Virus record (IMG/VR): IMGVR_UViG_2563366825_000018
Strand: one strand, 5' to 3'
DNA: 39,003 bases
Origin: a virus
Lineage: Duplodnaviria; Heunggongvirae; Uroviricota; Caudoviricetes
Part shown: piece by piece, positions 1 to 39,003 of the stretch
How the letters are laid out: each line of letters begins with the position of its first letter
How positions within the stretch are numbered: position 1 is the first letter of the stretch
The notes under the pieces: generated by a model
Database searches by the model: none
Seen by the model: the letters and a program-made list of their open reading frames with translations, nothing else
What the model was told of the DNA's origin: nothing
Position numbers and translations under genes: made by a program

Positions 1-1053
1 TTACGGGGTAATGCCAACCGCTGCCGCCACTTTGTCGCCACTTGGCAGCGTTGCCAGAGGATTGAAACGGAGCGCCGTTTCTAGATGATCCGGTGCCAGA
101 TGTGCGTAACGCATAGTCATTTTTATATCGTGGTGTCCGAGAATTTTTTGTAAGGCCAGAATGTTTCCACCCGACATCATGAAGTGCGCCGCAAACGTAT
201 GGCGCAGAACGTGTGTGAGTTGACCGCGAGGGAGCACGATAGACGTTTTTTCCATCACGGATAAAAATTGAAAATAGCAGTCTGTGAAGAAATTGAACCC
301 ATCAAGCGCCATGATCTCTTCGTAAAGCTCTTTACTGATAGGGATGCTTCTGTTTTTCTTCCCCTTCGTTCTGACAAAGGTAATTCGGTATTTGGTCACC
401 TGTGAGCGGGTAAGATTTACGGCTTCACGCCAGCGTGCGCCTGTGCTTAAGCATATCTTAACTACCAGTGCCAGAATTGGGTCCTGACGTTTGCAATCAG
501 CCAGCAATTCAACAATCTGCTCATGGGTAAGCCATGCCATCTCTTTTTCTGCGATGGTGAATTTTCGCATGTTCTCCAGTGGGTTCGGATACGACCATTC
601 GCCCAGACGGGATAGTTCGCTAAAAACACTACTTAGATAGCTTTGCTCCAGGTTAATGGTGACCGGGCTTGCTCCTTTCTTCCATTTCTCGCTGAAGTAG
701 ATCTCGCCTGTCAGGCGTTTATCTCGATAGTGGGCAAACATTTTAGAGGTGAGATCGGTTGCAAGAGGATTGCCCAGAGCGTCAACCATCAACAGCAATT
801 TGTCATAGACATGCTGCCCAGCTGTCAGAGATTTACCATGTAGTTTGAACCATAGCTCAACCACGTCTTTCAGTGTTCGACGATCCACTGATTCACCCAG
901 CCAGGGCTTTGCTTCGGTTTCTTCCATCGTGTGGCGCTCAAAAGCCAGTGCTTCGCCTTTGGTAGCGAATTGTTTACGCACACGACGCCCACTTCGTCCG
1001 GCGGGGTAACATTCGCAAAGCCATTTCCCTGTGGTTAGTTTTCGTACTGCCAT
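1..1053 (-). CDS. int: tyrosine integrase, P2/186 family
   Basis: 350 aa; N-terminus MAVRKLTTGKWLCECYPAGRSGRRVRKQFATKGEALAFE resembles P2-family Int; C-terminal HxxR...Y catalytic region (LRHTFAAH, MRYAHL). Confidence 0.93.
   Translation of the reverse strand: MAVRKLTTGKWLCECYPAGRSGRRVRKQFATKGEALAFERHTMEETEAKPWLGESVDRRTLKDVVELWFKLHGKSLTAGQHVYDKLLLMVDALGNPLATDLTSKMFAHYRDKRLTGEIYFSEKWKKGASPVTINLEQSYLSSVFSELSRLGEWSYPNPLENMRKFTIAEKEMAWLTHEQIVELLADCKRQDPILALVVKICLSTGARWREAVNLTRSQVTKYRITFVRTKGKKNRSIPISKELYEEIMALDGFNFFTDCYFQFLSVMEKTSIVLPRGQLTHVLRHTFAAHFMMSGGNILALQKILGHHDIKMTMRYAHLAPDHLETALRFNPLATLPSGDKVAAAVGITP
19..40. repeat. left att core copy (attL), inside the 3' end of int
   Basis: cgctgccgccactttgtcgcca here versus cgctgccgccattttgtcgcca at 36149-36170 (21/22 identical). 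Confidence 0.6.
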
Positions 1054-1135
1054 AAAAAGCCCTCATATCAGAGGGCTAAATTTAACTGTATATGTAACCA
1101 GTAATCAATGTGTGATTACTATGAAACATACATTG

Positions 1136-2812
1136 CTAAGCAACATGTAGTTCATCGTTGGCGGAAGTGGCTGCTTTGCGCTCCTGCTCAATAGCTAGAG
1201 ACTCTCTATATTCTTTCGCCTCTGCAAACATTGTCCAGTGGGCGTTGATGTTCATGTCTTCAATAACTGATTTGATTTCTTTTAAATTTACGTTAAAAAA
1301 CTCTTTTCGTGAGCTAATTTTATTGACCTGCTTTTCGTTGAAAACTTTATGCAGATGGTTTTCTAATGATGGTGCATCATCACTATAAATCATCGCATGA
1401 ACATCGAACGAAAAAGGAACACTAGCATCTCCGAGTTCACGAACACGATCAAGTGGTTCAAGGCGGCGTGTCATTCCAATTTTATATACATCTTCGCCAA
1501 ATGAACCAATATTACTAATGATATAGACGTGGCCTGATCTGGTTTGTTGAGCCATAGAAATAGCTCGTTGATTTTTAGCTTCAGCTTCTTCATATTTTAA
1601 CTGTAGTTCAGCTATTTTTTGCTCTAAAGCTAAGCGTTGTTCTTCATTTGCAAGCATAAGTTCTTTCGTTGCTTTATTTATAGCTTGCTGAATAGCTTTT
1701 TCTTCTTTTTCAGCTTCTTTTATCGCTTTTTCATATTCTCTACGAGCTCTTTCCTCTTCACGAAGCTGTTCTTTAATCCTTCTTTGCTCTTCTTTTTCTT
1801 CGAGCATAATTTCATTAACTGCTACACCCCATTTTAGCTCGTTGAGTCTTGCCTGAAGATAGATGTCACTTATTTTTGCGGACCTAAAGGCAGAGCCATT
1901 GTAATTTACTAGTTGAAATGCATCTTTTATTTCTTGGGAAAGTTTTCCAAAATTGTTGTGTTTGACTTTTGATAAAATACTGTCAACTCTTCCATTGAAG
2001 GCATCCAAAACAAAGTTTATGGCAGTATTACGCCTGTTTTGCTCAACATAATCACACGAAGCAGCTTTATTAGTTTTTATTAATGATTTGGTTAACTCTC
2101 TGGCTTTTTGTAATTCCTTGCCTGCATCTGTAAATTCATAATTTTCTGCCAGTTCATCAAGTACACTACGGTTAGGGATGATCCATTCATCACCATAACC
2201 TTCAATTTTATTTTTCATTGATTTTGCAACTGCTTCATATTTTTCTGCAAACTCTTTAGCTTCATATGCTGAACCAGCAATCTCCTTTGCTCTTTCTTCT
2301 GCATCAGAAATAATTTTTACTGCATTGTCATTAGCATTTGAGATTAGCTCATTTGCTTTATTATTAGCATTATCAAGACGTTCTTTGGCTTTCAGGCGTG
2401 CATCGCGAGCGTCTTTGGTGATTGCTATAGCTTCGCTATTAGCGTTGCTTATTGTCATCTGAGCTTGATAATTTGCTTCGTTTACTGTTTTAGCCGCCTT
2501 AATTTGGGCTTCATCTATTTTTTGCTTGGCTATTGAGTCCGCATTTTTTATCTTATTCTCTGCATCCATTACTGCGCTGTGCAATTCTTCGTATTGCCAC
2601 AATGGTGCTGCTCGCCCTTCAAGCTCTGATAATTCTCGTACGGTCTGTGCTAGTTTTTCTTGATTTTCAATCAGTTGGTTAGAAAGGGCTATGTTGTTAG
2701 CTGTCAGGTTATCTATAGCCGCTTTGTGTTTTTTACTTTGTTTAAATAATATTACAGCTAGAACAGGGGCGAGAAATGCTAATAAGAGTATAACGATGGC
2801 AAATGAATTCAT
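1136..2812 (-). CDS. membrane-anchored coiled-coil protein with DUF4041-like region and C-terminal T5orf172 (GIY-YIG-like) domain; accessory gene
   Basis: 558 aa; N-terminal TM helix, about 150 aa of Ala/Lys/Glu-rich coiled coil, C-terminal GHVYIISNIGSFGEDVYKIGMTRRLEPLDRVRELG motif; AGGA-type RBS 7 nt before the ATG; sits 20 nt downstream of cI on the same strand; AT-rich. Confidence 0.75.
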   Translation of the reverse strand: MNSFAIVILLLAFLAPVLAVILFKQSKKHKAAIDNLTANNIALSNQLIENQEKLAQTVRELSELEGRAAPLWQYEELHSAVMDAENKIKNADSIAKQKIDEAQIKAAKTVNEANYQAQMTISNANSEAIAITKDARDARLKAKERLDNANNKANELISNANDNAVKIISDAEERAKEIAGSAYEAKEFAEKYEAVAKSMKNKIEGYGDEWIIPNRSVLDELAENYEFTDAGKELQKARELTKSLIKTNKAASCDYVEQNRRNTAINFVLDAFNGRVDSILSKVKHNNFGKLSQEIKDAFQLVNYNGSAFRSAKISDIYLQARLNELKWGVAVNEIMLEEKEEQRRIKEQLREEERARREYEKAIKEAEKEEKAIQQAINKATKELMLANEEQRLALEQKIAELQLKYEEAEAKNQRAISMAQQTRSGHVYIISNIGSFGEDVYKIGMTRRLEPLDRVRELGDASVPFSFDVHAMIYSDDAPSLENHLHKVFNEKQVNKISSRKEFFNVNLKEIKSVIEDMNINAHWTMFAEAKEYRESLAIEQERKAATSANDELHVA

Positions 2813-2832
2813 TTTAAAATCCTTTTACTATA

Positions 2833-3429
2833 TTAATTCGAGACTATTGTACTTCTTATACAAGCAACCACTTCAATATCAGAAAATGCACATTCAAAGC
2901 TATTCTCTGCTGTTGTAATTTTAATCATTCCTTTAGGAAGCCTTGTGATTTTTCGAATGGAATAGGTTCCGTCGATATTGATTAACCAGTTTCCATCAAG
3001 TACTTCAGAAAATTTTTGATCACAAATGTATGTGACGAGTCCATCCTGAACAACAATTGGTGATGAAAGGTTTGCAGGAAGAAATGATGAATCGAAGACA
3101 TATGAACCGTCTTCAATCATTTTGCCTGCGGCAAGGCGAAACTTAACAAGCTCTTCTGTAGCTGCTGTCAGCGAGCTTTGCTTAAGGCCTTGTCCGGTAG
3201 TTAACCATTTGAGGGAGGTTCCTGTTTCAAGAGCACATTGGATTATCCAGTCAGCAGGAAATGTATCCCGCAAATACCTGTTCGCTAGTGTGCTTTTTGA
3301 TACTTCCAAGTGATCAGCTAAAGCCTGTCGTGTCGTAAAGCCATAGGCTTCGACTAATCGCTCAATCGCAGCCTTACCACCTTTATTGGGATTTATTTTG
3401 ATCTCACTTGGGTACTTTGATGTTGACAT
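2833..3429 (-). CDS. cI: immunity repressor CI, phage 186 type
   Basis: 198 aa; ERLVEAYGFTTRQALADHLEVSKSTLANRYLRD...CALETGTSLKWLTTGQG matches my recollection of 186 CI (HTH N-domain plus C-domain). Confidence 0.88.
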   Translation of the reverse strand: MSTSKYPSEIKINPNKGGKAAIERLVEAYGFTTRQALADHLEVSKSTLANRYLRDTFPADWIIQCALETGTSLKWLTTGQGLKQSSLTAATEELVKFRLAAGKMIEDGSYVFDSSFLPANLSSPIVVQDGLVTYICDQKFSEVLDGNWLINIDGTYSIRKITRLPKGMIKITTAENSFECAFSDIEVVACIRSTIVSN

Positions 3430-3524
3430 ATCTCTTTTGCGATCCTAGTATCAGTTTTGTACCCAATTGGGTACTTGTCACGATTACTACAGGCTCACCA
3501 CAAGCCAATAGGAGATGTTGCATC
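3430..3524. promoter_or_regulatory. lysis-lysogeny switch region between cI and apl (expected pR/pL and operators)
   Basis: Position only, between divergent cI and apl; promoters and operators not mapped individually. Confidence 0.45.
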
Positions 3525-3746
3525 ATGACCCCTAACATTTCAATAACTCTGAATACGCCACACGTCACAATCGAGCGTTATAGCGAACTTACTGGTCTTT
3601 CAATCGACACAATCAACGATATGTTGGCGGATGGTCGCATTCCTCGGCATCGTCTTCGTAAAGACAAGAAAAGAGAAAAGGTAATGATCAACCTTGCTGC
3701 TCTTACCGTTGATGCACTTACTGATTGCAATGTTGTATTCAACTAG
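3525..3746 (+). CDS. apl: Apl/Cox-like excisionase and transcriptional regulator
   Basis: Internal ATG of track ORF 3408-3746 preceded by GGAG; 73 aa small HTH protein at the 186 apl position. Confidence 0.7.
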
Positions 3747-3778
3747 TTCCATTTTGGGATACATCAGAGGTGTCGACC

Positions 3779-4288
3779 ATGTTTGATTACCAAGTTTCCA
3801 AACATCCACATTTTGATGAAGCCTGTCGTGCATTCGCACTGCGCCACAATCTGGTGCAACTGGCAGAACGTGCGGGCATGAATGTGCAGATTCTGCGGAA
3901 CAAGCTGAACCCAGCTCAACCTCATTTATTAACCGCACCAGAAATCTGGCTGCTTACCGATCTGACTGAAGATTCAACGTTGGTAGATGGTTTTCTGGCA
4001 CAGATTCATTGTCTGCCATGTGTACCGATTAATGAGGTAGCAAAAGAGAAACTGCCGCATTACGTCATGAGCGCAACTGCAGAGATCGGGCGTGTTGCAG
4101 CAGGTGCGGTATCTGGTGATGTAAAAACTAGTGCCGGTCGTCGTGATGCTATCAGCAGCATTAACTCTGTAACACGACTGATGGCGCTGGCTGCTGTTTC
4201 ATTGCAAGCCCGTTTACAGGCTAATCCTGCGATGGCGAGTGCAGTTGATACCATGACTGGCCTTGGTGCTTCATTCGGTTTGCTGTGA
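3779..4288 (+). CDS. cII: CII-like lysogeny establishment regulator (186 cII type)
   Basis: [45 protein letters not shown]... closely resembles 186 CII; RBS AGAGG upstream; start is the internal ATG of track ORF 3725-4288. Confidence 0.88.
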
Positions 4289-4295
4289 GGTGTTT

Positions 4296-4592
4296 ATGCT
4301 GACGAAAGAACCATCATTTGCATCGCTGCTGGTAAAACAAAGCCCGGCAATGCACTACGGTCACGGCTGGATCACGGGTGAGGATGGAAAACGCTGGCAT
4401 CCATGTCATTCACAAGATGAATTGCTGTCTGAATTGACCACGAGGAAACGGAGAAAGTCCAAATGTATGCGGCAGAAAGTGAAGTGGTTTATCAGTTTCG
4501 TTACAGAGGGGAGAGTTATTCAGTACCTGAAGATCATTTGCTCTGTTGCTATCCGTCATTGTCGGGCGATGGCAGTTACTTTTTCACGTTAA
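4296..4592 (+). CDS. hypothetical early protein (186 fil/dhr position); 3' part overlaps the next ORF in another frame
   Basis: ATG with GAGG RBS directly after the cII stop; first ~55 residues look protein-like, later residues look like out-of-frame translation. Confidence 0.4.
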   Translation: MLTKEPSFASLLVKQSPAMHYGHGWITGEDGKRWHPCHSQDELLSELTTRKRRKSKCMRQKVKWFISFVTEGRVIQYLKIICSVAIRHCRAMAVTFSR

Positions 4593-4687
4593 AGGATGGG
4601 ACGTTTTTACGGGGAGAGCAGGTTAAAGAGACGATACGAAAAAATGTATCTCCTCTTGAGCGTTACCGTAAGAACAAAGAACGATAG
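4463..4687 (+). CDS. hypothetical early protein
   Basis: 74 aa; strong RBS GGAGAAAG 6 nt upstream; plausible composition. Confidence 0.5.
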   Translation: MYAAESEVVYQFRYRGESYSVPEDHLLCCYPSLSGDGSYFFTLKDGTFLRGEQVKETIRKNVSPLERYRKNKER

Positions 4688-4709
4688 CTGCGTTTGGGGG
4701 ATATGAAGT

Positions 4710-5051
4710 ATGGCAATTAATGGCGCTGCAGCAACTGTTCCATTAAGCCCCGGTGAACGCCTGAATGGACTTAATCACATTGCGGAGTTAAGGGCGAAAG
4801 TTTTTGGCCTGAATATTGAGTCAGAGCTTGAGCGGTTTATTAAAGATATGCGTGATCCACGGGATATCAATAATGAACAAAATAAACGGGCACTGGCTGC
4901 CATATTCTTTATGGCAAAAATTCCAGCTGAACGTCATAGCATCAGCATTAATGAGCTGACCACTGACGAAAAGCGGGAGCTGATTAAAGCAATGAATCAT
5001 TTTCGTGCAGTGGTGAGCTTATTTCCCAGACGGCTAACCATGCCGAATTAA
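4710..5051 (+). CDS. hypothetical early-region protein
   Basis: 113 aa ORF with GGGGGA RBS; in the early rightward operon. Confidence 0.6.
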   Translation: MAINGAAATVPLSPGERLNGLNHIAELRAKVFGLNIESELERFIKDMRDPRDINNEQNKRALAAIFFMAKIPAERHSISINELTTDEKRELIKAMNHFRAVVSLFPRRLTMPN

Positions 5052-5118
5052 CCAACTAATGAAATTAATGGCGTAAACCCGCCGGGCATCCCTTTATCTA
5101 AATTCAGGAGAATTGATT

Positions 5119-5352
5119 ATGCGTAATATTGAAACCCTCACGACTAAAACCGGACCGGATGACGCAGGGCTTAATATTTTACTGACAGAGGCTCGTCTGG
5201 AAGAACGCCGGGCAAGGGCTGAAGCAATGGCTGCTCGCCTTGATAGCCTGGCGTGTCATATCTCATCCCGCCAGCTAAACCACGTGGAAGCGGCAGAACT
5301 GCTGCGCGTGACTGCTGAAGCAATCCAGAACGAAGCGCAGGAGATCCACTAA
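5119..5352 (+). CDS. hypothetical early-region protein
   Basis: ATG preceded by AGGAG at 8 nt spacing; 77 aa (track ORF begins at an upstream TTG). Confidence 0.6.
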   Translation: MRNIETLTTKTGPDDAGLNILLTEARLEERRARAEAMAARLDSLACHISSRQLNHVEAAELLRVTAEAIQNEAQEIH

Positions 5353-5579
5353 TGGCTGATGCAATGGATCTCGTACAGCAGCGCGTTGAAGAAGAACGCC
5401 AGCGCCATATCCGTGCAGCCCGTGCCAAATCACCGGGCGTGTCACGCGTACTTTGCATTGAATGTGAAGCGCCAATTCCGCCAGCACGACGCCGCGCCAT
5501 TCCGGGAGTGCAGCTTTGCATTACCTGTCAGGAAATCGCAGAACTGAAAGGCAAACATTACAACGGAGGTGCTGTATGA
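5352..5579 (+). CDS. TraR/DksA-family C4 zinc-finger protein
   Basis: 75 aa; CxxC...CxxC (CIECEAP...CITCQ); start overlaps previous stop; common in P2-like early operons. Confidence 0.8.
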   Translation: MADAMDLVQQRVEEERQRHIRAARAKSPGVSRVLCIECEAPIPPARRRAIPGVQLCITCQEIAELKGKHYNGGAV

Positions 5580-6433
5580 GCACTATCCTGAAATGGGCGG
5601 GAAATAAAACCGCCATTATGCCAGAACTGAAAAAATACCTTCCTGCTGGCCCGCGACTGGTTGAACCTTTCGCGGGTTCCTGTGCTGTGATGATGGAAAC
5701 GGATTATCCCAGCTATCTGGTTGCGGATATTAATCCTGATTTAATCAACCTCTATAAAAAGGTTGCCGCTGATTGTGAATCGTTTATATCTCGCGCCAGA
5801 GTTTTATTTGAGATCGCAAACAGGGAGGTGGCTTATTACAACATAAGGCAGGAGTTTAACTGCTCAACTGAAATTACTGATTTCATGAAAGCGGTATATT
5901 TCCTGTATCTCAATCGTCACGGTTACCGTGGTTTATGTCGCTATAACAAGAGCGGGCATTTCAACATTCCCTACGGTAATTATAAAAATCCGTATTTCCC
6001 TGAAAAAGAACTTCGCACATTTGCAGAAAAAGCCCAGCGAGCAACGTTTATCTGCGCCAGCTTTGATGAAACGCTGGCGATGTTGAAGGCGGGAGATGTG
6101 GTGTATTGCGATCCGCCATATGACGGTACGTTTTCCGGCTATCACACTGATGGTTTCACTGAAGATGACCAGTATCATCTGGCATCCGTTCTTGAACATC
6201 GGTCATCAGAAGGACATCCGGTCATTGTTTCTAACAGTGACACATCCCTGATCCGTTCGCTGTATCGCAATTTTACTCACCACTATATCAAGGTAAAACG
6301 CAGCATCGGTGTGGCAGCTGGCGAGGGTAAATCAGCAACAGAAATCATTGCTGTTTCCGGGCCGCGCTGCTGGATGGGATTTGATTATTCGCGTGGCGTG
6401 GATAGTTCTGCCGTGTACGGAGTACGTGCATGA
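5576..6433 (+). CDS. dam: DNA adenine methyltransferase (Dam-like)
   Basis: [11 protein letters not shown]..., EPFAGSCAV (AdoMet motif), DPPY motif, [15 protein letters not shown] all parallel E. coli Dam; RBS GGAGG; start is the internal ATG of track ORF 5516-6433. Confidence 0.9.
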
Positions 6434-8844
6434 GTCATGCCGATATGAACAACTGCTGCGGCTTTAACGAGGCTGCCGCAGCATTCTCATGGAACAGCCC
6501 GAAAAAGGCCATTAACCCTTATCTGGACCCGGCGGAAGTTGCGCCGGTTTCTACGCTTTCAAACCTGATCACTCTGTACGCTGCCGATAACGAGCAGGAA
6601 CAGTTGCGCCGCGAGGCACTGAGTGATCAGGTCTGGGAGCGTTATTTCTTTAATGAATCACGTGATCCTGTCCAGCGCGAAATGGAGCAGGATAAGCTCA
6701 TTAGCCGGGCAAAGCTGGCGCATGAGCAGCAGCGTTTTAATTCAGACATGGTCATTCTGGCGGACGTCAACGCCCAGCCTTCCCATATCAGCAAGCCGCT
6801 GATGCAACGTATTGAATACTTCAGCAGCCTGGGCAGGCCAAAGGCTTATTCCCGCTATTTACGTGAGACGATTAAGCCATGTCTGGAACGACTGGAGCAT
6901 GTACGCGACAGTCAGCTATCTGCATCTTTTCGCTTTATGGCAAGCCATGAAGGGCTGGACGGCCTGCTGATCCTGCCTGAAATGAGTCAGGATCAGGTGA
7001 AACGCCTGTCCACCCTGGTAGCTGCGCATATGAGTATGTGCCTTGATGCAGCTTGTGGTGATTTGTATGCCACCGATGACGTTAAGCCAGAAGAAATCCG
7101 CAAGACATGGGAAAAGGTGGCAGCGGAAACCCTGCGTCTGGATGTCATCCCACCTGCGTTTGAGCAACTCCGTCGGAAAAGAAACCGCCGTAAACCCGTG
7201 CCCTATGAACTCATTCCGGGTTCGCTGGCACGTATGTTGTGCGCCGACTGGTGGTATCGGAAATTATGGAAGATGCGTTGCGAATGGCGGGAAGAGCAGT
7301 TGCGCGCTGTTTGCCTGGTCAGCAAAAAAGCATCTCCTTATGTCAGCTATGAAGCCGTGATGCATAAACGTGAGCAGCGCCGTAAGTCGCTGGAGTTTTT
7401 CCGTTCTCATGAACTGGTGAACGAAGACGGCGACACGCTGGACATGGAGGATGTGGTAAACGCCAGCAGCAGCAACCCTGCGCATCGCCGCAATGAGATG
7501 ATGGCCTGTGTTAAAGGTCTGGAGCTTATCGCGGAAATGCGCGGTGACTGCGCCGTTTTCTACACTATCACCTGTCCGTCGCGTTTCCATTCCACGCTAA
7601 ATAACGGCAGACCAAACCCGACCTGGACAAACGCGACGGTAAGACAAAGCAGCGATTATCTGGTCGGCATGTTTGCTGCATTTCGTAAGGCGATGCACAA
7701 AGCCGGGTTGCGCTGGTATGGCGTGCGGGTGGCTGAGCCGCATCATGATGGCACAGTTCACTGGCACCTGTTGTGTTTCATGCGCAAAAAAGACCGCCGT
7801 GCCATCACTGCATTACTGCGTAAGTTTGCCATCCGTGAAGACCGCGAGGAGCTGGGCAATAACACTGGGCCGCGCTTTAAGTCTGAGTTGATTAACCCGC
7901 GCAAAGGAACGCCGACAAGCTACATCGCGAAATATATCAGTAAGAACATTGACGGTCGTGGTCTGGCTGGCGAGATCAGCAAGGAAACGGGTAAATCTCT
8001 GCGTGATAACGCTGAATACGTGAATGCCTGGGCGTCTCTGCATCGTGTTCAGCAATTCCGCTTCTTTGGTATTCCGGGGCGTCAGGCTTACCGTGAACTT
8101 CGCTTGCTGGCTGGTCAGGCGGCAAGGCAACAGGGTGACAAAAAAGCAGGTGCGCCGGTACTGGATAACCCGCGTCTTGATGCCATTCTGGCTGCTGCTG
8201 ATGCTGGTTGTTTTGCCACCTACATCATGAAGCAGGGCGGCGTACTGGTTCCCCGTAAATATCACCTCATCAGAACCGCTTATGAAATCAACGAAGAGCC
8301 GACCGCCTATGGCGATCACGGCATTCGTATTTATGGCATCTGGTCACCCATTGCAGAGGGCAAGATCTGCACTCATGCAGTGAAGTGGAAAATGGTTCGT
8401 AAAGCCGTTGACGTTCAGGAGGCGGCAGCCGACCAGGGCGCTTGCGCCCCTTGGACTCGTGGCAATAACTGTCCCCTTGCTGAAAATTTGTACCAACAAG
8501 GGAAAGACAAATCAGCTGATGGAGATACCAGAACGGATATCACCCGCATGGATGACAAGGAGTTGCACGATTACCTGCACAGTATGAGCAAAAAAGAGCG
8601 CCGGGAACTGGCAGCAAGGTTACGCCTGGTGAAACCGAAACGGCGTAAAGACTATAAACAGCGAATTACAGACCATCAGCGACTGCAGCTCGTGTATGAA
8701 CTGAAGTCCAGGGGATTTGATGGCAGCGAGAAAGAGGTCGATTTACTGCTTCGCGGCGGCAGTATTCCGTCAGGAGCAGGCCTGCGTATCTTCTATCGGA
8801 ACCAGCGTTTGCAGGAAGATGATAAGTGGCGAAACCTGTATTAA
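6430..8844 (+). CDS. A: replication initiation protein A (rolling-circle endonuclease, P2 gpA family)
   Basis: 804 aa; [10 protein letters not shown] (HuH metal motif) and YIAKYISKN tyrosine motif; start overlaps the dam stop. Confidence 0.93.
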
Positions 8845-8938
8845 TTACGCGGGTTAACAATTCGTGCTCTTAATAATACCAGGCATATCAGGCTGATGGG
8901 CGTAAAAAAACGTTTTACATCAGTAAGATTATTATATG

Positions 8939-8954
8939 CTGTAAATATAAACAG
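8939..8954. promoter_or_regulatory. LexA (SOS) box upstream of the tum/DinI-like module
   Basis: CTGTAAATATAAACAG matches CTGT-N8-ACAG; a half-site-like TGTATACAGT follows; about 45 nt upstream of the 8997 start. Confidence 0.7.
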
Positions 8955-8996
8955 TGGTTATGTATACAGTATTAATTTGGTGTCATAGGAGGAAAG

Positions 8997-9185
8997 ATGC
9001 AGGACTATTTTTTGGAGTCTTTGAAGCTCCAGCGCATTGATTTTTTTCTTAAGCTTGTAGCGGCTAGTGAGTGTAGTGATGAAGAGAAGGGGCTCGCCCT
9101 GCAGTGGGTTTCTGAACTGACAGATGAACTCATGGCAAAAATCAGAACCCACGAATACAACCGCTCAATGGATGTCATCAGCTGA
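8997..9185 (+). CDS. small protein, possible N-terminal antirepressor (Tum-like) part
   Basis: 62 aa; strong RBS AGGAGG 4 nt upstream; downstream of LexA box. Confidence 0.6.
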   Translation: MQDYFLESLKLQRIDFFLKLVAASECSDEEKGLALQWVSELTDELMAKIRTHEYNRSMDVIS

Positions 9186-9195
9186 GGTGACTTTT

Positions 9196-9429
9196 ATGCG
9201 CATTGAAATAATGATCGATAAAGAGCAGAAGATTAGCCAGTCTACCCTGGACGCCCTTGAATCCGAGCTTTACCGCAATCTGCGCCCCCTGTATCCCAAA
9301 ATGGTAATTCGTATCCGTAAAGGTAGCTCTAACGGTGTGGAACTAACCGGATTGCAACTGGACGAAGAAAGAAAACAAGTGATGAAAATTATGCAGAAGG
9401 TGTGGGAAGACGACAGCTGGCTGCATTAA
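9196..9429 (+). CDS. DinI-family protein (Tum C-terminal-domain-like)
   Basis: MRIEIMIDKEQKISQSTLDALESELYRNLRPLYP...VWEDDSWLH parallels E. coli DinI; RBS GAGGTG; start is the internal ATG of track ORF 9124-9429. Confidence 0.8.
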   Translation: MRIEIMIDKEQKISQSTLDALESELYRNLRPLYPKMVIRIRKGSSNGVELTGLQLDEERKQVMKIMQKVWEDDSWLH

Positions 9430-9610
9430 GAAACGTTGCCCCCAGGAGGATTCATTCTTATGGGGCTTGTTTGGGCAATGAGTGAAATAAGGCGTAAGGG
9501 GGCGGGCACTTTGATAAGTGATCTTCCGCTTTGTGCTGCGAGTACAACCGATGGACGCAACTTTCTCTTTGCTACTGCCAAATGTTTTTGGATTTAACCA
9601 TCCTATAAAT

Positions 9611-9634
9611 CAATCACCTCCTGCCTAGGAGGTG
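9611..9634. other. perfect 10-bp-stem hairpin (atcacctcct gcct aggaggtgat)
   Basis: Inverted repeat read directly from sequence; no clear T-tract. Confidence 0.5.
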
Positions 9635-9655
9635 ATTTAGGGATAACAATTAAAG

Positions 9656-9682
9656 ATAGCCACTTGGAGTGGCTATTTTCTT
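9656..9682. terminator. bidirectional rho-independent terminator between the tum/DinI operon and the convergent minus-strand operon
   Basis: atagccact tgg agtggctat followed by tttctt on plus strand; T-rich on minus strand as well. Confidence 0.6.
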
Positions 9683-9686
9683 AACG

Positions 9687-10346
9687 TTATGATTTCATTT
9701 TTTCGAATTTATTTTTTTGCAAAACAATATCTGTAGCTTCAATGGATTTTTTAAGTGAATCTAAAAGACGTTGACGTCTCTTAATTTTAGAGAAAGAAAC
9801 CCTCATAGCAGCCTCTTGTTTGGGCTTGATGTCCACCAGTACATAATATGGTTTTCTGGCTCCGCGCTTAATGTTGTTACGCTTAAAACCTTTTCCTCTA
9901 ATCGAAGCATTGGAATCAGCGATTTGTACAGGTAAAAACTCAAAACCACGTGTCGTCACTTTTGAACGAAATCTTTTAAATATTCTTGGTTCATGCTGTG
10001 CTCTCTTTGGTGTAGTCGAAAATAAAAAATGTTTCACGACAGTGGATTTTATCTCAGGATATTTTTCGAGATATTTTGAATTCAAGAGTGAGATGAATTT
10101 TTCAACTGGACTTATGTCAAGGTAAGAGCCGAACTTACTCTCAAAATACTTATCAAAGCTTTGGTTTTTATTATCATTAACAAACTTTGAAATATCAATT
10201 AGAAGTTCTTTCACGCCATTCTGACCAACTTCAGAAAGATATAAATCAATAATCTTTCCAAGATCATCTGAATCAAGTTCGCATGCGGTATCTTGATTGA
10301 AGTAGGACCGTATGAAATTATCTAGTTTAGTATATTCTTTTGACAT
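9687..10346 (-). CDS. hypothetical protein, acidic N-domain and very basic C-terminal half; second gene of two-gene cargo operon
   Basis: 219 aa; AT-rich; start 3 nt after upstream gene stop; C-terminal KRNNIKRGARKPYY, KIKRRQR stretches suggest nucleic acid binding. Confidence 0.7.
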   Translation of the reverse strand: MSKEYTKLDNFIRSYFNQDTACELDSDDLGKIIDLYLSEVGQNGVKELLIDISKFVNDNKNQSFDKYFESKFGSYLDISPVEKFISLLNSKYLEKYPEIKSTVVKHFLFSTTPKRAQHEPRIFKRFRSKVTTRGFEFLPVQIADSNASIRGKGFKRNNIKRGARKPYYVLVDIKPKQEAAMRVSFSKIKRRQRLLDSLKKSIEATDIVLQKNKFEKMKS

Positions 10347-10349
10347 ATA

Positions 10350-10814
10350 TCACCCCTTAACAGGATATGCAGTGAGGATGAAATGAGGCATTCCGTTAAA
10401 ATTTCCAACTTTCATAACTAAATTAATTCTTTTTGCAGTTAATATATTGTTTGGATCATCACGTTCAACGTAAGTGCCTACATCCTGTTCAATGTCTAAT
10501 TCCCTTGAAAATCTAACATCTGCGCGATTGGGATCTTTATACCACTCTGTAAATTCCATAAGAAATGAATTGAACCACTCGGTAGCTGATAGTTCTGCAA
10601 CTGATAAGTTTGTAAATGTTGAAGATACACGGAGTTTAGGAAATCGACCTATCAGGTAATTGGCATCCTTGCCAACATGTCTTCTAATTGTGTGTCCACC
10701 AGGTCCAGAATCCGAAGCTGCTTCATGAACTTTCAATTTGACGGGAGAGTATCCTGAGGAGTTTACTGTTGTCGATGTTGTAGCATGCTGTAGTTGTGAT
10801 GTAGAAGAAAACAT
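10350..10814 (-). CDS. hypothetical protein with GHTIRRHVGK motif; first gene of two-gene cargo operon
   Basis: Start ATG with GGAGGG RBS (internal to track ORF 10350-10865); 154 aa; no family confidently recognised. Confidence 0.65.
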   Translation of the reverse strand: MFSSTSQLQHATTSTTVNSSGYSPVKLKVHEAASDSGPGGHTIRRHVGKDANYLIGRFPKLRVSSTFTNLSVAELSATEWFNSFLMEFTEWYKDPNRADVRFSRELDIEQDVGTYVERDDPNNILTAKRINLVMKVGNFNGMPHFILTAYPVKG

Positions 10815-11073
10815 GTTCACCCTCCATGTTTTAGAATTGAGGTACAGTATATCGACGCTGCACATAACTTGTTTAAATATTTAGCCCTATGGTACACAAC
10901 CATATTGCTTTTTATGCTGTAACTTCTGCTCTTCGTCCACAGCGGATTTTTATCGTTGTAAACCAGTATGTTTCGTTTTTCAAGCAGTTATCCGATAGGG
11001 ATTTTCACTTCCCTTGGCAGCGCATGACTATGCTGCATGAATCCGCATGATCGTTTGAGGATCGTTTTTGCTG

Positions 11074-11097
11074 AGGCCCGCCAGAACTGGCGGGCTT
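11074..11097 (+). other. GC-rich hairpin with T-tail (gcccgcc agaact ggcgggc ttt)
   Basis: Inverted repeat seen in sequence just left of the cos-like motif. Confidence 0.4.
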
Positions 11098-11141
11098 TAG
11101 CTTATGTTATGCAGGTGCATGAAAATCACTCCATAAAGCGG

Positions 11142-11160
11142 GCAGGCGTGGCGGGGATAC
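11142..11160. other. candidate cos (cohesive end) site
   Basis: GGCGTGGCGGGGA matches the first 13 nt of the 186 cohesive end as I recall it; lies between the rightmost early cargo and the retron/Q end. Confidence 0.4.
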
Positions 11161-11215
11161 GAGCGCGCGCTATCACGTAAAATAGGCAAAATACTTCTGG
11201 AAAACAGAAAGTTGA

Positions 11216-13162
<1,947 letters not shown>

Positions 13163-13203
13163 TGAACAGCCCTAACGTTATGAACGCTAAGGCTGATTTT
13201 TCG

Positions 13204-14232
13204 TTAAAATTTATATGGTTTGAATTGTAATATATTATCTTCAAGCCATTTATTTAATTCCTGCATCCTTTTCTGTAAGGGTATTAATTCGTTCCTCACA
13301 AACACTAAACTCGCTTTTTCCACATCCCCAAACCCCCCGACATTATTTGGCATAATCCCCATCATTTGCGGTGGCACACGGTGCGCTGCCATCATGTCAT
13401 CGCGGCTGACATTTTTGATATTCAGAAACTCATCCTTCGCCGCCACTTCTGACAACGGGATAATCTGAAGCCCGTCCTTTTTACCGTTAGGCGAGTACAT
13501 AAACAGGTTACGGAAGTTACCAGGACCTTTGGCGCTTTTCATCGCATTGCGGAGGTTGTTCACATCCTCCTGGTTCTGCGCTGCATCGGTCATGTACATG
13601 ATGAAGCCTGCATGACTGCCGTTAATGTAATACTTGCGGCGGAACAGCGTGGCGGACTCGTTGAGCAGAGCTGACGGAATGGCAGAAAGATAACCGGGCA
13701 GGCCGTAGATCTCCTGGTTGATGTCCGGTTCCATCAGATGAAAAATGTTGCCTTTCGTGAACTGATACGGCTGCGTAGTCATGCCGTATTGCACAAACCA
13801 GTAGGTATTAAGGTCTAACCCGCGTCGGGTGTATTTTGCCAGTGCAGGCTCAAGGGCGATAACTTCACCGAAGCGGTTCGTGCGTTTCTCCAGGTAGGCG
13901 TTACCAAAAACCAGATAGTCCTGTACAAAACGCGAAAAAGCCTGCTGGCTGAGCAGCGGGTGAGGGATGTAGGTGCTGGTCAGAATGTTGCACTTCACTG
14001 CAATCGGTGAGCTGTGATGCACGGCGGCGCGGAAGGTTCGCGCCAGTCCGTCGAAACTCACAGGCGGCTCGTACCAACGATCCATCTGTACACATTCCAC
14101 ATAGTCCAGCAGTTCGCGGCGGTCCAGAACAGGAACGGGATCACCGAAGCTGAATGCTTCGGCTGAAGTCTGGCTTTTATGCTGGATCTGTTTCGTCGAC
14201 GCAGCGCGGTTCTTCTTACTCTTTCCCATCAA
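13204..14232 (-). CDS. Q: capsid portal protein (gpQ)
   Basis: 342 aa, P2 Q-like; leftward Q-P operon. Confidence 0.9.
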   Translation of the reverse strand: MMGKSKKNRAASTKQIQHKSQTSAEAFSFGDPVPVLDRRELLDYVECVQMDRWYEPPVSFDGLARTFRAAVHHSSPIAVKCNILTSTYIPHPLLSQQAFSRFVQDYLVFGNAYLEKRTNRFGEVIALEPALAKYTRRGLDLNTYWFVQYGMTTQPYQFTKGNIFHLMEPDINQEIYGLPGYLSAIPSALLNESATLFRRKYYINGSHAGFIMYMTDAAQNQEDVNNLRNAMKSAKGPGNFRNLFMYSPNGKKDGLQIIPLSEVAAKDEFLNIKNVSRDDMMAAHRVPPQMMGIMPNNVGGFGDVEKASLVFVRNELIPLQKRMQELNKWLEDNILQFKPYKF

Positions 14233-15995
14233 AAAATCTCCACAATATTGCTGGTATTGGCGGACTCGCCCTGCAGCGGTTCGTTAAACAGTGCGTGCAT
14301 TGTTGCCCAGGCCAGATCGGCATGGCTGGCTTCTTCGCTGCGGCTGGCTTCATAGGTCGGGCGGTTGCCACTGGCAGTGGTAGCGCGACGGATTGCCATA
14401 AATGACTGCGCAATGTCGGTGTGCCCGGCGTCAAACTCCAGACGGCGGTGGCTGATAATGTCGTAGGCCTTGAGTACCAGGGCGTTTTTAACGTTGGGGT
14501 TATAGACAAACTCCCTGACGGCAGGAAAAAACGCTTTCACGTTCTCGTAAACCCCGTGACCGACGCCGGTCGAGTCGATACCGATATAGGTCACGTTATA
14601 CTGTTCGGTCAGTTTTTTGATGGCGTCAGCCTGGGCGCGGAAGTCCATCCCGCGCCACTGGTGACGCTCAAGAATGCGGAACTTACCACCCGGCACGGCT
14701 GGCGGAGCCACCACCACGCATCCGGCACTGTCGCCGTTCTGCGTACCTTTTGCCGGGTCATAACCGATCCACACTTCGCGCCAGCCAAACGGGCGCAGGG
14801 CCAGTGCATGAAAGTCGGTCCAGACTTCCCAGCTGTCCACCATGCACGCCTGCAGTTCGCTGAGCGGGAACACGGACGCGAGATCGTCCACGAACTCGCA
14901 CATCAGCAGGTTCTGGTATTCGTCCGGGCTGTACTCCATGCGCAGCTGGTCGAGGTCGAACAGGTTACAGCCGCCGCGCACCGCATCTTCCACGGTGACT
15001 ATCTGGCGGTATTGCCCGTCTGCGCACAGCAGGCCGGGGGCCAGATTGCTGTGGGACAGGTCGATGTCCACCTTGTCAGCTTTGTTGCGTCCACGGTTGA
15101 ACAGCGCACCGGACCAGAACGGATAAGCACTGTGGGTCAGGCTGGATGGCGTGGAAAAATAGGTTTGTCGCCATTTCTTGTGAATAGCCATCCCGGAAGC
15201 CACTTTGCGCAGCTCCTGGAATTTCGGTATCCAGAAATATTCATCCAGATACAGGTTGCCATGATAACTCTGGGCCGTGCGGGCATTGGTGCCGAGGAAG
15301 TAAAGCGTGGCTCCGTTAGGAAGCACCATCGGATCGCCTTTTAGCTCCACCTCGACTTCTTTGGCGAAGTCGATGATGTATTGTTTAAAGACGTGGGCCT
15401 GAGCCTTACTGGCAGAAAGGAAAATCTGGTTACGTCCGGTAAGCAGGGCGTCAATCAGGGCTTCACGGGCAAAATAGAAGGTCGCGCCGATCTGGCGAGA
15501 CTTCAGCAGGTTGCGGATGCGGTTGGTTTTTCCGGCTTCCCACCAGTGGCGCTGGTAGTTGAACATGGAGGAATGGAAGATTTCTTCCAGCTTCTCAATC
15601 TGCTCATCGGTGAAAACATTCTTTTCCGGCTGACGGCGCGGGCCTTTGTTGCGGTTGGCGACGTTAGGGTTTAAGTCGGCTTCGTTGCCGCCATTGTTAA
15701 ACTTGCCGATCCGCGCGTGGCGCTCCGACTGGCGCGCCAGCAGGTCAATCTCTTTGAAATCTTTCCCTTCTTTGTGCTCCTTCATGATGAGCTGGCAGTA
15801 GCGTGCGGCGGTGGTGAGCTGCATCTGATCCAGCGGCCCATAGTCACCCCACTTGTCGCGTTTTTTCCAGCTGTGAACGGTTGCAACTTTCTCGCCCAGC
15901 ATTTCAGCAATGCGGGCTACGCGGTATCCCTGAAAGTACAGCAGCATGGCCTGCCGACGGGGATCGAGATCTGCGGGTGTCAGTGTGGTGTTCAT
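14229..15995 (-). CDS. P: terminase large (ATPase) subunit (gpP)
   Basis: 588 aa, P2 P-like; stop overlaps Q start. Confidence 0.92.
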   Translation of the reverse strand: MNTTLTPADLDPRRQAMLLYFQGYRVARIAEMLGEKVATVHSWKKRDKWGDYGPLDQMQLTTAARYCQLIMKEHKEGKDFKEIDLLARQSERHARIGKFNNGGNEADLNPNVANRNKGPRRQPEKNVFTDEQIEKLEEIFHSSMFNYQRHWWEAGKTNRIRNLLKSRQIGATFYFAREALIDALLTGRNQIFLSASKAQAHVFKQYIIDFAKEVEVELKGDPMVLPNGATLYFLGTNARTAQSYHGNLYLDEYFWIPKFQELRKVASGMAIHKKWRQTYFSTPSSLTHSAYPFWSGALFNRGRNKADKVDIDLSHSNLAPGLLCADGQYRQIVTVEDAVRGGCNLFDLDQLRMEYSPDEYQNLLMCEFVDDLASVFPLSELQACMVDSWEVWTDFHALALRPFGWREVWIGYDPAKGTQNGDSAGCVVVAPPAVPGGKFRILERHQWRGMDFRAQADAIKKLTEQYNVTYIGIDSTGVGHGVYENVKAFFPAVREFVYNPNVKNALVLKAYDIISHRRLEFDAGHTDIAQSFMAIRRATTASGNRPTYEASRSEEASHADLAWATMHALFNEPLQGESANTSNIVEIF

Positions 15996-16041
15996 GGCAC
16001 AAACCTACAGTCTTGAATGAAGGCTTTCCCCGCCTGCGGTT

Positions 16042-16059
16042 TGTGTGGTTGTCGGTACA
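16042..16059. promoter_or_regulatory. late promoter Ogr-binding dyad (TGT-N12-ACA) in the divergent P/O region
   Basis: TGTgtggttgtcggtACA read from sequence, about 80 nt upstream of the O start codon. Confidence 0.6.
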
Positions 16060-16137
16060 AATACCGCGCATTGTTTCACTGCCCTCATCACCGCAACCAT
16101 AAGGCTCCAGTAAGTTTTTTCTAACGGAGCACGGCTT

Positions 16138-16970
16138 ATGACAGTGAAAGCAAAGCGTTTTCGCATCGGGGTGGAAGGTGCCACCACCGACGGACGCGAA
16201 ATCCAGCGTGAATGGCTGGAACAGATGGCAGCCAGCTACAACCCCGCAGTGTATACCGCGCTGATTAACCTTGAGCACATCAAGTCTTATCTGCCGGACA
16301 GCACCTTTAACCGCTACGGCAAGGTGACGGCGCTGTTTGCTGAAGAAATCACGGAAGGCCCGCTGGCAGGCAAGATGGCGCTGTATGCCGACGTTGAGCC
16401 AACGGAGTCCCTGGTGGAGCTGGTGAAAAAGGCCAGAAATTATTCACCTCTATGGAAGTCAGCCCGAAGTTCGCTGATACGGGCAAAGCCTACCTGGTTG
16501 GCCTGGCTGCCACTGATGATCCAGCCAGTCTGGGTACGGAAATGCTGACATTCAGCGCCAGTGCAGCCCATAACCCGTTGGCAAACCGCAAGCAGAATCC
16601 CGCCAATCTTTTTACCGCTGCAGAGGAAACGGTGATCGAACTGGAAGAAGTCCAGGATGACAAACCGTCCCTGTTTGCCCGCGTCACGGCGCTGTTCACC
16701 AAAAAAGAGCAGTCAGACGATGCCCGGTTCTCTGATGTGCATAAGGCCGTGGAGCTGGTCGCCACTGAGCAGCAGAACCTGAGCACACGCACCGAAAAAT
16801 CCCTGGCTGAACAGGAAGAACGCCTGTCTGAGCTGGAGACTGCTCTGCAGGAGCAGCAAACCGCCTTTAAAGAACTGGTGAATAAGCTGAGTCATGAAGA
16901 CAGCCGCCAGGACTACCGCCAGCGTGCAACAGGCGGTAACGCCCCCGCTGACACTCTGACCAATTGCTGA
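16138..16970 (+). pseudogene. O: capsid scaffold gpO, interrupted by an apparent -1 frameshift in an A-run near 16436-16440 (or a sequencing error)
   Basis: Track ORFs 16138-16548 and 16452-16970 are consecutive parts of a P2 O-like protein in different frames; adding one A to agaaat restores a continuous [16 protein letters not shown] reading. Confidence 0.6.
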
Positions 16971-16986
16971 TGGAGCACAAAACCTG

Positions 16987-18045
16987 ATGAAGAAGAATAC
17001 CCGCTTTGCTTTTAACGCTTACCTGCAGCAGCTGGCGCGTCTGAACGGTGTGGCAGTTGAAGAACTGTCCAGCAAGTTCACCGTGGAGCCGTCTGTACAG
17101 CAGACGCTGGAAGACCAGATCCAGCAGTCCGCCGCTTTCCTGACGCTGATTAACGTCACGCCAGTGACTGAGCAGTCCGGTCAGCTGCTGGGGTTGGGTG
17201 TTGGTAGCACCATTGCCGGAACCACTGACACCACCGCGAAAGAGCGTGAACCTGTCGATCCTACGCTGATGGTCGATGTGGAATACAAATGCGAGCAGAC
17301 CAACTTTGACACGGTACTGACCTACGCGAAGCTGGACCTGTGGGCGAAGTTTCAGGATTTCCAGGTGCGTATCCGTGACGCCATCGTGAAACGTCAGGCA
17401 CTGGACCGCATCATGATCGGCTTTAACGGCGTGAAGCGTGCGAAAACCTCCAACCGTAGCGAAAACCCGCTGCTGCAGGATGTGAATAAAGGCTGGCTGC
17501 AGAAAATCCGTGAGGATGCACCGGATCACGTCATGGGCAGCACCACCACGGGTGGTGAAACCACACCGGGTGCGGTGAAAGTCGGGAAAGGTGGCGAATA
17601 TGCCAACCTGGACGCCGTAGTGATGGATGCCGTCAATGAGCTTATCGACGTGGTTTACCAGGACGATGACGATCTGGTGGTGATTTGCGGGCGTGAACTG
17701 CTGTCTGACAAGTATTTCCCGCTGGTCAACAAAGAGCAGGAAAACAGTGAAAAACTGGCTGCCGATATGATCATCAGTCAGAAACGCATGGGGGGCCTGC
17801 AGGCCGTGCGTGCGCCGTTCTTCCCGCCGAATGCGCTGCTGATCACCCGTCTGGATAACCTGTCCATCTACTGGCAGGAAGACACCCGCCGCCGTTCAGT
17901 TATTGACAACCCGAAACGTGACCGGATTGAAAACTTTGAATCTGTTAACGAAGCCTATGTGGTTGAGGACTACCGCTGCGCCGCACTGGTGGAAAACATC
18001 CAGATTGGCGACTTCAGCGCCGCCGCAGCAGAAACCGGAGCGTAA
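16987..18045 (+). CDS. N: major capsid protein (gpN)
   Basis: 352 aa; P2 N-like. Confidence 0.92.
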   Translation: MKKNTRFAFNAYLQQLARLNGVAVEELSSKFTVEPSVQQTLEDQIQQSAAFLTLINVTPVTEQSGQLLGLGVGSTIAGTTDTTAKEREPVDPTLMVDVEYKCEQTNFDTVLTYAKLDLWAKFQDFQVRIRDAIVKRQALDRIMIGFNGVKRAKTSNRSENPLLQDVNKGWLQKIREDAPDHVMGSTTTGGETTPGAVKVGKGGEYANLDAVVMDAVNELIDVVYQDDDDLVVICGRELLSDKYFPLVNKEQENSEKLAADMIISQKRMGGLQAVRAPFFPPNALLITRLDNLSIYWQEDTRRRSVIDNPKRDRIENFESVNEAYVVEDYRCAALVENIQIGDFSAAAAETGA

Positions 18046-18048
18046 TCC

Positions 18049-18696
18049 ATGAGCCTGAGTCCCGCACGGCAGCATCGCCTGCGCGTTCAGGCTGAACAGG
18101 CCGCCCGTGAGGGCGGCAGTGTTCGCCACGCGTCGGGCTATGACCTGATGCTGCAACTGGCGGAAGACCGCCGCCGTCTCAAGGGCGTTCAGTCCACGGT
18201 GAAAAAAGCGGAAATAAAGGTGGAGCTGCTGCCGAAATATGCCGCCTGGGCGGAGGGCGTCTTGGCTGCCGGAGGCGCTCAACAGGATGACGTGCTGATG
18301 TACGTGATGCTGTGGCGCATTGATGCCGGAGATTATGCCGGGGCGCTGGAGATCGGGCGTCATGCCCTGCGTCATGGCTGGGTGATGCCGCTGGGTAACC
18401 GCAACGTGCAGACCGTGCTGGCAGAAGAAATGGCAGATGCAGCGCAGAGCGCAATGCTTGCCGCCACCGGCTTTGATGCCGATCTGTTGCTGCAGACGCT
18501 GGAGCTGACAGACGGTCTGGATATGCCAGACCAGTCACGGGCGCGTCTGCATAAAGCGATTGGCGCTGTCCTGAGTGAAAGCAATCCGGCTTCCGCCCTT
18601 AATCATCTCAACCATGCGTTACAGCTCGATCCCCGCTGTGGCGTGAAAAAAGACAAACAGCAGCTGGAGCGCAGACTGCGCAATGACAGCTGCTGA
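18049..18696 (+). CDS. M: terminase small/endonuclease subunit (gpM)
   Basis: 215 aa at the P2 M position. Confidence 0.85.
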   Translation: MSLSPARQHRLRVQAEQAAREGGSVRHASGYDLMLQLAEDRRRLKGVQSTVKKAEIKVELLPKYAAWAEGVLAAGGAQQDDVLMYVMLWRIDAGDYAGALEIGRHALRHGWVMPLGNRNVQTVLAEEMADAAQSAMLAATGFDADLLLQTLELTDGLDMPDQSRARLHKAIGAVLSESNPASALNHLNHALQLDPRCGVKKDKQQLERRLRNDSC

Positions 18697-18791
18697 CAGA
18701 ACGTGCCCCCGCGCACGGGCGGCACGGGGTGGCGAAAGGCACTGCCACATCAAAACCCCGTCCACCGCCCTTTATTTCAGGAGAAAGCAGC

Positions 18792-19256
18792 ATGAAGTTT
18801 GTTGCGCCAGAACAGGCACCGGAACAGGCGGAAATCATCAGAAATACGCCGTTCTGGCCTGATGTGGACCTGTCGGAGTTTCGAAGTGTTATGCGCACTG
18901 ACGGCACGGTGACGCAGCCGCGTTTAAAACAGGTTGCCCTGTCGGCAATTTCGGAGGTCAACGCAGAGCTGTATGAGTTTCGCAGACGCCAGCAGATGCT
19001 GGGATATGCCTTGCTGGCAGAGGTTCCGGCAGAACAGCTGGATGGGAAAAGTGAGCGTATTCAGCACTATTTCAACGCGGTTTACTGCTGGGCACGCGCC
19101 ATGCTCAACGAACGATACCAGGACTATGACGCCACGGCATCCGGTGTGAAGCGAGGCGAGGAACTGGCAGAAGCCAGCGGTGATTTATGGCGTGACGCCC
19201 GCTGGGCCATCAGCCGGGTACAGGATGCGCCGCACTGCACAGTGGAGCTTATCTGA
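18792..19256 (+). CDS. L: head completion/stabilization protein (gpL)
   Basis: Internal ATG of track ORF 18729-19256 with AGGAG RBS; 154 aa. Confidence 0.85.
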   Translation: MKFVAPEQAPEQAEIIRNTPFWPDVDLSEFRSVMRTDGTVTQPRLKQVALSAISEVNAELYEFRRRQQMLGYALLAEVPAEQLDGKSERIQHYFNAVYCWARAMLNERYQDYDATASGVKRGEELAEASGDLWRDARWAISRVQDAPHCTVELI

Positions 19257-19459
19257 TGAAAGTGCGTGCGCATCAGTATGACACGGTGGACGCGCTTTGC
19301 TGGCGTCATTACGGGCGCACGCAGGGTGTCACGGAGCAGGTACTGAAGGCAAATCCGGGGCTTGCCGAATACGGCCCCTTTTTACCTCACGGGCTGCAGG
19401 TGGAGCTGCCGGACATTCCGACCACCACCACCGTGCAGACCGTCCAGCTATGGGACTGA
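19256..19459 (+). CDS. X: tail protein X
   Basis: 67 aa MKVRAHQYDTVDALCWRHYG..., P2 X-like. Confidence 0.85.
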   Translation: MKVRAHQYDTVDALCWRHYGRTQGVTEQVLKANPGLAEYGPFLPHGLQVELPDIPTTTTVQTVQLWD

Positions 19460-19462
19460 ATT

Positions 19463-19678
19463 ATGACGCTTGAGCGAATCAGCGCCTTTATCACGTATTG
19501 CATCGCCGTCGTGCTGGCCTGGTTGGGCGATTTGTCCATCAAGGATGCCTCAACGCTGGGCGGCCTGATGATTGGTGTGCTGATGCTGGCTATCAACTGG
19601 TATTACAAACACAAAGCCTACCAGCTTCTGCGCGACGGGCAGATCTCGCGGGAGGATTATGAATCCATCAATCGTTAA
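19463..19678 (+). CDS. holin
   Basis: 71 aa with two hydrophobic helices and charged C-tail, directly upstream of endolysin. Confidence 0.75.
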   Translation: MTLERISAFITYCIAVVLAWLGDLSIKDASTLGGLMIGVLMLAINWYYKHKAYQLLRDGQISREDYESINR

Positions 19679-20171
19679 ACGTTGCCTTGTCGGGACCGTG
19701 CTGGCTATTGCTGCCACGCTGCCGGGTTTTCAGCAGCTTCACACCTCCGTGGAGGGGCTGAAACTGATTGCCGATTACGAAGGCTGTCGTCTGCAGCCGT
19801 ATCAGTGCAGTGCGGGCATCTGGACCGACGGTATTGGTAATACATCTGGCGTCATTCCCGGCAAAACCATTACGGAACGACAGGCAGCGGAAGGGCTGAT
19901 CTCCAACGTGCTGCGTGTGGAGCGGGCGCTGGAAAGGTGTGTGAAGCAACAGCCGCCGCAGAAGGTGTATGACGCTGCGGTGTCGTTTGCCTTCAACGTG
20001 GGTACGGGCAATGCCTGCAGTTCCACGCTGGTGAAATTGCTCAATCAGCGGCGCTGGGCGGATGCGTGCCGACAGTTGCCGCGCTGGGTGTATGTAAAAG
20101 GTGTGTTTAATCAGGGGCTGGATAACCGCCGTGCGCGGGAGATGGCCTGGTGCTTACAGGGAGCAAACTGA
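19659..20171 (+). CDS. endolysin, T4-lysozyme-like, probable signal-anchor-release (SAR) type
   Basis: N-terminal weakly hydrophobic G/A-rich segment CLVGTVLAIAATLPG followed by E...D...T catalytic region. Confidence 0.85.
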   Translation: MNPSIVKRCLVGTVLAIAATLPGFQQLHTSVEGLKLIADYEGCRLQPYQCSAGIWTDGIGNTSGVIPGKTITERQAAEGLISNVLRVERALERCVKQQPPQKVYDAAVSFAFNVGTGNACSSTLVKLLNQRRWADACRQLPRWVYVKGVFNQGLDNRRAREMAWCLQGAN

Positions 20172-20172
20172 A

Positions 20173-20550
20173 ATGAAAAAGAAATTAATCAGCGGGCTGT
20201 TTCTGATGTTATGGATGGCGCTGTTAATCGAAGCAATGGTGTATCCGCAGGGGATTTTTCCGGTACTGGCAGCGTCCGGCGTTTGGGTAGCCTGTCTGCT
20301 GACATGGGCGGTAATTCCGGTAGCACTGGCTGCGTTAATTAAGAATGGCCCGCTCTGGCAGGAGTTGAGGGCATCTTTGCTGAAGACAATTACCCGAAAA
20401 GAAAACGTATTTATCAGCTGGGTGATGCGATTGCTGATTGTCGTAAGTCTCGCATGGACGGGGTGGGCTATTACCCTGGTCTTTTATCTACTGACCATTA
20501 TTGCCTTCTGGATCACCCGTAATCAGATGGCGCAACAGGTAGCAGCATGA
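20173..20550 (+). CDS. LysA-like membrane protein (lysis timing)
   Basis: 125 aa with about four TM helices; internal ATG of track ORF 20101-20550. Confidence 0.7.
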   Translation: MKKKLISGLFLMLWMALLIEAMVYPQGIFPVLAASGVWVACLLTWAVIPVALAALIKNGPLWQELRASLLKTITRKENVFISWVMRLLIVVSLAWTGWAITLVFYLLTIIAFWITRNQMAQQVAA

Positions 20551-20975
20551 ACCGGTTGCTGCTGGTTGTGCTGGCGTTATTACTGGCGGCGCTGGGCTGG
20601 CAGACGTGGCGGCTGGCTGATGCCAGCCAGACCATTAGCACGCAGGCAGACGAGCTGCAGAGCAAAAGCCAGGCACTGGCAAAGAGCAACAGCCAGCTTA
20701 TCAGCCTGTCCATTCTGACTGAAACCAATAACCGGGAGCAGGCGCGGCTCTATGCCGAAGCAGAACAGACCAGCGCACTGCTGAGACAACGACAACGCCG
20801 GATTGAGAAACTGAAACGTGAGAACGAGGATTTACGCCGCTGGGCTGATACTCCTTTGCCTGCTGACATTATCCGGCTGCGGGAACGTCCGACGCTCACC
20901 GGAGGTGCAGCTTACCGTCAGTGGTTGTCCGCGAGTGACGCCGTGTCGGCTGGATCAGGCAGCGCCGCGCACTAA
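20547..20975 (+). CDS. lysB: LysB, Rz-like inner-membrane spanin
   Basis: N-terminal TM helix, coiled-coil periplasmic domain. Confidence 0.8.
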   Translation: MNRLLLVVLALLLAALGWQTWRLADASQTISTQADELQSKSQALAKSNSQLISLSILTETNNREQARLYAEAEQTSALLRQRQRRIEKLKRENEDLRRWADTPLPADIIRLRERPTLTGGAAYRQWLSASDAVSAGSGSAAH

Positions 20976-21108
20976 CGGTGATCTGAACGCGTTGCTGGAT
21001 GAAACGGAGGCCGCCTGGGCGGTCTGTGCAGACAAAGTGGACATGATTATTGCGTGTCAGGAGCGAAACAGTGAACAAACCACAATCCCTGCGCCACGCC
21101 CTCAATAA
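20818..21108 (+). CDS. lysC: LysC, Rz1-like outer-membrane lipoprotein spanin, embedded out of frame in lysB
   Basis: Lipobox LTLSGC; Pro-rich; overlaps the lysB 3' end in another frame. Confidence 0.7.
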   Translation: MRTRIYAAGLILLCLLTLSGCGNVRRSPEVQLTVSGCPRVTPCRLDQAAPRTNGDLNALLDETEAAWAVCADKVDMIIACQERNSEQTTIPAPRPQ

Positions 21109-21502
21109 AGCGGTGCCTTATGTCCGCAATAACCCGGACAAACTGCATCTGTTTGTGGATAACGGTTCGCTGGTTGCCACGGGGGCCAGCTCCATGTCGT
21201 GGGAGTACCGTTACACCCTGAACGCGGTGATTGAGGATTTCAGCGGCGACCAGAATCTGCTGATGGCCCCGGTTTTGCTGTGGCTGAGGGATAACCAGCC
21301 CGATGCCATCAATAACCCGGCGTTACGGGAAAAACTATTCACCTTTGAGGTGGATATTCTGCGCAACGATGTCTGTGATATCAGCCTGAACCTGCAACTG
21401 ACGGAGCGTGTGCTGGTCAGCACTGACGGCAGTGTGTCGAGCGTTGAAGCTATAGCGGAACCTGATGAACCTGAAGAAATGTGGACGGTGAAACGTGGCT
21501 GA
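21071..21502 (+). CDS. R: tail completion protein R
   Basis: GTG start with AGGAG RBS within track ORF 21050-21502; P2 R-like. Confidence 0.8.
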   Translation: MNKPQSLRHALNKAVPYVRNNPDKLHLFVDNGSLVATGASSMSWEYRYTLNAVIEDFSGDQNLLMAPVLLWLRDNQPDAINNPALREKLFTFEVDILRNDVCDISLNLQLTERVLVSTDGSVSSVEAIAEPDEPEEMWTVKRG

Positions 21503-21944
21503 ACTGCAGAAAGTGGACGACTGGCTGAGTGCCTTGCTGGCGAATCTGGAACCAGCCGCCAGAAGCCGCATGATGCGCCAACTGGCGCAGGAACTTCGCC
21601 GGACACAGCAGCAGAATATCAGGATGCAGCGCAACCCTGACAGCAGCAGCTATGAACCGCGACGGGTAACAGCACGCAGTAAAAAAGGCCGTATCAAACG
21701 TCAGATGTTTGCAAAGCTGCGCACCACAAAATACCTGAAAACTGCCGCCAGCACCGACTCTGCCAGCGTGCAGTTTGAAGGCAAGGTGCAGCGCATTGCC
21801 CGCGTTCACCATTACGGCCTGCGAGATCGCGTCAGTCGTAAGGGACCGGAGGTGCGTTATGCAGAGCGGCAGTTGTTAGGTTATAACGATAAAATTTTGT
21901 CATTATCGCAAGACGTATTATTACGTGCTTTGGTTGATAGCTAA
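21495..21944 (+). CDS. S: tail completion protein S
   Basis: 149 aa; P2 S-like. Confidence 0.85.
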   Translation: MAELQKVDDWLSALLANLEPAARSRMMRQLAQELRRTQQQNIRMQRNPDSSSYEPRRVTARSKKGRIKRQMFAKLRTTKYLKTAASTDSASVQFEGKVQRIARVHHYGLRDRVSRKGPEVRYAERQLLGYNDKILSLSQDVLLRALVDS

Positions 21945-21949
21945 GCTAA

Positions 21950-22876
21950 TCAAAACAATCTCAATAAATTATGATCAATCGTAAGCAAGTTGGAGATAAC
22001 AAGTTTGCTATTATCAATATTGAATTTTTCTAATATTGCTGCTACAGCACTGGGGTAAGGTTGTGAAGCATATGGAGAAATGTATATTTTTTCGATTAGC
22101 TTTACAGGATCTGTTTTTATTCTTATCCCCTTGGGAGTATAGTTTTCGATGTCGCTATTAATAATTTTTGGTGTTATGGATAAACGTACTTCATTTTCAT
22201 GTGAAAAAGCTTTTCGTTTTAAAAAAGGAACCATTCTTCCGTTCACGACGCAATCTTCAGATGTTAGTTTTTCATCGAAATAATCAATGTATTTTACTTC
22301 ACTAATAGAGATAATCTCTTCAGATTGAAGTGAATCTATCAAGCGTGATATTGATGTTTGAATTGCTATTCCTTTGTTAGCATCTGAATACAAACGCCAC
22401 ATTCCTTCTGACTCATGTTCATTTTGATGCCAACAATTCACTGTGACGGAGTTTAAAATCTTAAAATAGATAGATTCTATTTTTGGTAATTGTGTATCCA
22501 TCATTGTTTGCAACTTGGTGATTTCTGTTTCGGCTTTTTCATTAGAGATTCTGCCTAATAGTTCGTTTTCCCTGATACGCTCTACGGTATCATTGAAATA
22601 TGATTGTATATCATTAAATTTACTTTTGACGATGCTTGCCCATGCATTTAAGGCAACCTTAGGTAATAACCCCTCATATGGATCGCTATTGCTGTAAGAA
22701 CTAAGCGGAGAAAAATATAGCTCTTCTCTGGATAATATATCGATGAATTTATCAAGAGACATATAGCGCCACAGTTTTGTTTCAGGTTTTAAATTTGGAC
22801 TAATTTGGAATTTATTCATTGTTTTTTTATCAGCATTGTATAGTGAGTGATACAAACCGCAATATTTATACTTCAT
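21950..22876 (-). CDS. DUF2971-family protein, accessory gene inserted antisense between S and V
   Basis: LWRYMSLDKFIDILSREELYFSP, CWHQNEHESEGMWRLYSDANKGIAIQ and KRKAFSHENEVRL fit DUF2971 signatures; AT-rich; start at ATG 22876 with GGGGTG RBS (alternative ATG at 22819). Confidence 0.75.
   Translation of the reverse strand: MKYKYCGLYHSLYNADKKTMNKFQISPNLKPETKLWRYMSLDKFIDILSREELYFSPLSSYSNSDPYEGLLPKVALNAWASIVKSKFNDIQSYFNDTVERIRENELLGRISNEKAETEITKLQTMMDTQLPKIESIYFKILNSVTVNCWHQNEHESEGMWRLYSDANKGIAIQTSISRLIDSLQSEEIISISEVKYIDYFDEKLTSEDCVVNGRMVPFLKRKAFSHENEVRLSITPKIINSDIENYTPKGIRIKTDPVKLIEKIYISPYASQPYPSAVAAILEKFNIDNSKLVISNLLTIDHNLLRLF
22837..22854. promoter_or_regulatory. late promoter dyad TGT-N12-ACA upstream of V
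   Basis: TGTatagtgagtgatACA; overlaps the 5' end of the antisense DUF2971 ORF if that ORF starts at 22876. Confidence 0.5.
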
Positions 22877-22901
22877 AATCACCCCATGTCAATCTATAGG
22901 C

Positions 22902-23480
22902 ATGAACTCACAACTCACAGAAATCATGCGCCTTATCACCAATCTGATCCGCACTGGTGTAGTCACCGAAGTGGACCGGGAGAACTGGCTTTGCCGTGTG
23001 AAAACGGGCGAGCTTGAAACCAACTGGATCAGCTGGCTGACGCTGCGTGCCGGGCATGCCCGCACATGGTGGCGACCATCGGAAGGTGAGCAGGTGGTGC
23101 TGCTGAGTCTGGGCGGAAATCTGGAAACAGCCTTTGCGCTGCCCGCCATCTATTCGAATCAGTTCGCACCACCGTCGGCGTCGGCGGACGCCTGTGTGAC
23201 AGAACATCCTGATGGCGGCTGGTTTGAATACGAACCCGCCACCGGGCGCTGGTATGTCAGGGGCATCAAATCCATGGTCATTGAGGCCGACGACAATATC
23301 ACCCTGAAAACCAGTGAATTTGTGCTTGAGGCTGATCGCACACGTATTAACAGCGAAGTGGTGATCAATGGTGGCGTTACCCAGGGCGGCGGTGCGATGA
23401 GTTCTAACGGGATCGTGGTTGATGCGCATCAGCATACTGGCGTTCAGAAAGGTGGCGACACCACCGGAGGCCTGGTATGA
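22902..23480 (+). CDS. V: baseplate assembly/spike protein V
   Basis: 192 aa; P2 V-like. Confidence 0.9.
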   Translation: MNSQLTEIMRLITNLIRTGVVTEVDRENWLCRVKTGELETNWISWLTLRAGHARTWWRPSEGEQVVLLSLGGNLETAFALPAIYSNQFAPPSASADACVTEHPDGGWFEYEPATGRWYVRGIKSMVIEADDNITLKTSEFVLEADRTRINSEVVINGGVTQGGGAMSSNGIVVDAHQHTGVQKGGDTTGGLV

Positions 23481-23836
23481 CGCTTTATATCGGGATGAAC
23501 AATGCCAGCGGTAAAGCCATTACTGATATTGACCATCTGCGCCAGTCGGTGCGGGATATTCTGCTGACGCCGCAGGGTAGCCGCATTGCCCGTCGGGAAT
23601 ATGGTTCCCTGCTGTCGGCACTGATAGACCAGCCACAAAATCCGGCATTACGCCTGCAGGTCATGTCGGCAGTGTATGTGGCGCTGAGTCGCTGGGAGCC
23701 ACGGCTGACGCTGGATTCCATCACCATTAAAAGCAATTTTGACGGTTCAATGGTGGTGGGGCTGACCGGGCGGCGTAATAACGGTGTGCCTGTTTCCCTT
23801 TCCGTATCAACAGGAGCAGAGAATGGCAGTGATTGA
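23477..23836 (+). CDS. W: baseplate protein W (gp25-like)
   Basis: 119 aa; P2 W-like. Confidence 0.9.
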   Translation: MTLYIGMNNASGKAITDIDHLRQSVRDILLTPQGSRIARREYGSLLSALIDQPQNPALRLQVMSAVYVALSRWEPRLTLDSITIKSNFDGSMVVGLTGRRNNGVPVSLSVSTGAENGSD

Positions 23837-24731
23837 CCTTTCGCAGTTGCCTGCGCCGCAGATTGTCGATGTGCCGGACTTTGAGACGCTGCTTGCCGAA
23901 CGCAAGGCCGAATTTGTTGCGCTTCATCCGAAAGATGAGCAGGAAGCCGTGATCCGCACGCTGGAACTGGAATCTGAACCCGTCACCAAATTGCTGCAGG
24001 AGAACGCTTACCGTGAGTTGCTTCTGCGCCAGCGCATTAACGAAGCCGCGCAGGCTGTGATGGTGGCTTACGCGATGGGCGGCGATCTTGACCAGCTCGC
24101 TGCCAACTACAACGTGAAACGCCTGACGGTGACGCCTGCTGATAATGACGCTGTGCCACCCGTTGCGGCCGTGATGGAAAGCGATGAAGCGTTACGCCTG
24201 CGTGTGCCCGCAGCCTTTGAAGGGCTTTCTGTTGCGGGGCCAACTGCCGCTTATGAATTTCATGCCCGAAGCGCCGACGGTCGGGTGGCGGATGCCAGTG
24301 CAACCAGTCCGGCACCTGCAGAGGTGGTACTGACTGTCCTGAGTCGTGAAGGCGACGGAACAGCAGAAAAAGACTTGCTGGATGTGGTGGAGAAAGCCCT
24401 GAACAGTGAGAACGTCCGCCCGGTGGCTGACCGTCTGACGGTTCGCAGCGCAGAAATCATCCCGTACCGTGTGGAAGCTACCATTTTTCTTTATCCGGGA
24501 CCGGAAGCAGAGCCGGTAATGGCAGCGGCAAAAGTCAGCCTGCAGAGGTACATCGCCAGTCAGACGCGGCTCGGTCGGGATATTCGCCGTAGTGCTATTT
24601 TTGCCGCGCTGCATGTTGAGGGTGTTCAACGTGTGGAGCTGGCTTCTCCTCTGGCGGATGTGGTCCTGAACAAAACACAGGCCGCATCATGTACGCAGTG
24701 GAGCGTAACCAACGGAGGAACGGATGAATAG
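23823..24731 (+). CDS. J: baseplate assembly protein J
   Basis: Internal ATG of track ORF 23784-24731 with GGAGCAGAGA RBS region; overlaps W end. Confidence 0.88.
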   Translation: MAVIDLSQLPAPQIVDVPDFETLLAERKAEFVALHPKDEQEAVIRTLELESEPVTKLLQENAYRELLLRQRINEAAQAVMVAYAMGGDLDQLAANYNVKRLTVTPADNDAVPPVAAVMESDEALRLRVPAAFEGLSVAGPTAAYEFHARSADGRVADASATSPAPAEVVLTVLSREGDGTAEKDLLDVVEKALNSENVRPVADRLTVRSAEIIPYRVEATIFLYPGPEAEPVMAAAKVSLQRYIASQTRLGRDIRRSAIFAALHVEGVQRVELASPLADVVLNKTQAASCTQWSVTNGGTDE

Positions 24732-25329
24732 TCTGCTGCCACCGGGTTCAACTTCACTGGAGCGCCGGCTGGCGCAGACCTGTAGCGGGATTTCTGATCT
24801 GCAGGTGCCGCTGCGTGACTTGTGGAATCCGGCAACCTGTCCGGTCAGTTTCCTGCCTTATCTCGCCTGGGCGTTCTCTGTGGATCGCTGGGATGAGGGC
24901 TGGACAGAAAGCGTCAAGCGCCAGGTGGTGAAGGATGCTTTTTATATTCATCAGCATAAAGGGACCACCAGTGCCGTGCGGCGGGTGGTGGAGCCGTTCG
25001 GCTTTCTGATCCGCATTATTGAGTGGTGGCAGACCGGAGAGACACCGGGCACGTTTCGTCTGGATATCGGCGTGCAGGACCAGGGCATCACTGAAGATAC
25101 CTATCTGGAACTTGAGCGACTGATAAGCGATGCCAAACCATGTAGCCGTCACATGATCGGCATGTCCATCAACCTGCAGACCAGCGGCCCGCATTGGGTG
25201 GGAGTCGCCAGCTATCTTGGCGAAGAAATCACGATCTATCCGTATATCAACGAAACAATTATTTCTGGCGGCACCGCGCATGAAGGCGGGGCGGTCCATG
25301 TTATTGACACAATGAGAGTGAATCCATGA
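24724..25329 (+). CDS. I: baseplate protein I
   Basis: 201 aa at the P2 I position. Confidence 0.85.
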   Translation: MNSLLPPGSTSLERRLAQTCSGISDLQVPLRDLWNPATCPVSFLPYLAWAFSVDRWDEGWTESVKRQVVKDAFYIHQHKGTTSAVRRVVEPFGFLIRIIEWWQTGETPGTFRLDIGVQDQGITEDTYLELERLISDAKPCSRHMIGMSINLQTSGPHWVGVASYLGEEITIYPYINETIISGGTAHEGGAVHVIDTMRVNP

Positions 25330-26735
25330 GCACAAAATTTTATACCCTGCTGACGGATATTGGCGCGGCGAAACTTGCCAGCGCCGCCGCGCTCGGTGTG
25401 CCTTTAAAAATTACCCATATGGCGGTCGGCGATGGCGGCGGAACATTGCCAACGCCGGACGCAAAGCAGACAGCATTAGTAAATGAGAAACGCCGGGCTG
25501 CGCTGAATATGCTTTATATCGACCCGCAGAACAGCAGCCAGATTATTGCTGAACAGGTGATCCCTGAAAACGAGGGCGGTTGGTGGATACGTGAAGTGGG
25601 CCTGTTTGATGAGTCCGGGGCATTGATTGCCGTGGGCAACTGCCCGGAAAGCTATAAGCCGCAACTGGCTGAAGGCAGCGGGCGCACCCAGACCGTGCGC
25701 ATGGTGCTGATTACCAGCAGTACGGACAATATCACCCTGAAAATCGACCCTGCTGTAGTGCTGGCAACCCGTAAATACGTGGATGATGAAGTCCTGGAAT
25801 TAAAGCTGTATGTGGATGACCAGATGAGAAACCACATTGCCGCACAAGATCCTCATACCCAGTATGCGCAGAAACATAATCCGACATTTACCGGAGAACC
25901 AAAAGCGCCGACGCCTGCAGCAGGAAATAACACCACGCGGATTGCGACCACTGAGTTTGTTCAGGCCGCTATTACTGCTCTGATTAACGGTGCGCCAGCC
26001 ACGCTGGACACACTGAAAGAAATTGCCGCAGCCATTAACAATGACCCGAAATTCAGTACCACCATTAACAATGCGCTGGCACTAAAAGCGCCGCTGTCGA
26101 GTCCGGCACTCACCGGAACGCCAACAGCACCTACTGCGGCGCAGTCGGTCAACAATACACAGATTGCCACTACGGCTTTTGTGAAATCGGCGATTGCAGG
26201 AATGGTGGGTTCTGCACCTGCGGCACTGGATACACTGAACGAACTGGCGGCGGCACTGGGGAATGATCCGAACTTTGCCACGACAATGCTTAATGCGCTG
26301 GCAGGTAAACAACCGCTGGACAATACGCTTACCAATTTGAGCGGAAAGGATGTATCTGGTCTTCTCACATACCTTGGTTTGGGAGAAGCGGCGAAAAGGG
26401 ATGTGGGTACAGGAGAAAATCAGATACCGGATATGTCAGCCTGGAAAAGAAATCCGAGTTCTAATCGCTGGAGAAAATTGCCTGATGGAACCATCATTCA
26501 AATGGGAATATCAGCATCAGGACCATTAGGCTCACCTGTAAATATCACCCTGCCGATATCTTTCAGCAATACCAATTATTGTGTTGTTGCATCGTACGAT
26601 AATGCACGGTCAGGTGTGTCAACAATGGTTAGTTTTGCAGCATTGCCTGTTTCACCATCGCAATTTTCCCTGATGTCATCTGTGACTGAGCAAGGAATAA
26701 ATCCTTTTGCTTACTGGATTGCTTTTGGAGATTGA
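25326..26735 (+). CDS. H: tail fibre protein H; C-terminal part lies inside the invertible segment
   Basis: 469 aa; conserved N-terminus MSTKFYTLLTDIGAAKLA; two tandem ~55-aa fibre repeats; crossover site within the coding sequence. Confidence 0.9.
   Translation: MSTKFYTLLTDIGAAKLASAAALGVPLKITHMAVGDGGGTLPTPDAKQTALVNEKRRAALNMLYIDPQNSSQIIAEQVIPENEGGWWIREVGLFDESGALIAVGNCPESYKPQLAEGSGRTQTVRMVLITSSTDNITLKIDPAVVLATRKYVDDEVLELKLYVDDQMRNHIAAQDPHTQYAQKHNPTFTGEPKAPTPAAGNNTTRIATTEFVQAAITALINGAPATLDTLKEIAAAINNDPKFSTTINNALALKAPLSSPALTGTPTAPTAAQSVNNTQIATTAFVKSAIAGMVGSAPAALDTLNELAAALGNDPNFATTMLNALAGKQPLDNTLTNLSGKDVSGLLTYLGLGEAAKRDVGTGENQIPDMSAWKRNPSSNRWRKLPDGTIIQMGISASGPLGSPVNITLPISFSNTNYCVVASYDNARSGVSTMVSFAALPVSPSQFSLMSSVTEQGINPFAYWIAFGD
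26362..26387. repeat. left inversion crossover site (gix/pix-like) inside H
   Basis: ttctcacataccttggtttgggagaa; 14-bp exact inverted match (ttggtttgggagaa) with the site at 28212-28237. Confidence 0.7.
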
Positions 26736-26738
26736 TAA

Positions 26739-27158
26739 ATGGACAGATACTTCTATTCACAAAAAGAAAATGGTTTTTTTACCGATTTAAATAAAGCACC
26801 TTCAGATGCTGTTGAGATAACCACGGATGAATGGCTGTTACTACTGGATGGTCAGGATAATGGCATGAAAATAGTCAGCAATCAGGAGGGATATCCGGTT
26901 TTGACAGAGCAACCACCTTTATCAAAAGAAAACCTTATTGCATTGGTGGAGTTGAAAAAAAGAAAACTTATTAATGAAGCCAACGAGCACATGAACAGCA
27001 GACAATGGCCAGGTAAAGCGGCTATTGGTCGTCTGAAAGGTGAGGAACTGGCGCAATATAATTTATGGCTGGATTATCTGGACGCACTGGAACTGGTTGA
27101 TCCCTCCAGTGCTCCAGATATTGAATGGCCTACGCCTCCGGCAGTTCAGGCCAGATGA
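26739..27158 (+). CDS. G: tail fibre assembly protein (gpG/Tfa), cassette in expressed orientation
   Basis: 139 aa; C-terminal WPTPP motif. Confidence 0.88.
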   Translation: MDRYFYSQKENGFFTDLNKAPSDAVEITTDEWLLLLDGQDNGMKIVSNQEGYPVLTEQPPLSKENLIALVELKKRKLINEANEHMNSRQWPGKAAIGRLKGEELAQYNLWLDYLDALELVDPSSAPDIEWPTPPAVQAR

Positions 27159-27732
27159 CATCCGGTGCGGTGCTGGTATCTGTTGCCGTCACCGCGTCAA
27201 TGTAATCCAGCGCAGCGTTAAGTCGGGCGGTTTCTGCCTGCGTCAGATTTCGTCCGGCCTGTAATTTCAGTTGAATCAGACTGATAGAAGCCATTGCTGT
27301 ATCAATCAGCGACTGGCGCTGTGCTTCTGCTGCATCTACTACGGCGCTATGCTGTGCCTCGGTATCCGTCACCCATTTCTCACCATCCCATTTATCGTAT
27401 GGCGTTAACGGGGCGATAGTGGTTGTATTATCAGGGTAATCACCCGGTGCTGTGATTTCTTTTGATTCTCCTGTTTCGGTGCTAAAGACAATTTCACCGC
27501 GATGGTCTGGTACATATTCCCATGAGTTAAAATCTGCAGAGCGGCAGATTGCATAACCAGCTTTGTAGGTGCCTGGAGCATCTAAACAGGAATATGCCGG
27601 AATGCCGACACCAACAGCAAGATATTCAGTTGAAGCTGAAATATACTCCCGACTCATGACGTCAAAGTTATAAACAGTAATTTCTCCTGCCATAGTGGCA
27701 ATTAATTCACTGTTTAATTCTGCGTTATTCAT
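27130..27732 (-). CDS. alternative tail fibre assembly protein (silent orientation)
   Basis: 200 aa; C-terminus ...DTSTAPDVIWPELP matches Tfa end motif; convergent with G. Confidence 0.8.
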   Translation of the reverse strand: MNNAELNSELIATMAGEITVYNFDVMSREYISASTEYLAVGVGIPAYSCLDAPGTYKAGYAICRSADFNSWEYVPDHRGEIVFSTETGESKEITAPGDYPDNTTTIAPLTPYDKWDGEKWVTDTEAQHSAVVDAAEAQRQSLIDTAMASISLIQLKLQAGRNLTQAETARLNAALDYIDAVTATDTSTAPDVIWPELPEA

Positions 27733-28237
27733 TATGCAGCCCTCACAATATAGTTAAAAGCGACATTTCGTGGGCGTGTTTCATTCGCACCTGCAGGTTT
27801 AGTCGTTGCCGCAACAACACCACCCTCTGTAATAGCCGGGTTAGGAATTGGGTAATTATCGAAGTCAATGGCCGGAGACAGGGGCGTGATTTGTTTTAAA
27901 ATCGTGGTGCCTGTAAAACTTTCCAGAGTCTGGTCGTTAGTTCGTGAAGTCCAGATTCCCCAATAGTGGTTATGACTGACAATCGCACCGTCCTGAAGCG
28001 TTAATAATCCCCTTCCGTTATCCACTCCACGTCCGTCATCCCAGCCACGAATAAACTCACCGCGTAAATCAGGCAATTTATTTGTCGGGTAAGCCTTTGC
28101 CAGTTCCGGGTATTCTTCAGCAGAAAAAGCCGCACCATTGCATTTCAGCCAGCCTGTCGGCGGAGTGGCGGAAGGCCACGGAACAGGCACACCAACAGGT
28201 AATGCAGAGCCTTCTCCCAAACCAACGTTTAAGAAAA
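27732..28237 (-). CDS. alternative tail fibre C-terminal cassette (promoterless; fuses to H constant region after inversion)
   Basis: Track ORF 27732-28265; residues IFLNVGLGEG are encoded by the crossover site and match LTYLGLGE in H. Confidence 0.75.
28212..28237. repeat. right inversion crossover site (gix/pix-like)
   Basis: ttctcccaaaccaacgtttaagaaaa, about 55 nt upstream of the invertase start; inverted relative to 26362-26387. Confidence 0.7.
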
Positions 28238-28292
28238 TGCAGCGATTACGACTAACTGGCATCATCCCCGGTTTTTATTCAGGGGATTGATC

Positions 28293-28859
28293 ATGCTTAT
28301 TGGCTATGTACGCGTGTCAACAAATGACCAGAACACCGATTTGCAACGTAATGCACTGAACTGCGCGGGATGTGAGCGGATTTTTGAGGACAAAATCAGT
28401 GGCACTAAGTCCGACAGACCGGGGCTTAAAAAACTGCTCAGGACACTATCGGCAGGTGACACACTGGTTGTCTGGAAGCTGGACAGGTTGGGGCGCAGTA
28501 TGCGGCATCTCGTTACGCTGATAGAAGATCTGCGCCAGCGTGGCGTGAATTTCCGAAGCCTGACTGACAGTATTGATACCAGTACCCCAATGGGCCGTTT
28601 CTTTTTTCATGTCATGGGGGCCCTGGCTGAAATGGAACGCGAACTGATAGTTGAACGTACCAGGGCAGGGCTGGCTGCAGCTCGCGCCAAAGGCAGAGTA
28701 GGTGGACGCCGTCCTAAGTTGACTACCGAACAGTGGGCACAGATTGGACGTTTACTCGAGGCCGGAGAATCAAGACAGCGTATTGCACTGATTTTTGATG
28801 TGGGCGTTTCTACCATTTATAGAAAATTTCCGGCGAATGAGAACAATGAATCGCCCTGA
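28293..28859 (+). CDS. pin: serine DNA invertase (Pin/Gin/Hin/Cin family)
   Basis: MLIGYVRVSTNDQNTDLQRNAL...DTLVVWKLDRLGRSM...PMGRFFFHVMGALAEMERELI is near-identical to my recollection of e14 Pin; catalytic Ser in YVRVST. Confidence 0.93.
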   Translation: MLIGYVRVSTNDQNTDLQRNALNCAGCERIFEDKISGTKSDRPGLKKLLRTLSAGDTLVVWKLDRLGRSMRHLVTLIEDLRQRGVNFRSLTDSIDTSTPMGRFFFHVMGALAEMERELIVERTRAGLAAARAKGRVGGRRPKLTTEQWAQIGRLLEAGESRQRIALIFDVGVSTIYRKFPANENNESP

Positions 28860-28907
28860 GTCAGCATTATTTTGATTTTTCCTGTAAGCGGACAAATACC
28901 GTTATTT

Positions 28908-28925
28908 TGTGTGAATAACGACACA
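28908..28925. promoter_or_regulatory. late promoter dyad TGT-N12-ACA upstream of FI
   Basis: TGTgtgaataacgacACA, about 77 nt upstream of the FI ATG. Confidence 0.6.
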
Positions 28926-29001
28926 ACTGCGCTTAGCTGTTTGTCAGGCACAATCACTTCAACATAGGGCGAAGCCTAATCCAATCAGGAGGTTCGCCAC
29001 T

Positions 29002-30174
29002 ATGGCTCAGGATTACCACCACGGAGTGCGCGTTGTTGAAGTCAACGAAGGCACCCGATCCATTACCACGGTGAGCACCGCCATCGTGGGTATGGTCTGC
29101 ACGGGCGATGATGCCGATGCAAAAATGTTTCCTCTTAATAAACCCGTGCTGATCACTGATGTGCTGACTGCCAGCGGTAAAGCGGGTGAGTCCGGTACGC
29201 TGGCCCGTTCGCTGGACGCCATCGCTGACCAGGCAAAACCCGTGACCGTTGTTGTGCGTGTGCCGCAGGGTGAAACGGAAGAAGAAACCACGACCAATAT
29301 CATCGGAGCAGTGACCGCTGAAGGTAAAAAAACAGGCATGAAAGCCCTGTTATCTGCCCAGTCACAGCTCGGCGTTAAACCGCGCATTCTCGGCGTGCCA
29401 GGTCACGATAACAAAGCCGTTGCTACTGAGTTGCTGAGTGTGGCGCAAAGCCTGCGTGGGTTTGCTTACCTGTCAGCGTATGGCTGCAAGACGGTGCAGG
29501 AGGCGATCACTTACCGTGAAAACTTCAGCCAGCGCGAAGGAATGCTGATCTGGCCCGACTTTACTGGCTGGGACACGGTGCTGAATGCCGAAGCAACGGC
29601 ATATGCCACCGCCCGTGCGCTTGGTCTGCGCGCAAAAATTGACGAGCAGACCGGATGGCACAAAAGCCTGTCCAATGTGGGCGTTAACGGTGTCACCGGA
29701 ATTTCTGCTGATGTGTTCTGGGATCTGCAGGACACGGCAACCGATGCTGGACTGCTGAACCAGAACGACGTCACCACCCTTATCCGCAAAGACGGTTTCC
29801 GCTTCTGGGGTTCCCGCTGCCTGAGTGATGACCCGCTCTTTGCCTTCGAAAACTACACCCGCACGGCGCAGGTGCTGATGGACACGATGGCAGAAGCACA
29901 CATGTGGGCGGTGGATAAACCGCTTAACCCGTCGCTGGCCCGGGACATTATCGAAGGTATCCGCGCCAAAATGCGCAGCCTGGTCAGTCAGGGCTATCTC
30001 ATTGGTGGCGATTGCTGGCTGGATGAGTCGGTGAACGACAAAGACACTCTGAAAGCCGGAAAACTCACCATCGATTACGACTACACGCCAGTGCCACCAC
30101 TTGAAAACCTGATGCTGCGTCAGCGCATCACCGATCAGTACCTGGTGAATTTCGCCAGCCAGGTCAGCGCGTAA
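29002..30174 (+). CDS. FI: tail sheath protein FI
   Basis: 390 aa; P2 FI-like. Confidence 0.92.
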
Positions 30175-30183
30175 GGGGACAAC

Positions 30184-30699
30184 ATGGCTTTACCACGTAA
30201 ATTAAAACACCTGAACCTGTTTAACGACGGGAATAACTGGCAGGGGATCGTTGAGTCGCTGACGCTGCCGAAATTCACCCGCAAATATGAGAAGTATCGC
30301 GGCGGCGGAATGCCGGGTGCAGTGGATGTGGATCTGGGGCTTGATGACAGTGCGCTGGACACAGAATTTTCCATTGGTGGTACTGAACTGCTGCTGTTTA
30401 AACAGATGGGCAAAGCCACGGTGGATGGCATCCAGTTGCGCTTTACCGGCTCTATCCAGCGTGATGATACCGGGGAAGTGCAGGCCGTGGAGCTTGTGGT
30501 GCGTGGACGTCACAAAGAAGTGGATTCCGGCGAGTGGAAGACGGGCGAAAGCAACACCACCAAAGTGACCAGTACCAACAGCTACGCGAAGCTGACTATC
30601 AATGGTGAGGTGCTCTATGAAGTGGACCTTATCAACATGGTGGAAATTGTGGACGGTGTGGACTTGATGGAAGCGCACCGCAACGCCCTCGGCCTCTGA
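30184..30699 (+). CDS. FII: tail tube protein FII
   Basis: 171 aa; P2 FII-like. Confidence 0.92.
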   Translation: MALPRKLKHLNLFNDGNNWQGIVESLTLPKFTRKYEKYRGGGMPGAVDVDLGLDDSALDTEFSIGGTELLLFKQMGKATVDGIQLRFTGSIQRDDTGEVQAVELVVRGRHKEVDSGEWKTGESNTTKVTSTNSYAKLTINGEVLYEVDLINMVEIVDGVDLMEAHRNALGL

Positions 30700-30753
30700 T
30701 GTATCTGAACGGCGCGGAATGCCGCGCCAGAACCCAATTTACAGGACAGCAAA

Positions 30754-31056
30754 ATGAGCGATAAGCAGACTGAAAAGACCATTCTACTGGATACCCCCAT
30801 CATGCGTGGTAAAACAGAAATTACCGAAATTGTGCTGCGTAAACCGCAGTCCGGTGCGCTGCGCGGTACACGCCTGCAGGCCATTATGGATATGGATGTG
30901 AACGCGATGATGACCGTGATCCCCCGCATCTCCAGCCCGGCGCTGACTGCACAGGAAATTGCAGAGATGGACCCGGCAGATCTCACTGCCATGTCGGTTG
31001 AGGTTGTCACTTTTTTGTTGAAGAAGTCGGTGCTTGCCGGTTTACCGACAGCCTGA
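30754..31056 (+). CDS. E: tail assembly chaperone E
   Basis: 100 aa at the P2 E position; contains slippery TTTTTTG near its 3' end. Confidence 0.85.
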   Translation: MSDKQTEKTILLDTPIMRGKTEITEIVLRKPQSGALRGTRLQAIMDMDVNAMMTVIPRISSPALTAQEIAEMDPADLTAMSVEVVTFLLKKSVLAGLPTA

Positions 31057-31190
31057 CGGTTGACGATCTGGTGGCAGATATCGCCACCATTTTTCACTGG
31101 CCGCCATCCGTTACTGACGTTATGCCGCTGACCGAAGTGCTGGAATGGCGGTATAAAGCGATTCAGAGAAGCGGGGCTAACGATGAGTGA
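30754..31190 (+). CDS. E': E+E' tail assembly chaperone produced by programmed -1 frameshift at TTTTTTG (31011-31017)
   Basis: Slippery heptamer seen; -1 frame stays open to TGA at 31188-31190, overlapping the T start; mirrors P2 E/E'. Confidence 0.65.
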
Positions 31191-34100
31191 TAATAACCTG
31201 CGCCTGCAGGTCATTCTTAATGCGGTTGACAAACTCACCCGCCCATTCCGTGCTGCACAGGCCAGTTCGAAAGAGCTGGCTGGCGCAATTCAGAATACCC
31301 GAAACAGCCTCAAAGAATTGAATAAGCAGGCTGGCAGAATTGATGAATTTCGCAAGACGCGCTCGCAACTAGCCATAACAGCCAACAACCTGAACGCAGC
31401 CCGCGAAGAGGCGGCAAAACTCGCCACACAATTTGCTGCCACTAACAGGCCAACCGCCGCGCAGGCAAAGTTATTCAGTCAGGCCAAAACACGAGTACAG
31501 GAACTTCAGCAGACCTATAACGGCTTGTTGGGGGCGGTCCAGAGACAACGTCAGGCACTTAAAGAATCAGGGATTGATACCAGACAACTCAGTAGTGCCC
31601 AGCGAGAACTTAAGAAAAATGCTGAAGAAACAAGGCAGGCACTGGAGGGCCAGCAAAAAGCACTTAAACGTCTGGGTGAGCAACAGGCACGGATGAACGC
31701 TGCCAGAGAACAATACTCAAGACGGCTTGAAGTGCGCGATCGCATCGCAGGAGCCGGAGCCACTACCACGGCTGCAGGGCTGGCAATGGGTGCGCCAGTG
31801 ATGGCGGCAGTAAAAAGCTATACCAGCATGGAAGATGCCATGAAAGGTGTGGCAAAGCAGGTCAATGGTCTGCGTGACGATAATGGCAACCGCACTGCAC
31901 GTTTTTATGAAATGCAGGATGCCATCAAGGCTGCCAGCGAACAGTTGCCGATGGAAAACGGTGCGGTGGACTTCGCTGCACTGGTTGAAGGTGGTGCGCG
32001 CATGAACGTCGCAAACCCTGACGACAGTTGGGAAGACCAGAAACGTGACCTGCTGGCCTTCGCCAGTACGGCAGCAAAGGCGGCAACAGCCTTTGAGCTG
32101 CCAGCGGATGAACTGTCAGAAAGTCTGGGGAAAATCGCCCAGCTCTACAAAATACCTACCCGCAATATTGAACAGCTCGGCGATGCGCTGAACTATCTGG
32201 ATGATAACGCCATGTCGAAAGGGGCGGACATCATTGATGTGATGCAACGTCTGGGCGGTGTGGCTGACCGTCTGGATTATCGTAAAGCGGCGGCACTGGG
32301 TTCCACCTTTCTGACACTGGGTGCTGCGCCGGAGGTTGCAGCCAGTGCAGCAAACGCGATGGTGCGTGAATTGTCCATTGCCACCATGCAAAGCAAGAGT
32401 TTCTTTGAAGGGATGAATCTGCTGAAACTCAATCCTGAAGTGATTGAAAAGCAGATGACGAAGGATGCGATGGGAACTATCCAGCGTGTGCTGGAGAAGG
32501 TGAACGCACTGCCGCAGGACAAGCGTCTGTCTGCCATGACCATGTTGTTTGGTAAAGAGTTTGGTGATGATGCAGCGAAACTGGCAAACAACCTTCCGGA
32601 ACTGCAGCGCCAGCTAAAACTGACAGCGGGCAATGATGCGCTCGGTTCCATGCAGAAAGAATCCGACATCAACAAAGACTCACTTTCCGCTCAGTGGTTG
32701 CTGGTCAAAACCGGAGCGCAGAACACCTTCAGCAGCCTGGGCGAAACGCTGCGCCAGCCGCTGATGGATATTCTGTATACGGTGAAAAGCATTACGGGGG
32801 CGTTGCGCCGCTGGGTGGAAGCTAACCCGGAACTGACAGGCACACTGATGAAAGTAGCGGCTGTTGTGGCTGCGGTTACCGTAGGCCTCGGCACCTTAGC
32901 GGTGGCGCTGGCTGCAGTGCTGGGGCCGCTGGCAGTGATCCGTCTGGGATTCTCTGTGCTGGGTATCAAAACGTTACCTTCCGTTACGGCAGCAGTAACT
33001 CGAACCAGCAACGCGTTGTCCTGGCTGGCTGGCGTTCCACTGGCACTGCTGCGACGCGGGCTTGCTTCATCGGGCAACGCCGCAGGTTTACTTACTGCGC
33101 CGTTGTCGTCTTTGCGCCGCACGGCATCACTGACGGGAAATGTCCTGAAAACTGTAGCAGGTGCGCCAGTTGCACTTTTGCGGTCTGGATTATCCGGTTT
33201 ACGTGCTGTTGCTGTGATGTTTATGAATCCTCTGGCGGTACTGCGCGGTGGACTGGCCGCCGCAGGCACGGTGCTGCGAGTACTGGCATCTGGTCCACTG
33301 GCGATGCTGCGCGTTGCCCTGTATGCCGTATCTGGTCTGTTAGGTGCTCTGCTCAGTCCGATAGGTCTTGTAGTTACTGCACTGGCGGGCGTGGCGCTGG
33401 TTGTCTGGAAATACTGGCAACCCATCACCGCATTTCTCGGTGGCGTGGTGGAAGGATTCAAAGCGGCGGCAGGTTCCGTCAGTGAAGCATTCGAACCGCT
33501 TAAGCCCGTGTTCCAGTGGATTGGCGACAAAGTACAGGCGCTGTGGGACTGGTTTACTGATCTGCTGACGCCCGTTAAGTCGACCTCTGCCGAACTGCAG
33601 AGTGCAGCGGCAATGGGGCGACGATTCGGGGAGGCACTGGCGGAAGGGCTGAATATGGTCATGCATCCGCTGGACTCCCTGAAATCCGGCGTTTCCTGGT
33701 TGCTTGATAAACTCGGCATTGTCAGTAAAGAGGCTGCAAAGGCGAAACTGCCGGAAAGCGTGACGCGTCAGCAACCTGCGACGGTGAATGCAGACGGTAA
33801 AGTGATGATGCCATCGGGTGGTTTTCCGTCATGGGGATATGGCTTTGCGGGGATGTATGACAGCGGCGGCTATATCCCGCGCGGGCAGTTCGGCATTGTC
33901 GGTGAAAACGGGCCTGAAATTGTCAACGGTCCGGCAAACGTGACCAGCCGGAGAAATACAGCTGCACTGGCTGCGGTTGTCGCCGGAATGATGGGCGTTG
34001 CTGCCGCGCCAGCAGAGCTTCCACCGTTGCATCCTTTGGCGCTTCCCGCGAAAGGCGGCGAAGCGATGGTGAGTCGCGCAGCTACAGTGCCGCCCGTTCA

Positions 34101-34260
34101 CCGGATTGAGGCACCGACGCAGATCATCATCCAGACGCAGCCAAGACAAAGTGCGCAGGATATTGCGCGGGAGGTGGCACGCCAGCTTGATGAACGTGAA
34201 CGCAGGCTGAAGGCAAAAGCCAGGAGTAACTACAGCGATCAGGGGGGATACGACGCATGA
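31183..34260 (+). CDS. T: tail tape measure protein T
   Basis: 1025 aa, Ala/Leu-rich with helical repeats, between E and U. Confidence 0.92.
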   Translation: MSDNNLRLQVILNAVDKLTRPFRAAQASSKELAGAIQNTRNSLKELNKQAGRIDEFRKTRSQLAITANNLNAAREEAAKLATQFAATNRPTAAQAKLFSQAKTRVQELQQTYNGLLGAVQRQRQALKESGIDTRQLSSAQRELKKNAEETRQALEGQQKALKRLGEQQARMNAAREQYSRRLEVRDRIAGAGATTTAAGLAMGAPVMAAVKSYTSMEDAMKGVAKQVNGLRDDNGNRTARFYEMQDAIKAASEQLPMENGAVDFAALVEGGARMNVANPDDSWEDQKRDLLAFASTAAKAATAFELPADELSESLGKIAQLYKIPTRNIEQLGDALNYLDDNAMSKGADIIDVMQRLGGVADRLDYRKAAALGSTFLTLGAAPEVAASAANAMVRELSIATMQSKSFFEGMNLLKLNPEVIEKQMTKDAMGTIQRVLEKVNALPQDKRLSAMTMLFGKEFGDDAAKLANNLPELQRQLKLTAGNDALGSMQKESDINKDSLSAQWLLVKTGAQNTFSSLGETLRQPLMDILYTVKSITGALRRWVEANPELTGTLMKVAAVVAAVTVGLGTLAVALAAVLGPLAVIRLGFSVLGIKTLPSVTAAVTRTSNALSWLAGVPLALLRRGLASSGNAAGLLTAPLSSLRRTASLTGNVLKTVAGAPVALLRSGLSGLRAVAVMFMNPLAVLRGGLAAAGTVLRVLASGPLAMLRVALYAVSGLLGALLSPIGLVVTALAGVALVVWKYWQPITAFLGGVVEGFKAAAGSVSEAFEPLKPVFQWIGDKVQALWDWFTDLLTPVKSTSAELQSAAAMGRRFGEALAEGLNMVMHPLDSLKSGVSWLLDKLGIVSKEAAKAKLPESVTRQQPATVNADGKVMMPSGGFPSWGYGFAGMYDSGGYIPRGQFGIVGENGPEIVNGPANVTSRRNTAALAAVVAGMMGVAAAPAELPPLHPLALPAKGGEAMVSRAATVPPVHRIEAPTQIIIQTQPRQSAQDIAREVARQLDERERRLKAKARSNYSDQGGYDA

Positions 34261-34742
34261 TGATGGTGCTGGGATTGTACGTGTTTATGCTGCGCACCGT
34301 GCCGTATCAGGTGCTGCAGTATCAACGCAGCTGGCGACATGCGGCAAACAGCCGGGTAAACCGACGTCCGTCCACGCAGTTTCTGGGACCGGACAACGAC
34401 ATGCTGACGCTTTCCGGTGTTCTTATGCCGGAGATAACAGGTGGCAGGCTGTCGTTGCTGGCACTGGAGCAGATGGCAGAACAGGGGAAAGCATGGCCCC
34501 TGATTGAAGGCAGCGGCACGATTTATGGCATGTATGTGATTGAGGGACTGAATCAGACTAAAACGGAGTTTTTCCGCGACGGTATGCCGCGCCGGATTGA
34601 ATTCACCCTGTCGCTCAAACGGGTGGATGAATCCCTGTCCGATATGTTCGGTGATCTCAGTGTGCAACTGAATAATCTGCAGGAAACGGCAACATCTGCC
34701 TTAAGCGATATAAGTAAAACGGTGGGAGGGCTGCTGTCGTGA
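34257..34742 (+). CDS. U: tail protein U
   Basis: 161 aa; P2 U-like. Confidence 0.88.
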   Translation: MMMVLGLYVFMLRTVPYQVLQYQRSWRHAANSRVNRRPSTQFLGPDNDMLTLSGVLMPEITGGRLSLLALEQMAEQGKAWPLIEGSGTIYGMYVIEGLNQTKTEFFRDGMPRRIEFTLSLKRVDESLSDMFGDLSVQLNNLQETATSALSDISKTVGGLLS

Positions 34743-35839
34743 ATTTCAGCTCTGAGCTGCTTAACAAAGGCAACAAAACTCCGGCATTCAGCATCAGTAT
34801 TGAGGGCAGGGATATCACCACTGTGCTGGATAACCGCCTGATGAGTCTGACGCTGACGGACAATCGGGGCTTTGAGGCAGACCAGCTTGATCTGGAGCTG
34901 GACGACGCTGACGGAAAAATCGTGCTGCCGCGCCGTGGTGCGGTCATTACGCTGGCGCTGGGCTGGAAGGGGCAGCCGCTTTTCCCTAAAGGGGCATTCA
35001 CGGTGGACGAGATTGAACACACTGGCGCACCGGACCGCCTGACTATCCGGGCGCGAAGTGCTGATTTTCGGGAAACGCTGAATACCCGTCGTGAAAAGTC
35101 GTGGCACAAGACCACCGTCGGGGAAGTGGTGAAGGAAATAGCCGCGCGGCACAAGCTGAAGGTGGCACTGGGTAAAGACCTGTCGGATAAGCCCGTGGAA
35201 CATATAGACCAGACCAATGAGAGTGACGGCAGTTTTCTGATGCGGCTGGCGCGCCAGTACGGTGCTATTGCGTCGGTGAAAAATGGCAATCTGTTATTCA
35301 TCCGGCAGGGACAGGGCAAAAGCGCCAGCGGTAAACCTCTGCCGGTGATCACTATCACACGCAAGGACGGCGACAGTCACCGCTTTACCCTGGCAGATCG
35401 CGGAGCCTATACGGGCGTAATTGCCAGTTGGTTGCATACCCGCGAACCCGCGAAGAAAGAAAGCACCACGGTGAAGCGTAAGCGCAGAACTAAGAAGCAG
35501 AAGAAAGAGCCAGAAGCGAAGCAGGGCGATTACCTGGTGGGTACGGATGAAAACGTGCTGGTACTTAATCGCACTTATGCCAACCGGAGCAACGCCGAAC
35601 GAGCGGCGAAAATGCAGTGGGAACGCCTGCAACGCGGCGTTGCGTCATTCTCGTTACAACTGGCAGAAGGGCGGGCAGATCTCTACACGGAAATGCCAGT
35701 GAAAGTCAGTGGCTTTAAACAGCCGATAGATGATGCGGAATGGACTATTACCACCCTGACGCATACTGTCAGCCCGGATAACGGTTTTACGACCAGTCTG
35801 GAGCTTGAAGTGAGGATTGATGATTTCGAAATGGAGTGA
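34739..35839 (+). CDS. D: tail protein D (late control gene D)
   Basis: 366 aa; P2 D-like. Confidence 0.9.
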   Translation: MNFSSELLNKGNKTPAFSISIEGRDITTVLDNRLMSLTLTDNRGFEADQLDLELDDADGKIVLPRRGAVITLALGWKGQPLFPKGAFTVDEIEHTGAPDRLTIRARSADFRETLNTRREKSWHKTTVGEVVKEIAARHKLKVALGKDLSDKPVEHIDQTNESDGSFLMRLARQYGAIASVKNGNLLFIRQGQGKSASGKPLPVITITRKDGDSHRFTLADRGAYTGVIASWLHTREPAKKESTTVKRKRRTKKQKKEPEAKQGDYLVGTDENVLVLNRTYANRSNAERAAKMQWERLQRGVASFSLQLAEGRADLYTEMPVKVSGFKQPIDDAEWTITTLTHTVSPDNGFTTSLELEVRIDDFEME

Positions 35840-35929
35840 TTCTTCGCAATGGAGAACTTTTAAGTTTGCAAAATGGAATAATACGGTATCATTATTGTGA
35901 ATTTAGCAAAAATGGGGAGAACTCGAAAA

Positions 35930-36148
35930 ATGATGATTTGCCCACTGTGTGGAAGTGCTGCCCATACTCGCAGCAGTTTTCAGGTATCTTCATTGACCAA
36001 AGAGCGTTACAACCAGTGCCAGAACATTAACTGCAGCCACACTTTTGTTACCCATGAAACTTTTGTTCGTTCGATTGCAACGCCAAAAGAGTCAAATCCG
36101 GTTCAGCCGCATCCAATGAAATCAGGACAGGTGGCGCTCTCTCTTTGA
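35930..36148 (+). CDS. ogr: Ogr/Delta-type zinc-finger late-gene activator
   Basis: CPLCGSAAHTRSS...YNQCQNINCSHTF resembles P2 Ogr; start at the internal ATG pair of track ORF 35897-36148; att core follows the stop. Confidence 0.85.
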   Translation: MMICPLCGSAAHTRSSFQVSSLTKERYNQCQNINCSHTFVTHETFVRSIATPKESNPVQPHPMKSGQVALSL

Positions 36149-36170
36149 CGCTGCCGCCATTTTGTCGCCA
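36149..36170. repeat. right att core copy (attR)
   Basis: cgctgccgccattttgtcgcca; direct repeat of 19-40. Confidence 0.6.
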
Positions 36171-36224
36171 TCATTAAAAAGCAATGCTTCTAACATCATG
36201 ATTTTAAACGGCATAAAAATCAGG

Positions 36225-36271
36225 CAACAAAAAACCCATCAACCTTGAACCGAAATGGCGGGGTTGATGGG
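36225..36271 (-). terminator. rho-independent terminator downstream of ybjL
   Basis: 10-bp stem cccatcaacc/ggttgatggg with T-run on the minus strand (plus strand caacaaaaaa). Confidence 0.55.
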
Positions 36272-36383
36272 CTCCACAAAATGGGGACATCAAAGAAAAG
36301 CAGTGGCACTAATTAAGACTGATGCCCTGCGGAAAAGTTCTGCGGTTGTGCAAAAAAATTTCATTTTCAGGGCAACTTCAGTT

Positions 36384-38069
36384 TTATCCTAATCCTGGCC
36401 ATACCATGACGATGATTGTCCCTGCCAGCGTCAGCAGGACGTTGGCGATTGCATAGGTGCCCGCATAGCCCAGCGCCGGGATGTTACTGCGAGCTGTATC
36501 ACTGATGATCTCCATTGCCGGCGCGCAGGTACGTGCGCCCATCATTGCGCCGAACAACAGCGCGCGGTTCATTCGCAATACATAAGCACCGAACAAGAAA
36601 CAGATAACCACGGGCACCAGACTGACAATCAATCCGGCAATCAACATCTGACCGCCAATCGCGCCCAGGCCGTTATTAATACCGCTACCGGCGCTCAGAC
36701 CAACGCCTGCCATAAACACCATCAAGCCGAACTCTTTCACCATGCTTAATGCACCCTGCGGAATGTAACCGAAGGTCGGGTGGTTAGCACGCATAAAGCC
36801 CAGCATAATTCCGGCGAATAACAACCCGGCAGCGTTCCCCATGCCGAAACTGAATGTGCTGAACTGGAAGGTGATCATCCCGATCATCAGCCCAATAACA
36901 AAGAAGGCGCAGAATGCCAGCAGGTCAGTGACCTGGCTGTGAATCGAGATAAAGCCGATGCGATCGGCGATGGTTTTTACGCGGCGGGCATCGCCGCTGA
37001 CTTGTAAAACGTCACCTTTGTTAAGCACGACGTTGTCATCTATCGGCATCTCAATCTGGCTACGAATGACGCGGTTAAGGAAGCAACCGTGATCGGTCAA
37101 CTTCAGTTGTGCGAGACGTTTACCTACAGCGTTATGGTTTTTAACGACCACTTCTTCAGTGACGATACGCATGTCGAGAAGGTCACGATCGAAAACTTCT
37201 TTACCGTTACGGAAGCTGGGATCGAGTCGGGCATGGGCGTCGGGATAGCCTACCAACGCTATTTCATCGCCCATTTGTAGCACGGCATCACCGTCTGGAT
37301 TTGCCAGAATCCCGTTACGTCGAATACGTTCAATGTAGCAGCCGGTTTGTCGATAAATACCCAGTTCACGCAGATTTTTGCCGTCGGTCCAGGCCACCAG
37401 TTCCGGGCCGACGCGATAGGCGCGGATCACCGGTAAATAAACCTTACGGTTGGCATCAGTGTCCAGGCCACGTTCGCGGGCGATTTGCTGGGCGCTGGTC
37501 TGTAAGTCCTGATGCTGCAATTTCGGCAAGTAACGCGCACCAACAATCAAACTCACCAGACCGATTAAATAGGTTAAGGCATACCCGAGGCTCAGATTAT
37601 CCAGTGCCAGTGAGAGCTGCCTGCTTTCCATGCCGGAATGACGCAGTGTATCGCCAGCACCGACCAGAACCGGTGTCGACGTCATAGAGCCTGCTAACAT
37701 ACCGGCCGTCAGGCCAATATCCCAGCCAAACAGCTTACCTAACCCTAAGGCGATCACCAGCGCACTGCCAACCATCACCAGTGCTAACATTAGGTAATTT
37801 TTCCCATCGCGAAAAAAAATGGAAAAAAAGTTCGGTCCGGCTTCGACCCCGACGCAGAAAATAAACAGCATAAAGCCAAGATTAAGCGCATCGGTGTTAA
37901 TGCTGAAATGTTGTTGGCCTAATAACAGCGATACGACTAAAACGCCAATGGAATTACCCAGTTGGATCGAACCAAGTCGTAACTTTCCGAGACATAGCCC
38001 AAGCGCGAGGACCACAAATAATAACAGAATGTAATTCCCATTTAACAATTCGGCGACGTTTATATTCAC
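36384..38069 (-). CDS. ybjL: putative AAE-family transporter YbjL (host chromosome)
   Basis: 561-aa polytopic membrane protein; N-terminus [33 protein letters not shown] recognised as E. coli YbjL. Confidence 0.85.
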
Positions 38070-38338
38070 GGAGGCTAACTTCTTGTTTACTAGTAAGCTG
38101 TTGAAAGAAATGGTAATTTACGATAATGTTTTTTACCAGAATTCAGGGCGCAGATTCATTCAGCGCACCTAAACGATAGTAAAGTAACAATATATTTTAC
38201 TAGTGTAATCACATTAGGTATCAACGGCTATATGAATTGCGTTGGCCTATATTAGCATGGAATGCGAAGCGGCTTTATCTTACTGAACGCCACACTGGCG
38301 AAAAATGTGTTCGATAGACGCAGTGTCAGGAGGAACGA

Positions 38339-38716
38339 GTGAAACATAAACAACGTTGGGCGGGGGCAATCTGCTGTTTTGTCCTCTTCATTGTGGTGTG
38401 CCTTTTTCTGGCGACGCACATGAAAGGCGCTTTTCGGGCTGCCGGGCATCCTGAAATCGGCTTGCTATTTTTCATTCTTCCTGGAGCAGTCGCCAGCTTC
38501 TTTTCACAGCGTAGAGAAGTCCTGAAACCTCTGTTTGGCGCAATGCTGGCGGCACCCTGTTCGATGCTCATTATGCGGCTGTTTTTTTCACCGACGCGCT
38601 CATTCTGGCAAGAGCTGGCATGGTTACTAAGCGCGGTGTTCTGGTGTGCGCTGGGGGCACTGTGTTTCTTATTTATCAGTAGTTTGTTTAAACCACAGCA
38701 CAGAAAAAATCAGTAA
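38339..38716 (+). CDS. ybjM: inner membrane protein YbjM (host)
   Basis: 125 aa, four predicted TM helices; matches my recollection of E. coli YbjM and its K-12 position between ybjL and grxA. Confidence 0.75.
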   Translation: MKHKQRWAGAICCFVLFIVVCLFLATHMKGAFRAAGHPEIGLLFFILPGAVASFFSQRREVLKPLFGAMLAAPCSMLIMRLFFSPTRSFWQELAWLLSAVFWCALGALCFLFISSLFKPQHRKNQ

Positions 38717-38735
38717 AGCCCTCAACGCGAGGGCT
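38717..38735. terminator. hairpin between convergent ybjM and grxA (possible terminator)
   Basis: agccctc aacgc gagggct directly after the ybjM stop; weak T-tract. Confidence 0.35.
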
Positions 38736-38745
38736 TGTCAGACGA

Positions 38746-39003
38746 TCAGGCGTCCAGATTTTCTTTCACCCATGCAGCAAAATCGGTATAGCCGCCGATA
38801 TGTTGCTGATCGACAAAAATCTGCGGCACGGTTTCTACGGGTTTACCTGCCTTTTGTTGTAGATCTTCTTTAGTGATCCCTTCCGCACGAATATCTACAT
38901 ACTGATACTGAAAATCATCGCGTTCATTGCTCAATTTCTCAGCCAGATCTTTTGCACGCACACAGTAAGGGCAACCCGAACGACCAAAAATAACGGTTTG
39001 CAT
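38746..39003 (-). CDS. grxA: glutaredoxin 1
   Basis: 85 aa; CPYC active site; essentially identical to my recollection of E. coli GrxA; start codon at the window edge. Confidence 0.92.
   Translation of the reverse strand: MQTVIFGRSGCPYCVRAKDLAEKLSNERDDFQYQYVDIRAEGITKEDLQQKAGKPVETVPQIFVDQQHIGGYTDFAAWVKENLDA

Follow-up and report, generated by a model that had tools for sequence, protein, structure and literature searches.

The closest described relative of the gene examined here is PD-lambda-1, which was found in a functional selection from ECOR26 (RCP76574.1, 500 amino acids) (Vassallo et al. 2022, PMC9519451). Homologs of PD-lambda-1 protect E. coli (PMC9519451) and S. thermophilus (10.1101/2024.10.22.618286). 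The system was subsequently renamed SNIPE and its mechanism worked out (Saxton et al., Nature 2026, PMC13190303). SNIPE is a membrane-anchored GIY-YIG nuclease that cuts siphovirus DNA during, not after, injection (PMC13190303). The E414A substitution abolishes both defense and toxicity, deletion of DUF4041 leads to loss of defense, and a protein lacking the transmembrane helix attacks the chromosome, the nuclease being non-specific and, when released from its membrane tether, toxic (PMC13190303). Its range covers siphoviruses and not myoviruses or podoviruses, and a prophage genome already inside the cell is not acted upon (PMC13190303). Defense is direct, in that cells survive at high multiplicity of infection, unlike those carrying the abortive control PD-lambda-3 (PMC13190303). 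Evidence points to the N-terminal region and DUF4041 as the parts that contact ManYZ and the tape measure protein; both are diversified among the members of the family, about two thirds of which possess an N-terminal membrane anchor (PMC13190303). A pair of S. thermophilus PD-lambda-1 proteins that are 98.5% identical differ completely in activity, one of them being inactive (10.1101/2024.10.22.618286), and the activity of any single allele is therefore not guaranteed.

A predicted nuclease gene between the repressor and integrase genes of a 186-like prophage

The window analyzed here, a stretch of 39,003 nucleotides of tailed-phage DNA (IMG/VR record IMGVR_UViG_2563366825_000018), contains an open reading frame for a 558-residue protein between the genes for a cI repressor and an integrase (Table 1). 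The initial annotation had placed this gene on the same strand as its neighbors and 20 nucleotides behind cI, and the open reading frame coordinates agree: the cI stop codon TAA (2835-2833) and the ATG (2812-2810) are 20 nucleotides apart, the AAGGA Shine-Dalgarno sequence lies 7 nucleotides before the ATG, and 82 nucleotides separate the stop codon from the start of int. The gene is AT-rich, with a GC content of 37% (27% at third codon positions) against 50.5% for the remaining window; cI is also low in GC (40%), and int is at 49%. Two alleles of the gene found in E. coli differ by 95 nucleotides but by only 17 amino acids, and this pN/pS of 0.06 shows that the open reading frame did not arise by chance and is under purifying selection.

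Table 1. Features of the cI-int region, in window coordinates
Feature	Coordinates	Strand	Basis or remarks
Tyrosine integrase int, 350 aa	1..1053	-	Pfam Int_N and Phage_integrase
Conserved int leader, 82 nt	1054..1135	-	Promoter-like TTGAYY-17-TTAAAT, then hairpin and U-run
SNIPE/PD-lambda-1-family gene	1136..2812	-	ATG open reading frame, 558 aa; stop codon 1136-1138
GIY-YIG nuclease domain, residues 426-528	1229..1537	-	GHVY430, YKIG446, R449/R450, catalytic E484, N497
Long helical linker, residues 323-425, E/K/R/A-rich	1538..1846	-	AF2 helices 316-387, 390-425
DUF4041 (Pfam PF13250) domain, residues about 217-322	1847..2164	-	Compact helix/strand domain 217-315 in AF2 model
N-terminal long-helix region, residues 24-216	2165..2743	-	AF2 helices 3-64, 72-203
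N-terminal TM helix, residues 4-23, FAIVILLLAFLAPVLAVILF	2744..2803	-	Kyte-Doolittle; helix in AF2 model
cI-to-gene spacer, 20 nt	2813..2832	-	Shine-Dalgarno AAGGA at 2824-2820
186-type cI repressor, 198 aa	2833..3429	-	Pfam Phage_CI_repr and Phage_CI_C; upstream gene of presumed operon
pR-like rightward promoter TTGACA-17-TAGTAT	3423..3451	+	Promoter scan, 10/12 matches

Family membership and domain architecture

The protein matches the PADLOC PD-Lambda-1 model PDLC03976 with E=5.9e-119 and 396 bits (residues 106-550 against positions 36-481 of the 491-position profile) and a second PD-Lambda-1 profile, PDLC03977, with E=1.5e-115. A BLASTP comparison with the ECOR26 SNIPE protein RCP76574.1, whose reference sequence is the 'PD-lambda-1' of phage PhiR26_1 (L001:4071-5573), gave 49% identity over 293 amino acids (265-555; E=3e-76). 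In addition, a newer RefSeq name for the identical gene is 'SNIPE associated domain-containing protein', and the Pfam family PF13250 (DUF4041) now carries the name SNIPE. No partner gene accompanies it in the E. coli, Klebsiella and Salmonella loci, where its neighbors are cI and int, as for a single-gene system. On this sequence evidence we assign the protein, securely, to the SNIPE (PD-lambda-1) family as a divergent member. The association with prophages and defense that had been proposed for this combination of domains thus agrees with both the PADLOC match and the prophage loci. The accompanying statement that it has no established mechanism is outdated, the combination being that of PD-lambda-1 (PMC9519451), whose mechanism has been published under the name SNIPE (PMC13190303).

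Pfam searches placed DUF4041 at residues 267-322 (46.6 bits, cutoff 27), T5orf172 at 427-520 (62.5 bits) and MUG113 at 443-520 (70.8 bits), all above their cutoffs, which confirms the two domains that the initial annotation had named. The sole hydrophobic segment is formed by residues 4-23, where the Kyte-Doolittle value for a 19-residue window reaches 3.16, no other window exceeding 1.6. The sequence KQSKKHK follows directly after this helix, and by the positive-inside rule the bulk of the protein is therefore predicted to be cytoplasmic. AF2 models, which are of moderate confidence (pLDDT about 75 (75.8) and pTM 0.36 for the full length), show a C-terminal beta-beta-alpha-beta-alpha domain after the transmembrane helix, the long helices, DUF4041 and the helical linker. 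This domain carries the hallmarks of the GIY-YIG superfamily, namely GIY and YIG motifs on a beta-hairpin, followed by the arginine, the catalytic glutamate and the asparagine. Residue E484, with which E414 of SNIPE aligns, is invariant in 135 homologs, as are all of the other catalytic residues. Pfam, hydropathy and AF2 thus concur on the proposed order of an N-terminal transmembrane segment, long helices, DUF4041 and a GIY-YIG-like T5orf172 domain. A Foldseek search with the full-length AF2 model returned no significant match, and a sequence search of the PDB returned no relative at E<=1. Sequence identity to the GIY-YIG proteins of solved structure SLX1, I-TevI, the UvrC N-terminal domain and PD-T4-3 is only 12-14%, and these proteins possess neither a membrane anchor nor DUF4041.

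Divergence from the characterized SNIPE

The order of transmembrane helix, long helix, DUF4041, helical linker and GIY-YIG domain, encoded by one gene, is common to the 558-residue protein and ECOR26 SNIPE, and both genes are prophage-borne in E. coli. The two proteins differ in length (558 against 500 amino acids), the N-terminal region being about 70 residues longer here. Similarity is distributed unevenly along the protein: identity amounts to 70/105 (67%) in the nuclease domain and 51/110 in the linker, 21/95 (about 22%) in DUF4041, 5/20 in the transmembrane helix and 15/111 (about 14%) in the N-terminal helices, so that the N-terminal long-helix region is the part least like the characterized SNIPE. 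Residues 1-151 also hold 14 of the 17 amino acid differences between the two E. coli alleles. The SNIPE gain-of-function positions E223K and W257R correspond to S292 and K327. Given identities of about 14% in the N-terminal region and about 22% in DUF4041, the ManYZ association and the phage range of SNIPE are not transferable to this protein, and its phage specificity, judged from the sequence, may differ from that of the tested SNIPE.

The genetic settings differ as well. The SNIPE gene belongs to a lambdoid siphovirus prophage, in which ren and a rha-like gene flank it; it lies on the strand opposite to its neighbors and was assayed from its own promoter (PMC13190303). The gene described here follows cI, and its prophage is that of a 186-like myovirus. 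Zorya and Kiwa are likewise envelope-localized and act at the injection step (PMC13190303, discussion), but they are multi-gene systems made up of unrelated proteins, and neither was among the PADLOC matches.

Presumed expression from the lysogenic transcript

A promoter scan found no promoter-like site in the 20-nucleotide gap between cI and the gene. There is also no convincing terminator before the gene, the sole upstream match, within cI, being weak (3 G-C pairs, no clean T-run). From the short gap, the lack of promoter-like and convincing terminator-like sites and the paradigm of phage 186, we infer co-transcription with cI, so that lysogens probably express the SNIPE-like protein together with the repressor, from pL during maintenance and from pE during establishment. 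The pR-like promoter overlaps the start of cI, a position analogous to that of pR in phage 186. No convincing pL was located by consensus on the minus strand at 3520-3580, and the assignment of pL therefore rests on the analogy with phage 186.

The conserved leader of int contains a hairpin at 1077-1058, AGCCCTC-N6-GAGGGCT, followed by a U-run that reaches into the int ATG; the Shine-Dalgarno sequence of int (GAGGG) lies within the 3' arm of the hairpin. The predicted fold has an energy of -32.1 kcal/mol (z=-5.5). The leader is kept across loci with different cargo, and in PM4-5 and H1 the hairpin differs in sequence and still pairs. The transcript of cI and cargo may end or be attenuated at this hairpin, or translation of int may be masked by it. 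Because a conserved terminator-like hairpin intervenes between the SNIPE-like gene and int, a single mRNA spanning cI, the gene and int is not assured. An Rfam scan of positions 900-3800 also gave a match to RyhB on the int leader; its 28.5 bits fall below the gathering score of 55, and it is probably due to chance.

The rexAB genes of phage lambda, which exclude other phages, are co-transcribed with cI from pRM and form a two-protein abortive system that contains no nuclease. They offer a likeness in arrangement, as exclusion genes directly downstream of a repressor gene that are expressed in lysogens; they are not known to be related to the SNIPE-like protein in sequence or fold.

The cI-int interval is a variable cargo slot

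In the reference record of phage 186, cI (22433-23011) and int (21423-22433) overlap by one base within the pL/pE lysogenic operon, which bears out the earlier statement that the two genes are adjacent in this phage. In ESSI2_ev040 and RE-2010, as in 186, cI adjoins int without cargo. The SNIPE-like gene is missing from 186 and from many sister prophages that are otherwise complete in the region, and this comparison shows that it does not belong to the conserved housekeeping genes of the 186 operon. Int and the 82-nucleotide leader, almost to the stop codon of the cargo, are common to the sister prophages at the same integration site beside rcdA, and the int-side boundary of the slot, where homology with other prophage variants ends, falls at about 1131-1135.

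What occupies the slot differs among these prophages. EcPF20 carries a full-length Old homolog (PADLOC Old, 777 bits), PM4-5 a 60-residue open reading frame together with a KAP P-loop NTPase (PDC-S20), AR_452 an uncharacterized 329-residue protein, and Klebsiella phage 4LV2017 an uncharacterized 349-residue protein; strains H1 and HS have only a 63-residue open reading frame. All of these sister-prophage cargo genes lie on the cI strand, 10-43 nucleotides behind the preceding gene. The gap between cI and int accommodates variable cargo in this lineage of prophages, and two of its occupants, Old and the KAP NTPase (PDC-S20), are defense or candidate defense genes.

Among complete E. coli genomes, 164 have the cI allele of this window and 165 have the SNIPE-like gene, the two being adjacent in every locus inspected. 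In EC590 the pair is joined to a different int allele, indicating that cI and the SNIPE-like gene behave as one module. No E. coli prophage was found that has the same cI allele but lacks the gene, which would have given a clean empty site; the junctions of the slot were thus drawn by comparison with prophages that differ in both cI allele and cargo. A search for insertion scars or a target duplication flanking the gene yielded only short two-copy matches that resemble chance.

Variable slots with alternative defense genes are likewise known from the hotspots of P2-like prophages, tin/old between gpA and the portal gene, and Z/fun (Rousset et al. 2022, PMC9122126; Vassallo 2022, PMC9519451; NAR 2026, PMC13586616). 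The cI-int slot differs from the classical gpA-portal hotspot in lying within the presumed lysogenic transcription unit. In the same window, the classical hotspot is occupied by a type I-C retron and a CdiA-CT/CdiI-like pair.

Distribution

The SNIPE-like gene is present in 165 of 5,426 complete E. coli genomes at a nucleotide identity of at least 94%, with its full-length open reading frame intact, and also in Escherichia phage vB_EcoM-813R9 and Klebsiella phage KP12. Orthologs of 558 residues with about 82-85% identity occur in Klebsiella, Salmonella, Citrobacter, Enterobacter and others. The layout in Klebsiella and Salmonella is the same, with cI (198 amino acids), 20 nucleotides, the gene, 82 nucleotides and int inside 186-like prophages. 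An exhaustive HMMER search collected 1,390 clusters at 50% identity (E<=1e-30). Of the best 150 family representatives, 124 are near full length, and 103 of these have an N-terminal hydrophobic helix.

Proposed mechanism and alternative explanations

Together, these observations make it likely that the gene is a single-gene anti-phage defense of the SNIPE family that a 186-like (Peduoviridae) prophage carries as cargo within its lysogenic operon and that acts at the step of DNA injection. The suggestion of a membrane-tethered nuclease effector in the lysogenic operon is consistent with all of the evidence. By analogy with the characterized homolog, the protein would be localized to the membrane, would cleave DNA during injection, would defend directly rather than abortively and would act on siphoviruses. 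The transmembrane anchor would prevent a non-specific GIY-YIG nuclease from reaching the chromosome. Upon genome injection by a superinfecting phage, most likely a siphovirus, DUF4041 and the N-terminal region would engage both the incoming DNA and the injection machinery, in the form of the tape measure protein, an inner-membrane entry factor or both. The nuclease would then cut the phage DNA on entry, and the cell would survive. In this way a myovirus prophage could shield its host from competing phages while remaining itself unharmed; the inactivity of SNIPE on myoviruses and on resident prophage genomes fits carriage by such a prophage.

One alternative is that the protein is an abortive-infection toxin, a nuclease that is released or activated upon infection, degrades host and phage DNA and kills the cell. 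Many single-gene nuclease defenses of prophages act abortively, and the divergent N-terminal and DUF4041 regions leave room for other regulation. The SNIPE nuclease is, moreover, non-specific and toxic when off the membrane, but the characterized homolog defends directly and cells survive high multiplicities of infection, unlike with PD-lambda-3 (PMC13190303). Since the transmembrane anchor, the linker and the nuclease are all conserved in the 558-residue protein, we regard an abortive mode of action as unlikely.

Alternatively, the gene might be an inactive or specificity-less passenger, a relic of the SNIPE family that hitch-hikes with the cI immunity allele and provides no current defense. 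Hitch-hiking would also give rise to the match between the 164 genomes with the cI allele and the 165 with the gene, and one protein of the 98.5%-identical S. thermophilus pair showed no activity. Against this, pN/pS between alleles is 0.06, the open reading frame is intact in all 165 E. coli genomes and is found in Klebsiella, Salmonella, Citrobacter and Enterobacter at about 85% identity, and the catalytic residues are all invariant, which renders a passenger very unlikely.

That a free-standing GIY-YIG homing endonuclease invaded the interval between cI and int is scarcely credible, given a membrane anchor and a 400-residue helical/DUF4041 N-terminal part that are foreign to homing endonucleases, unrelated cargo (Old, KAP NTPase) in the slot of sister phages, and the failure to find flanking repeats or a target duplication. 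The GenBank/JGI names 'chromosome segregation ATPase' and 'vacuolar-type H+-ATPase subunit H', together with weak NCBIfam matches to SMC, DivIVA and V-ATPase E, would point to a structural or ATPase-type protein that serves the biology of the phage itself, a reading that is effectively refuted by the lack of any ATPase or P-loop domain in Pfam and by the absence of the gene from 186 and many sister prophages, which argues against a core function. The matches in question (SMC, DivIVA/Wag31, V-ATPase E) score 15-22 bits against cutoffs of 260-729 and are composition artifacts of the coiled coil, arising from low-complexity helical sequence.

Implications

Conceptually, little of the anti-phage defense proposed here is new: the family was described in 2022 and its mechanism in 2026, and PADLOC and the current PGAP already label the gene. 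What the locus provides is a common natural variant of SNIPE with divergent targeting regions, useful for mapping SNIPE specificity, and an example of a defense nuclease encoded just downstream of the repressor in a myovirus prophage. The gap between cI and int as a site where defense cargo is swapped (Old, KAP NTPase, SNIPE-like) is relevant to surveys of prophage immunity. We put at somewhat short of an even chance the broader interpretation in which the protein is a SNIPE variant with a different targeting module, made up of the longer N-terminal helices and the divergent DUF4041, and, at the same time, the cI-int gap is a defense slot wired to the lysogenic promoter. If this holds, the variant might recognize another inner-membrane entry factor and another set of tape measure proteins, possibly of phages outside the known range of SNIPE, and the defense would be on together with immunity and off at induction, moving as one module with the immunity allele.

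Cargo between cI and int in related prophages

The interval between the cI repressor and the integrase gene (the cI-int slot), which in the window holds the SNIPE-like gene, is occupied by other genes in related prophages, among them a full-length Old-family nuclease of the P2 type and a KAP P-loop NTPase. Proteins of 329 aa (E. coli AR_452) and 349 aa (Klebsiella phage 4LV2017) gave no PADLOC match and no significant Pfam match; because of their position in this slot, we consider their genes candidate novel defence genes.

The 82-nt int leader that separates the cargo from int is kept among prophages whose cargo differs. It contains a promoter-like site and a hairpin that, with its U-run, overlaps the int Shine-Dalgarno sequence and start codon. 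The leader fold has a z of -5.5, and two variants change the sequence of the hairpin with retention of pairing. The leader could thus act as a terminator or attenuator of the cI-cargo transcript, or as a translational mask for int. A scan against Rfam placed the RyhB sRNA on this leader (1051-1119, minus strand) at 28.5 bits (E=0.018), below the gathering score of 55, a match that probably reflects only the shape of a stem-loop and terminator.

Features of the window and of the cI-int slot in related prophages (coordinates are those of the window unless a locus is named)
Feature	Coordinates	Strand	Match or position
int leader, 82 nt	1054-1135	-	promoter-like site TTGAYY-17-TTAAAT/AAAAAT
Orphan Dam-type DNA adenine methyltransferase	5516-6433	+	PADLOC oMTase, E=1.6e-110
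gpA	6430-8844		left bound of hotspot
DinI-like gene	9124-9429	+	gpA-portal hotspot
CdiI_2 immunity domain gene	9687-10346	-	adjoins CdiA-CT gene
CdiA-CT RNase A-like toxin domain gene	10350-10865	-	gpA-portal hotspot
Reverse transcriptase, 646 aa	11222-13162	+	PADLOC RT-Toprim retron type I-C, E=6e-217
Portal	13204-14232		right bound of hotspot
ybjL-like Asp-Al_Ex/TrkA_C transporter	36384-38069	-	host gene
ybjM	38339-38716	+	host gene
P2 Old-family ATPase-TOPRIM nuclease, full-length	L009:5127-6896 (E. coli EcPF20)		cI-int slot
KAP P-loop NTPase	L007:1233-2564 (E. coli PM4-5)		PADLOC PDC-S20; cI-int slot
329-aa protein, unannotated	L006:1240-2229 (E. coli AR_452)		cI-int slot
349-aa protein, unannotated	L003:1851-2900 (Klebsiella phage 4LV2017)		cI-int slot

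The gpA-portal hotspot and the integration site

The reverse transcriptase gene lies between gpA and portal, the classical P2 defence hotspot, and, as a type I-C retron match, gives this prophage a second defence system. In the same interval, the CdiA-CT and CdiI_2 genes, neither of which matched a PADLOC model, may form a toxin-immunity pair. The methyltransferase gene is located close upstream of gpA.

Host DNA makes up the right end of the window (36384-38716), and rcdA, ybjJ, ybjI, ybjH and mdfA follow int in related records. The ybjL-like gene at the right end, together with rcdA beyond int, places the prophage between rcdA and ybjL; attR should lie near 36 kb.

Apparent exchange of the cI-cargo module

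At L013:884-4292, E. coli EC590 carries the same cI and SNIPE-like module as the window beside a different integrase allele, which is 1032 nt long and is followed by a 270-nt ORF, an arrangement shared with E. coli HS. This pairing indicates that recombination moved the immunity-plus-defence module from one prophage backbone to another.

What the first reader, a model, noticed from the sequence alone, without database searches (positions are those of the whole stretch)
8939..9429. SOS-controlled tum-like module appears as two ORFs (62 aa plus DinI-like 77 aa)
A good LexA box (CTGTAAATATAAACAG) precedes a small ORF and a DinI-family ORF separated by 10 nt and in different frames. In 186, as I recall, Tum is a single LexA-regulated antirepressor whose C-terminal half is DinI-like. 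Here the module is either naturally bipartite or split by a frameshift or stop, which would affect SOS inducibility of the prophage.
Basis: partly seen in the sequence, partly recalled or inferred. Interest (0 to 1): 0.4.

Follow-up and report, generated by a model that had tools for sequence, protein, structure and literature searches.

The report
Split tumA–tumB SOS induction module
This is the ordinary, already described two-gene version (62-aa antirepressor plus separate DinI-like protein, under LexA control) of the switch that lets Fels-2-type P2-like prophages wake up after DNA damage; it is intact and not a broken copy of the fused Tum gene of phage 186.

Summary
A CTGT-N8-ACAG box sits at 8939-8954, followed by a 62-aa ORF (8997-9185), a 10-nt gap, and a 77-aa DinI-family ORF (9196-9429) in another frame. 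All of this lies just downstream of a P2 gpA-type replicase.

The frameshift or nonsense reading is refuted.
- The module is 97% identical to Fels-2 and occurs in 1125 of 5426 complete E. coli genomes, always as two genes.
- Diverged relatives keep both ORFs full length under strong purifying selection (dN/dS 0.02-0.12). Their junctions are 3, 10, 11, 12 or 13 nt, so all three relative frames occur.
- No fused form appears among relatives of the 62-aa protein.

ORF1 is a remote homologue of residues 5-43 of 186 Tum. ORF2 aligns with Tum residues 71-145, starting exactly at the internal GTG start of 186 Tum95.5.

The split is published for PSP3 (tumA/tumB) and Fels-2. In E. coli HS prophage DuoHS, whose TumA is 61/62 identical, deleting only the 62-aa ORF abolishes mitomycin induction.

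New details:
- The operator is a colicin-type pair of overlapping LexA boxes.
- This copy carries a minority A-to-G change in the putative -10.
- One identical TumA allele travels with at least 18 diverged CI repressor types.

Verdict: already known, low interest.

The parts
8914..8919 (+). -35 hexamer TTTACA of the SOS promoter (the counterpart of 186 p95)
   Evidence: Invariant in six phages whose flanking intergenic DNA has diverged. It lies 17 nt upstream of TGCTGT and 15 nt upstream of TATGCT. 186 p95 is annotated as TTCACA-18-TACTGT. The assignment rests on sequence and homology; there is no transcript mapping.
8935..8942 (+). -10 region. The hexamer is either TGCTGT (8937-8942, homologous to the 186 p95 -10 TACTGT) or TATGCT (8935-8940, 15-nt spacer). 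G8938 is a minority variant.
   Evidence: Five diverged relatives and E. coli HS have TATACTGT here. Among IMG/VR contigs, 116 have A and 4 have G.
8937..8956 (+). LexA box 1 (distal), TGCTGTAAATATAAACAGTG. It matches 16 of 20 positions of the consensus TACTGTATATATATACAGTA (consensus from established knowledge). Its core is 8939-8954.
   Evidence: CTGT and CAG invariant. It aligns with the distal SOS box of the colicin N and ColE1-type operators.
8952..8971 (+). LexA box 2 (proximal, degenerate), CAGTGGTTATGTATACAGTA. It matches 15 of 20 consensus positions. Its 16-nt core overlaps the core of box 1 by 1 nt.
   Evidence: GTGG...TACAGT is invariant in six diverged phages. It aligns base for base with the proximal box of colicin operators. 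Dual overlapping SOS boxes are characteristic of colicin genes (PMC2994835).
8997..9185 (+). tumA: 62-aa antirepressor, homologue of the N-terminal part of 186 Tum, predicted to be a two-helix hairpin
   Evidence: phrog_698 at 3.6e-38, and the 186 Tum N-half hits the same PHROG at 6.7e-6. hhalign gives 93.5% probability, E 2.3e-7, over residues 5-43. A bridging protein, P0162, links the two. dN/dS is 0.03-0.12. AlphaFold2 pLDDT is 87. It is 61/62 identical to the E. coli HS 'tum' whose deletion blocks induction.
9184..9190 (+). Shine-Dalgarno sequence GAGGTGA of tumB, overlapping the tumA stop codon
   Evidence: Read directly from the sequence. Every relative has a purine-rich SD in a junction of different length.
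9196..9429 (+). tumB: 77-aa DinI-family protein
   Evidence: PF06183 at 5.4e-23. It is 40% identical to 186 Tum residues 71-145, with M1 aligned to the GTG start of Tum95.5. It is 77% identical to PSP3 TumB. It matches E. coli DinI, PDB 1GHH, at E 4e-6. dN/dS is 0.02-0.10.
9653..9686 (.). Probable bidirectional intrinsic terminator (12-bp stem plus U tract) that ends the tumAB transcript and the convergent cargo operon
   Evidence: z = -6.4 for 9600-9690, which also holds a second strong hairpin at 9612-9637. The function is inferred.
2833..3429 (-). cI: 186-type immunity repressor, the presumed target of TumA
   Evidence: PF07022 plus PF16452. It is 32% identical to 186 CI and 55% to E. coli HS DuoHS CI. 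Its being the target is inferred.

Best explanation
8914-9429 is an intact bicistronic SOS operon of a Fels-2-type (186-like) P2-family prophage.

In the lysogen, LexA occupies two overlapping boxes that cover the -10 and start region of a TTTACA-type promoter, so the operon stays silent. After sustained DNA damage, RecA-stimulated LexA cleavage frees the promoter.

TumA (62 aa, helical hairpin) then binds the 186-type CI repressor (2833-3429) and stops it binding DNA. That opens the lytic promoter and induces the prophage.

TumB is translated from its own ribosome-binding site. It is a DinI-like protein that modulates RecA filaments, tuning the SOS signal and the induction.

The two functions are fused in 186 Tum but are separate, independently conserved genes in this lineage.

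Shown here: the anatomy, the homology of both ORFs, conservation and purifying selection of the two-cistron layout, and conservation of both boxes.
Shown in the literature for a near-identical module: the requirement for the 62-aa gene and for cleavable LexA.
Inferred: LexA binding to these exact boxes, TumA binding to this particular CI, and the role of TumB.
For: Anatomy.

Identity with known modules: the region is 97% identical to Fels-2 STM2728 plus STM2726.1, the latter annotated as similar to PSP3 TumB.

Homology of ORF1 to the Tum N-half. Homology of ORF2 to the Tum C-half and to DinI.

186 itself also makes the DinI-like part separately, from an internal GTG that aligns with TumB M1.

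Two-cistron layout:
- Junctions are 3, 10, 11, 12 or 13 nt, and relative frames 0, 1 and 2 all occur.
- dN/dS is 0.02-0.12 at dS 0.5-3.
- 105 of 113 IMG/VR contigs have the 62 aa + 10/11 nt + 77 aa layout, and none is fused.
- 1125 of 5426 E. coli genomes carry the module, annotated as two genes.

Operator: both boxes are invariant across diverged relatives and colinear with the colicin dual SOS boxes (PMC2994835).

Target: a 186-type CI is present.

Literature:
- PMC3121763 states that Fels-2 and PSP3 have tum split by a stop codon, with the upstream gene encoding the antirepressor.
- PMC12055606 shows that delta-tum and lexA(Ind-) block mitomycin C induction of E. coli HS DuoHS.
- Its primers show that only the 62-aa ORF was deleted, and they match window 8977-8999 and 9183-9205.
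- DuoHS TumA is 61/62 identical to the window's.
Against: Nothing has been measured for this copy.
- The window has G instead of A at 8938. That is position 2 of the hexamer homologous to the 186 p95 -10, which could weaken the promoter. Only 4 of 120 IMG/VR copies share it.
- The window's CI is only 55% identical to the CI on which the near-identical DuoHS TumA is known to act, and 41.5% identical to Fels-2 CI. Action on this CI is therefore an extrapolation.
- BLASTP of ORF1 against 186 Tum finds nothing. The homology needs profiles or an intermediate sequence.
- The generic promoter scan found no sigma-70 site here.
- The role of TumB is untested. Non-polar dinI deletions in Gifsy prophages had no measurable effect (PMC3121763).
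Confidence: 0.85

Rival explanations
1. The two ORFs are the debris of a recently frameshifted or nonsense-split single tum gene, so the prophage has lost or weakened its SOS inducibility.
For: 186 has a single 146-aa Tum that covers both parts. The two ORFs here are adjacent and in different frames.
Against: - The same split occurs in Fels-2, PSP3, SopEPhi, Klebsiella and Yersinia phages with junctions of different length and frame. Each has its own stop codon and SD.
- Both ORFs are under strong purifying selection.
- No fused relative of this TumA turned up among 181 stored homologues or among 66 representatives drawn from 1.84 billion proteins.
- ESSI2_ev015 carries a TumA-like gene with no DinI gene at all.
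- The bipartite DuoHS prophage is mitomycin-inducible through its 62-aa gene.
Confidence: 0.02
2. The module is structurally intact but functionally attenuated or mismatched in this particular prophage. Either the A-to-G change at 8938 cripples the promoter's -10, or this TumA allele does not act on this CI type because mosaic recombination uncoupled them.
For: - G8938 replaces an A that is invariant in five diverged relatives and in E. coli HS. It falls on position 2 of the hexamer homologous to the 186 p95 -10.
- It is a 4-of-120 minority variant.
- TumA and CI are not co-inherited. Identical TumA occurs with CI proteins of 18 clusters that are 33-88% identical to each other.
Against: - An alternative -10 (TATGCT, A at position 2, T at position 6) survives the change.
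- Both ORFs remain intact in almost all 113 complete IMG/VR copies, which include the G-variant contigs (not broken down by variant).
- G-variant contig L093 carries a CI of a different cluster, so the variant is not confined to one decaying lineage.
- One TumA allele paired with so many CI types argues for broad specificity rather than frequent mismatch. The positions conserved across those CI types lie in the N-terminal DNA-binding domain.
Confidence: 0.12
3. ORF1 is only a leader or upstream ORF that controls translation of the DinI-like gene, and the DinI-like protein is the real effector.
For: ORF1 is small and has no Pfam family. A weak hairpin spans its stop codon and the tumB SD.
Against: - The amino-acid sequence of ORF1 is conserved under dN/dS 0.03-0.12.
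- It is homologous to the antirepressor half of 186 Tum.
- The hairpin is no better than shuffled sequence (z = -0.75) and is absent from relatives.
- Deleting ORF1 alone, with the DinI-like gene and its SD retained, abolishes induction in DuoHS.
Confidence: 0.01

Closest known systems
Fels-2 STM2728 plus STM2726.1, and the 'tum' gene plus adjacent DinI-like gene of E. coli HS prophage DuoHS
   Same: Same genes, order, 10-nt junction, dual LexA operator and position after gpA. The DNA is 97% identical to Fels-2. TumA is 61/62 identical to both Fels-2 and DuoHS. DuoHS tum (the 62-aa ORF) and cleavable LexA are required for mitomycin induction.
   Different: - The window has G rather than A at 8938.
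- Its CI is a different type, 41.5% identical to Fels-2 CI and 55% to DuoHS CI.
- The orf97-like gene that follows tumB in Fels-2 and 186 is replaced by a low-GC cargo island on the other strand.
PSP3 tumA / tumB
   Same: Two-gene layout, with a roughly 60-aa antirepressor followed by a 77-aa DinI homologue. TumB is 77% identical. PMC3121763 reports that the upstream gene carries the antirepressor activity.
   Different: PSP3 TumA belongs to another subfamily, phrog_1993. The window's ORF1 hits that family only at E 0.0022, and hhalign is not significant. The PSP3 junction is 3 nt and in frame, a plain stop codon between the halves.
Coliphage 186 Tum (146 aa, promoter p95)
   Same: LexA-repressed promoter with the box over the -10, located after gene A. 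The N-terminal part is homologous to TumA and the C-terminal part to TumB. The DinI-like part is also made separately, as Tum95.5, from an internal start that aligns with TumB M1.
   Different: 186 has one fused ORF with a roughly 25-aa linker and a single LexA box. It is followed by terminator t95a and orf97. Sequence identity is low: about 21% for TumA in the hhalign alignment and 40% for TumB.
Colicin operators (ColE1-type and colicin N): two overlapping SOS boxes
   Same: 47-48 nt of the window (about 8931-8978) are 83-87% identical to the sequence directly upstream of cna and to a ColE1-like plasmid, with both boxes in register. In colicin operons this arrangement binds two LexA dimers and keeps a lethal gene tightly off (PMC2994835).
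   Different: Different -35 and -10 placement: in the colicin plasmids TTGACA and the -10 lie upstream of the boxes. The downstream genes are different. Whether the resemblance reflects common descent or convergence on LexA's preferences is not resolved.
Gifsy-1/2/3 dinI-gfoA/gftA SOS operons
   Same: A LexA-controlled operon that pairs a small antirepressor with a DinI homologue. The antirepressor acts on a non-cleavable repressor and can act on several repressors (PMC3121763).
   Different: Gene order is reversed (dinI first). The antirepressors and repressors belong to unrelated families, and the phages are lambdoid.

Membership tests
Tum/TumA antirepressors of 186-like P2-family phages | Sequence homology to the N-terminal (non-DinI) part of 186 Tum | tested here: met
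   The 186 Tum N-half hits phrog_698, the window ORF1 family, at E 6.7e-6. hhalign of 15 ORF1 relatives against 186 Tum gives 93.5% probability, E 2.3e-7, over residues 5-43. Family member P0162 is 50% identical to Tum residues 7-42, E 4e-11. Direct BLASTP is negative.
Tum/TumA antirepressors of 186-like P2-family phages | LexA operator overlapping the promoter directly upstream | tested here: met
   Tested at sequence level only. Box 1 is 8937-8956 and box 2 is 8952-8971, both conserved in diverged relatives. The architecture parallels 186 p95. LexA binding itself cannot be tested with these tools.
Tum/TumA antirepressors of 186-like P2-family phages | Genomic context: downstream of replicase gene A in a phage with a 186-type CI / Apl / CII switch | tested here: met
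   gpA (PF05840, 1e-127) lies at 6430-8844. CI has PF07022 plus PF16452 at 2833-3429. By eye, Apl- and CII-like ORFs follow it; they were not scanned against any library.
Tum/TumA antirepressors of 186-like P2-family phages | Binds CI, blocks its DNA binding, and is required for SOS induction | not testable with these tools
   Shown genetically for the 61/62-identical gene of E. coli HS DuoHS (PMC12055606). Reported biochemically for 186 Tum (Shearwin 1998, as cited in PMC3121763). Not shown for this copy or this CI type.
DinI family (PF06183) | Full-length match to the DinI domain above the curated cut-off | tested here: met
   81.5 bits against a cut-off of 24.2, residues 14-76, profile positions 1-63 of 63. 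E. coli DinI 1GHH matches at E 4.3e-6 over residues 1-75, including the C-terminal W-E-acidic-W motif.
DinI family (PF06183) | Binds RecA filaments and modulates the SOS response | not testable with these tools
   Inferred from family membership and from the 186 record note that Tum95.5 'modulates SOS induction'.
Fused single-polypeptide Tum (186 type) | Antirepressor and DinI-like parts in one open reading frame | tested here: not met
   A stop codon lies at 9183-9185, followed by a 10-nt gap and a +1 frame offset. The same holds in 105 of 113 IMG/VR relatives. Fused genes were found only at 92% identity or more to 186 Tum.
Colicin-type dual overlapping SOS boxes | Two LexA 16-mer cores that overlap by about one base, with the proximal one degenerate | tested here: met
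   The cores are 8939-8954 and 8954-8969. They are colinear with the operator upstream of cna and with a ColE1-like plasmid.
Colicin-type dual overlapping SOS boxes | Cooperative occupation by two LexA dimers | not testable with these tools
   Known for colicin operons (Lu and Chak 1996, as cited in PMC2994835). Not tested for any Fels-2-type phage in the papers I could read.

The most novel reading that the evidence does not exclude
TumA of Fels-2-type phages may be a broad-specificity antirepressor. It would recognise the conserved N-terminal DNA-binding domain of 186-type CI repressors rather than one immunity type. A single allele, the window's, which is also the commonest, then serves at least 18 diverged CI types. 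One damaged cell could co-induce heteroimmune P2-family prophages, all gated by a colicin-style double LexA operator that delays firing until SOS is deep. A smaller variant of this reading is that the A-to-G change at 8938 makes this particular copy a low-inducibility allele.
Probability: 0.4. Interest if true: 0.4.

Novelty: already known. Interest (0 to 1): 0.12.

Why it matters
It matters little as a discovery. The split tumA/tumB layout is published for PSP3 and Fels-2, and the 62-aa gene has been shown to be essential for induction of a near-identical E. coli prophage.

The practical value is for annotation. The 62-aa 'hypothetical protein' present in about a fifth of complete E. coli genomes should be labelled as the SOS antirepressor TumA. 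The neighbouring 'DinI-like' gene should not be taken as a truncated Tum.

Two side observations could be worth a small experiment. First, the operator is a colicin-type double LexA box. Second, one TumA allele is shared by many diverged CI repressors. Together they predict tight, late and possibly cross-prophage induction.

Tried and rejected
- **Translational coupling or attenuation by the hairpin at 9174-9191, over the tumA stop and tumB SD.** The fold is no better than shuffles (z = -0.75) and the hairpin is absent from relatives with other junctions. Dropped.
- **Direct BLASTP of ORF1 against 186 Tum.** No hit. Profiles and a bridging sequence were needed.
- **hhalign of the ORF1 family against PSP3 TumA.** Not significant. 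The link to PSP3 TumA runs only through 186 Tum and phrog_1993.
- **Generic sigma-70 scan.** It found no promoter in 8700-9800. The promoter assignment rests on conservation and on the 186 annotation.
- **Rfam scan of 8800-11400.** Nothing relevant.
- **PDB sequence search with the TumA profile.** No hit.
- **Foldseek of the TumA model against BFVD.** No match at E 0.001 or better, as expected for a two-helix hairpin.
- **Bunny et al. 2002 (PMC151935), the primary source for the Fels-2 split.** Not held. I cite it only through PMC3121763.
- **Literature search for 'tumA/tumB'.** Only noise.
- **Heterology index for the two boxes.** Not computed, because the published frequency table was not to hand.

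Full report
**Observation**

- CTGTAAATATAAACAG lies at 8939-8954 and is the only CTGT-N8-ACAG in the 39-kb window. About 0.5 such sites are expected by chance, so position and conservation carry the weight, not the count.
- An ATG ORF of 62 aa runs 8997-9185, preceded by AGGAGG.
- After a 10-nt gap, an ATG ORF of 77 aa runs 9196-9429 in a different frame, preceded by GAGGTGA.
- The second ORF is a full-length DinI-family protein (PF06183, 81.5 bits). The first has no Pfam family.
- Directly upstream is an 804-aa P2 gpA-type replicase.
- The window also holds an integrase and a 186-type CI repressor with PF07022 plus PF16452 at 2833-3429. By eye, Apl-like and CII-like ORFs follow it.

So this is a 186/Fels-2-type member of the P2 family.

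**What the two ORFs are**

ORF2 aligns without gaps to residues 71-145 of 186 Tum at 40% identity. Its first residue falls on V71. The 186 GenBank record annotates V71 as the GTG start of 'Tum95.5', a separately translated DinI-like product that 'modulates SOS induction'. ORF2 is also 77% identical to PSP3 TumB and matches E. coli DinI, PDB 1GHH.

ORF1 gives no BLASTP hit to 186 Tum, but three results establish the homology.
- Its PHROG family (phrog_698, E 3.6e-38) is hit by the N-terminal 70 residues of 186 Tum at E 6.7e-6 over the same positions.
- A family member, P0162, is 50% identical to Tum residues 7-42 (E 4e-11).
- A 15-sequence profile of ORF1 relatives aligns to Tum residues 5-43 with 93.5% probability (E 2.3e-7).

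The shared core is I/L-x-R-I/V-E/D-hydrophobic...C-x6-LA-I/L-x-W/L-I/V-S/A-E-L/I. AlphaFold2 predicts a two-helix hairpin with that Cys in the turn (pLDDT 87).

**Naturally bipartite, not broken**

The 8845-9430 stretch is 97% identical to Fels-2, where it is annotated as STM2728 (hypothetical, 62 aa) plus STM2726.1 (DinI family, 'similar to TumB of PsP3'). It matches 56 phage records and 1125 of 5426 complete E. coli genomes, which PGAP annotates as two genes.

In relatives whose DNA has diverged to saturation at synonymous sites (dS 0.5-3), both ORFs keep full length. dN/dS is 0.03-0.12 for tumA and 0.02-0.10 for tumB.

The junction differs between lineages. It is 10 nt in the window, Fels-2 and Kp4872-2; 11 nt in SopEPhi and phi4.1; 12 nt in MLG42; 13 nt in phi12.1; and 3 nt in PSP3. 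All three relative reading frames therefore occur, each with its own stop codon and SD. A recent frameshift in a fused gene would not produce that pattern.

Other checks agree.
- Of 113 complete IMG/VR contigs carrying the operator, 105 have 62 aa + 10/11 nt + 77 aa, and none is fused.
- None of 181 stored TumA homologues contains a DinI domain. That set includes the 66 representatives found among 1.84 billion proteins.
- ESSI2_ev015 has a TumA-like gene and no DinI gene.
- The fused 146-aa gene was found only in phages at least 92% identical to 186 Tum.

**Literature**

PMC3121763 (Lemire et al. [quoted passage not shown] The PSP3 record names them tumA and tumB.

[quoted passage not shown] Its primer table shows that 'tum' is the 62-aa ORF only. 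The construct reads ...ATAGGAGGAAAG-ATG-TGA-GGTGACTTTT-ATGCGCATTG, which leaves the DinI-like gene and its SD in place. Those primers match window 8977-8999 with one mismatch and 9183-9205 exactly. DuoHS TumA is 61/62 identical to the window's. The function of this very gene in the bipartite layout is therefore established experimentally elsewhere.

**The operator has two boxes**

Aligning the intergenic region of six phages shows diverged flanks around invariant blocks. These blocks are TTTACA (8914-8919), TAT-A/G-CTGT, CAGTGG and TACAGT.

The second block set forms a degenerate LexA box (8952-8971, CAGTGGTTATGTATACAGTA). Its 16-nt core overlaps the core of the first box by one base. About 47 nt of this region are 83-87% identical to the sequence immediately upstream of the colicin N gene and to a ColE1-like plasmid, with both boxes in register.

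[quoted passage not shown] The published heterology indices are about 7.5 for the distal box and 11-11.6 for the proximal box of colicins E1 and N (PMC2994835). By analogy, the phage keeps a lethal gene tightly off and fires late in SOS. That step is inference. 186 p95 has a single box.

**How it most likely works**

LexA holds the promoter shut. LexA cleavage then allows a tumA-tumB transcript, which probably ends at the strong hairpin plus U tract at 9653-9686.

TumA inactivates CI, and TumB modulates RecA. Confidence in this overall model is about 0.85. The least certain links are TumA acting on this particular CI, and what TumB contributes.

**How this copy differs from the reference modules**

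- Position 8938 is G where five diverged relatives and E. coli HS have A. Only 4 of 120 IMG/VR copies share the G.
  - If the -10 is the hexamer homologous to 186 p95 (TACTGT, 17-nt spacer), this changes its second base and could weaken the promoter.
  - If the -10 is TATACT/TATGCT (15-nt spacer, with its TA also invariant), the effect would be mild.
  - The ColE1-like plasmid's distal box also begins TGCTGT, so LexA binding should survive.
- Similarity to Fels-2 stops at the tumB stop codon. The orf97-like gene of Fels-2 and 186 is replaced by a low-GC island.
- The CI belongs to a different type.

**TumA and CI are not co-inherited**

Among IMG/VR contigs that hold both genes, 41 have a TumA identical to the window's at 62/62. 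Together with the window, their CI proteins fall into 18 clusters at 90% identity. The clusters are 33-88% identical to each other, and only 3 of the contigs have a CI at least 95% like the window's.

The 28 positions invariant across the 18 types lie mostly in the N-terminal helix-turn-helix domain, while the C-terminal domain is highly variable. The simplest reading is that TumA recognises the conserved N-terminal domain and is not immunity-specific. That fits 186 Tum blocking DNA binding by CI, and the cross-acting Gifsy antirepressors. It remains an inference, and a mismatch in some mosaics cannot be excluded.

**Comparison, novelty and score**

The module belongs to the Tum/TumA antirepressor family by homology, operator and context, and to the DinI family. 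It is not a fused 186-type Tum.

The finding as stated is already known and the copy is intact, so interest is low (0.12). The double colicin-like operator and the one-allele, many-repressors pattern are the only parts I could not find described in the papers available to me. Both are modest extensions of known biology.

Noticed in passing
window 9600-13200: A low-GC (30-39%) cargo island lies between the tumB stop and portal gene Q (13204-14232, minus strand). This is where Fels-2 and 186 carry orf97. Similarity to Fels-2 ends exactly at the tumB stop codon.
   Followed up: partly
window 10350-10865 (-) and 9687-10346 (-): A 171-aa protein with a CdiA-CT RNase A-like toxin domain (PF18431, 1.5e-16) is followed immediately by a 219-aa protein whose N-terminus is a CdiI_2 immunity domain (PF18593, 2.5e-9). 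This is a free-standing toxin-immunity pair inside the prophage. It has no PADLOC hit.
   Followed up: partly
window 11222-13162 (+): A 646-aa retron reverse transcriptase with a Toprim domain, type I-C (PADLOC PDLC02966, 6e-217). Annotations in related phages repeatedly mention 'retron Ec67', so this prophage looks like an Ec67-type retron phage. The expected msr/msd region around 10890-11220 gave no Rfam hit.
   Followed up: partly
window 1136-2812 (-): A 558-aa DUF4041 plus T5orf172 protein matching PD-Lambda-1 (PADLOC PDLC03976, 1.6e-118) is inserted between the integrase and cI. It is a second defence-type cargo gene.
   Followed up: no
window 8938: G replaces the A found in five diverged relatives and E. 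coli HS, within the putative -10 and at position 2 of LexA box 1. It is a 4-of-120 minority variant in IMG/VR and occurs with more than one CI type.
   Followed up: partly
window 8931-8978; L016 1501-1548; L015 901-947: The dual LexA operator is 83-87% identical over 47-48 nt to the operator upstream of the colicin N gene and to a ColE1-like plasmid. I could not decide between shared ancestry and convergence.
   Followed up: partly
IMG/VR loci L017-L136, with window 2833-3429: An identical 62-aa TumA allele is found with CI repressors of 18 clusters that are 33-88% identical to each other. Conservation is concentrated in the CI N-terminal helix-turn-helix domain.
   Followed up: yes
L006 2891-3754 (Klebsiella phage Kp4872-2) and IMG/VR loci such as L028, L093, L135: Some CI repressors in this group are about 300-318 aa long and carry a duplicated N-terminal Phage_CI_repr helix-turn-helix domain.
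   Followed up: no
L011 3385-3597 (Escherichia phage ESSI2_ev015): A TumA-like gene (49% identity) follows gene A with no DinI-like gene after it. The antirepressor gene therefore also exists on its own.
   Followed up: no
window 9612-9637 and 9653-9686: Two strong adjacent hairpins (z = -6.4 for 9600-9690). The second has U tracts on both strands and probably terminates both the tumAB transcript and the convergent toxin-immunity operon.
   Followed up: partly
protein P0139 (52 aa, metagenomic): A fragment whose first 41 residues match TumA 1-40 and whose residues 36-51 match TumB 10-25. It may be a deletion chimera or an assembly artefact, and it is the only hint of any TumA-TumB junction variant.
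   Followed up: no

Follow-up and report, generated by a model that had tools for sequence, protein, structure and literature searches.

The window, as the whole 39,003-nt stretch analysed is called here, carries a P2/186-like prophage that opens within the integrase gene and closes with ogr, followed by the host genes rybB and ybjL. The prophage is integrated between rcdA and rybB/ybjL in Escherichia coli KTE14 and a few close relatives, and its right attachment site is probably located at or beside rybB. Gene O, the subject of this analysis, occupies the position expected of a P2-type head module, with the terminase gene diverging from it upstream and the capsid gene directly downstream (Table 1). 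At this position there is no uninterrupted open reading frame (ORF) of about 277 to 284 aa that would bear both a serine nucleophile and a C-terminal scaffold domain. Two overlapping forward ORFs are found instead, the second being offset from the first by a -1 shift of frame. The 136-aa product of the upstream ORF matches positions 2-96 of the Phage_GPO profile (PF05929; E = 9.8e-45), and the 172-aa product of the downstream ORF (16452..16970) matches positions 102-268 (E = 2e-56). A one-base repair fuses these into a single match of 277 aa spanning positions 2-268 of the 268 in the profile (E = 4.7e-113), and thus a single-nucleotide frameshift divides gene O, as the earlier note on this DNA had held in placing the gene in two frames.

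The frame breaks after codon 98 and the upstream ORF terminates at 16546-16548. The earlier note had counted 100 native N-terminal residues in this product; only 98 are native and the other 38 of its 136 residues are read out of frame. Of the protease domain, the 5' fragment retains the larger part but not the serine; it was deposited from E. coli KTE14 as the "hypothetical protein" EOU68989.1. The remainder of the gene, in the -1 frame, encodes the region of the serine nucleophile together with the linker and the C-terminal scaffold domain, and it includes an ATG at 16542 that, in the sequence ATGCTGA, overlaps the stop codon TGA of the upstream ORF. Within the GPO family, the locus counts as a pseudogene and not as a functional member.

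Table 1. Positions in the window of gene O and its parts, the flanking head genes, and the cargo and boundary features of the prophage
Feature	Position	Strand	Remarks
DUF4041 + T5orf172/MUG113 ORF, 558 aa	1136-2812	-	Between integrase and CI repressor
CdiI_2 immunity protein	9687-10346	-	Paired with the CdiA-CT RNase A-like gene
CdiA-CT RNase A-like protein	10350-10865	-	Divergent pair in cargo block
Reverse transcriptase (RVT_1), 646 aa	11222-13162	+	Z1323HEC0475 homologue annotated retron Ec67 family RT/endonuclease
Terminase large subunit, gpP-like, 588 aa	14229..15995	-	Intact; divergent from O
5' fragment ORF of O, 136 aa	16138..16548	+	98 native gpO-family residues, 38 out-of-frame residues, then TGA
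Lesion, A5 run (A6 in intact homologues)	16426..16430	+	GTG AAA AAA GGC to GTG AAA AAG GCC
Remainder of gene O, -1 frame	16431..16970	+	Codons G99 to C277 and stop
TCT serine codon	16449..16451	+	Aligns with P2 gpO S107; in frame with neither fragment start
142-aa ORF	16542..16970	+	Start picked by gene finders; deposited as EOU68990.1
Major capsid protein, gpN-like, 352 aa	16987..18045	+	Intact; follows O in the operon
DUF2971 protein	21950-22882	-	Between tail genes S and V; cargo hotspot, common to the sister prophage EH09-18-41
RybB sRNA gene	36226-36304	-	Rfam RF00110, 105 bits; about 80 nt beyond ogr, beside ybjL

The remainder of the prophage is entire. When the 49 CDS of the sister prophage EH09-18-41, which occupies the same site, were compared by tblastn, all 48 apart from O proved to be full length in the window, and the description of the other modules as intact in the earlier note is upheld; the sister GPO protein alone returned two window matches, of its residues 1-100 and 97-277. 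The terminase and the capsid protein are each 100% identical to the sister copy. The two prophages differ at spots known to vary, namely the immunity repressor, the cargo hotspots and a tail-fibre invertible segment that is present in opposite orientation.

The cargo deserves a brief description. One block (9687-13162), situated between a DinI-like gene and the portal gene, holds the reverse transcriptase gene and the CdiA-CT/CdiI pair, and at this spot the sister prophage has DUF4145 and SieB genes instead. The DUF4041 ORF likewise sits at a variable cargo position and is absent there from the sister prophage. A search with Rfam returned neither a retron ncRNA nor any RNA element near O at gathering score, RybB being the sole match in the window. 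The DUF2971 gene differs by one base in a 5' T run, which shifts its apparent start and gives an ORF of 310 aa against the annotated 289 aa. In the tail-fibre region (25326-28859), both strands bear alternative segments for the C-terminus of H as well as tail-fibre assembly genes, and an invertase-like gene of the recombinase family (28293-28856) comes after them; the segment has an orientation or composition unlike that in the sister prophage. The small terminase gene (18049-18696) has lost 3 nt in frame from a TGCTGCTGC repeat (18148-18152), giving 215 aa against 216, and this loss is common to all KTE14-type loci. In the assembly GCA_958320165.1, the replication endonuclease gene A (6430-8844) has a 21-nt in-frame insertion at about 8453 (811 against 804 aa).

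The lost base can be placed by comparison with intact genes. In a megablast search of 5,426 complete E. coli genomes, and of phage records, the 901-nt O query found over 1000 homologues and, among those listed, each spans 902 nt against the 901 nt of the query. Three annotated intact O genes (E. coli Z1323HEC0475, phage 500465-1 and E. coli EC444) were aligned with the window, this being the comparison that the earlier note had asked for, and all three have A6 where the window has A5. The alignment leaves the window with a single gap, GTG-AAAAAGGCC, which falls inside GTGAAAAAAGGCC, so that the run that lost the base is GTGAAAAAAGGC. If 16138-16431 is joined to 16431-16970, with position 16431 read twice, the product is a 277-aa protein 100% identical to the intact WP_024240751.1, an allele present on 378 contigs. 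The native reading across the junction is KKGQKLF (VKKGQK) and not KKARKLF. The loss of one nucleotide from a short A-run, as first proposed, therefore stands, but the interval given for it (16431-16455) does not, as the A5 run ends one nucleotide outside. Insertion of an A into gccagaaat (the AAA at 16437-16439) does restore a long ORF as had been claimed, but one that reads KKARKLF and is separated from the native protein by A99G and R100Q; this placement was ruled out because the gap relative to the homologues lies in the upstream A run and the family has GQ, not AR.

The shortened run is seldom encountered. The exact A5 80-mer was found in 0 of the 1039 RefSeq complete E. coli records that have this locus, where all matches are below 99% identity and each of those listed spans 81 nt against the 80-nt query. 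In IMG/VR the A5 40-mer had one match, in a noisy contig discussed below, against at least 120 for the A6 41-mer, and individual intact O alleles are each represented on 370-430 contigs, against 18 for the truncated product. No exact match to the window exists among the RefSeq complete E. coli genomes, the best being 97.8% identical over 92% of the first 20 kb. A5 thereby presents itself as a rare, lineage-restricted allele. The restored O protein is a widespread intact allele with no further substitutions, which makes the inactivation of O a recent event.

A broken frame need not silence a gene if ribosomes can mend it. The codons AAA AAG (16426-16431) form an A_AA.G tetramer, and a slip of -1 upon it would produce the wild-type VKKGQK protein and permit some head assembly from a leaky gene; a second reading of the base at 16431 does indeed recover the protein of the intact allele at 100% identity. 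No other tetramer shifts as readily in E. coli as A_AA.G (PMC4066793), and a second study is reported to describe AAA-AAA sites able to correct 1-nt deletions carried by E. coli expression constructs (PMC1851650). Tetramers without a stimulator, however, shift on average at 0.147% against a background of 0.112%, and they reach 5.6% only with a strong pseudoknot (PMC4066793). No such stimulator was found downstream of the A run in the window, where the 69 nt folded are no more stable than shuffled versions of them (-16.5 kcal/mol; shuffle mean -14.2; z = -0.75). Stimulatory Shine-Dalgarno spacing for -1 shifts is 10-14 nt, as known from work on dnaX, and the single GGAG upstream is separated from the run by about 6 nt, too close to serve. 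Nor is the two-frame arrangement conserved (A5 in 0 of 1039 RefSeq records, and once, in the noisy contig, against at least 120 A6 in IMG/VR), and the protein at stake is a scaffold required in bulk. Taken together, the O locus possesses a slippery motif in frame 0 and lacks both the stimulator and the conservation of a programmed -1 frameshift, and for these two reasons it is not one. Because no stimulator is present, the expected rescue of gpO by a -1 slip is about 0.1%, too little to matter for a scaffold protein; a trace of full-length gpO may still be made, yet a leaky gene that supports head assembly is very unlikely. The genuine programmed frameshift of the window, of the P2 type, is the T_TTT_TTG at 31011-31017, in frame 0 of the tail-chaperone gene E (30754-31056), with E' (31071-31187) in the -1 frame.

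Runs of six A are hotspots for error, and the earlier note had left room for a homopolymer mistake of sequencing or assembly, under which the strain would truly be A6 with an intact O. Such an artefact would be expected to stand unreproduced and in the company of other homopolymer indels, and the reverse is found, with the A5 on about 20 contigs from several accessions and zero other indels. The KTE14 contig KE136665.1 (GCA_000407805.1) matches the window at 100% identity for 20,411 nt, and an exact-protein look-up found the identical 136-aa product on 21 contigs. The A5 is also present in GCA_958320165.1, which differs from the window by 6 substitutions and the 21-nt in-frame indel in gene A; these differences make it an isolate distinct from KTE14. 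Logan contigs of SRR652381, SRR12115003/20/22/24/25/27 and SRR22050100 likewise bear the A5 with 0-5 substitutions and zero indels relative to the window, although SRR652381 may be the read set of KTE14 itself and would then be independent of the assembler, not of the library. Over the 2-20 kb covered, KTE14-type A5 loci have no other homopolymer indels, and in them O alone is broken, with the portal, terminase, capsid and remaining genes of normal length. The window itself contains 59 homopolymers of at least 6 nt, yet the A5 of O is its sole frame-breaking difference from clean relatives, from which it departs in length at only two other places, the 3-nt repeat of the small terminase gene and the T-run base of the DUF2971 gene.

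What lends the error some plausibility is the wider record of truncated products. A cluster at 90% identity gathers 97 distinct members of the 136-aa type with a common junction, KKARNYS, and might be read as a recurrent natural hotspot. One other allele of this cluster was followed (P0005, loci L014-L021), along with the IMG/VR contig L023, and these A5 assemblies proved to be noisy, with 2-36 further one- or two-base homopolymer deletions that include the other A6 of O at 16701, a G6 at 17790 and an A6 at 18646, and with portal, terminase, capsid and small-terminase genes split differently in each. As the examined assemblies are full of homopolymer deletions, they provide no evidence for a recurrent real mutation, and the hotspot was rejected; the 97-member cluster of "proteins" appears to be at least partly a sequencing artefact. 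Noisy assemblies of related prophages extend to two chromosome-scale contigs of about 5.1 Mb (GCA_949813155.1 and GCA_052953255.1), and the A6 run of gene O is repeatedly affected by homopolymer deletion in noisy public assemblies. For the window, an error of this kind is very improbable. The inactivating mutation, which the earlier note had offered as the other choice, is favoured by the recurrence of A5 in separate assemblies and contigs clean of further indels, and there is little doubt, as far as assemblies and contigs can tell, that the one-base deletion is real.

The idea that A5/A6 is a phase-variable switch, by which the majority of cells would keep a locked prophage with its defence cargo and rare revertants would make phage, would draw on the lesion lying in a homopolymer that one slippage event reverts, on an otherwise undamaged prophage and O coding sequence and on several cargo genes that may benefit the host, but it has next to no probability given an A6 shorter than typical contingency tracts, an A5 restricted to a single small lineage when over 1000 related prophages have A6, and clean A5 contigs that are uniformly A5 with no mixed state seen among them. 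A looser proposal holds the A5 prophage to be "locked but not dead", in that a -1 slip or an A5-to-A6 reversion lets a few cells make phage; this too has only a very small chance of being correct. If true, the lysogen would stably retain a prophage with candidate defence cargo, namely the retron Ec67-type reverse transcriptase, the DUF4041/T5orf172 protein, the CdiA-CT RNase with CdiI and the DUF2971 protein.

The reading preferred here is that a genuine single-base deletion inactivates O in an otherwise intact prophage, which is very probably the case. Most plausibly, replication slippage was the cause of the deletion, shortening A6 to A5 and shifting the frame of a gene of the gpO scaffold/maturation-protease family. 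Translation from the native start would then add 38 wrong residues to 98 correct ones before the stop, in a product without the catalytic serine and without the C-terminal scaffolding domain. In P2, residues 1-141 of gpO constitute the maturation protease, which is deficient in O(S107A), residues 195-284 act as an internal scaffold without which P2 procapsids do not assemble at all, and viable virions of P2 and P4 alike depend on gpO (PMC7552001). In the alignment with P2 gpO, S107 coincides with the serine of TSMEV, the codon for which lies five codons past the lesion. Since procapsids require gpO in stoichiometric quantity, and the capsid, scaffold and portal proteins must be cleaved by its protease, a frameshift that removes both the serine and the scaffold domain should leave the prophage unable to make infectious heads, and virion production should be lost. 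The prophage would also have no helper role for P4-type satellites, barring complementation or reversion.

Some products of the broken gene may still be formed. We infer that a free C-terminal scaffold fragment could arise by termination-reinitiation at the ATG at 16542, and a downstream fragment could alternatively start from the ATG at 16452, which has no visible Shine-Dalgarno sequence. Either would amount to a scaffold domain without protease, from which at best procapsid-like shells unable to mature might be built. As the P2 annotation has O leading the O-N-M-L operon, some polarity on the downstream head genes is possible. Another P2-like prophage, if the genome holds one, could serve to complement O.

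Homopolymer frameshift of a structural gene is the commonest early step of prophage decay, and the O lesion is ordinary decay of this sort, nothing new in kind, and raises no fresh question of biology. It is useful for annotation and prediction. EOU68989.1 and EOU68990.1 of KTE14 can be recognized as the halves of a frameshifted gpO pseudogene, the KTE14 prophage should be scored as probably head-assembly-defective despite its complete look, and this retron-carrying prophage is predicted to be probably not inducible to infectious particles. It also illustrates cleanly how prophage domestication begins, with one essential structural gene lost and all else untouched, as well as a practical control for telling a real frameshift from an error, by asking whether neighbouring homopolymers or genes are affected too and whether independent read sets agree.

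The window can be set beside several known systems. As at sites of the dnaX and IS type (A_AAA_AAG, A_AA.G), AAA AAG stands in frame 0 and a -1 slip leads to the correct frame; the window differs from these sites in having G as the first base of the heptamer, no stimulatory structure and no conservation. Intact sister prophages at this site include EH09-18-41 (NZ_CP063503.1) and Z1323HEC0475 (NZ_CP148326.1), which are 99.7-99.8% identical over the O region and retain A6; in both, an intact 277-aa capsid scaffolding protein of the GPO family is annotated, and the cargo at the hotspots differs. EH09-18-41 shares the integration site (rcdA ... ybjL) and gene order of the window, and Z1323HEC0475 has an O protein identical to the repaired window protein and also a retron Ec67-family reverse transcriptase. 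Among phage records in the collection, the highest identity over the O region is about 96.7%, and one of the records at this level, Escherichia phage 500465-1, is a Wadgaonvirus (Peduoviridae) and not a member of the P2 genus Peduovirus.

The P2 gpO gene occupies the same place, divergent from the terminase gene P and first in the O-N-M-L operon, and its product is 47-48% identical to the window O from end to end and shares the TSME serine motif with it, at 284 aa against the 277 aa of the intact allele of the window gene. The P2 gene is uninterrupted, whereas the ORF in the window is broken after codon 98 and encodes no full-length protein. The consequences of such a loss are known from P2 O amber and O(S107A) mutants, in which loss of gpO blocks the production of viable P2 and P4 virions and S107A abolishes maturation cleavage (PMC7552001). 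The 5' fragment of the window lacks that same serine, by way of a natural frameshift unlike the point and nonsense mutants of the laboratory, and the frameshift goes beyond O(S107A) in stripping the scaffold domain as well from the primary product.

Follow-up and report, generated by a model that had tools for sequence, protein, structure and literature searches.

A DUF2971 gene antisense between the tail genes S and V of a P2-like Escherichia coli prophage is a candidate single-gene phage defence system

Between the late tail genes S and V of a 186/P2-like Escherichia coli prophage, contained in a stretch of viral DNA of 39,003 nucleotides (herein referred to as the window), lies an antisense gene (21950-22819, minus strand, 870 bp) whose 289-aa product was assigned to the Pfam family DUF2971 and to the PADLOC entry PDC-S31 by profile searches, alignment of the family and a structural model. 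This is a real, intact and selected cargo gene of a known family, and it is well worth testing but does not amount to a new kind of genetic element. Its role is probably that of a prophage-encoded defence against other phages, which would act through NAD+-dependent ADP-ribosylation.

In order from the left edge of the window, the prophage comprises an integrase, a CI-type repressor, the replication gene A, genes for portal/terminase, capsid and lysis, and R, S, V, W, J, I, H and tail genes, followed by D and ogr (an ogr-like gene is annotated in a near-identical prophage). Host ybjL and the gene for the host sRNA RybB (36226-36304, minus strand; Rfam, 105 bits) are found at the right end of the window, with RybB lying between the prophage, whose right end it adjoins, and ybjL, such that the attachment site borders an sRNA gene. 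The gene gpS (21495-21944, plus strand; Pfam Phage_tail_S, E 4.1e-37; phrog_26) encodes the tail completion or virion morphogenesis protein and is the last of the upstream late operon, and gpV (22902-23480, plus strand; Pfam Phage_base_V and Apex) encodes the baseplate spike and is the first of the V late operon. The GC content of the interval between them is 0.32-0.38 (0.328 in the coding sequence itself) versus ~0.55 in the flanks. Judged by this composition the gene is foreign, and we regard it as horizontally acquired cargo placed antisense between S and V; the sequence-only reading of this DNA had correctly proposed as much.

The extent of the coding sequence required revision. The longest minus-strand frame runs from 21950 to either a GTG at 22882 or an ATG at 22876, and the sequence-only reading took the latter, of 927 bp, as the gene; this is indeed the longest ATG frame, and its spacers of 5 nt and about 25 nt were given correctly, but it is not the coding sequence. 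All 44 homologues aligned with the window protein (45 sequences in total) start at the ATG at 22819 (the methionine of MNKFQ), and homologues among the 120 matches listed are mostly 283-296 aa in length and cover ~93% of the 308-aa query. The additional 19 codons are interrupted in the Citrobacter orthologue by a stop located two codons ahead of the start, and in Pantoea unrelated sequence takes their place. We therefore place the coding sequence at 21950-22819, 5 nt from S and 82 nt from V, and reject the 308/310-aa reading; the nonconserved upstream extension (22820-22882, minus strand) is most likely a 5' untranslated region. Automated PGAP annotation has adopted both versions (870 bp in E. 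coli GPEC1189 and 927 bp in E. coli 21AR0133).

Membership in DUF2971 (PF11185), suggested in the sequence-only reading from signatures, was upheld by a profile search that returned 32.3-33.5 bits against a gathering cut-off of 22, and all 45 aligned family members match the same model. The protein also matches PDC-S31 directly (PDLC04993, E 3e-24, 83.6 bits, and three further PDC-S31 models), which is itself a computational candidate defined as a single gene; the window gene is likewise stand-alone, with no partner. NCBIfam returned no match for the protein, a lenient Pfam search (E<=5) of the 45 members retrieved only DUF2971 and no DarT/DUF4433, AbiGi or ADP-ribosyltransferase (ART) model, and a search of PDB sequences with the family profile gave only noise. 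In a profile search the family numbers 12,373 cluster representatives (50% identity) with a cut-off of E<=1e-3, or 2,337 if E<=1e-30 is required; almost all of its proteins are stand-alone and 240-300 aa long.

The AF2 model of the protein (mean pLDDT 92.9, pTM 0.85) shows a core of mixed alpha/beta structure into which a long hairpin of two helices (~70 residues, 54-124) is inserted; this hairpin is the least conserved part of the 45-sequence alignment. The modeled core can be superposed on DarT, and DarT entries (PDB 7omv and 7yk3, at ~10-13% identity) account for five of the top six Foldseek matches, though only at E-values of 0.06-0.9; a fold search of BFVD gave weak matches to uncharacterized viral and phage proteins only, and no ARTs of the T4 Alt/Mod type. 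In ARTs, the catalytic motifs surround the NAD+ pocket and consist of H or R on beta1, Y or S-x-S on beta2 and E or ExE on beta5. Across the 45 diverse homologues 31 residues are invariant, including W17-R18-Y19 (first core strand), D46-P47-x-E49-G50, C129-W130, S137-E138, Y144, K201-R202 and H207-E208-x-E210-x-R212 (where a strand begins), and in the AF2 model R18/Y19, S137-E138...Y144 and E208-x-E210 lie on or beside core strands. E208-x-E210 is predicted from the model to be an ExE motif at the position where ARTs have their catalytic glutamates. In agreement with the model, DUF2971 has been assigned independently, by published bioinformatics, to the ART superfamily, near DarT and AbiGi and with unusually large helical inserts (PMC12522546).

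We hence predict a DarT-like ADP-ribosyltransferase fold for a protein that is not a member of the DarT family. Indeed, the protein has no match to the Pfam DarT model, and because no link to DarT models is detectable at the sequence level, the likeness is confined to the fold, into which the 70-residue helical hairpin is inserted. DarT modifies thymidine in single-stranded DNA and is paired with DarG in the DarTG system, whereas a DarG macrodomain partner is lacking beside the window gene and beside its counterparts at six orthologous loci.

In every P2-like prophage examined, the orthologues (42-85% identity) lie in the S-V slot, always antisense and intact. They are found in Kluyvera (60%), Citrobacter (59%), Pantoea (55-56%) and Yersinia enterocolitica (42%) and on two contigs without an assigned taxon; the closest of the divergent alleles (locus L093) is 85% identical and a Logan contig 45-47%. 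All are AT-rich (33-37% GC), and no conserved partner gene is present in the six S-V contexts. For the two pairs with unsaturated dS, dN/dS is 0.27 (window versus the 85% allele) and 0.07 (Kluyvera versus Citrobacter), and from these sequence comparisons we consider the gene to be intact and under purifying selection. Intact frames at 42-99% identity also agree with the expectation in the sequence-only reading that a genuine gene would be conserved as such in related prophages. Within a set of 80 further homologues (<=46% identity), drawn from genomes sampled once per species, the association with the slot is not seen, as not one of them adjoins gpS or gpV, although the Logan and Yersinia orthologues, at 42-47% identity, do occupy the S-V position. 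Most of the family is found outside phages, on chromosomes or plasmids, archaea included (for example, on plasmids of Bacillus, Acinetobacter and haloarchaea). One homologue, from Stutzerimonas (40% identical), lies beside HEPN_AbiV and a NERD-UvrD helicase, with a PAAR gene nearby. A tblastn search of a phage collection produced one distant match only, from an Acinetobacter phage, and the GenBank phage isolates lack the gene.

The sequence-only reading considered the location of the gene unusual, and in this it was mistaken. Phage P2 (NC_001895) carries an antisense gene at exactly this position, a minus-strand "Orf30; nonessential" that separates S from V; the feature annotated as "activator binding site; activation of pV promoter" comes directly after it, ahead of V, whereas in phage 186 and Escherichia phage 500465-1 the site is empty (69 and 68 bp, respectively); the comparison with P2 and 186 that had been called for thus gives one occupied and one empty junction. 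The corresponding site of phage Cartapus holds a different antisense ORF of 176 aa. The S-V region is present in 1049 of 5426 complete E. coli genomes, only 10 of which carry the DUF2971 gene, and this scarcity, together with the empty site of most relatives, disposes of the alternative, named in the sequence-only reading, that the gene is a conserved structural component. In an evenly spaced sample of 50 E. coli matches containing both flanks, the slot is empty in 30 and occupied in 20 (~40% with cargo), with occupants that include TIR, SIR2, FRG, DUF5677, DUF6216 and several hypothetical proteins, each as single-gene cargo; among ten fetched loci the cargo is antisense in eight, and the TIR and SIR2 genes are sense. 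The DUF2971 gene shares the properties of this slot, being flanked by the stop codon of gpS and the PV activator site, variable among close relatives and foreign in composition. On these sequence comparisons, the S-V position is a known, if understudied, variable slot of P2-like phages.

PADLOC identifies the TIR cargo as PDC-S66, the SIR2 cargo as ThsA/LmuA-like and the FRG cargo as PDC-S15; however, 7 of the 11 sampled cargo types have no PADLOC match, so that occupancy of the slot is by itself only weak evidence for defence. Neither P2 Orf30 nor the Cartapus ORF is matched in PADLOC, and P2 Orf30 has no Pfam match. P2 orf30 and the DUF2971 gene share their slot, antisense orientation, AT-richness and non-essential character and are both followed by the Ogr-dependent PV activator site, but the encoded proteins are unrelated: a homology to P2 Orf30 was considered and rejected, given a best BLASTP E-value of 1.0. 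By analogy with P2 old and tin (between A and Q) and fun (Z/fun, between G and FI), the DUF2971 gene is probably likewise a lysogenic-conversion or exclusion gene; unlike those cargo slots, the S-V slot holds single genes only. The variability of the slot has been recognized before, as a study of phage R18C compares "ORF30" contents between S and V (PMC6823313). In the sections covered here, the P2 analysis of Rousset et al. (2022) is confined to the A-Q locus. A 2026 NAR study of P2/P4 refers to minor hotspots "within the tail genes"; the terms orf30, gpS, gpV, baseplate and DUF2971 occur in neither paper.

Comparison of occupied and empty sites suggests that the S-V cargo is exchanged as a swappable cassette of ~1 kb, at about 21869-22901. 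DNA identity to the empty-site phage 500465-1 ends after "...GCAGAGCG" in the 3' end of S, with the left edge of homology at ~21869-21880 (BLAST pieces stop near query position 469-480) while its right edge coincides exactly with the V ATG (BLAST pieces resume from 1502-1503 of the query, 22901-22902 of the window). The last 20-25 or so codons of S (21869-21944, plus strand) thus form an AT-rich, cassette-borne left recombination joint. Each of the cargo variants compared (the window and loci L001, L002, L086, L088 and L091) ends gpS with a different stretch of ~20 residues, and since this tail is replaced with each cassette and is different every time, the C-terminus of gpS appears to tolerate almost any sequence. 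The 46-48 nt between the late-promoter dyad (see below) and the V ATG are likewise completely different between variants, and we infer from both ends that the S tail and the PV promoter are supplied by the cassette itself in each case. The proposal that the insertion preserved the V promoter consequently holds insofar as the dyad is retained; what occurred is rather the swapping of a cassette with its own S tail and V promoter region.

Late promoters of P2 that depend on Ogr/Delta/B contain a partial dyad, TGT-N12-ACA, centered ~55 nt upstream of the start. In the window such a dyad, a probable Ogr/B activator site of PV, is present as an exact pattern match at 22837-22854, precisely where the sequence-only reading had placed it, with its center 56.5 nt upstream of the V ATG (the annotated P2 site is centered 55.5 nt from the V start). 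That reading had put the dyad within or just upstream of the 5' end of the gene; it is upstream, and with the revised coding sequence ending 17 nt short of it there is no overlap. The pattern alone is not above chance (11 matches in the window versus 10.6 expected), but 4 of the 11 sit at the four expected P2 late-promoter sites: that of PV, two in the P-O intergenic region at the expected PP/PO positions (15984-16001 and 16042-16059) and one upstream of the sheath gene FI (29002) at the expected PF position (28908-28925). The offset of the dyad from the V ATG is moreover fixed in 20 of 22 S-V junctions (the window and loci L001-L004 and L086-L109), and the dyad is conserved in the orthologue alignment (A3); P2 and 186 themselves have imperfect dyads. 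The significance of the dyad hence derives from its position at late-promoter sites and its fixed offset, not from pattern frequency. The stretch from the dyad to V has 21-49% GC in 16 of 17 antisense-cargo variants and 55% in empty sites, the exception being the Yersinia variant at 70%. Ahead of the FI dyad, at the Z/fun position, lies an invertible tail-fibre-assembly region (26739-28859) of two opposed Caudo_TAP genes and a tail-collar fragment, with an adjoining Resolvase/HTH_7 DNA invertase (28287-28859).

A putative sigma-70 promoter for the DUF2971 gene (22865-22892, minus strand), which overlaps the PV core promoter divergently, consists of TTGACA (22892-22887), a spacer of 16 nt and TATAAA (22870-22865), an 11/12 match to consensus (scored by script) in the right place and orientation; a promoter scan that requires T at position 6 of the -10 hexamer passes over this TATAAA. 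Transcription leftward would start near 22858, judging from the promoter sequence, and the dyad would then occupy approximately +4 to +21 of the cargo mRNA. Neither scanning nor folding detected an intrinsic terminator between S and the convergent cargo gene (z -0.7 and -0.9). Given this lack of a terminator and the overlap of the promoters, one would expect the gene to be silenced in the prophage's own lytic cycle by late transcription and by the binding of Ogr. Only the E. coli allele has a strong leftward promoter; in the orthologues its conservation is partial or weak, which keeps this regulatory model conjectural.

We hypothesize that the gene serves defence, of a superinfection-exclusion or abortive-infection type, which we consider its most probable role from the PDC-S31 match, the TIR, SIR2 and FRG genes that share its slot, the other defence modules of the prophage and an antisense orientation that is compatible with expression in a lysogen. 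The other modules occupy separate hotspots. A PD-Lambda-1 gene (1136-2812, minus strand, 558 aa, AT-rich; PADLOC E 6e-119; DUF4041 and T5orf172/MUG113 domains) lies between the integrase and the CI repressor (the int-C slot) as a second defence module of the prophage, and a type I-C retron RT-Toprim gene (11222-13162, plus strand; PADLOC E 6e-217), upstream of which Rfam matched no msr/msd, is found at the gpA-gpQ (old/tin) hotspot together with genes for a CdiI_2-like immunity protein (9687-10346, minus strand) and a CdiA-CT RNase-A-like toxin (10350-10865, minus strand). An E. coli 21AR0133 prophage at the same rcdA/ybjL attachment site has an S-V cassette 99.9% identical to that of the window and carries a YdcA-family gene in place of PD-Lambda-1 and HipA plus a HIRAN protein in place of CdiA-CT/CdiI and the retron, indicating that the hotspots assort independently.

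If the gene is a defence gene, it would be transcribed in the lysogen leftward from its own sigma-70 promoter, antisense to silent late operons. Infection by another phage would activate the enzyme, which would use NAD+ to ADP-ribosylate a nucleic-acid or protein target and would thereby block phage gene expression or replication, possibly along with host growth. Late development of the prophage itself may shut the gene off, through binding of Ogr to the dyad, occupation of PV by RNA polymerase and transcription reading in from the S operon. One consideration against a defence role is that a stand-alone toxic ART without an antitoxin would need some control mechanism.

The closest functional parallel is Aristaios, a 316-aa single-gene DUF2971 protein encoded by the Lactococcus plasmid pUCCL641 (Grafakou et al. 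2024, PMC11381338), for which abortive-infection-like resistance with reduced phage transcription has been validated (PMC11381338, PMC13064643). Both are single, stand-alone, mobile-element-borne proteins of ~300 aa with a Pfam DUF2971 domain and a predicted ART-like fold, and the similarity rests on that shared domain only. Aristaios belongs to a plasmid of a Gram-positive host and has experimental phenotypes, whereas the window gene belongs to an enterobacterial P2-like prophage and is known from sequence and a model. No Lactococcus record is among the 40 of 253 plasmid tblastn matches listed, and our literature search found no paper that mentions PDC-S31 and no experiment on the window protein or any PDC-S31 member.

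The ART-like fold could also be put to other uses. T4 Alt, ModA and ModB modify RNA polymerase and other targets, and an ART that serves the prophage's own lytic growth or induction, by host takeover or counter-defence, would suit a phage-borne gene that is tightly tied to one slot across several genera and has weak structural relatives among uncharacterized phage proteins. We nevertheless give this explanation only a small chance: the orientation of the gene opposes both flanking late operons, and it is situated behind rather than under the Ogr-dependent promoter; it is missing from ~99% of related prophages, its slot neighbors are genes of the TIR/SIR2 type, the fold search gave no match of the T4 Alt/Mod type, and most of the family lies outside phages, archaea included. 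An addiction or selfish toxin module that stabilizes the prophage, or an effector delivered by contact or secretion that harms competitors or eukaryotic cells, is also improbable. The closest fold, DarT, does belong to a toxin-antitoxin toxin, ~18% of DUF2971 proteins are predicted effectors (PMC12522546) and such a role has been proposed for Legionella DUF2971 proteins, and both the CdiA-CT/CdiI-like pair of the same prophage and the PAAR gene near the Stutzerimonas homologue are suggestive. Against this, the spacers (5 nt on the S side, 82 nt on the V side) leave no room for an antitoxin, no partner gene is conserved in the six orthologous contexts, the protein is a stand-alone one of ~290 aa throughout the family, and the Pfam search of the 45 members matched no secretion-associated or transmembrane domain.

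The rarity of the gene in E. coli (10 of 5426 complete genomes), the non-essential annotation of P2 orf30 in the same slot and the many slot occupants without a recognizable domain might instead indicate a functionless or decaying hitch-hiker, that is, AT-rich foreign DNA tolerated at a permissive intergenic site. Conservation largely refutes this, and we judge it very unlikely: all orthologues, which range from 42% to 99% identity, have a full-length and intact frame, dN/dS values are 0.07-0.28, 31 residues are invariant in 45 diverse homologues and the predicted fold is of high confidence.

Defence thus being the reading we favor, its several elements can be joined into a broader proposal, which we put forward tentatively and consider doubtful as a whole. 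The S-V junction would be an underdescribed hotspot of single-gene immune cargo, in which each cassette carries its own S C-terminus and PV, and the leftward promoter would be interlocked with PV such that the dyad falls in the early transcribed region; an ART-type defence gene would accordingly be on in lysogeny and off when Ogr fires the late genes. Were this so, the prophage's own lytic cycle would be protected from its own toxin, and the DUF2971 enzyme would be an antitoxin-free relative of DarT whose helical hairpin would act as an infection sensor or autoinhibitor.

In its behavior, the classic P2 "orf30" position resembles the old/tin and Z/fun hotspots, which are better known, and a slot that holds TIR, SIR2, FRG, DUF2971 and at least seven unknowns is a compact place in which to mine single-gene defence candidates. 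To our knowledge, the only tested member of the DUF2971 family is the Lactococcus protein. The window gene (870 bp plus ~90 bp of native promoter) is an easily cloned E. coli representative of this very large and almost uncharacterized family, and work on it could help to decide whether the family consists of DarT-like immune enzymes that act alone, and which targets they modify.

What the first reader, a model, noticed from the sequence alone, without database searches (positions are those of the whole stretch)
26362..28859. Invertible tail-fibre host-range switch with Pin-like invertase on a P2/186-type tail module
Two 26-bp gix/pix-like sites in inverted orientation flank a ~1.85-kb segment. 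One site lies inside H at the LGLGE codons and the other inside the antisense alternative cassette at IFLNVGLGEG, so inversion would swap the H C-terminus and its assembly chaperone, as in Mu G, P1 C and e14 P. A serine invertase near-identical to Pin lies just downstream. This occupies the G-to-FI slot where P2 has Z/fun.
Basis: partly seen in the sequence, partly recalled or inferred. Interest (0 to 1): 0.55.

Follow-up and report, generated by a model that had tools for sequence, protein, structure and literature searches.

The report
Invertible tail-fibre switch in P2-like prophage
This is an ordinary, well-known kind of phage DNA switch: a Pin/Gin-type invertase flips a 1.85-kb segment so that the prophage's tail-fibre gene gets one of two alternative tips with its matching assembly chaperone. 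The same element is found in both orientations in public E. coli genomes.

Summary

- **Sites.** Two 26-bp sites (26362-26387 and 28212-28237) lie in inverted orientation. Each carries an exact pix half-site plus core, TTCTCCCAAACC-AA. The right site matches e14 pixR at 25 of 26 positions.
- **Segment.** The sites bound a 1,850-bp segment with two convergent cassettes. One is a gp53-like fibre tip plus a 139-aa chaperone. The other is a collar-domain tip plus a 200-aa TfaE-like chaperone.
- **Frame.** In-silico inversion fuses the constant part of H in frame to the second tip, giving a 513-aa protein.
- **Invertase.** The invertase (28293-28859) is intact. It is 85% identical to PinE, 79% to Cin and 75% to Gin, so "near-identical to Pin" is overstated. 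It keeps the catalytic Ser9 and the Fis/enhancer-contact residues.
- **Evidence of flipping.** Strain 13TMH22 has sites identical to the window's. Its two copies of the element differ by an exact inversion with no mismatch. Two assemblies of ATCC 8739, whose invertase is 99% identical, differ the same way. Among complete E. coli genomes, 17 hold the window orientation and 33 the flipped one.
- **Prior knowledge.** Inversion in P2-like prophages is already published.

A change of host range is inferred, not tested. Interest is low.

The parts
25326..26374 (+). Constant part of tail-fibre gene H (Sc), up to the crossover point
   Evidence: Pfam PF12571 (Phage_tail_fib N-terminal) matches residues 1-150, E 2.7e-65. 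This part lies outside the invertible segment and is unchanged by the in-silico inversion.
26362..26387 (.). Left 26-bp crossover site (pix-like), TTCTCACATACC TT GGTTTGGGAGAA, inside H
   Evidence: Its reverse complement matches pixL at 22/26 positions, with the half-site and AA core identical. The same 26-mer bounds the inversion in strain 13TMH22.
26375..28224 (.). Invertible segment, 1,850 bp between the two crossover dinucleotides
   Evidence: The homologous segments differ by exact inversion between two ATCC 8739 assemblies and between the two 13TMH22 copies.
26375..26735 (+). Variable tip now joined to H (Sv), gp53-like C-terminal domain
   Evidence: Pfam PF21882 (Gp53-like_C) matches H residues 384-468, E 3.5e-12.
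26739..27158 (+). Tail-fibre assembly chaperone for the current tip (139 aa, TfaP/U-like)
   Evidence: Pfam PF02413 (Caudo_TAP), E 8e-25. PHROG 188, tail fiber assembly. 54% identical to e14 TfaP (68/126).
27130..27732 (-). Alternative chaperone (200 aa, TfaE-like), antisense in this orientation
   Evidence: Pfam PF02413, E 9e-33. 87% identical to e14 TfaE (174/200). Its 3' end overlaps that of the other chaperone gene by 29 bp, as tfaP and tfaE do in e14.
27732..28224 (-). Alternative silent fibre tip (Sv'), collar domain. It has no N-terminal part of its own, although the ORF runs on to 28265.
   Evidence: Pfam PF07484 (Collar), E 9e-16. It matches only the C-terminal parts of tail-fibre PHROG profiles, e.g. 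positions 468-638 of 673. 64% identical to e14 StfE. It fuses in frame to H after in-silico inversion.
28212..28237 (.). Right 26-bp crossover site (pixR-like), TTCTCCCAAACC AA CGTTTAAGAAAA
   Evidence: Matches pixR at 25/26 positions. A public contig of the same element ends exactly at its central AA, window 28225.
28293..28859 (+). Din-family DNA invertase (188 aa)
   Evidence: Pfam Resolvase plus HTH_7. Full-length match to Gin, PDB 3UJ3, E 4e-92. 85% identical to PinE, 79% to Cin and 75% to Gin. S9, R7, R42, D64, R65, R68, K46, K47, R50, Q150, R153 and L154 are all present.
28311..28382 (.). Probable Fis-dependent recombinational enhancer inside the 5' end of the invertase gene (inferred)
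   Evidence: It corresponds to nt 19-90 of cin, which the P1 record annotates as the enhancer. Identity is 56/72 to cin, 63/72 to pinE and 72/72 to the ATCC 8739 element. Two 15-mers of the form G-N13-C lie at 28314-28328 and 28363-28377.
28909..28926 (+). TGT-N12-ACA element upstream of FI, of the P2 late-promoter activator-site type. It marks the start of the next operon.
   Evidence: Read from the sequence. P2 has an annotated pF activator site at the same relative place. That this motif is the P2 late-promoter consensus is from my own knowledge.
29002..30174 (+). Tail sheath gene FI, the right-hand neighbour of the switch
   Evidence: Pfam Phage_sheath_1 and Phage_sheath_1C. 69% identical to P2 FI.

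Best explanation
This is a Din-family (Hin/Gin/Cin/Pin-type) site-specific inversion switch in the tail-fibre region of a P2-like prophage.

Proposed mechanism:
1. The 188-aa serine invertase binds the two 26-bp pix-like sites as dimers.
2. With host Fis bound to an enhancer in the 5' end of its own gene, it forms a synaptic tetramer.
3. It cuts both sites at the central dinucleotide, rotates one half of the complex by 180 degrees, and religates.

This flips the 1,850-bp segment. In the orientation seen in the window, H (469 aa) ends in a gp53-like tip and is followed by a 139-aa chaperone. After inversion, the same H N-terminus (residues 1-350) is fused in frame to a collar-domain tip (513 aa in all) and is followed by the 200-aa TfaE-like chaperone. 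A lysogen population would therefore release two kinds of virions with different receptor-binding tips.

Shown here: the sites, the frames, the intact enzyme, and real inversions of the same element in public genomes. Inferred: dependence on Fis and the enhancer, activity in this particular strain, and a difference in host range.
For: - **Sites.** Two exact copies of the pix half-site plus core lie in inverted orientation, with none elsewhere in the window. They match pixR at 25/26 and pixL at 22/26 positions.
- **Frame.** The inverted form gives an in-frame 513-aa fusion with the alternative chaperone directly downstream.
- **Cassettes.** Each has a fibre-tip domain and a Caudo_TAP chaperone. 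The silent tip matches only the C-terminal parts of fibre profiles.
- **Invertase.** It aligns end to end with Gin. It keeps the catalytic Ser9. It also keeps the residues that PMC3798978 reports as specific to Fis/enhancer-dependent invertases: Hin K47, R48, K51, Q151, R154 and L155, which correspond to K46, K47, R50, Q150, R153 and L154 here.
- **Enhancer region.** The enhancer-equivalent stretch is conserved.
- **Exact inversions.** NC_010468 and CP033020, both E. coli ATCC 8739, differ only by an exact inversion of the homologous segment, with 0 mismatches. That invertase is 186/188 identical to the window's and its enhancer stretch is 72/72 identical. In strain 13TMH22 the chromosomal copy and the 36-kb circular copy differ by an exact inversion, with 0 mismatches and 26-bp sites identical to the window's.
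- **Population counts.** Among 5,426 complete E. coli genomes, 17 hold the region in the window orientation and 33 in the in-silico flipped form, each at 80% coverage or more.
- **Contig break.** A draft contig of the same element ends at the central AA of the right site.
- **Literature.** Inversion in P2-like prophages of EPEC E2348/69 and in e14 was shown by sequencing and PCR (PMC4272514). The e14 crossover repeat TTGGTTTGGGAGAAGG (PMC12529663) matches the window's right site exactly (reverse complement of 28210-28225) and the left site at 15 of 16 positions (26374-26389).
Against: - There are no reads from the window's own strain, so flipping there is not shown.
- No sigma-70-like promoter for the invertase was found in the 55 bp upstream by the simple scan, so its expression is unknown.
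- Conservation of the enhancer stretch is confounded by the conserved protein it also encodes.
- The outer half of the left site differs from pixL at 4 positions.
- The receptors of the two tips are unknown, so a host-range difference is only an analogy with Mu and P1.
Confidence: 0.9

Rival explanations
1. The switch is a locked relic in this strain. All the parts are present, but the invertase is not expressed or the slightly divergent left site is a poor substrate. The prophage would then make only the gp53-like tip.
For: No promoter-like site lies directly upstream of the invertase. The outer half of the left site differs from pixL at 4 positions. There are no read data for this strain.
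Against: The same 26-bp sites are found recombined in 13TMH22. A 99% identical invertase with an identical enhancer stretch goes with an exact inversion in ATCC 8739. All ORFs of the silent cassette are intact. Both orientations are common among genomes.
Confidence: 0.05
2. The inversion mainly serves the host rather than phage host range. Flipping would change which fibre-tip and chaperone proteins the lysogen makes, and these would block adsorption of other phages, as reported for the e14 P segment (StfE2 against T2).
For: PMC12529663 reports this for the homologous e14 segment. The window's collar tip is 64% identical to StfE and its chaperone is 87% identical to TfaE. The prophage also carries several defence-type genes.
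Against: Unlike e14, this prophage looks complete, with a full P2-type tail, head and lysis gene set. H also has a full-length N-terminal baseplate-attachment domain. In P2-type phages H is a late gene, silent in the lysogen (my own knowledge). No test was made here. This reading could be true in addition to the main one.
Confidence: 0.05
3. The inverted repeat is only a by-product of two homologous fibre-gene fragments sharing a conserved GLGE motif. The orientation differences between genomes would then come from homologous recombination or misassembly, not from the invertase.
For: The exact shared stretch is short (15 nt). It encodes a conserved peptide found in many fibre genes.
Against: A 15-nt repeat is far too short for efficient RecA recombination (my own knowledge). 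The repeat matches the Din-family site well beyond the coding motif, including the non-coding outer half of the right site, which matches pixR at 25/26. A dedicated intact invertase sits 55 bp away. The inversions are exact at these sites in independent strains. PinE-dependent inversion at this sequence is published (PMC12529663).
Confidence: 0.01

Closest known systems
P segment and PinE of the defective prophage e14 (E. coli K-12)
   Same: The layout is the same: fibre gene, chaperone, antisense chaperone, antisense fibre tip, invertase. The crossover half-site and core are the same, and the right site matches pixR at 25/26. TfaE is 87% identical, the invertase 85%, and the N-terminal part of StfE is nearly identical. 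The two chaperone genes overlap by 29 bp at their 3' ends in both. The segments are about 1.8 kb (1,797 bp in e14 per PMC12529663; 1,850 bp here).
   Different: e14 is a lambdoid remnant with a truncated fibre gene (stfP, 209 aa) and a pseudogene stfE. Here the switch sits in an apparently complete P2-type tail operon with a full-length H. The first cassette (gp53-like tip, 139-aa chaperone) is only distantly related to StfP and TfaP (38% and 54%).
Invertible fibre segments of P2-like prophages (EPEC E2348/69 prophages; ATCC 8739 and 13TMH22 prophages; phages pro483, Cartapus, 500465-1, KP12; Fels-2 with Fin)
   Same: The position is the same, between H and FI, with an annotated DNA invertase. 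The region is 93-98.5% identical in DNA in many E. coli genomes. Inversion in P2-like prophages was shown experimentally (PMC4272514). The KP12 invertase is 97.9% identical.
   Different: The pair of tips varies from phage to phage. Only about 50 of 5,426 complete E. coli genomes carry this exact pair at 80% coverage or more. One EPEC prophage has three sites (a small shufflon), whereas this one has two. The link of Fels-2 Fin to a fibre segment is cited from papers and was not examined here.
G segment and Gin of phage Mu; C segment and Cin of phage P1
   Same: The logic is the same: a constant fibre N-terminus outside the segment, two alternative C-termini each with its own chaperone, 26-bp sites, an adjacent invertase, and an enhancer in the 5' end of the invertase gene. 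The invertase is 75-79% identical.
   Different: The segments are larger (3 kb and 4.2 kb). The core dinucleotide is GA in gix. The fibre tips and chaperones are unrelated or only distantly related (24-31% identity for the chaperones). The phage families are different.
Phage P2 itself
   Same: Tail gene order is V-W-J-I-H-G ... FI-FII-E-T. FI is 69% identical. There is a late-promoter-type activator site upstream of FI.
   Different: P2 has a single H tip and chaperone G. It carries fun(Z) between G and FI, where this phage has the second cassette and the invertase.

Membership tests
Din-family (Hin/Gin/Cin/Pin) DNA inversion systems | Small serine recombinase with an N-terminal catalytic domain, a nucleophilic Ser at position 9 or 10, and a C-terminal HTH DNA-binding domain | tested here: met
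   Pfam Resolvase plus HTH_7. Aligns over residues 1-183 with Gin, PDB 3UJ3/4M6F, E 4e-92. S9, R7, R42, D64, R65 and R68 are present.
Din-family (Hin/Gin/Cin/Pin) DNA inversion systems | Two 26-bp imperfectly palindromic crossover sites in inverted orientation with matching central dinucleotides | tested here: met
   Sites at 26362-26387 (core TT on the + strand) and 28212-28237 (core AA on the + strand). They match pixR at 25/26 and pixL at 22/26 positions.
Din-family (Hin/Gin/Cin/Pin) DNA inversion systems | Invertase residues that contact Fis and the enhancer (Hin K47, R48, K51, Q151, R154, L155), conserved in invertases but not in resolvases | tested here: met
   K46, K47, R50, Q150, R153 and L154 are present at the equivalent positions. 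The criterion is from PMC3798978.
Din-family (Hin/Gin/Cin/Pin) DNA inversion systems | Cis-acting enhancer of about 65 bp with two Fis sites, usually in the 5' end of the invertase gene and about 100 bp from one site | tested here: inconclusive
   The stretch 28311-28382 corresponds to the annotated cin enhancer and is 56/72 identical to it. It begins about 86 bp from the right crossover point. Two G-N13-C 15-mers lie 49 bp apart. Conservation is confounded by the coding sequence, and Fis binding cannot be tested here.
Din-family (Hin/Gin/Cin/Pin) DNA inversion systems | The segment is actually found in both orientations | tested here: met
   Exact inversions between the two 13TMH22 copies, whose sites are identical to the window's, and between two ATCC 8739 assemblies. 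17 genomes hold the window orientation against 33 in the flipped form. This was not tested in the window's own strain.
Invertible tail-fibre host-range switches (Mu G, P1 C, e14 P type) | A constant fibre N-terminus outside the segment, and two alternative in-frame C-termini inside it, each followed by its own assembly chaperone | tested here: met
   H is 469 aa in the window orientation and 513 aa in the flipped form. Both chaperones are Caudo_TAP proteins.
Invertible tail-fibre host-range switches (Mu G, P1 C, e14 P type) | The two orientations give virions with different receptor or host specificity | not testable with these tools
   The tips have different folds (gp53-like_C and Collar), which fits different receptors. 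No adsorption or plating data exist.
P2-like phages (Peduoviridae) tail module | Gene order V-W-J-I-H-G ... FI-FII-E-T with P2-family domains | tested here: met
   Pfam Tail_P2_I, Phage_base_V, GPW_gp25, Baseplate_J, P2_GpR, Phage_tail_S, Phage_P2_GpE, sheath and tube. FI is 69% and FII 52% identical to P2. The first 25 kb of the window is 96-97% identical to P2-like phages vB_EcoM-813R9 and KP12.

The most novel reading that the evidence does not exclude
In the lysogen, the flip might do more than diversify virions. As proposed for e14 StfE2 and PinQ, one orientation might express a fibre tip or chaperone that blocks adsorption or tail assembly of competing phages. The invertase might also act in trans on the fibre segments of other prophages in the same genome. 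The switch would then be a phase-variable defence element in a prophage that already carries several defence genes.
Probability: 0.08. Interest if true: 0.4.

Novelty: already known. Interest (0 to 1): 0.12.

Why it matters
It matters little beyond correct annotation.

- **Annotation.** The silent collar-domain ORF and the second chaperone gene are parts of one switchable tail-fibre gene, not separate genes. The "recombinase family protein" is a Pin-type invertase, not an integrase or resolvase.
- **Assembly and typing.** The element can appear in either orientation and can break draft assemblies at the 26-bp site.
- **Phage biology.** It adds one more pair of interchangeable receptor-binding tips to the known mosaic repertoire of P2-like phages.

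Tried and rejected
- **Third site.** I looked for a third crossover site that would make a shufflon, using the pix half-site with up to 2 mismatches and a degenerate Din pattern. There are only two sites.
- **Invertase promoter.** A promoter scan of 26300-29100 gave no more hits than shuffled sequence and none just upstream of the invertase. Its expression is left open.
- **NCBIfam.** It has no specific model for this invertase or for the fibre proteins. All hits were far below the cut-offs.
- **Fels-2/Fin paper.** PMC1347348 is not held, so the Fels-2 parallel rests on citations in other papers.
- **Site-finding scripts.** My own regular expressions for sites returned nothing because the patterns were too strict. 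They were replaced by exact string searches.
- **Chance or homologous recombination.** I considered and rejected chance, or homologous recombination between fibre fragments, as the origin of the repeat (see the rival explanations).
- **Large searches not run.** I did not use the large protein or structure searches. Fold and family were already clear from Pfam, PHROGs and PDB sequence matches.
Full report
**1. The observation**

The region 24000-31000 contains an inverted repeat with arms at 26362-26388 and 28211-28237. It is 27 nt long, 81% complementary, has 1822 nt between the arms, and is the top-listed pair in the region.

Read as 26-bp sites, the left one is TTCTCACATACC-TT-GGTTTGGGAGAA at 26362-26387. 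The right one is TTCTCCCAAACC-AA-CGTTTAAGAAAA at 28212-28237. The 14-mer TTCTCCCAAACCAA occurs exactly twice in the 39-kb window, at these two places and on opposite strands. Only 0.27 matches are expected by chance even with two mismatches allowed. A degenerate Din-type pattern finds the same two places and no third.

The left site lies in the 469-aa ORF 25326-26735 at codons LLTYLGLGE. The right site lies in the antisense ORF 27732-28265 at IFLNVGLGEG, in the same codon phase. The crossover points are 1,850 bp apart.

**2. The genes**

- **H (25326-26735, + strand).** It has the P2-type fibre N-terminal domain (PF12571, E 2.7e-65) and a gp53-like C-terminal domain (PF21882).
- **Chaperone (26739-27158, + strand).** A 139-aa Caudo_TAP protein.
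- **Alternative chaperone (27130-27732, - strand).** A 200-aa Caudo_TAP protein, 87% identical to e14 TfaE.
- **Alternative tip (27732-28265, - strand).** A 177-aa collar-domain ORF. It matches only the C-terminal parts of tail-fibre PHROG profiles. It is therefore a tip without an N-terminus of its own.
- **Recombinase (28293-28859, + strand).** A 188-aa serine recombinase with Resolvase and HTH_7 domains.

On the left are P2-type genes V, W, J and I. On the right are FI, FII, E and T. FI is 69% identical to P2 FI. The first 25 kb of the window is 96-97% identical to the P2-like phages vB_EcoM-813R9 and KP12.

In P2 itself the interval between G and FI holds fun(Z) and the pF activator site. 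A TGT-N12-ACA element at 28909-28926 sits where P2 has that activator site.

**3. What inversion would do**

I inverted 26375-28224 in silico. The constant part of H (residues 1-350) then reads in frame into the collar tip, giving a 513-aa protein. The TfaE-like chaperone gene starts at the stop codon of that protein. The 26-bp sites are not changed by the flip, because their inner halves are exact inverted copies.

**4. The sites and the enzyme compared with the known family**

The table of Din-family sites in PMC3241671 gives pixL as TTCTCCCAAACC-AA-GGTTTTCGAGAG and pixR as TTCTCCCAAACC-AA-CGTTTATGAAAA. The window's right site matches pixR at 25/26 positions. The reverse complement of the left site matches pixL at 22/26 and cixR at 21/26. 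The half-site and the AA core are identical in both. The e14 crossover repeat reported in PMC12529663, TTGGTTTGGGAGAAGG, matches the window's right site exactly (reverse complement of 28210-28225) and the left site at 15 of 16 positions (26374-26389).

The invertase aligns over its whole length with Gin (PDB 3UJ3 and 4M6F, E 4e-92). Its identity to relatives is:

| Relative | Identity |
|---|---|
| PinE | 85% (156/183) |
| Cin | 79% |
| Gin | 75% |
| Annotated DNA invertase of Klebsiella phage KP12 | 97.9% |

"Near-identical to Pin" is therefore too strong.

The catalytic residues S9, R7, R42, D64, R65 and R68 are all present. So are the residues that PMC3798978 reports as conserved only in Fis/enhancer-dependent invertases. 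Those are Hin K47, R48, K51, Q151, R154 and L155, which correspond here to K46, K47, R50, Q150, R153 and L154.

The P1 record annotates nt 19-90 of cin as the inversion enhancer. The equivalent stretch here, 28311-28382, is 56/72 identical to cin and 63/72 to pinE. It contains two G-N13-C 15-mers, at 28314-28328 and 28363-28377. This fits a Fis enhancer about 90 bp from the right site. The stretch also encodes a conserved protein segment, so I rate this feature inconclusive.

**5. Does the segment really flip?**

I could not examine reads, so I compared public assemblies.

(a) *E. coli ATCC 8739.* In NC_010468 the homologous prophage has the window's orientation. In CP033020, another assembly of the same strain, the segment is reversed. 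The two loci differ by an exact inversion of 1,831 nt between the homologous sites. There are no mismatches in the segment or in the flanks. That invertase is 186/188 identical to the window's, and its enhancer stretch is 72/72 identical.

(b) *Strain 13TMH22.* A 36-kb circular record, which looks like a free phage genome, has the window orientation. The chromosomal copy is flipped. The difference is again an exact inversion with no mismatches. The 26-bp sites are identical to the window's.

(c) *Counts among 5,426 complete E. coli genomes.*

| Query | Genomes at ≥80% coverage | Best identity |
|---|---|---|
| 3.5-kb region as in the window | 17 | 96.9% |
| 3.5-kb region, in-silico flipped | 33 | 98.5% |
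| Predicted H-constant/collar-tip junction alone | 375 | – |
| Junction as in the window | 9 | – |

(d) *A contig break.* The window is identical to scaffold KE136665.1 of GCA_000407805.1. A second assembly (GCA_958320165.1) has the same element with 2 mismatches, on a contig that ends at window position 28225. That is the central AA of the right site. A break at that exact point is what mixed orientations in the sequenced culture would produce. This is circumstantial.

*Published work.* PMC4272514 showed coexisting orientations in e14 and in two P2-like prophages of EPEC E2348/69 by sequencing; the e14 case was also confirmed by PCR in the passages read. One of those prophages has two sites, as here. 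PMC12529663 showed PinE- and PinQ-dependent inversion of the e14 segment.

**6. Mechanism and rivals**

The best explanation (confidence 0.9) is an active Din-type switch that alternates the C-terminal tip of H together with its chaperone. The host-range effect is inferred from Mu and P1 and from the different folds of the two tips.

- **A relic locked in this strain** is unlikely (0.05), because all parts are intact and the identical sites recombine elsewhere.
- **A host-serving anti-phage role**, as proposed for e14, cannot be excluded (0.05). It could be true in addition to the main reading.
- **Chance or homologous recombination** is in effect excluded (0.01).

**7. Novelty**

The kind of system, its enzyme and site family, and its occurrence in P2-like prophages are all published. 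Near-identical elements are annotated in many public genomes and phage records. I rate it already known, with low interest. The only particular feature is the specific pair of tips. That pair is carried at 80% coverage or more by about 50 of the complete E. coli genomes.

Noticed in passing
window 11222-13162 (+): A 646-aa reverse transcriptase matches the PADLOC retron-type model RT-Toprim I-C (E 6e-217; Pfam RVT_1). It lies between the replication genes and the portal gene. No Rfam family for a retron RNA matched upstream.
   Followed up: partly
window 9687-10865 (-): A possible toxin-immunity pair in the same cargo region. A 171-aa protein carries a bacterial CdiA-CT RNase A domain (PF18431, E 1.5e-16). 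It is followed by a 219-aa protein with a CdiI_2 immunity domain (PF18593).
   Followed up: partly
window 1136-2812 (-): A 558-aa protein matches the PADLOC model PD-Lambda-1 (E 6e-119; T5orf172/MUG113 and DUF4041 domains). It lies between the integrase (1-1053) and the CI-type repressor (2833-3429).
   Followed up: partly
window 21950-22882 (-): A 310-aa antisense ORF with DUF2971 (Pfam E 4e-7) matches the PADLOC candidate PDC-S31 (E 3e-24). It is inserted between tail genes S and V. The ATCC 8739 relative has a different gene there, a P-loop ATPase of the Sll1717 family, so this looks like a variable cargo slot.
   Followed up: partly
window 36226-38069 (-): RybB small RNA (Rfam RF00110, 105 bits) at 36226-36304 and a YbjL/YidE-type transporter gene at 36384-38069. 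This is host chromosome, so the right end of the prophage lies just before rybB.
   Followed up: no
L010 (GCA_958320165.1 contig CATSXY010000011.1), end of contig = window 28225: A draft contig carrying the same element (2 mismatches over 8.9 kb) ends exactly at the central AA of the right crossover site. This is as expected if both orientations were present in the sequenced culture.
   Followed up: partly
window 27130-27158, and 27068-27085 / 27194-27211: The two convergent chaperone genes overlap by 29 bp at their 3' ends, as tfaP and tfaE do in e14. An 18-nt inverted repeat lies just inside the 3' ends of both genes, in their C-terminal regions (LDYLDAL in one). It is probably not a recombination site.
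   Followed up: no
NZ_CP019257.1 (L005) and NZ_CP019256.1 (L004), strain 13TMH22: The record labelled plasmid p13TMH22-1 (36,172 bp, circular) carries P2-like phage genes over the region examined. It duplicates a chromosomal prophage that abuts an IS1203 element. It is probably a free or excised phage genome rather than a plasmid.
   Followed up: partly
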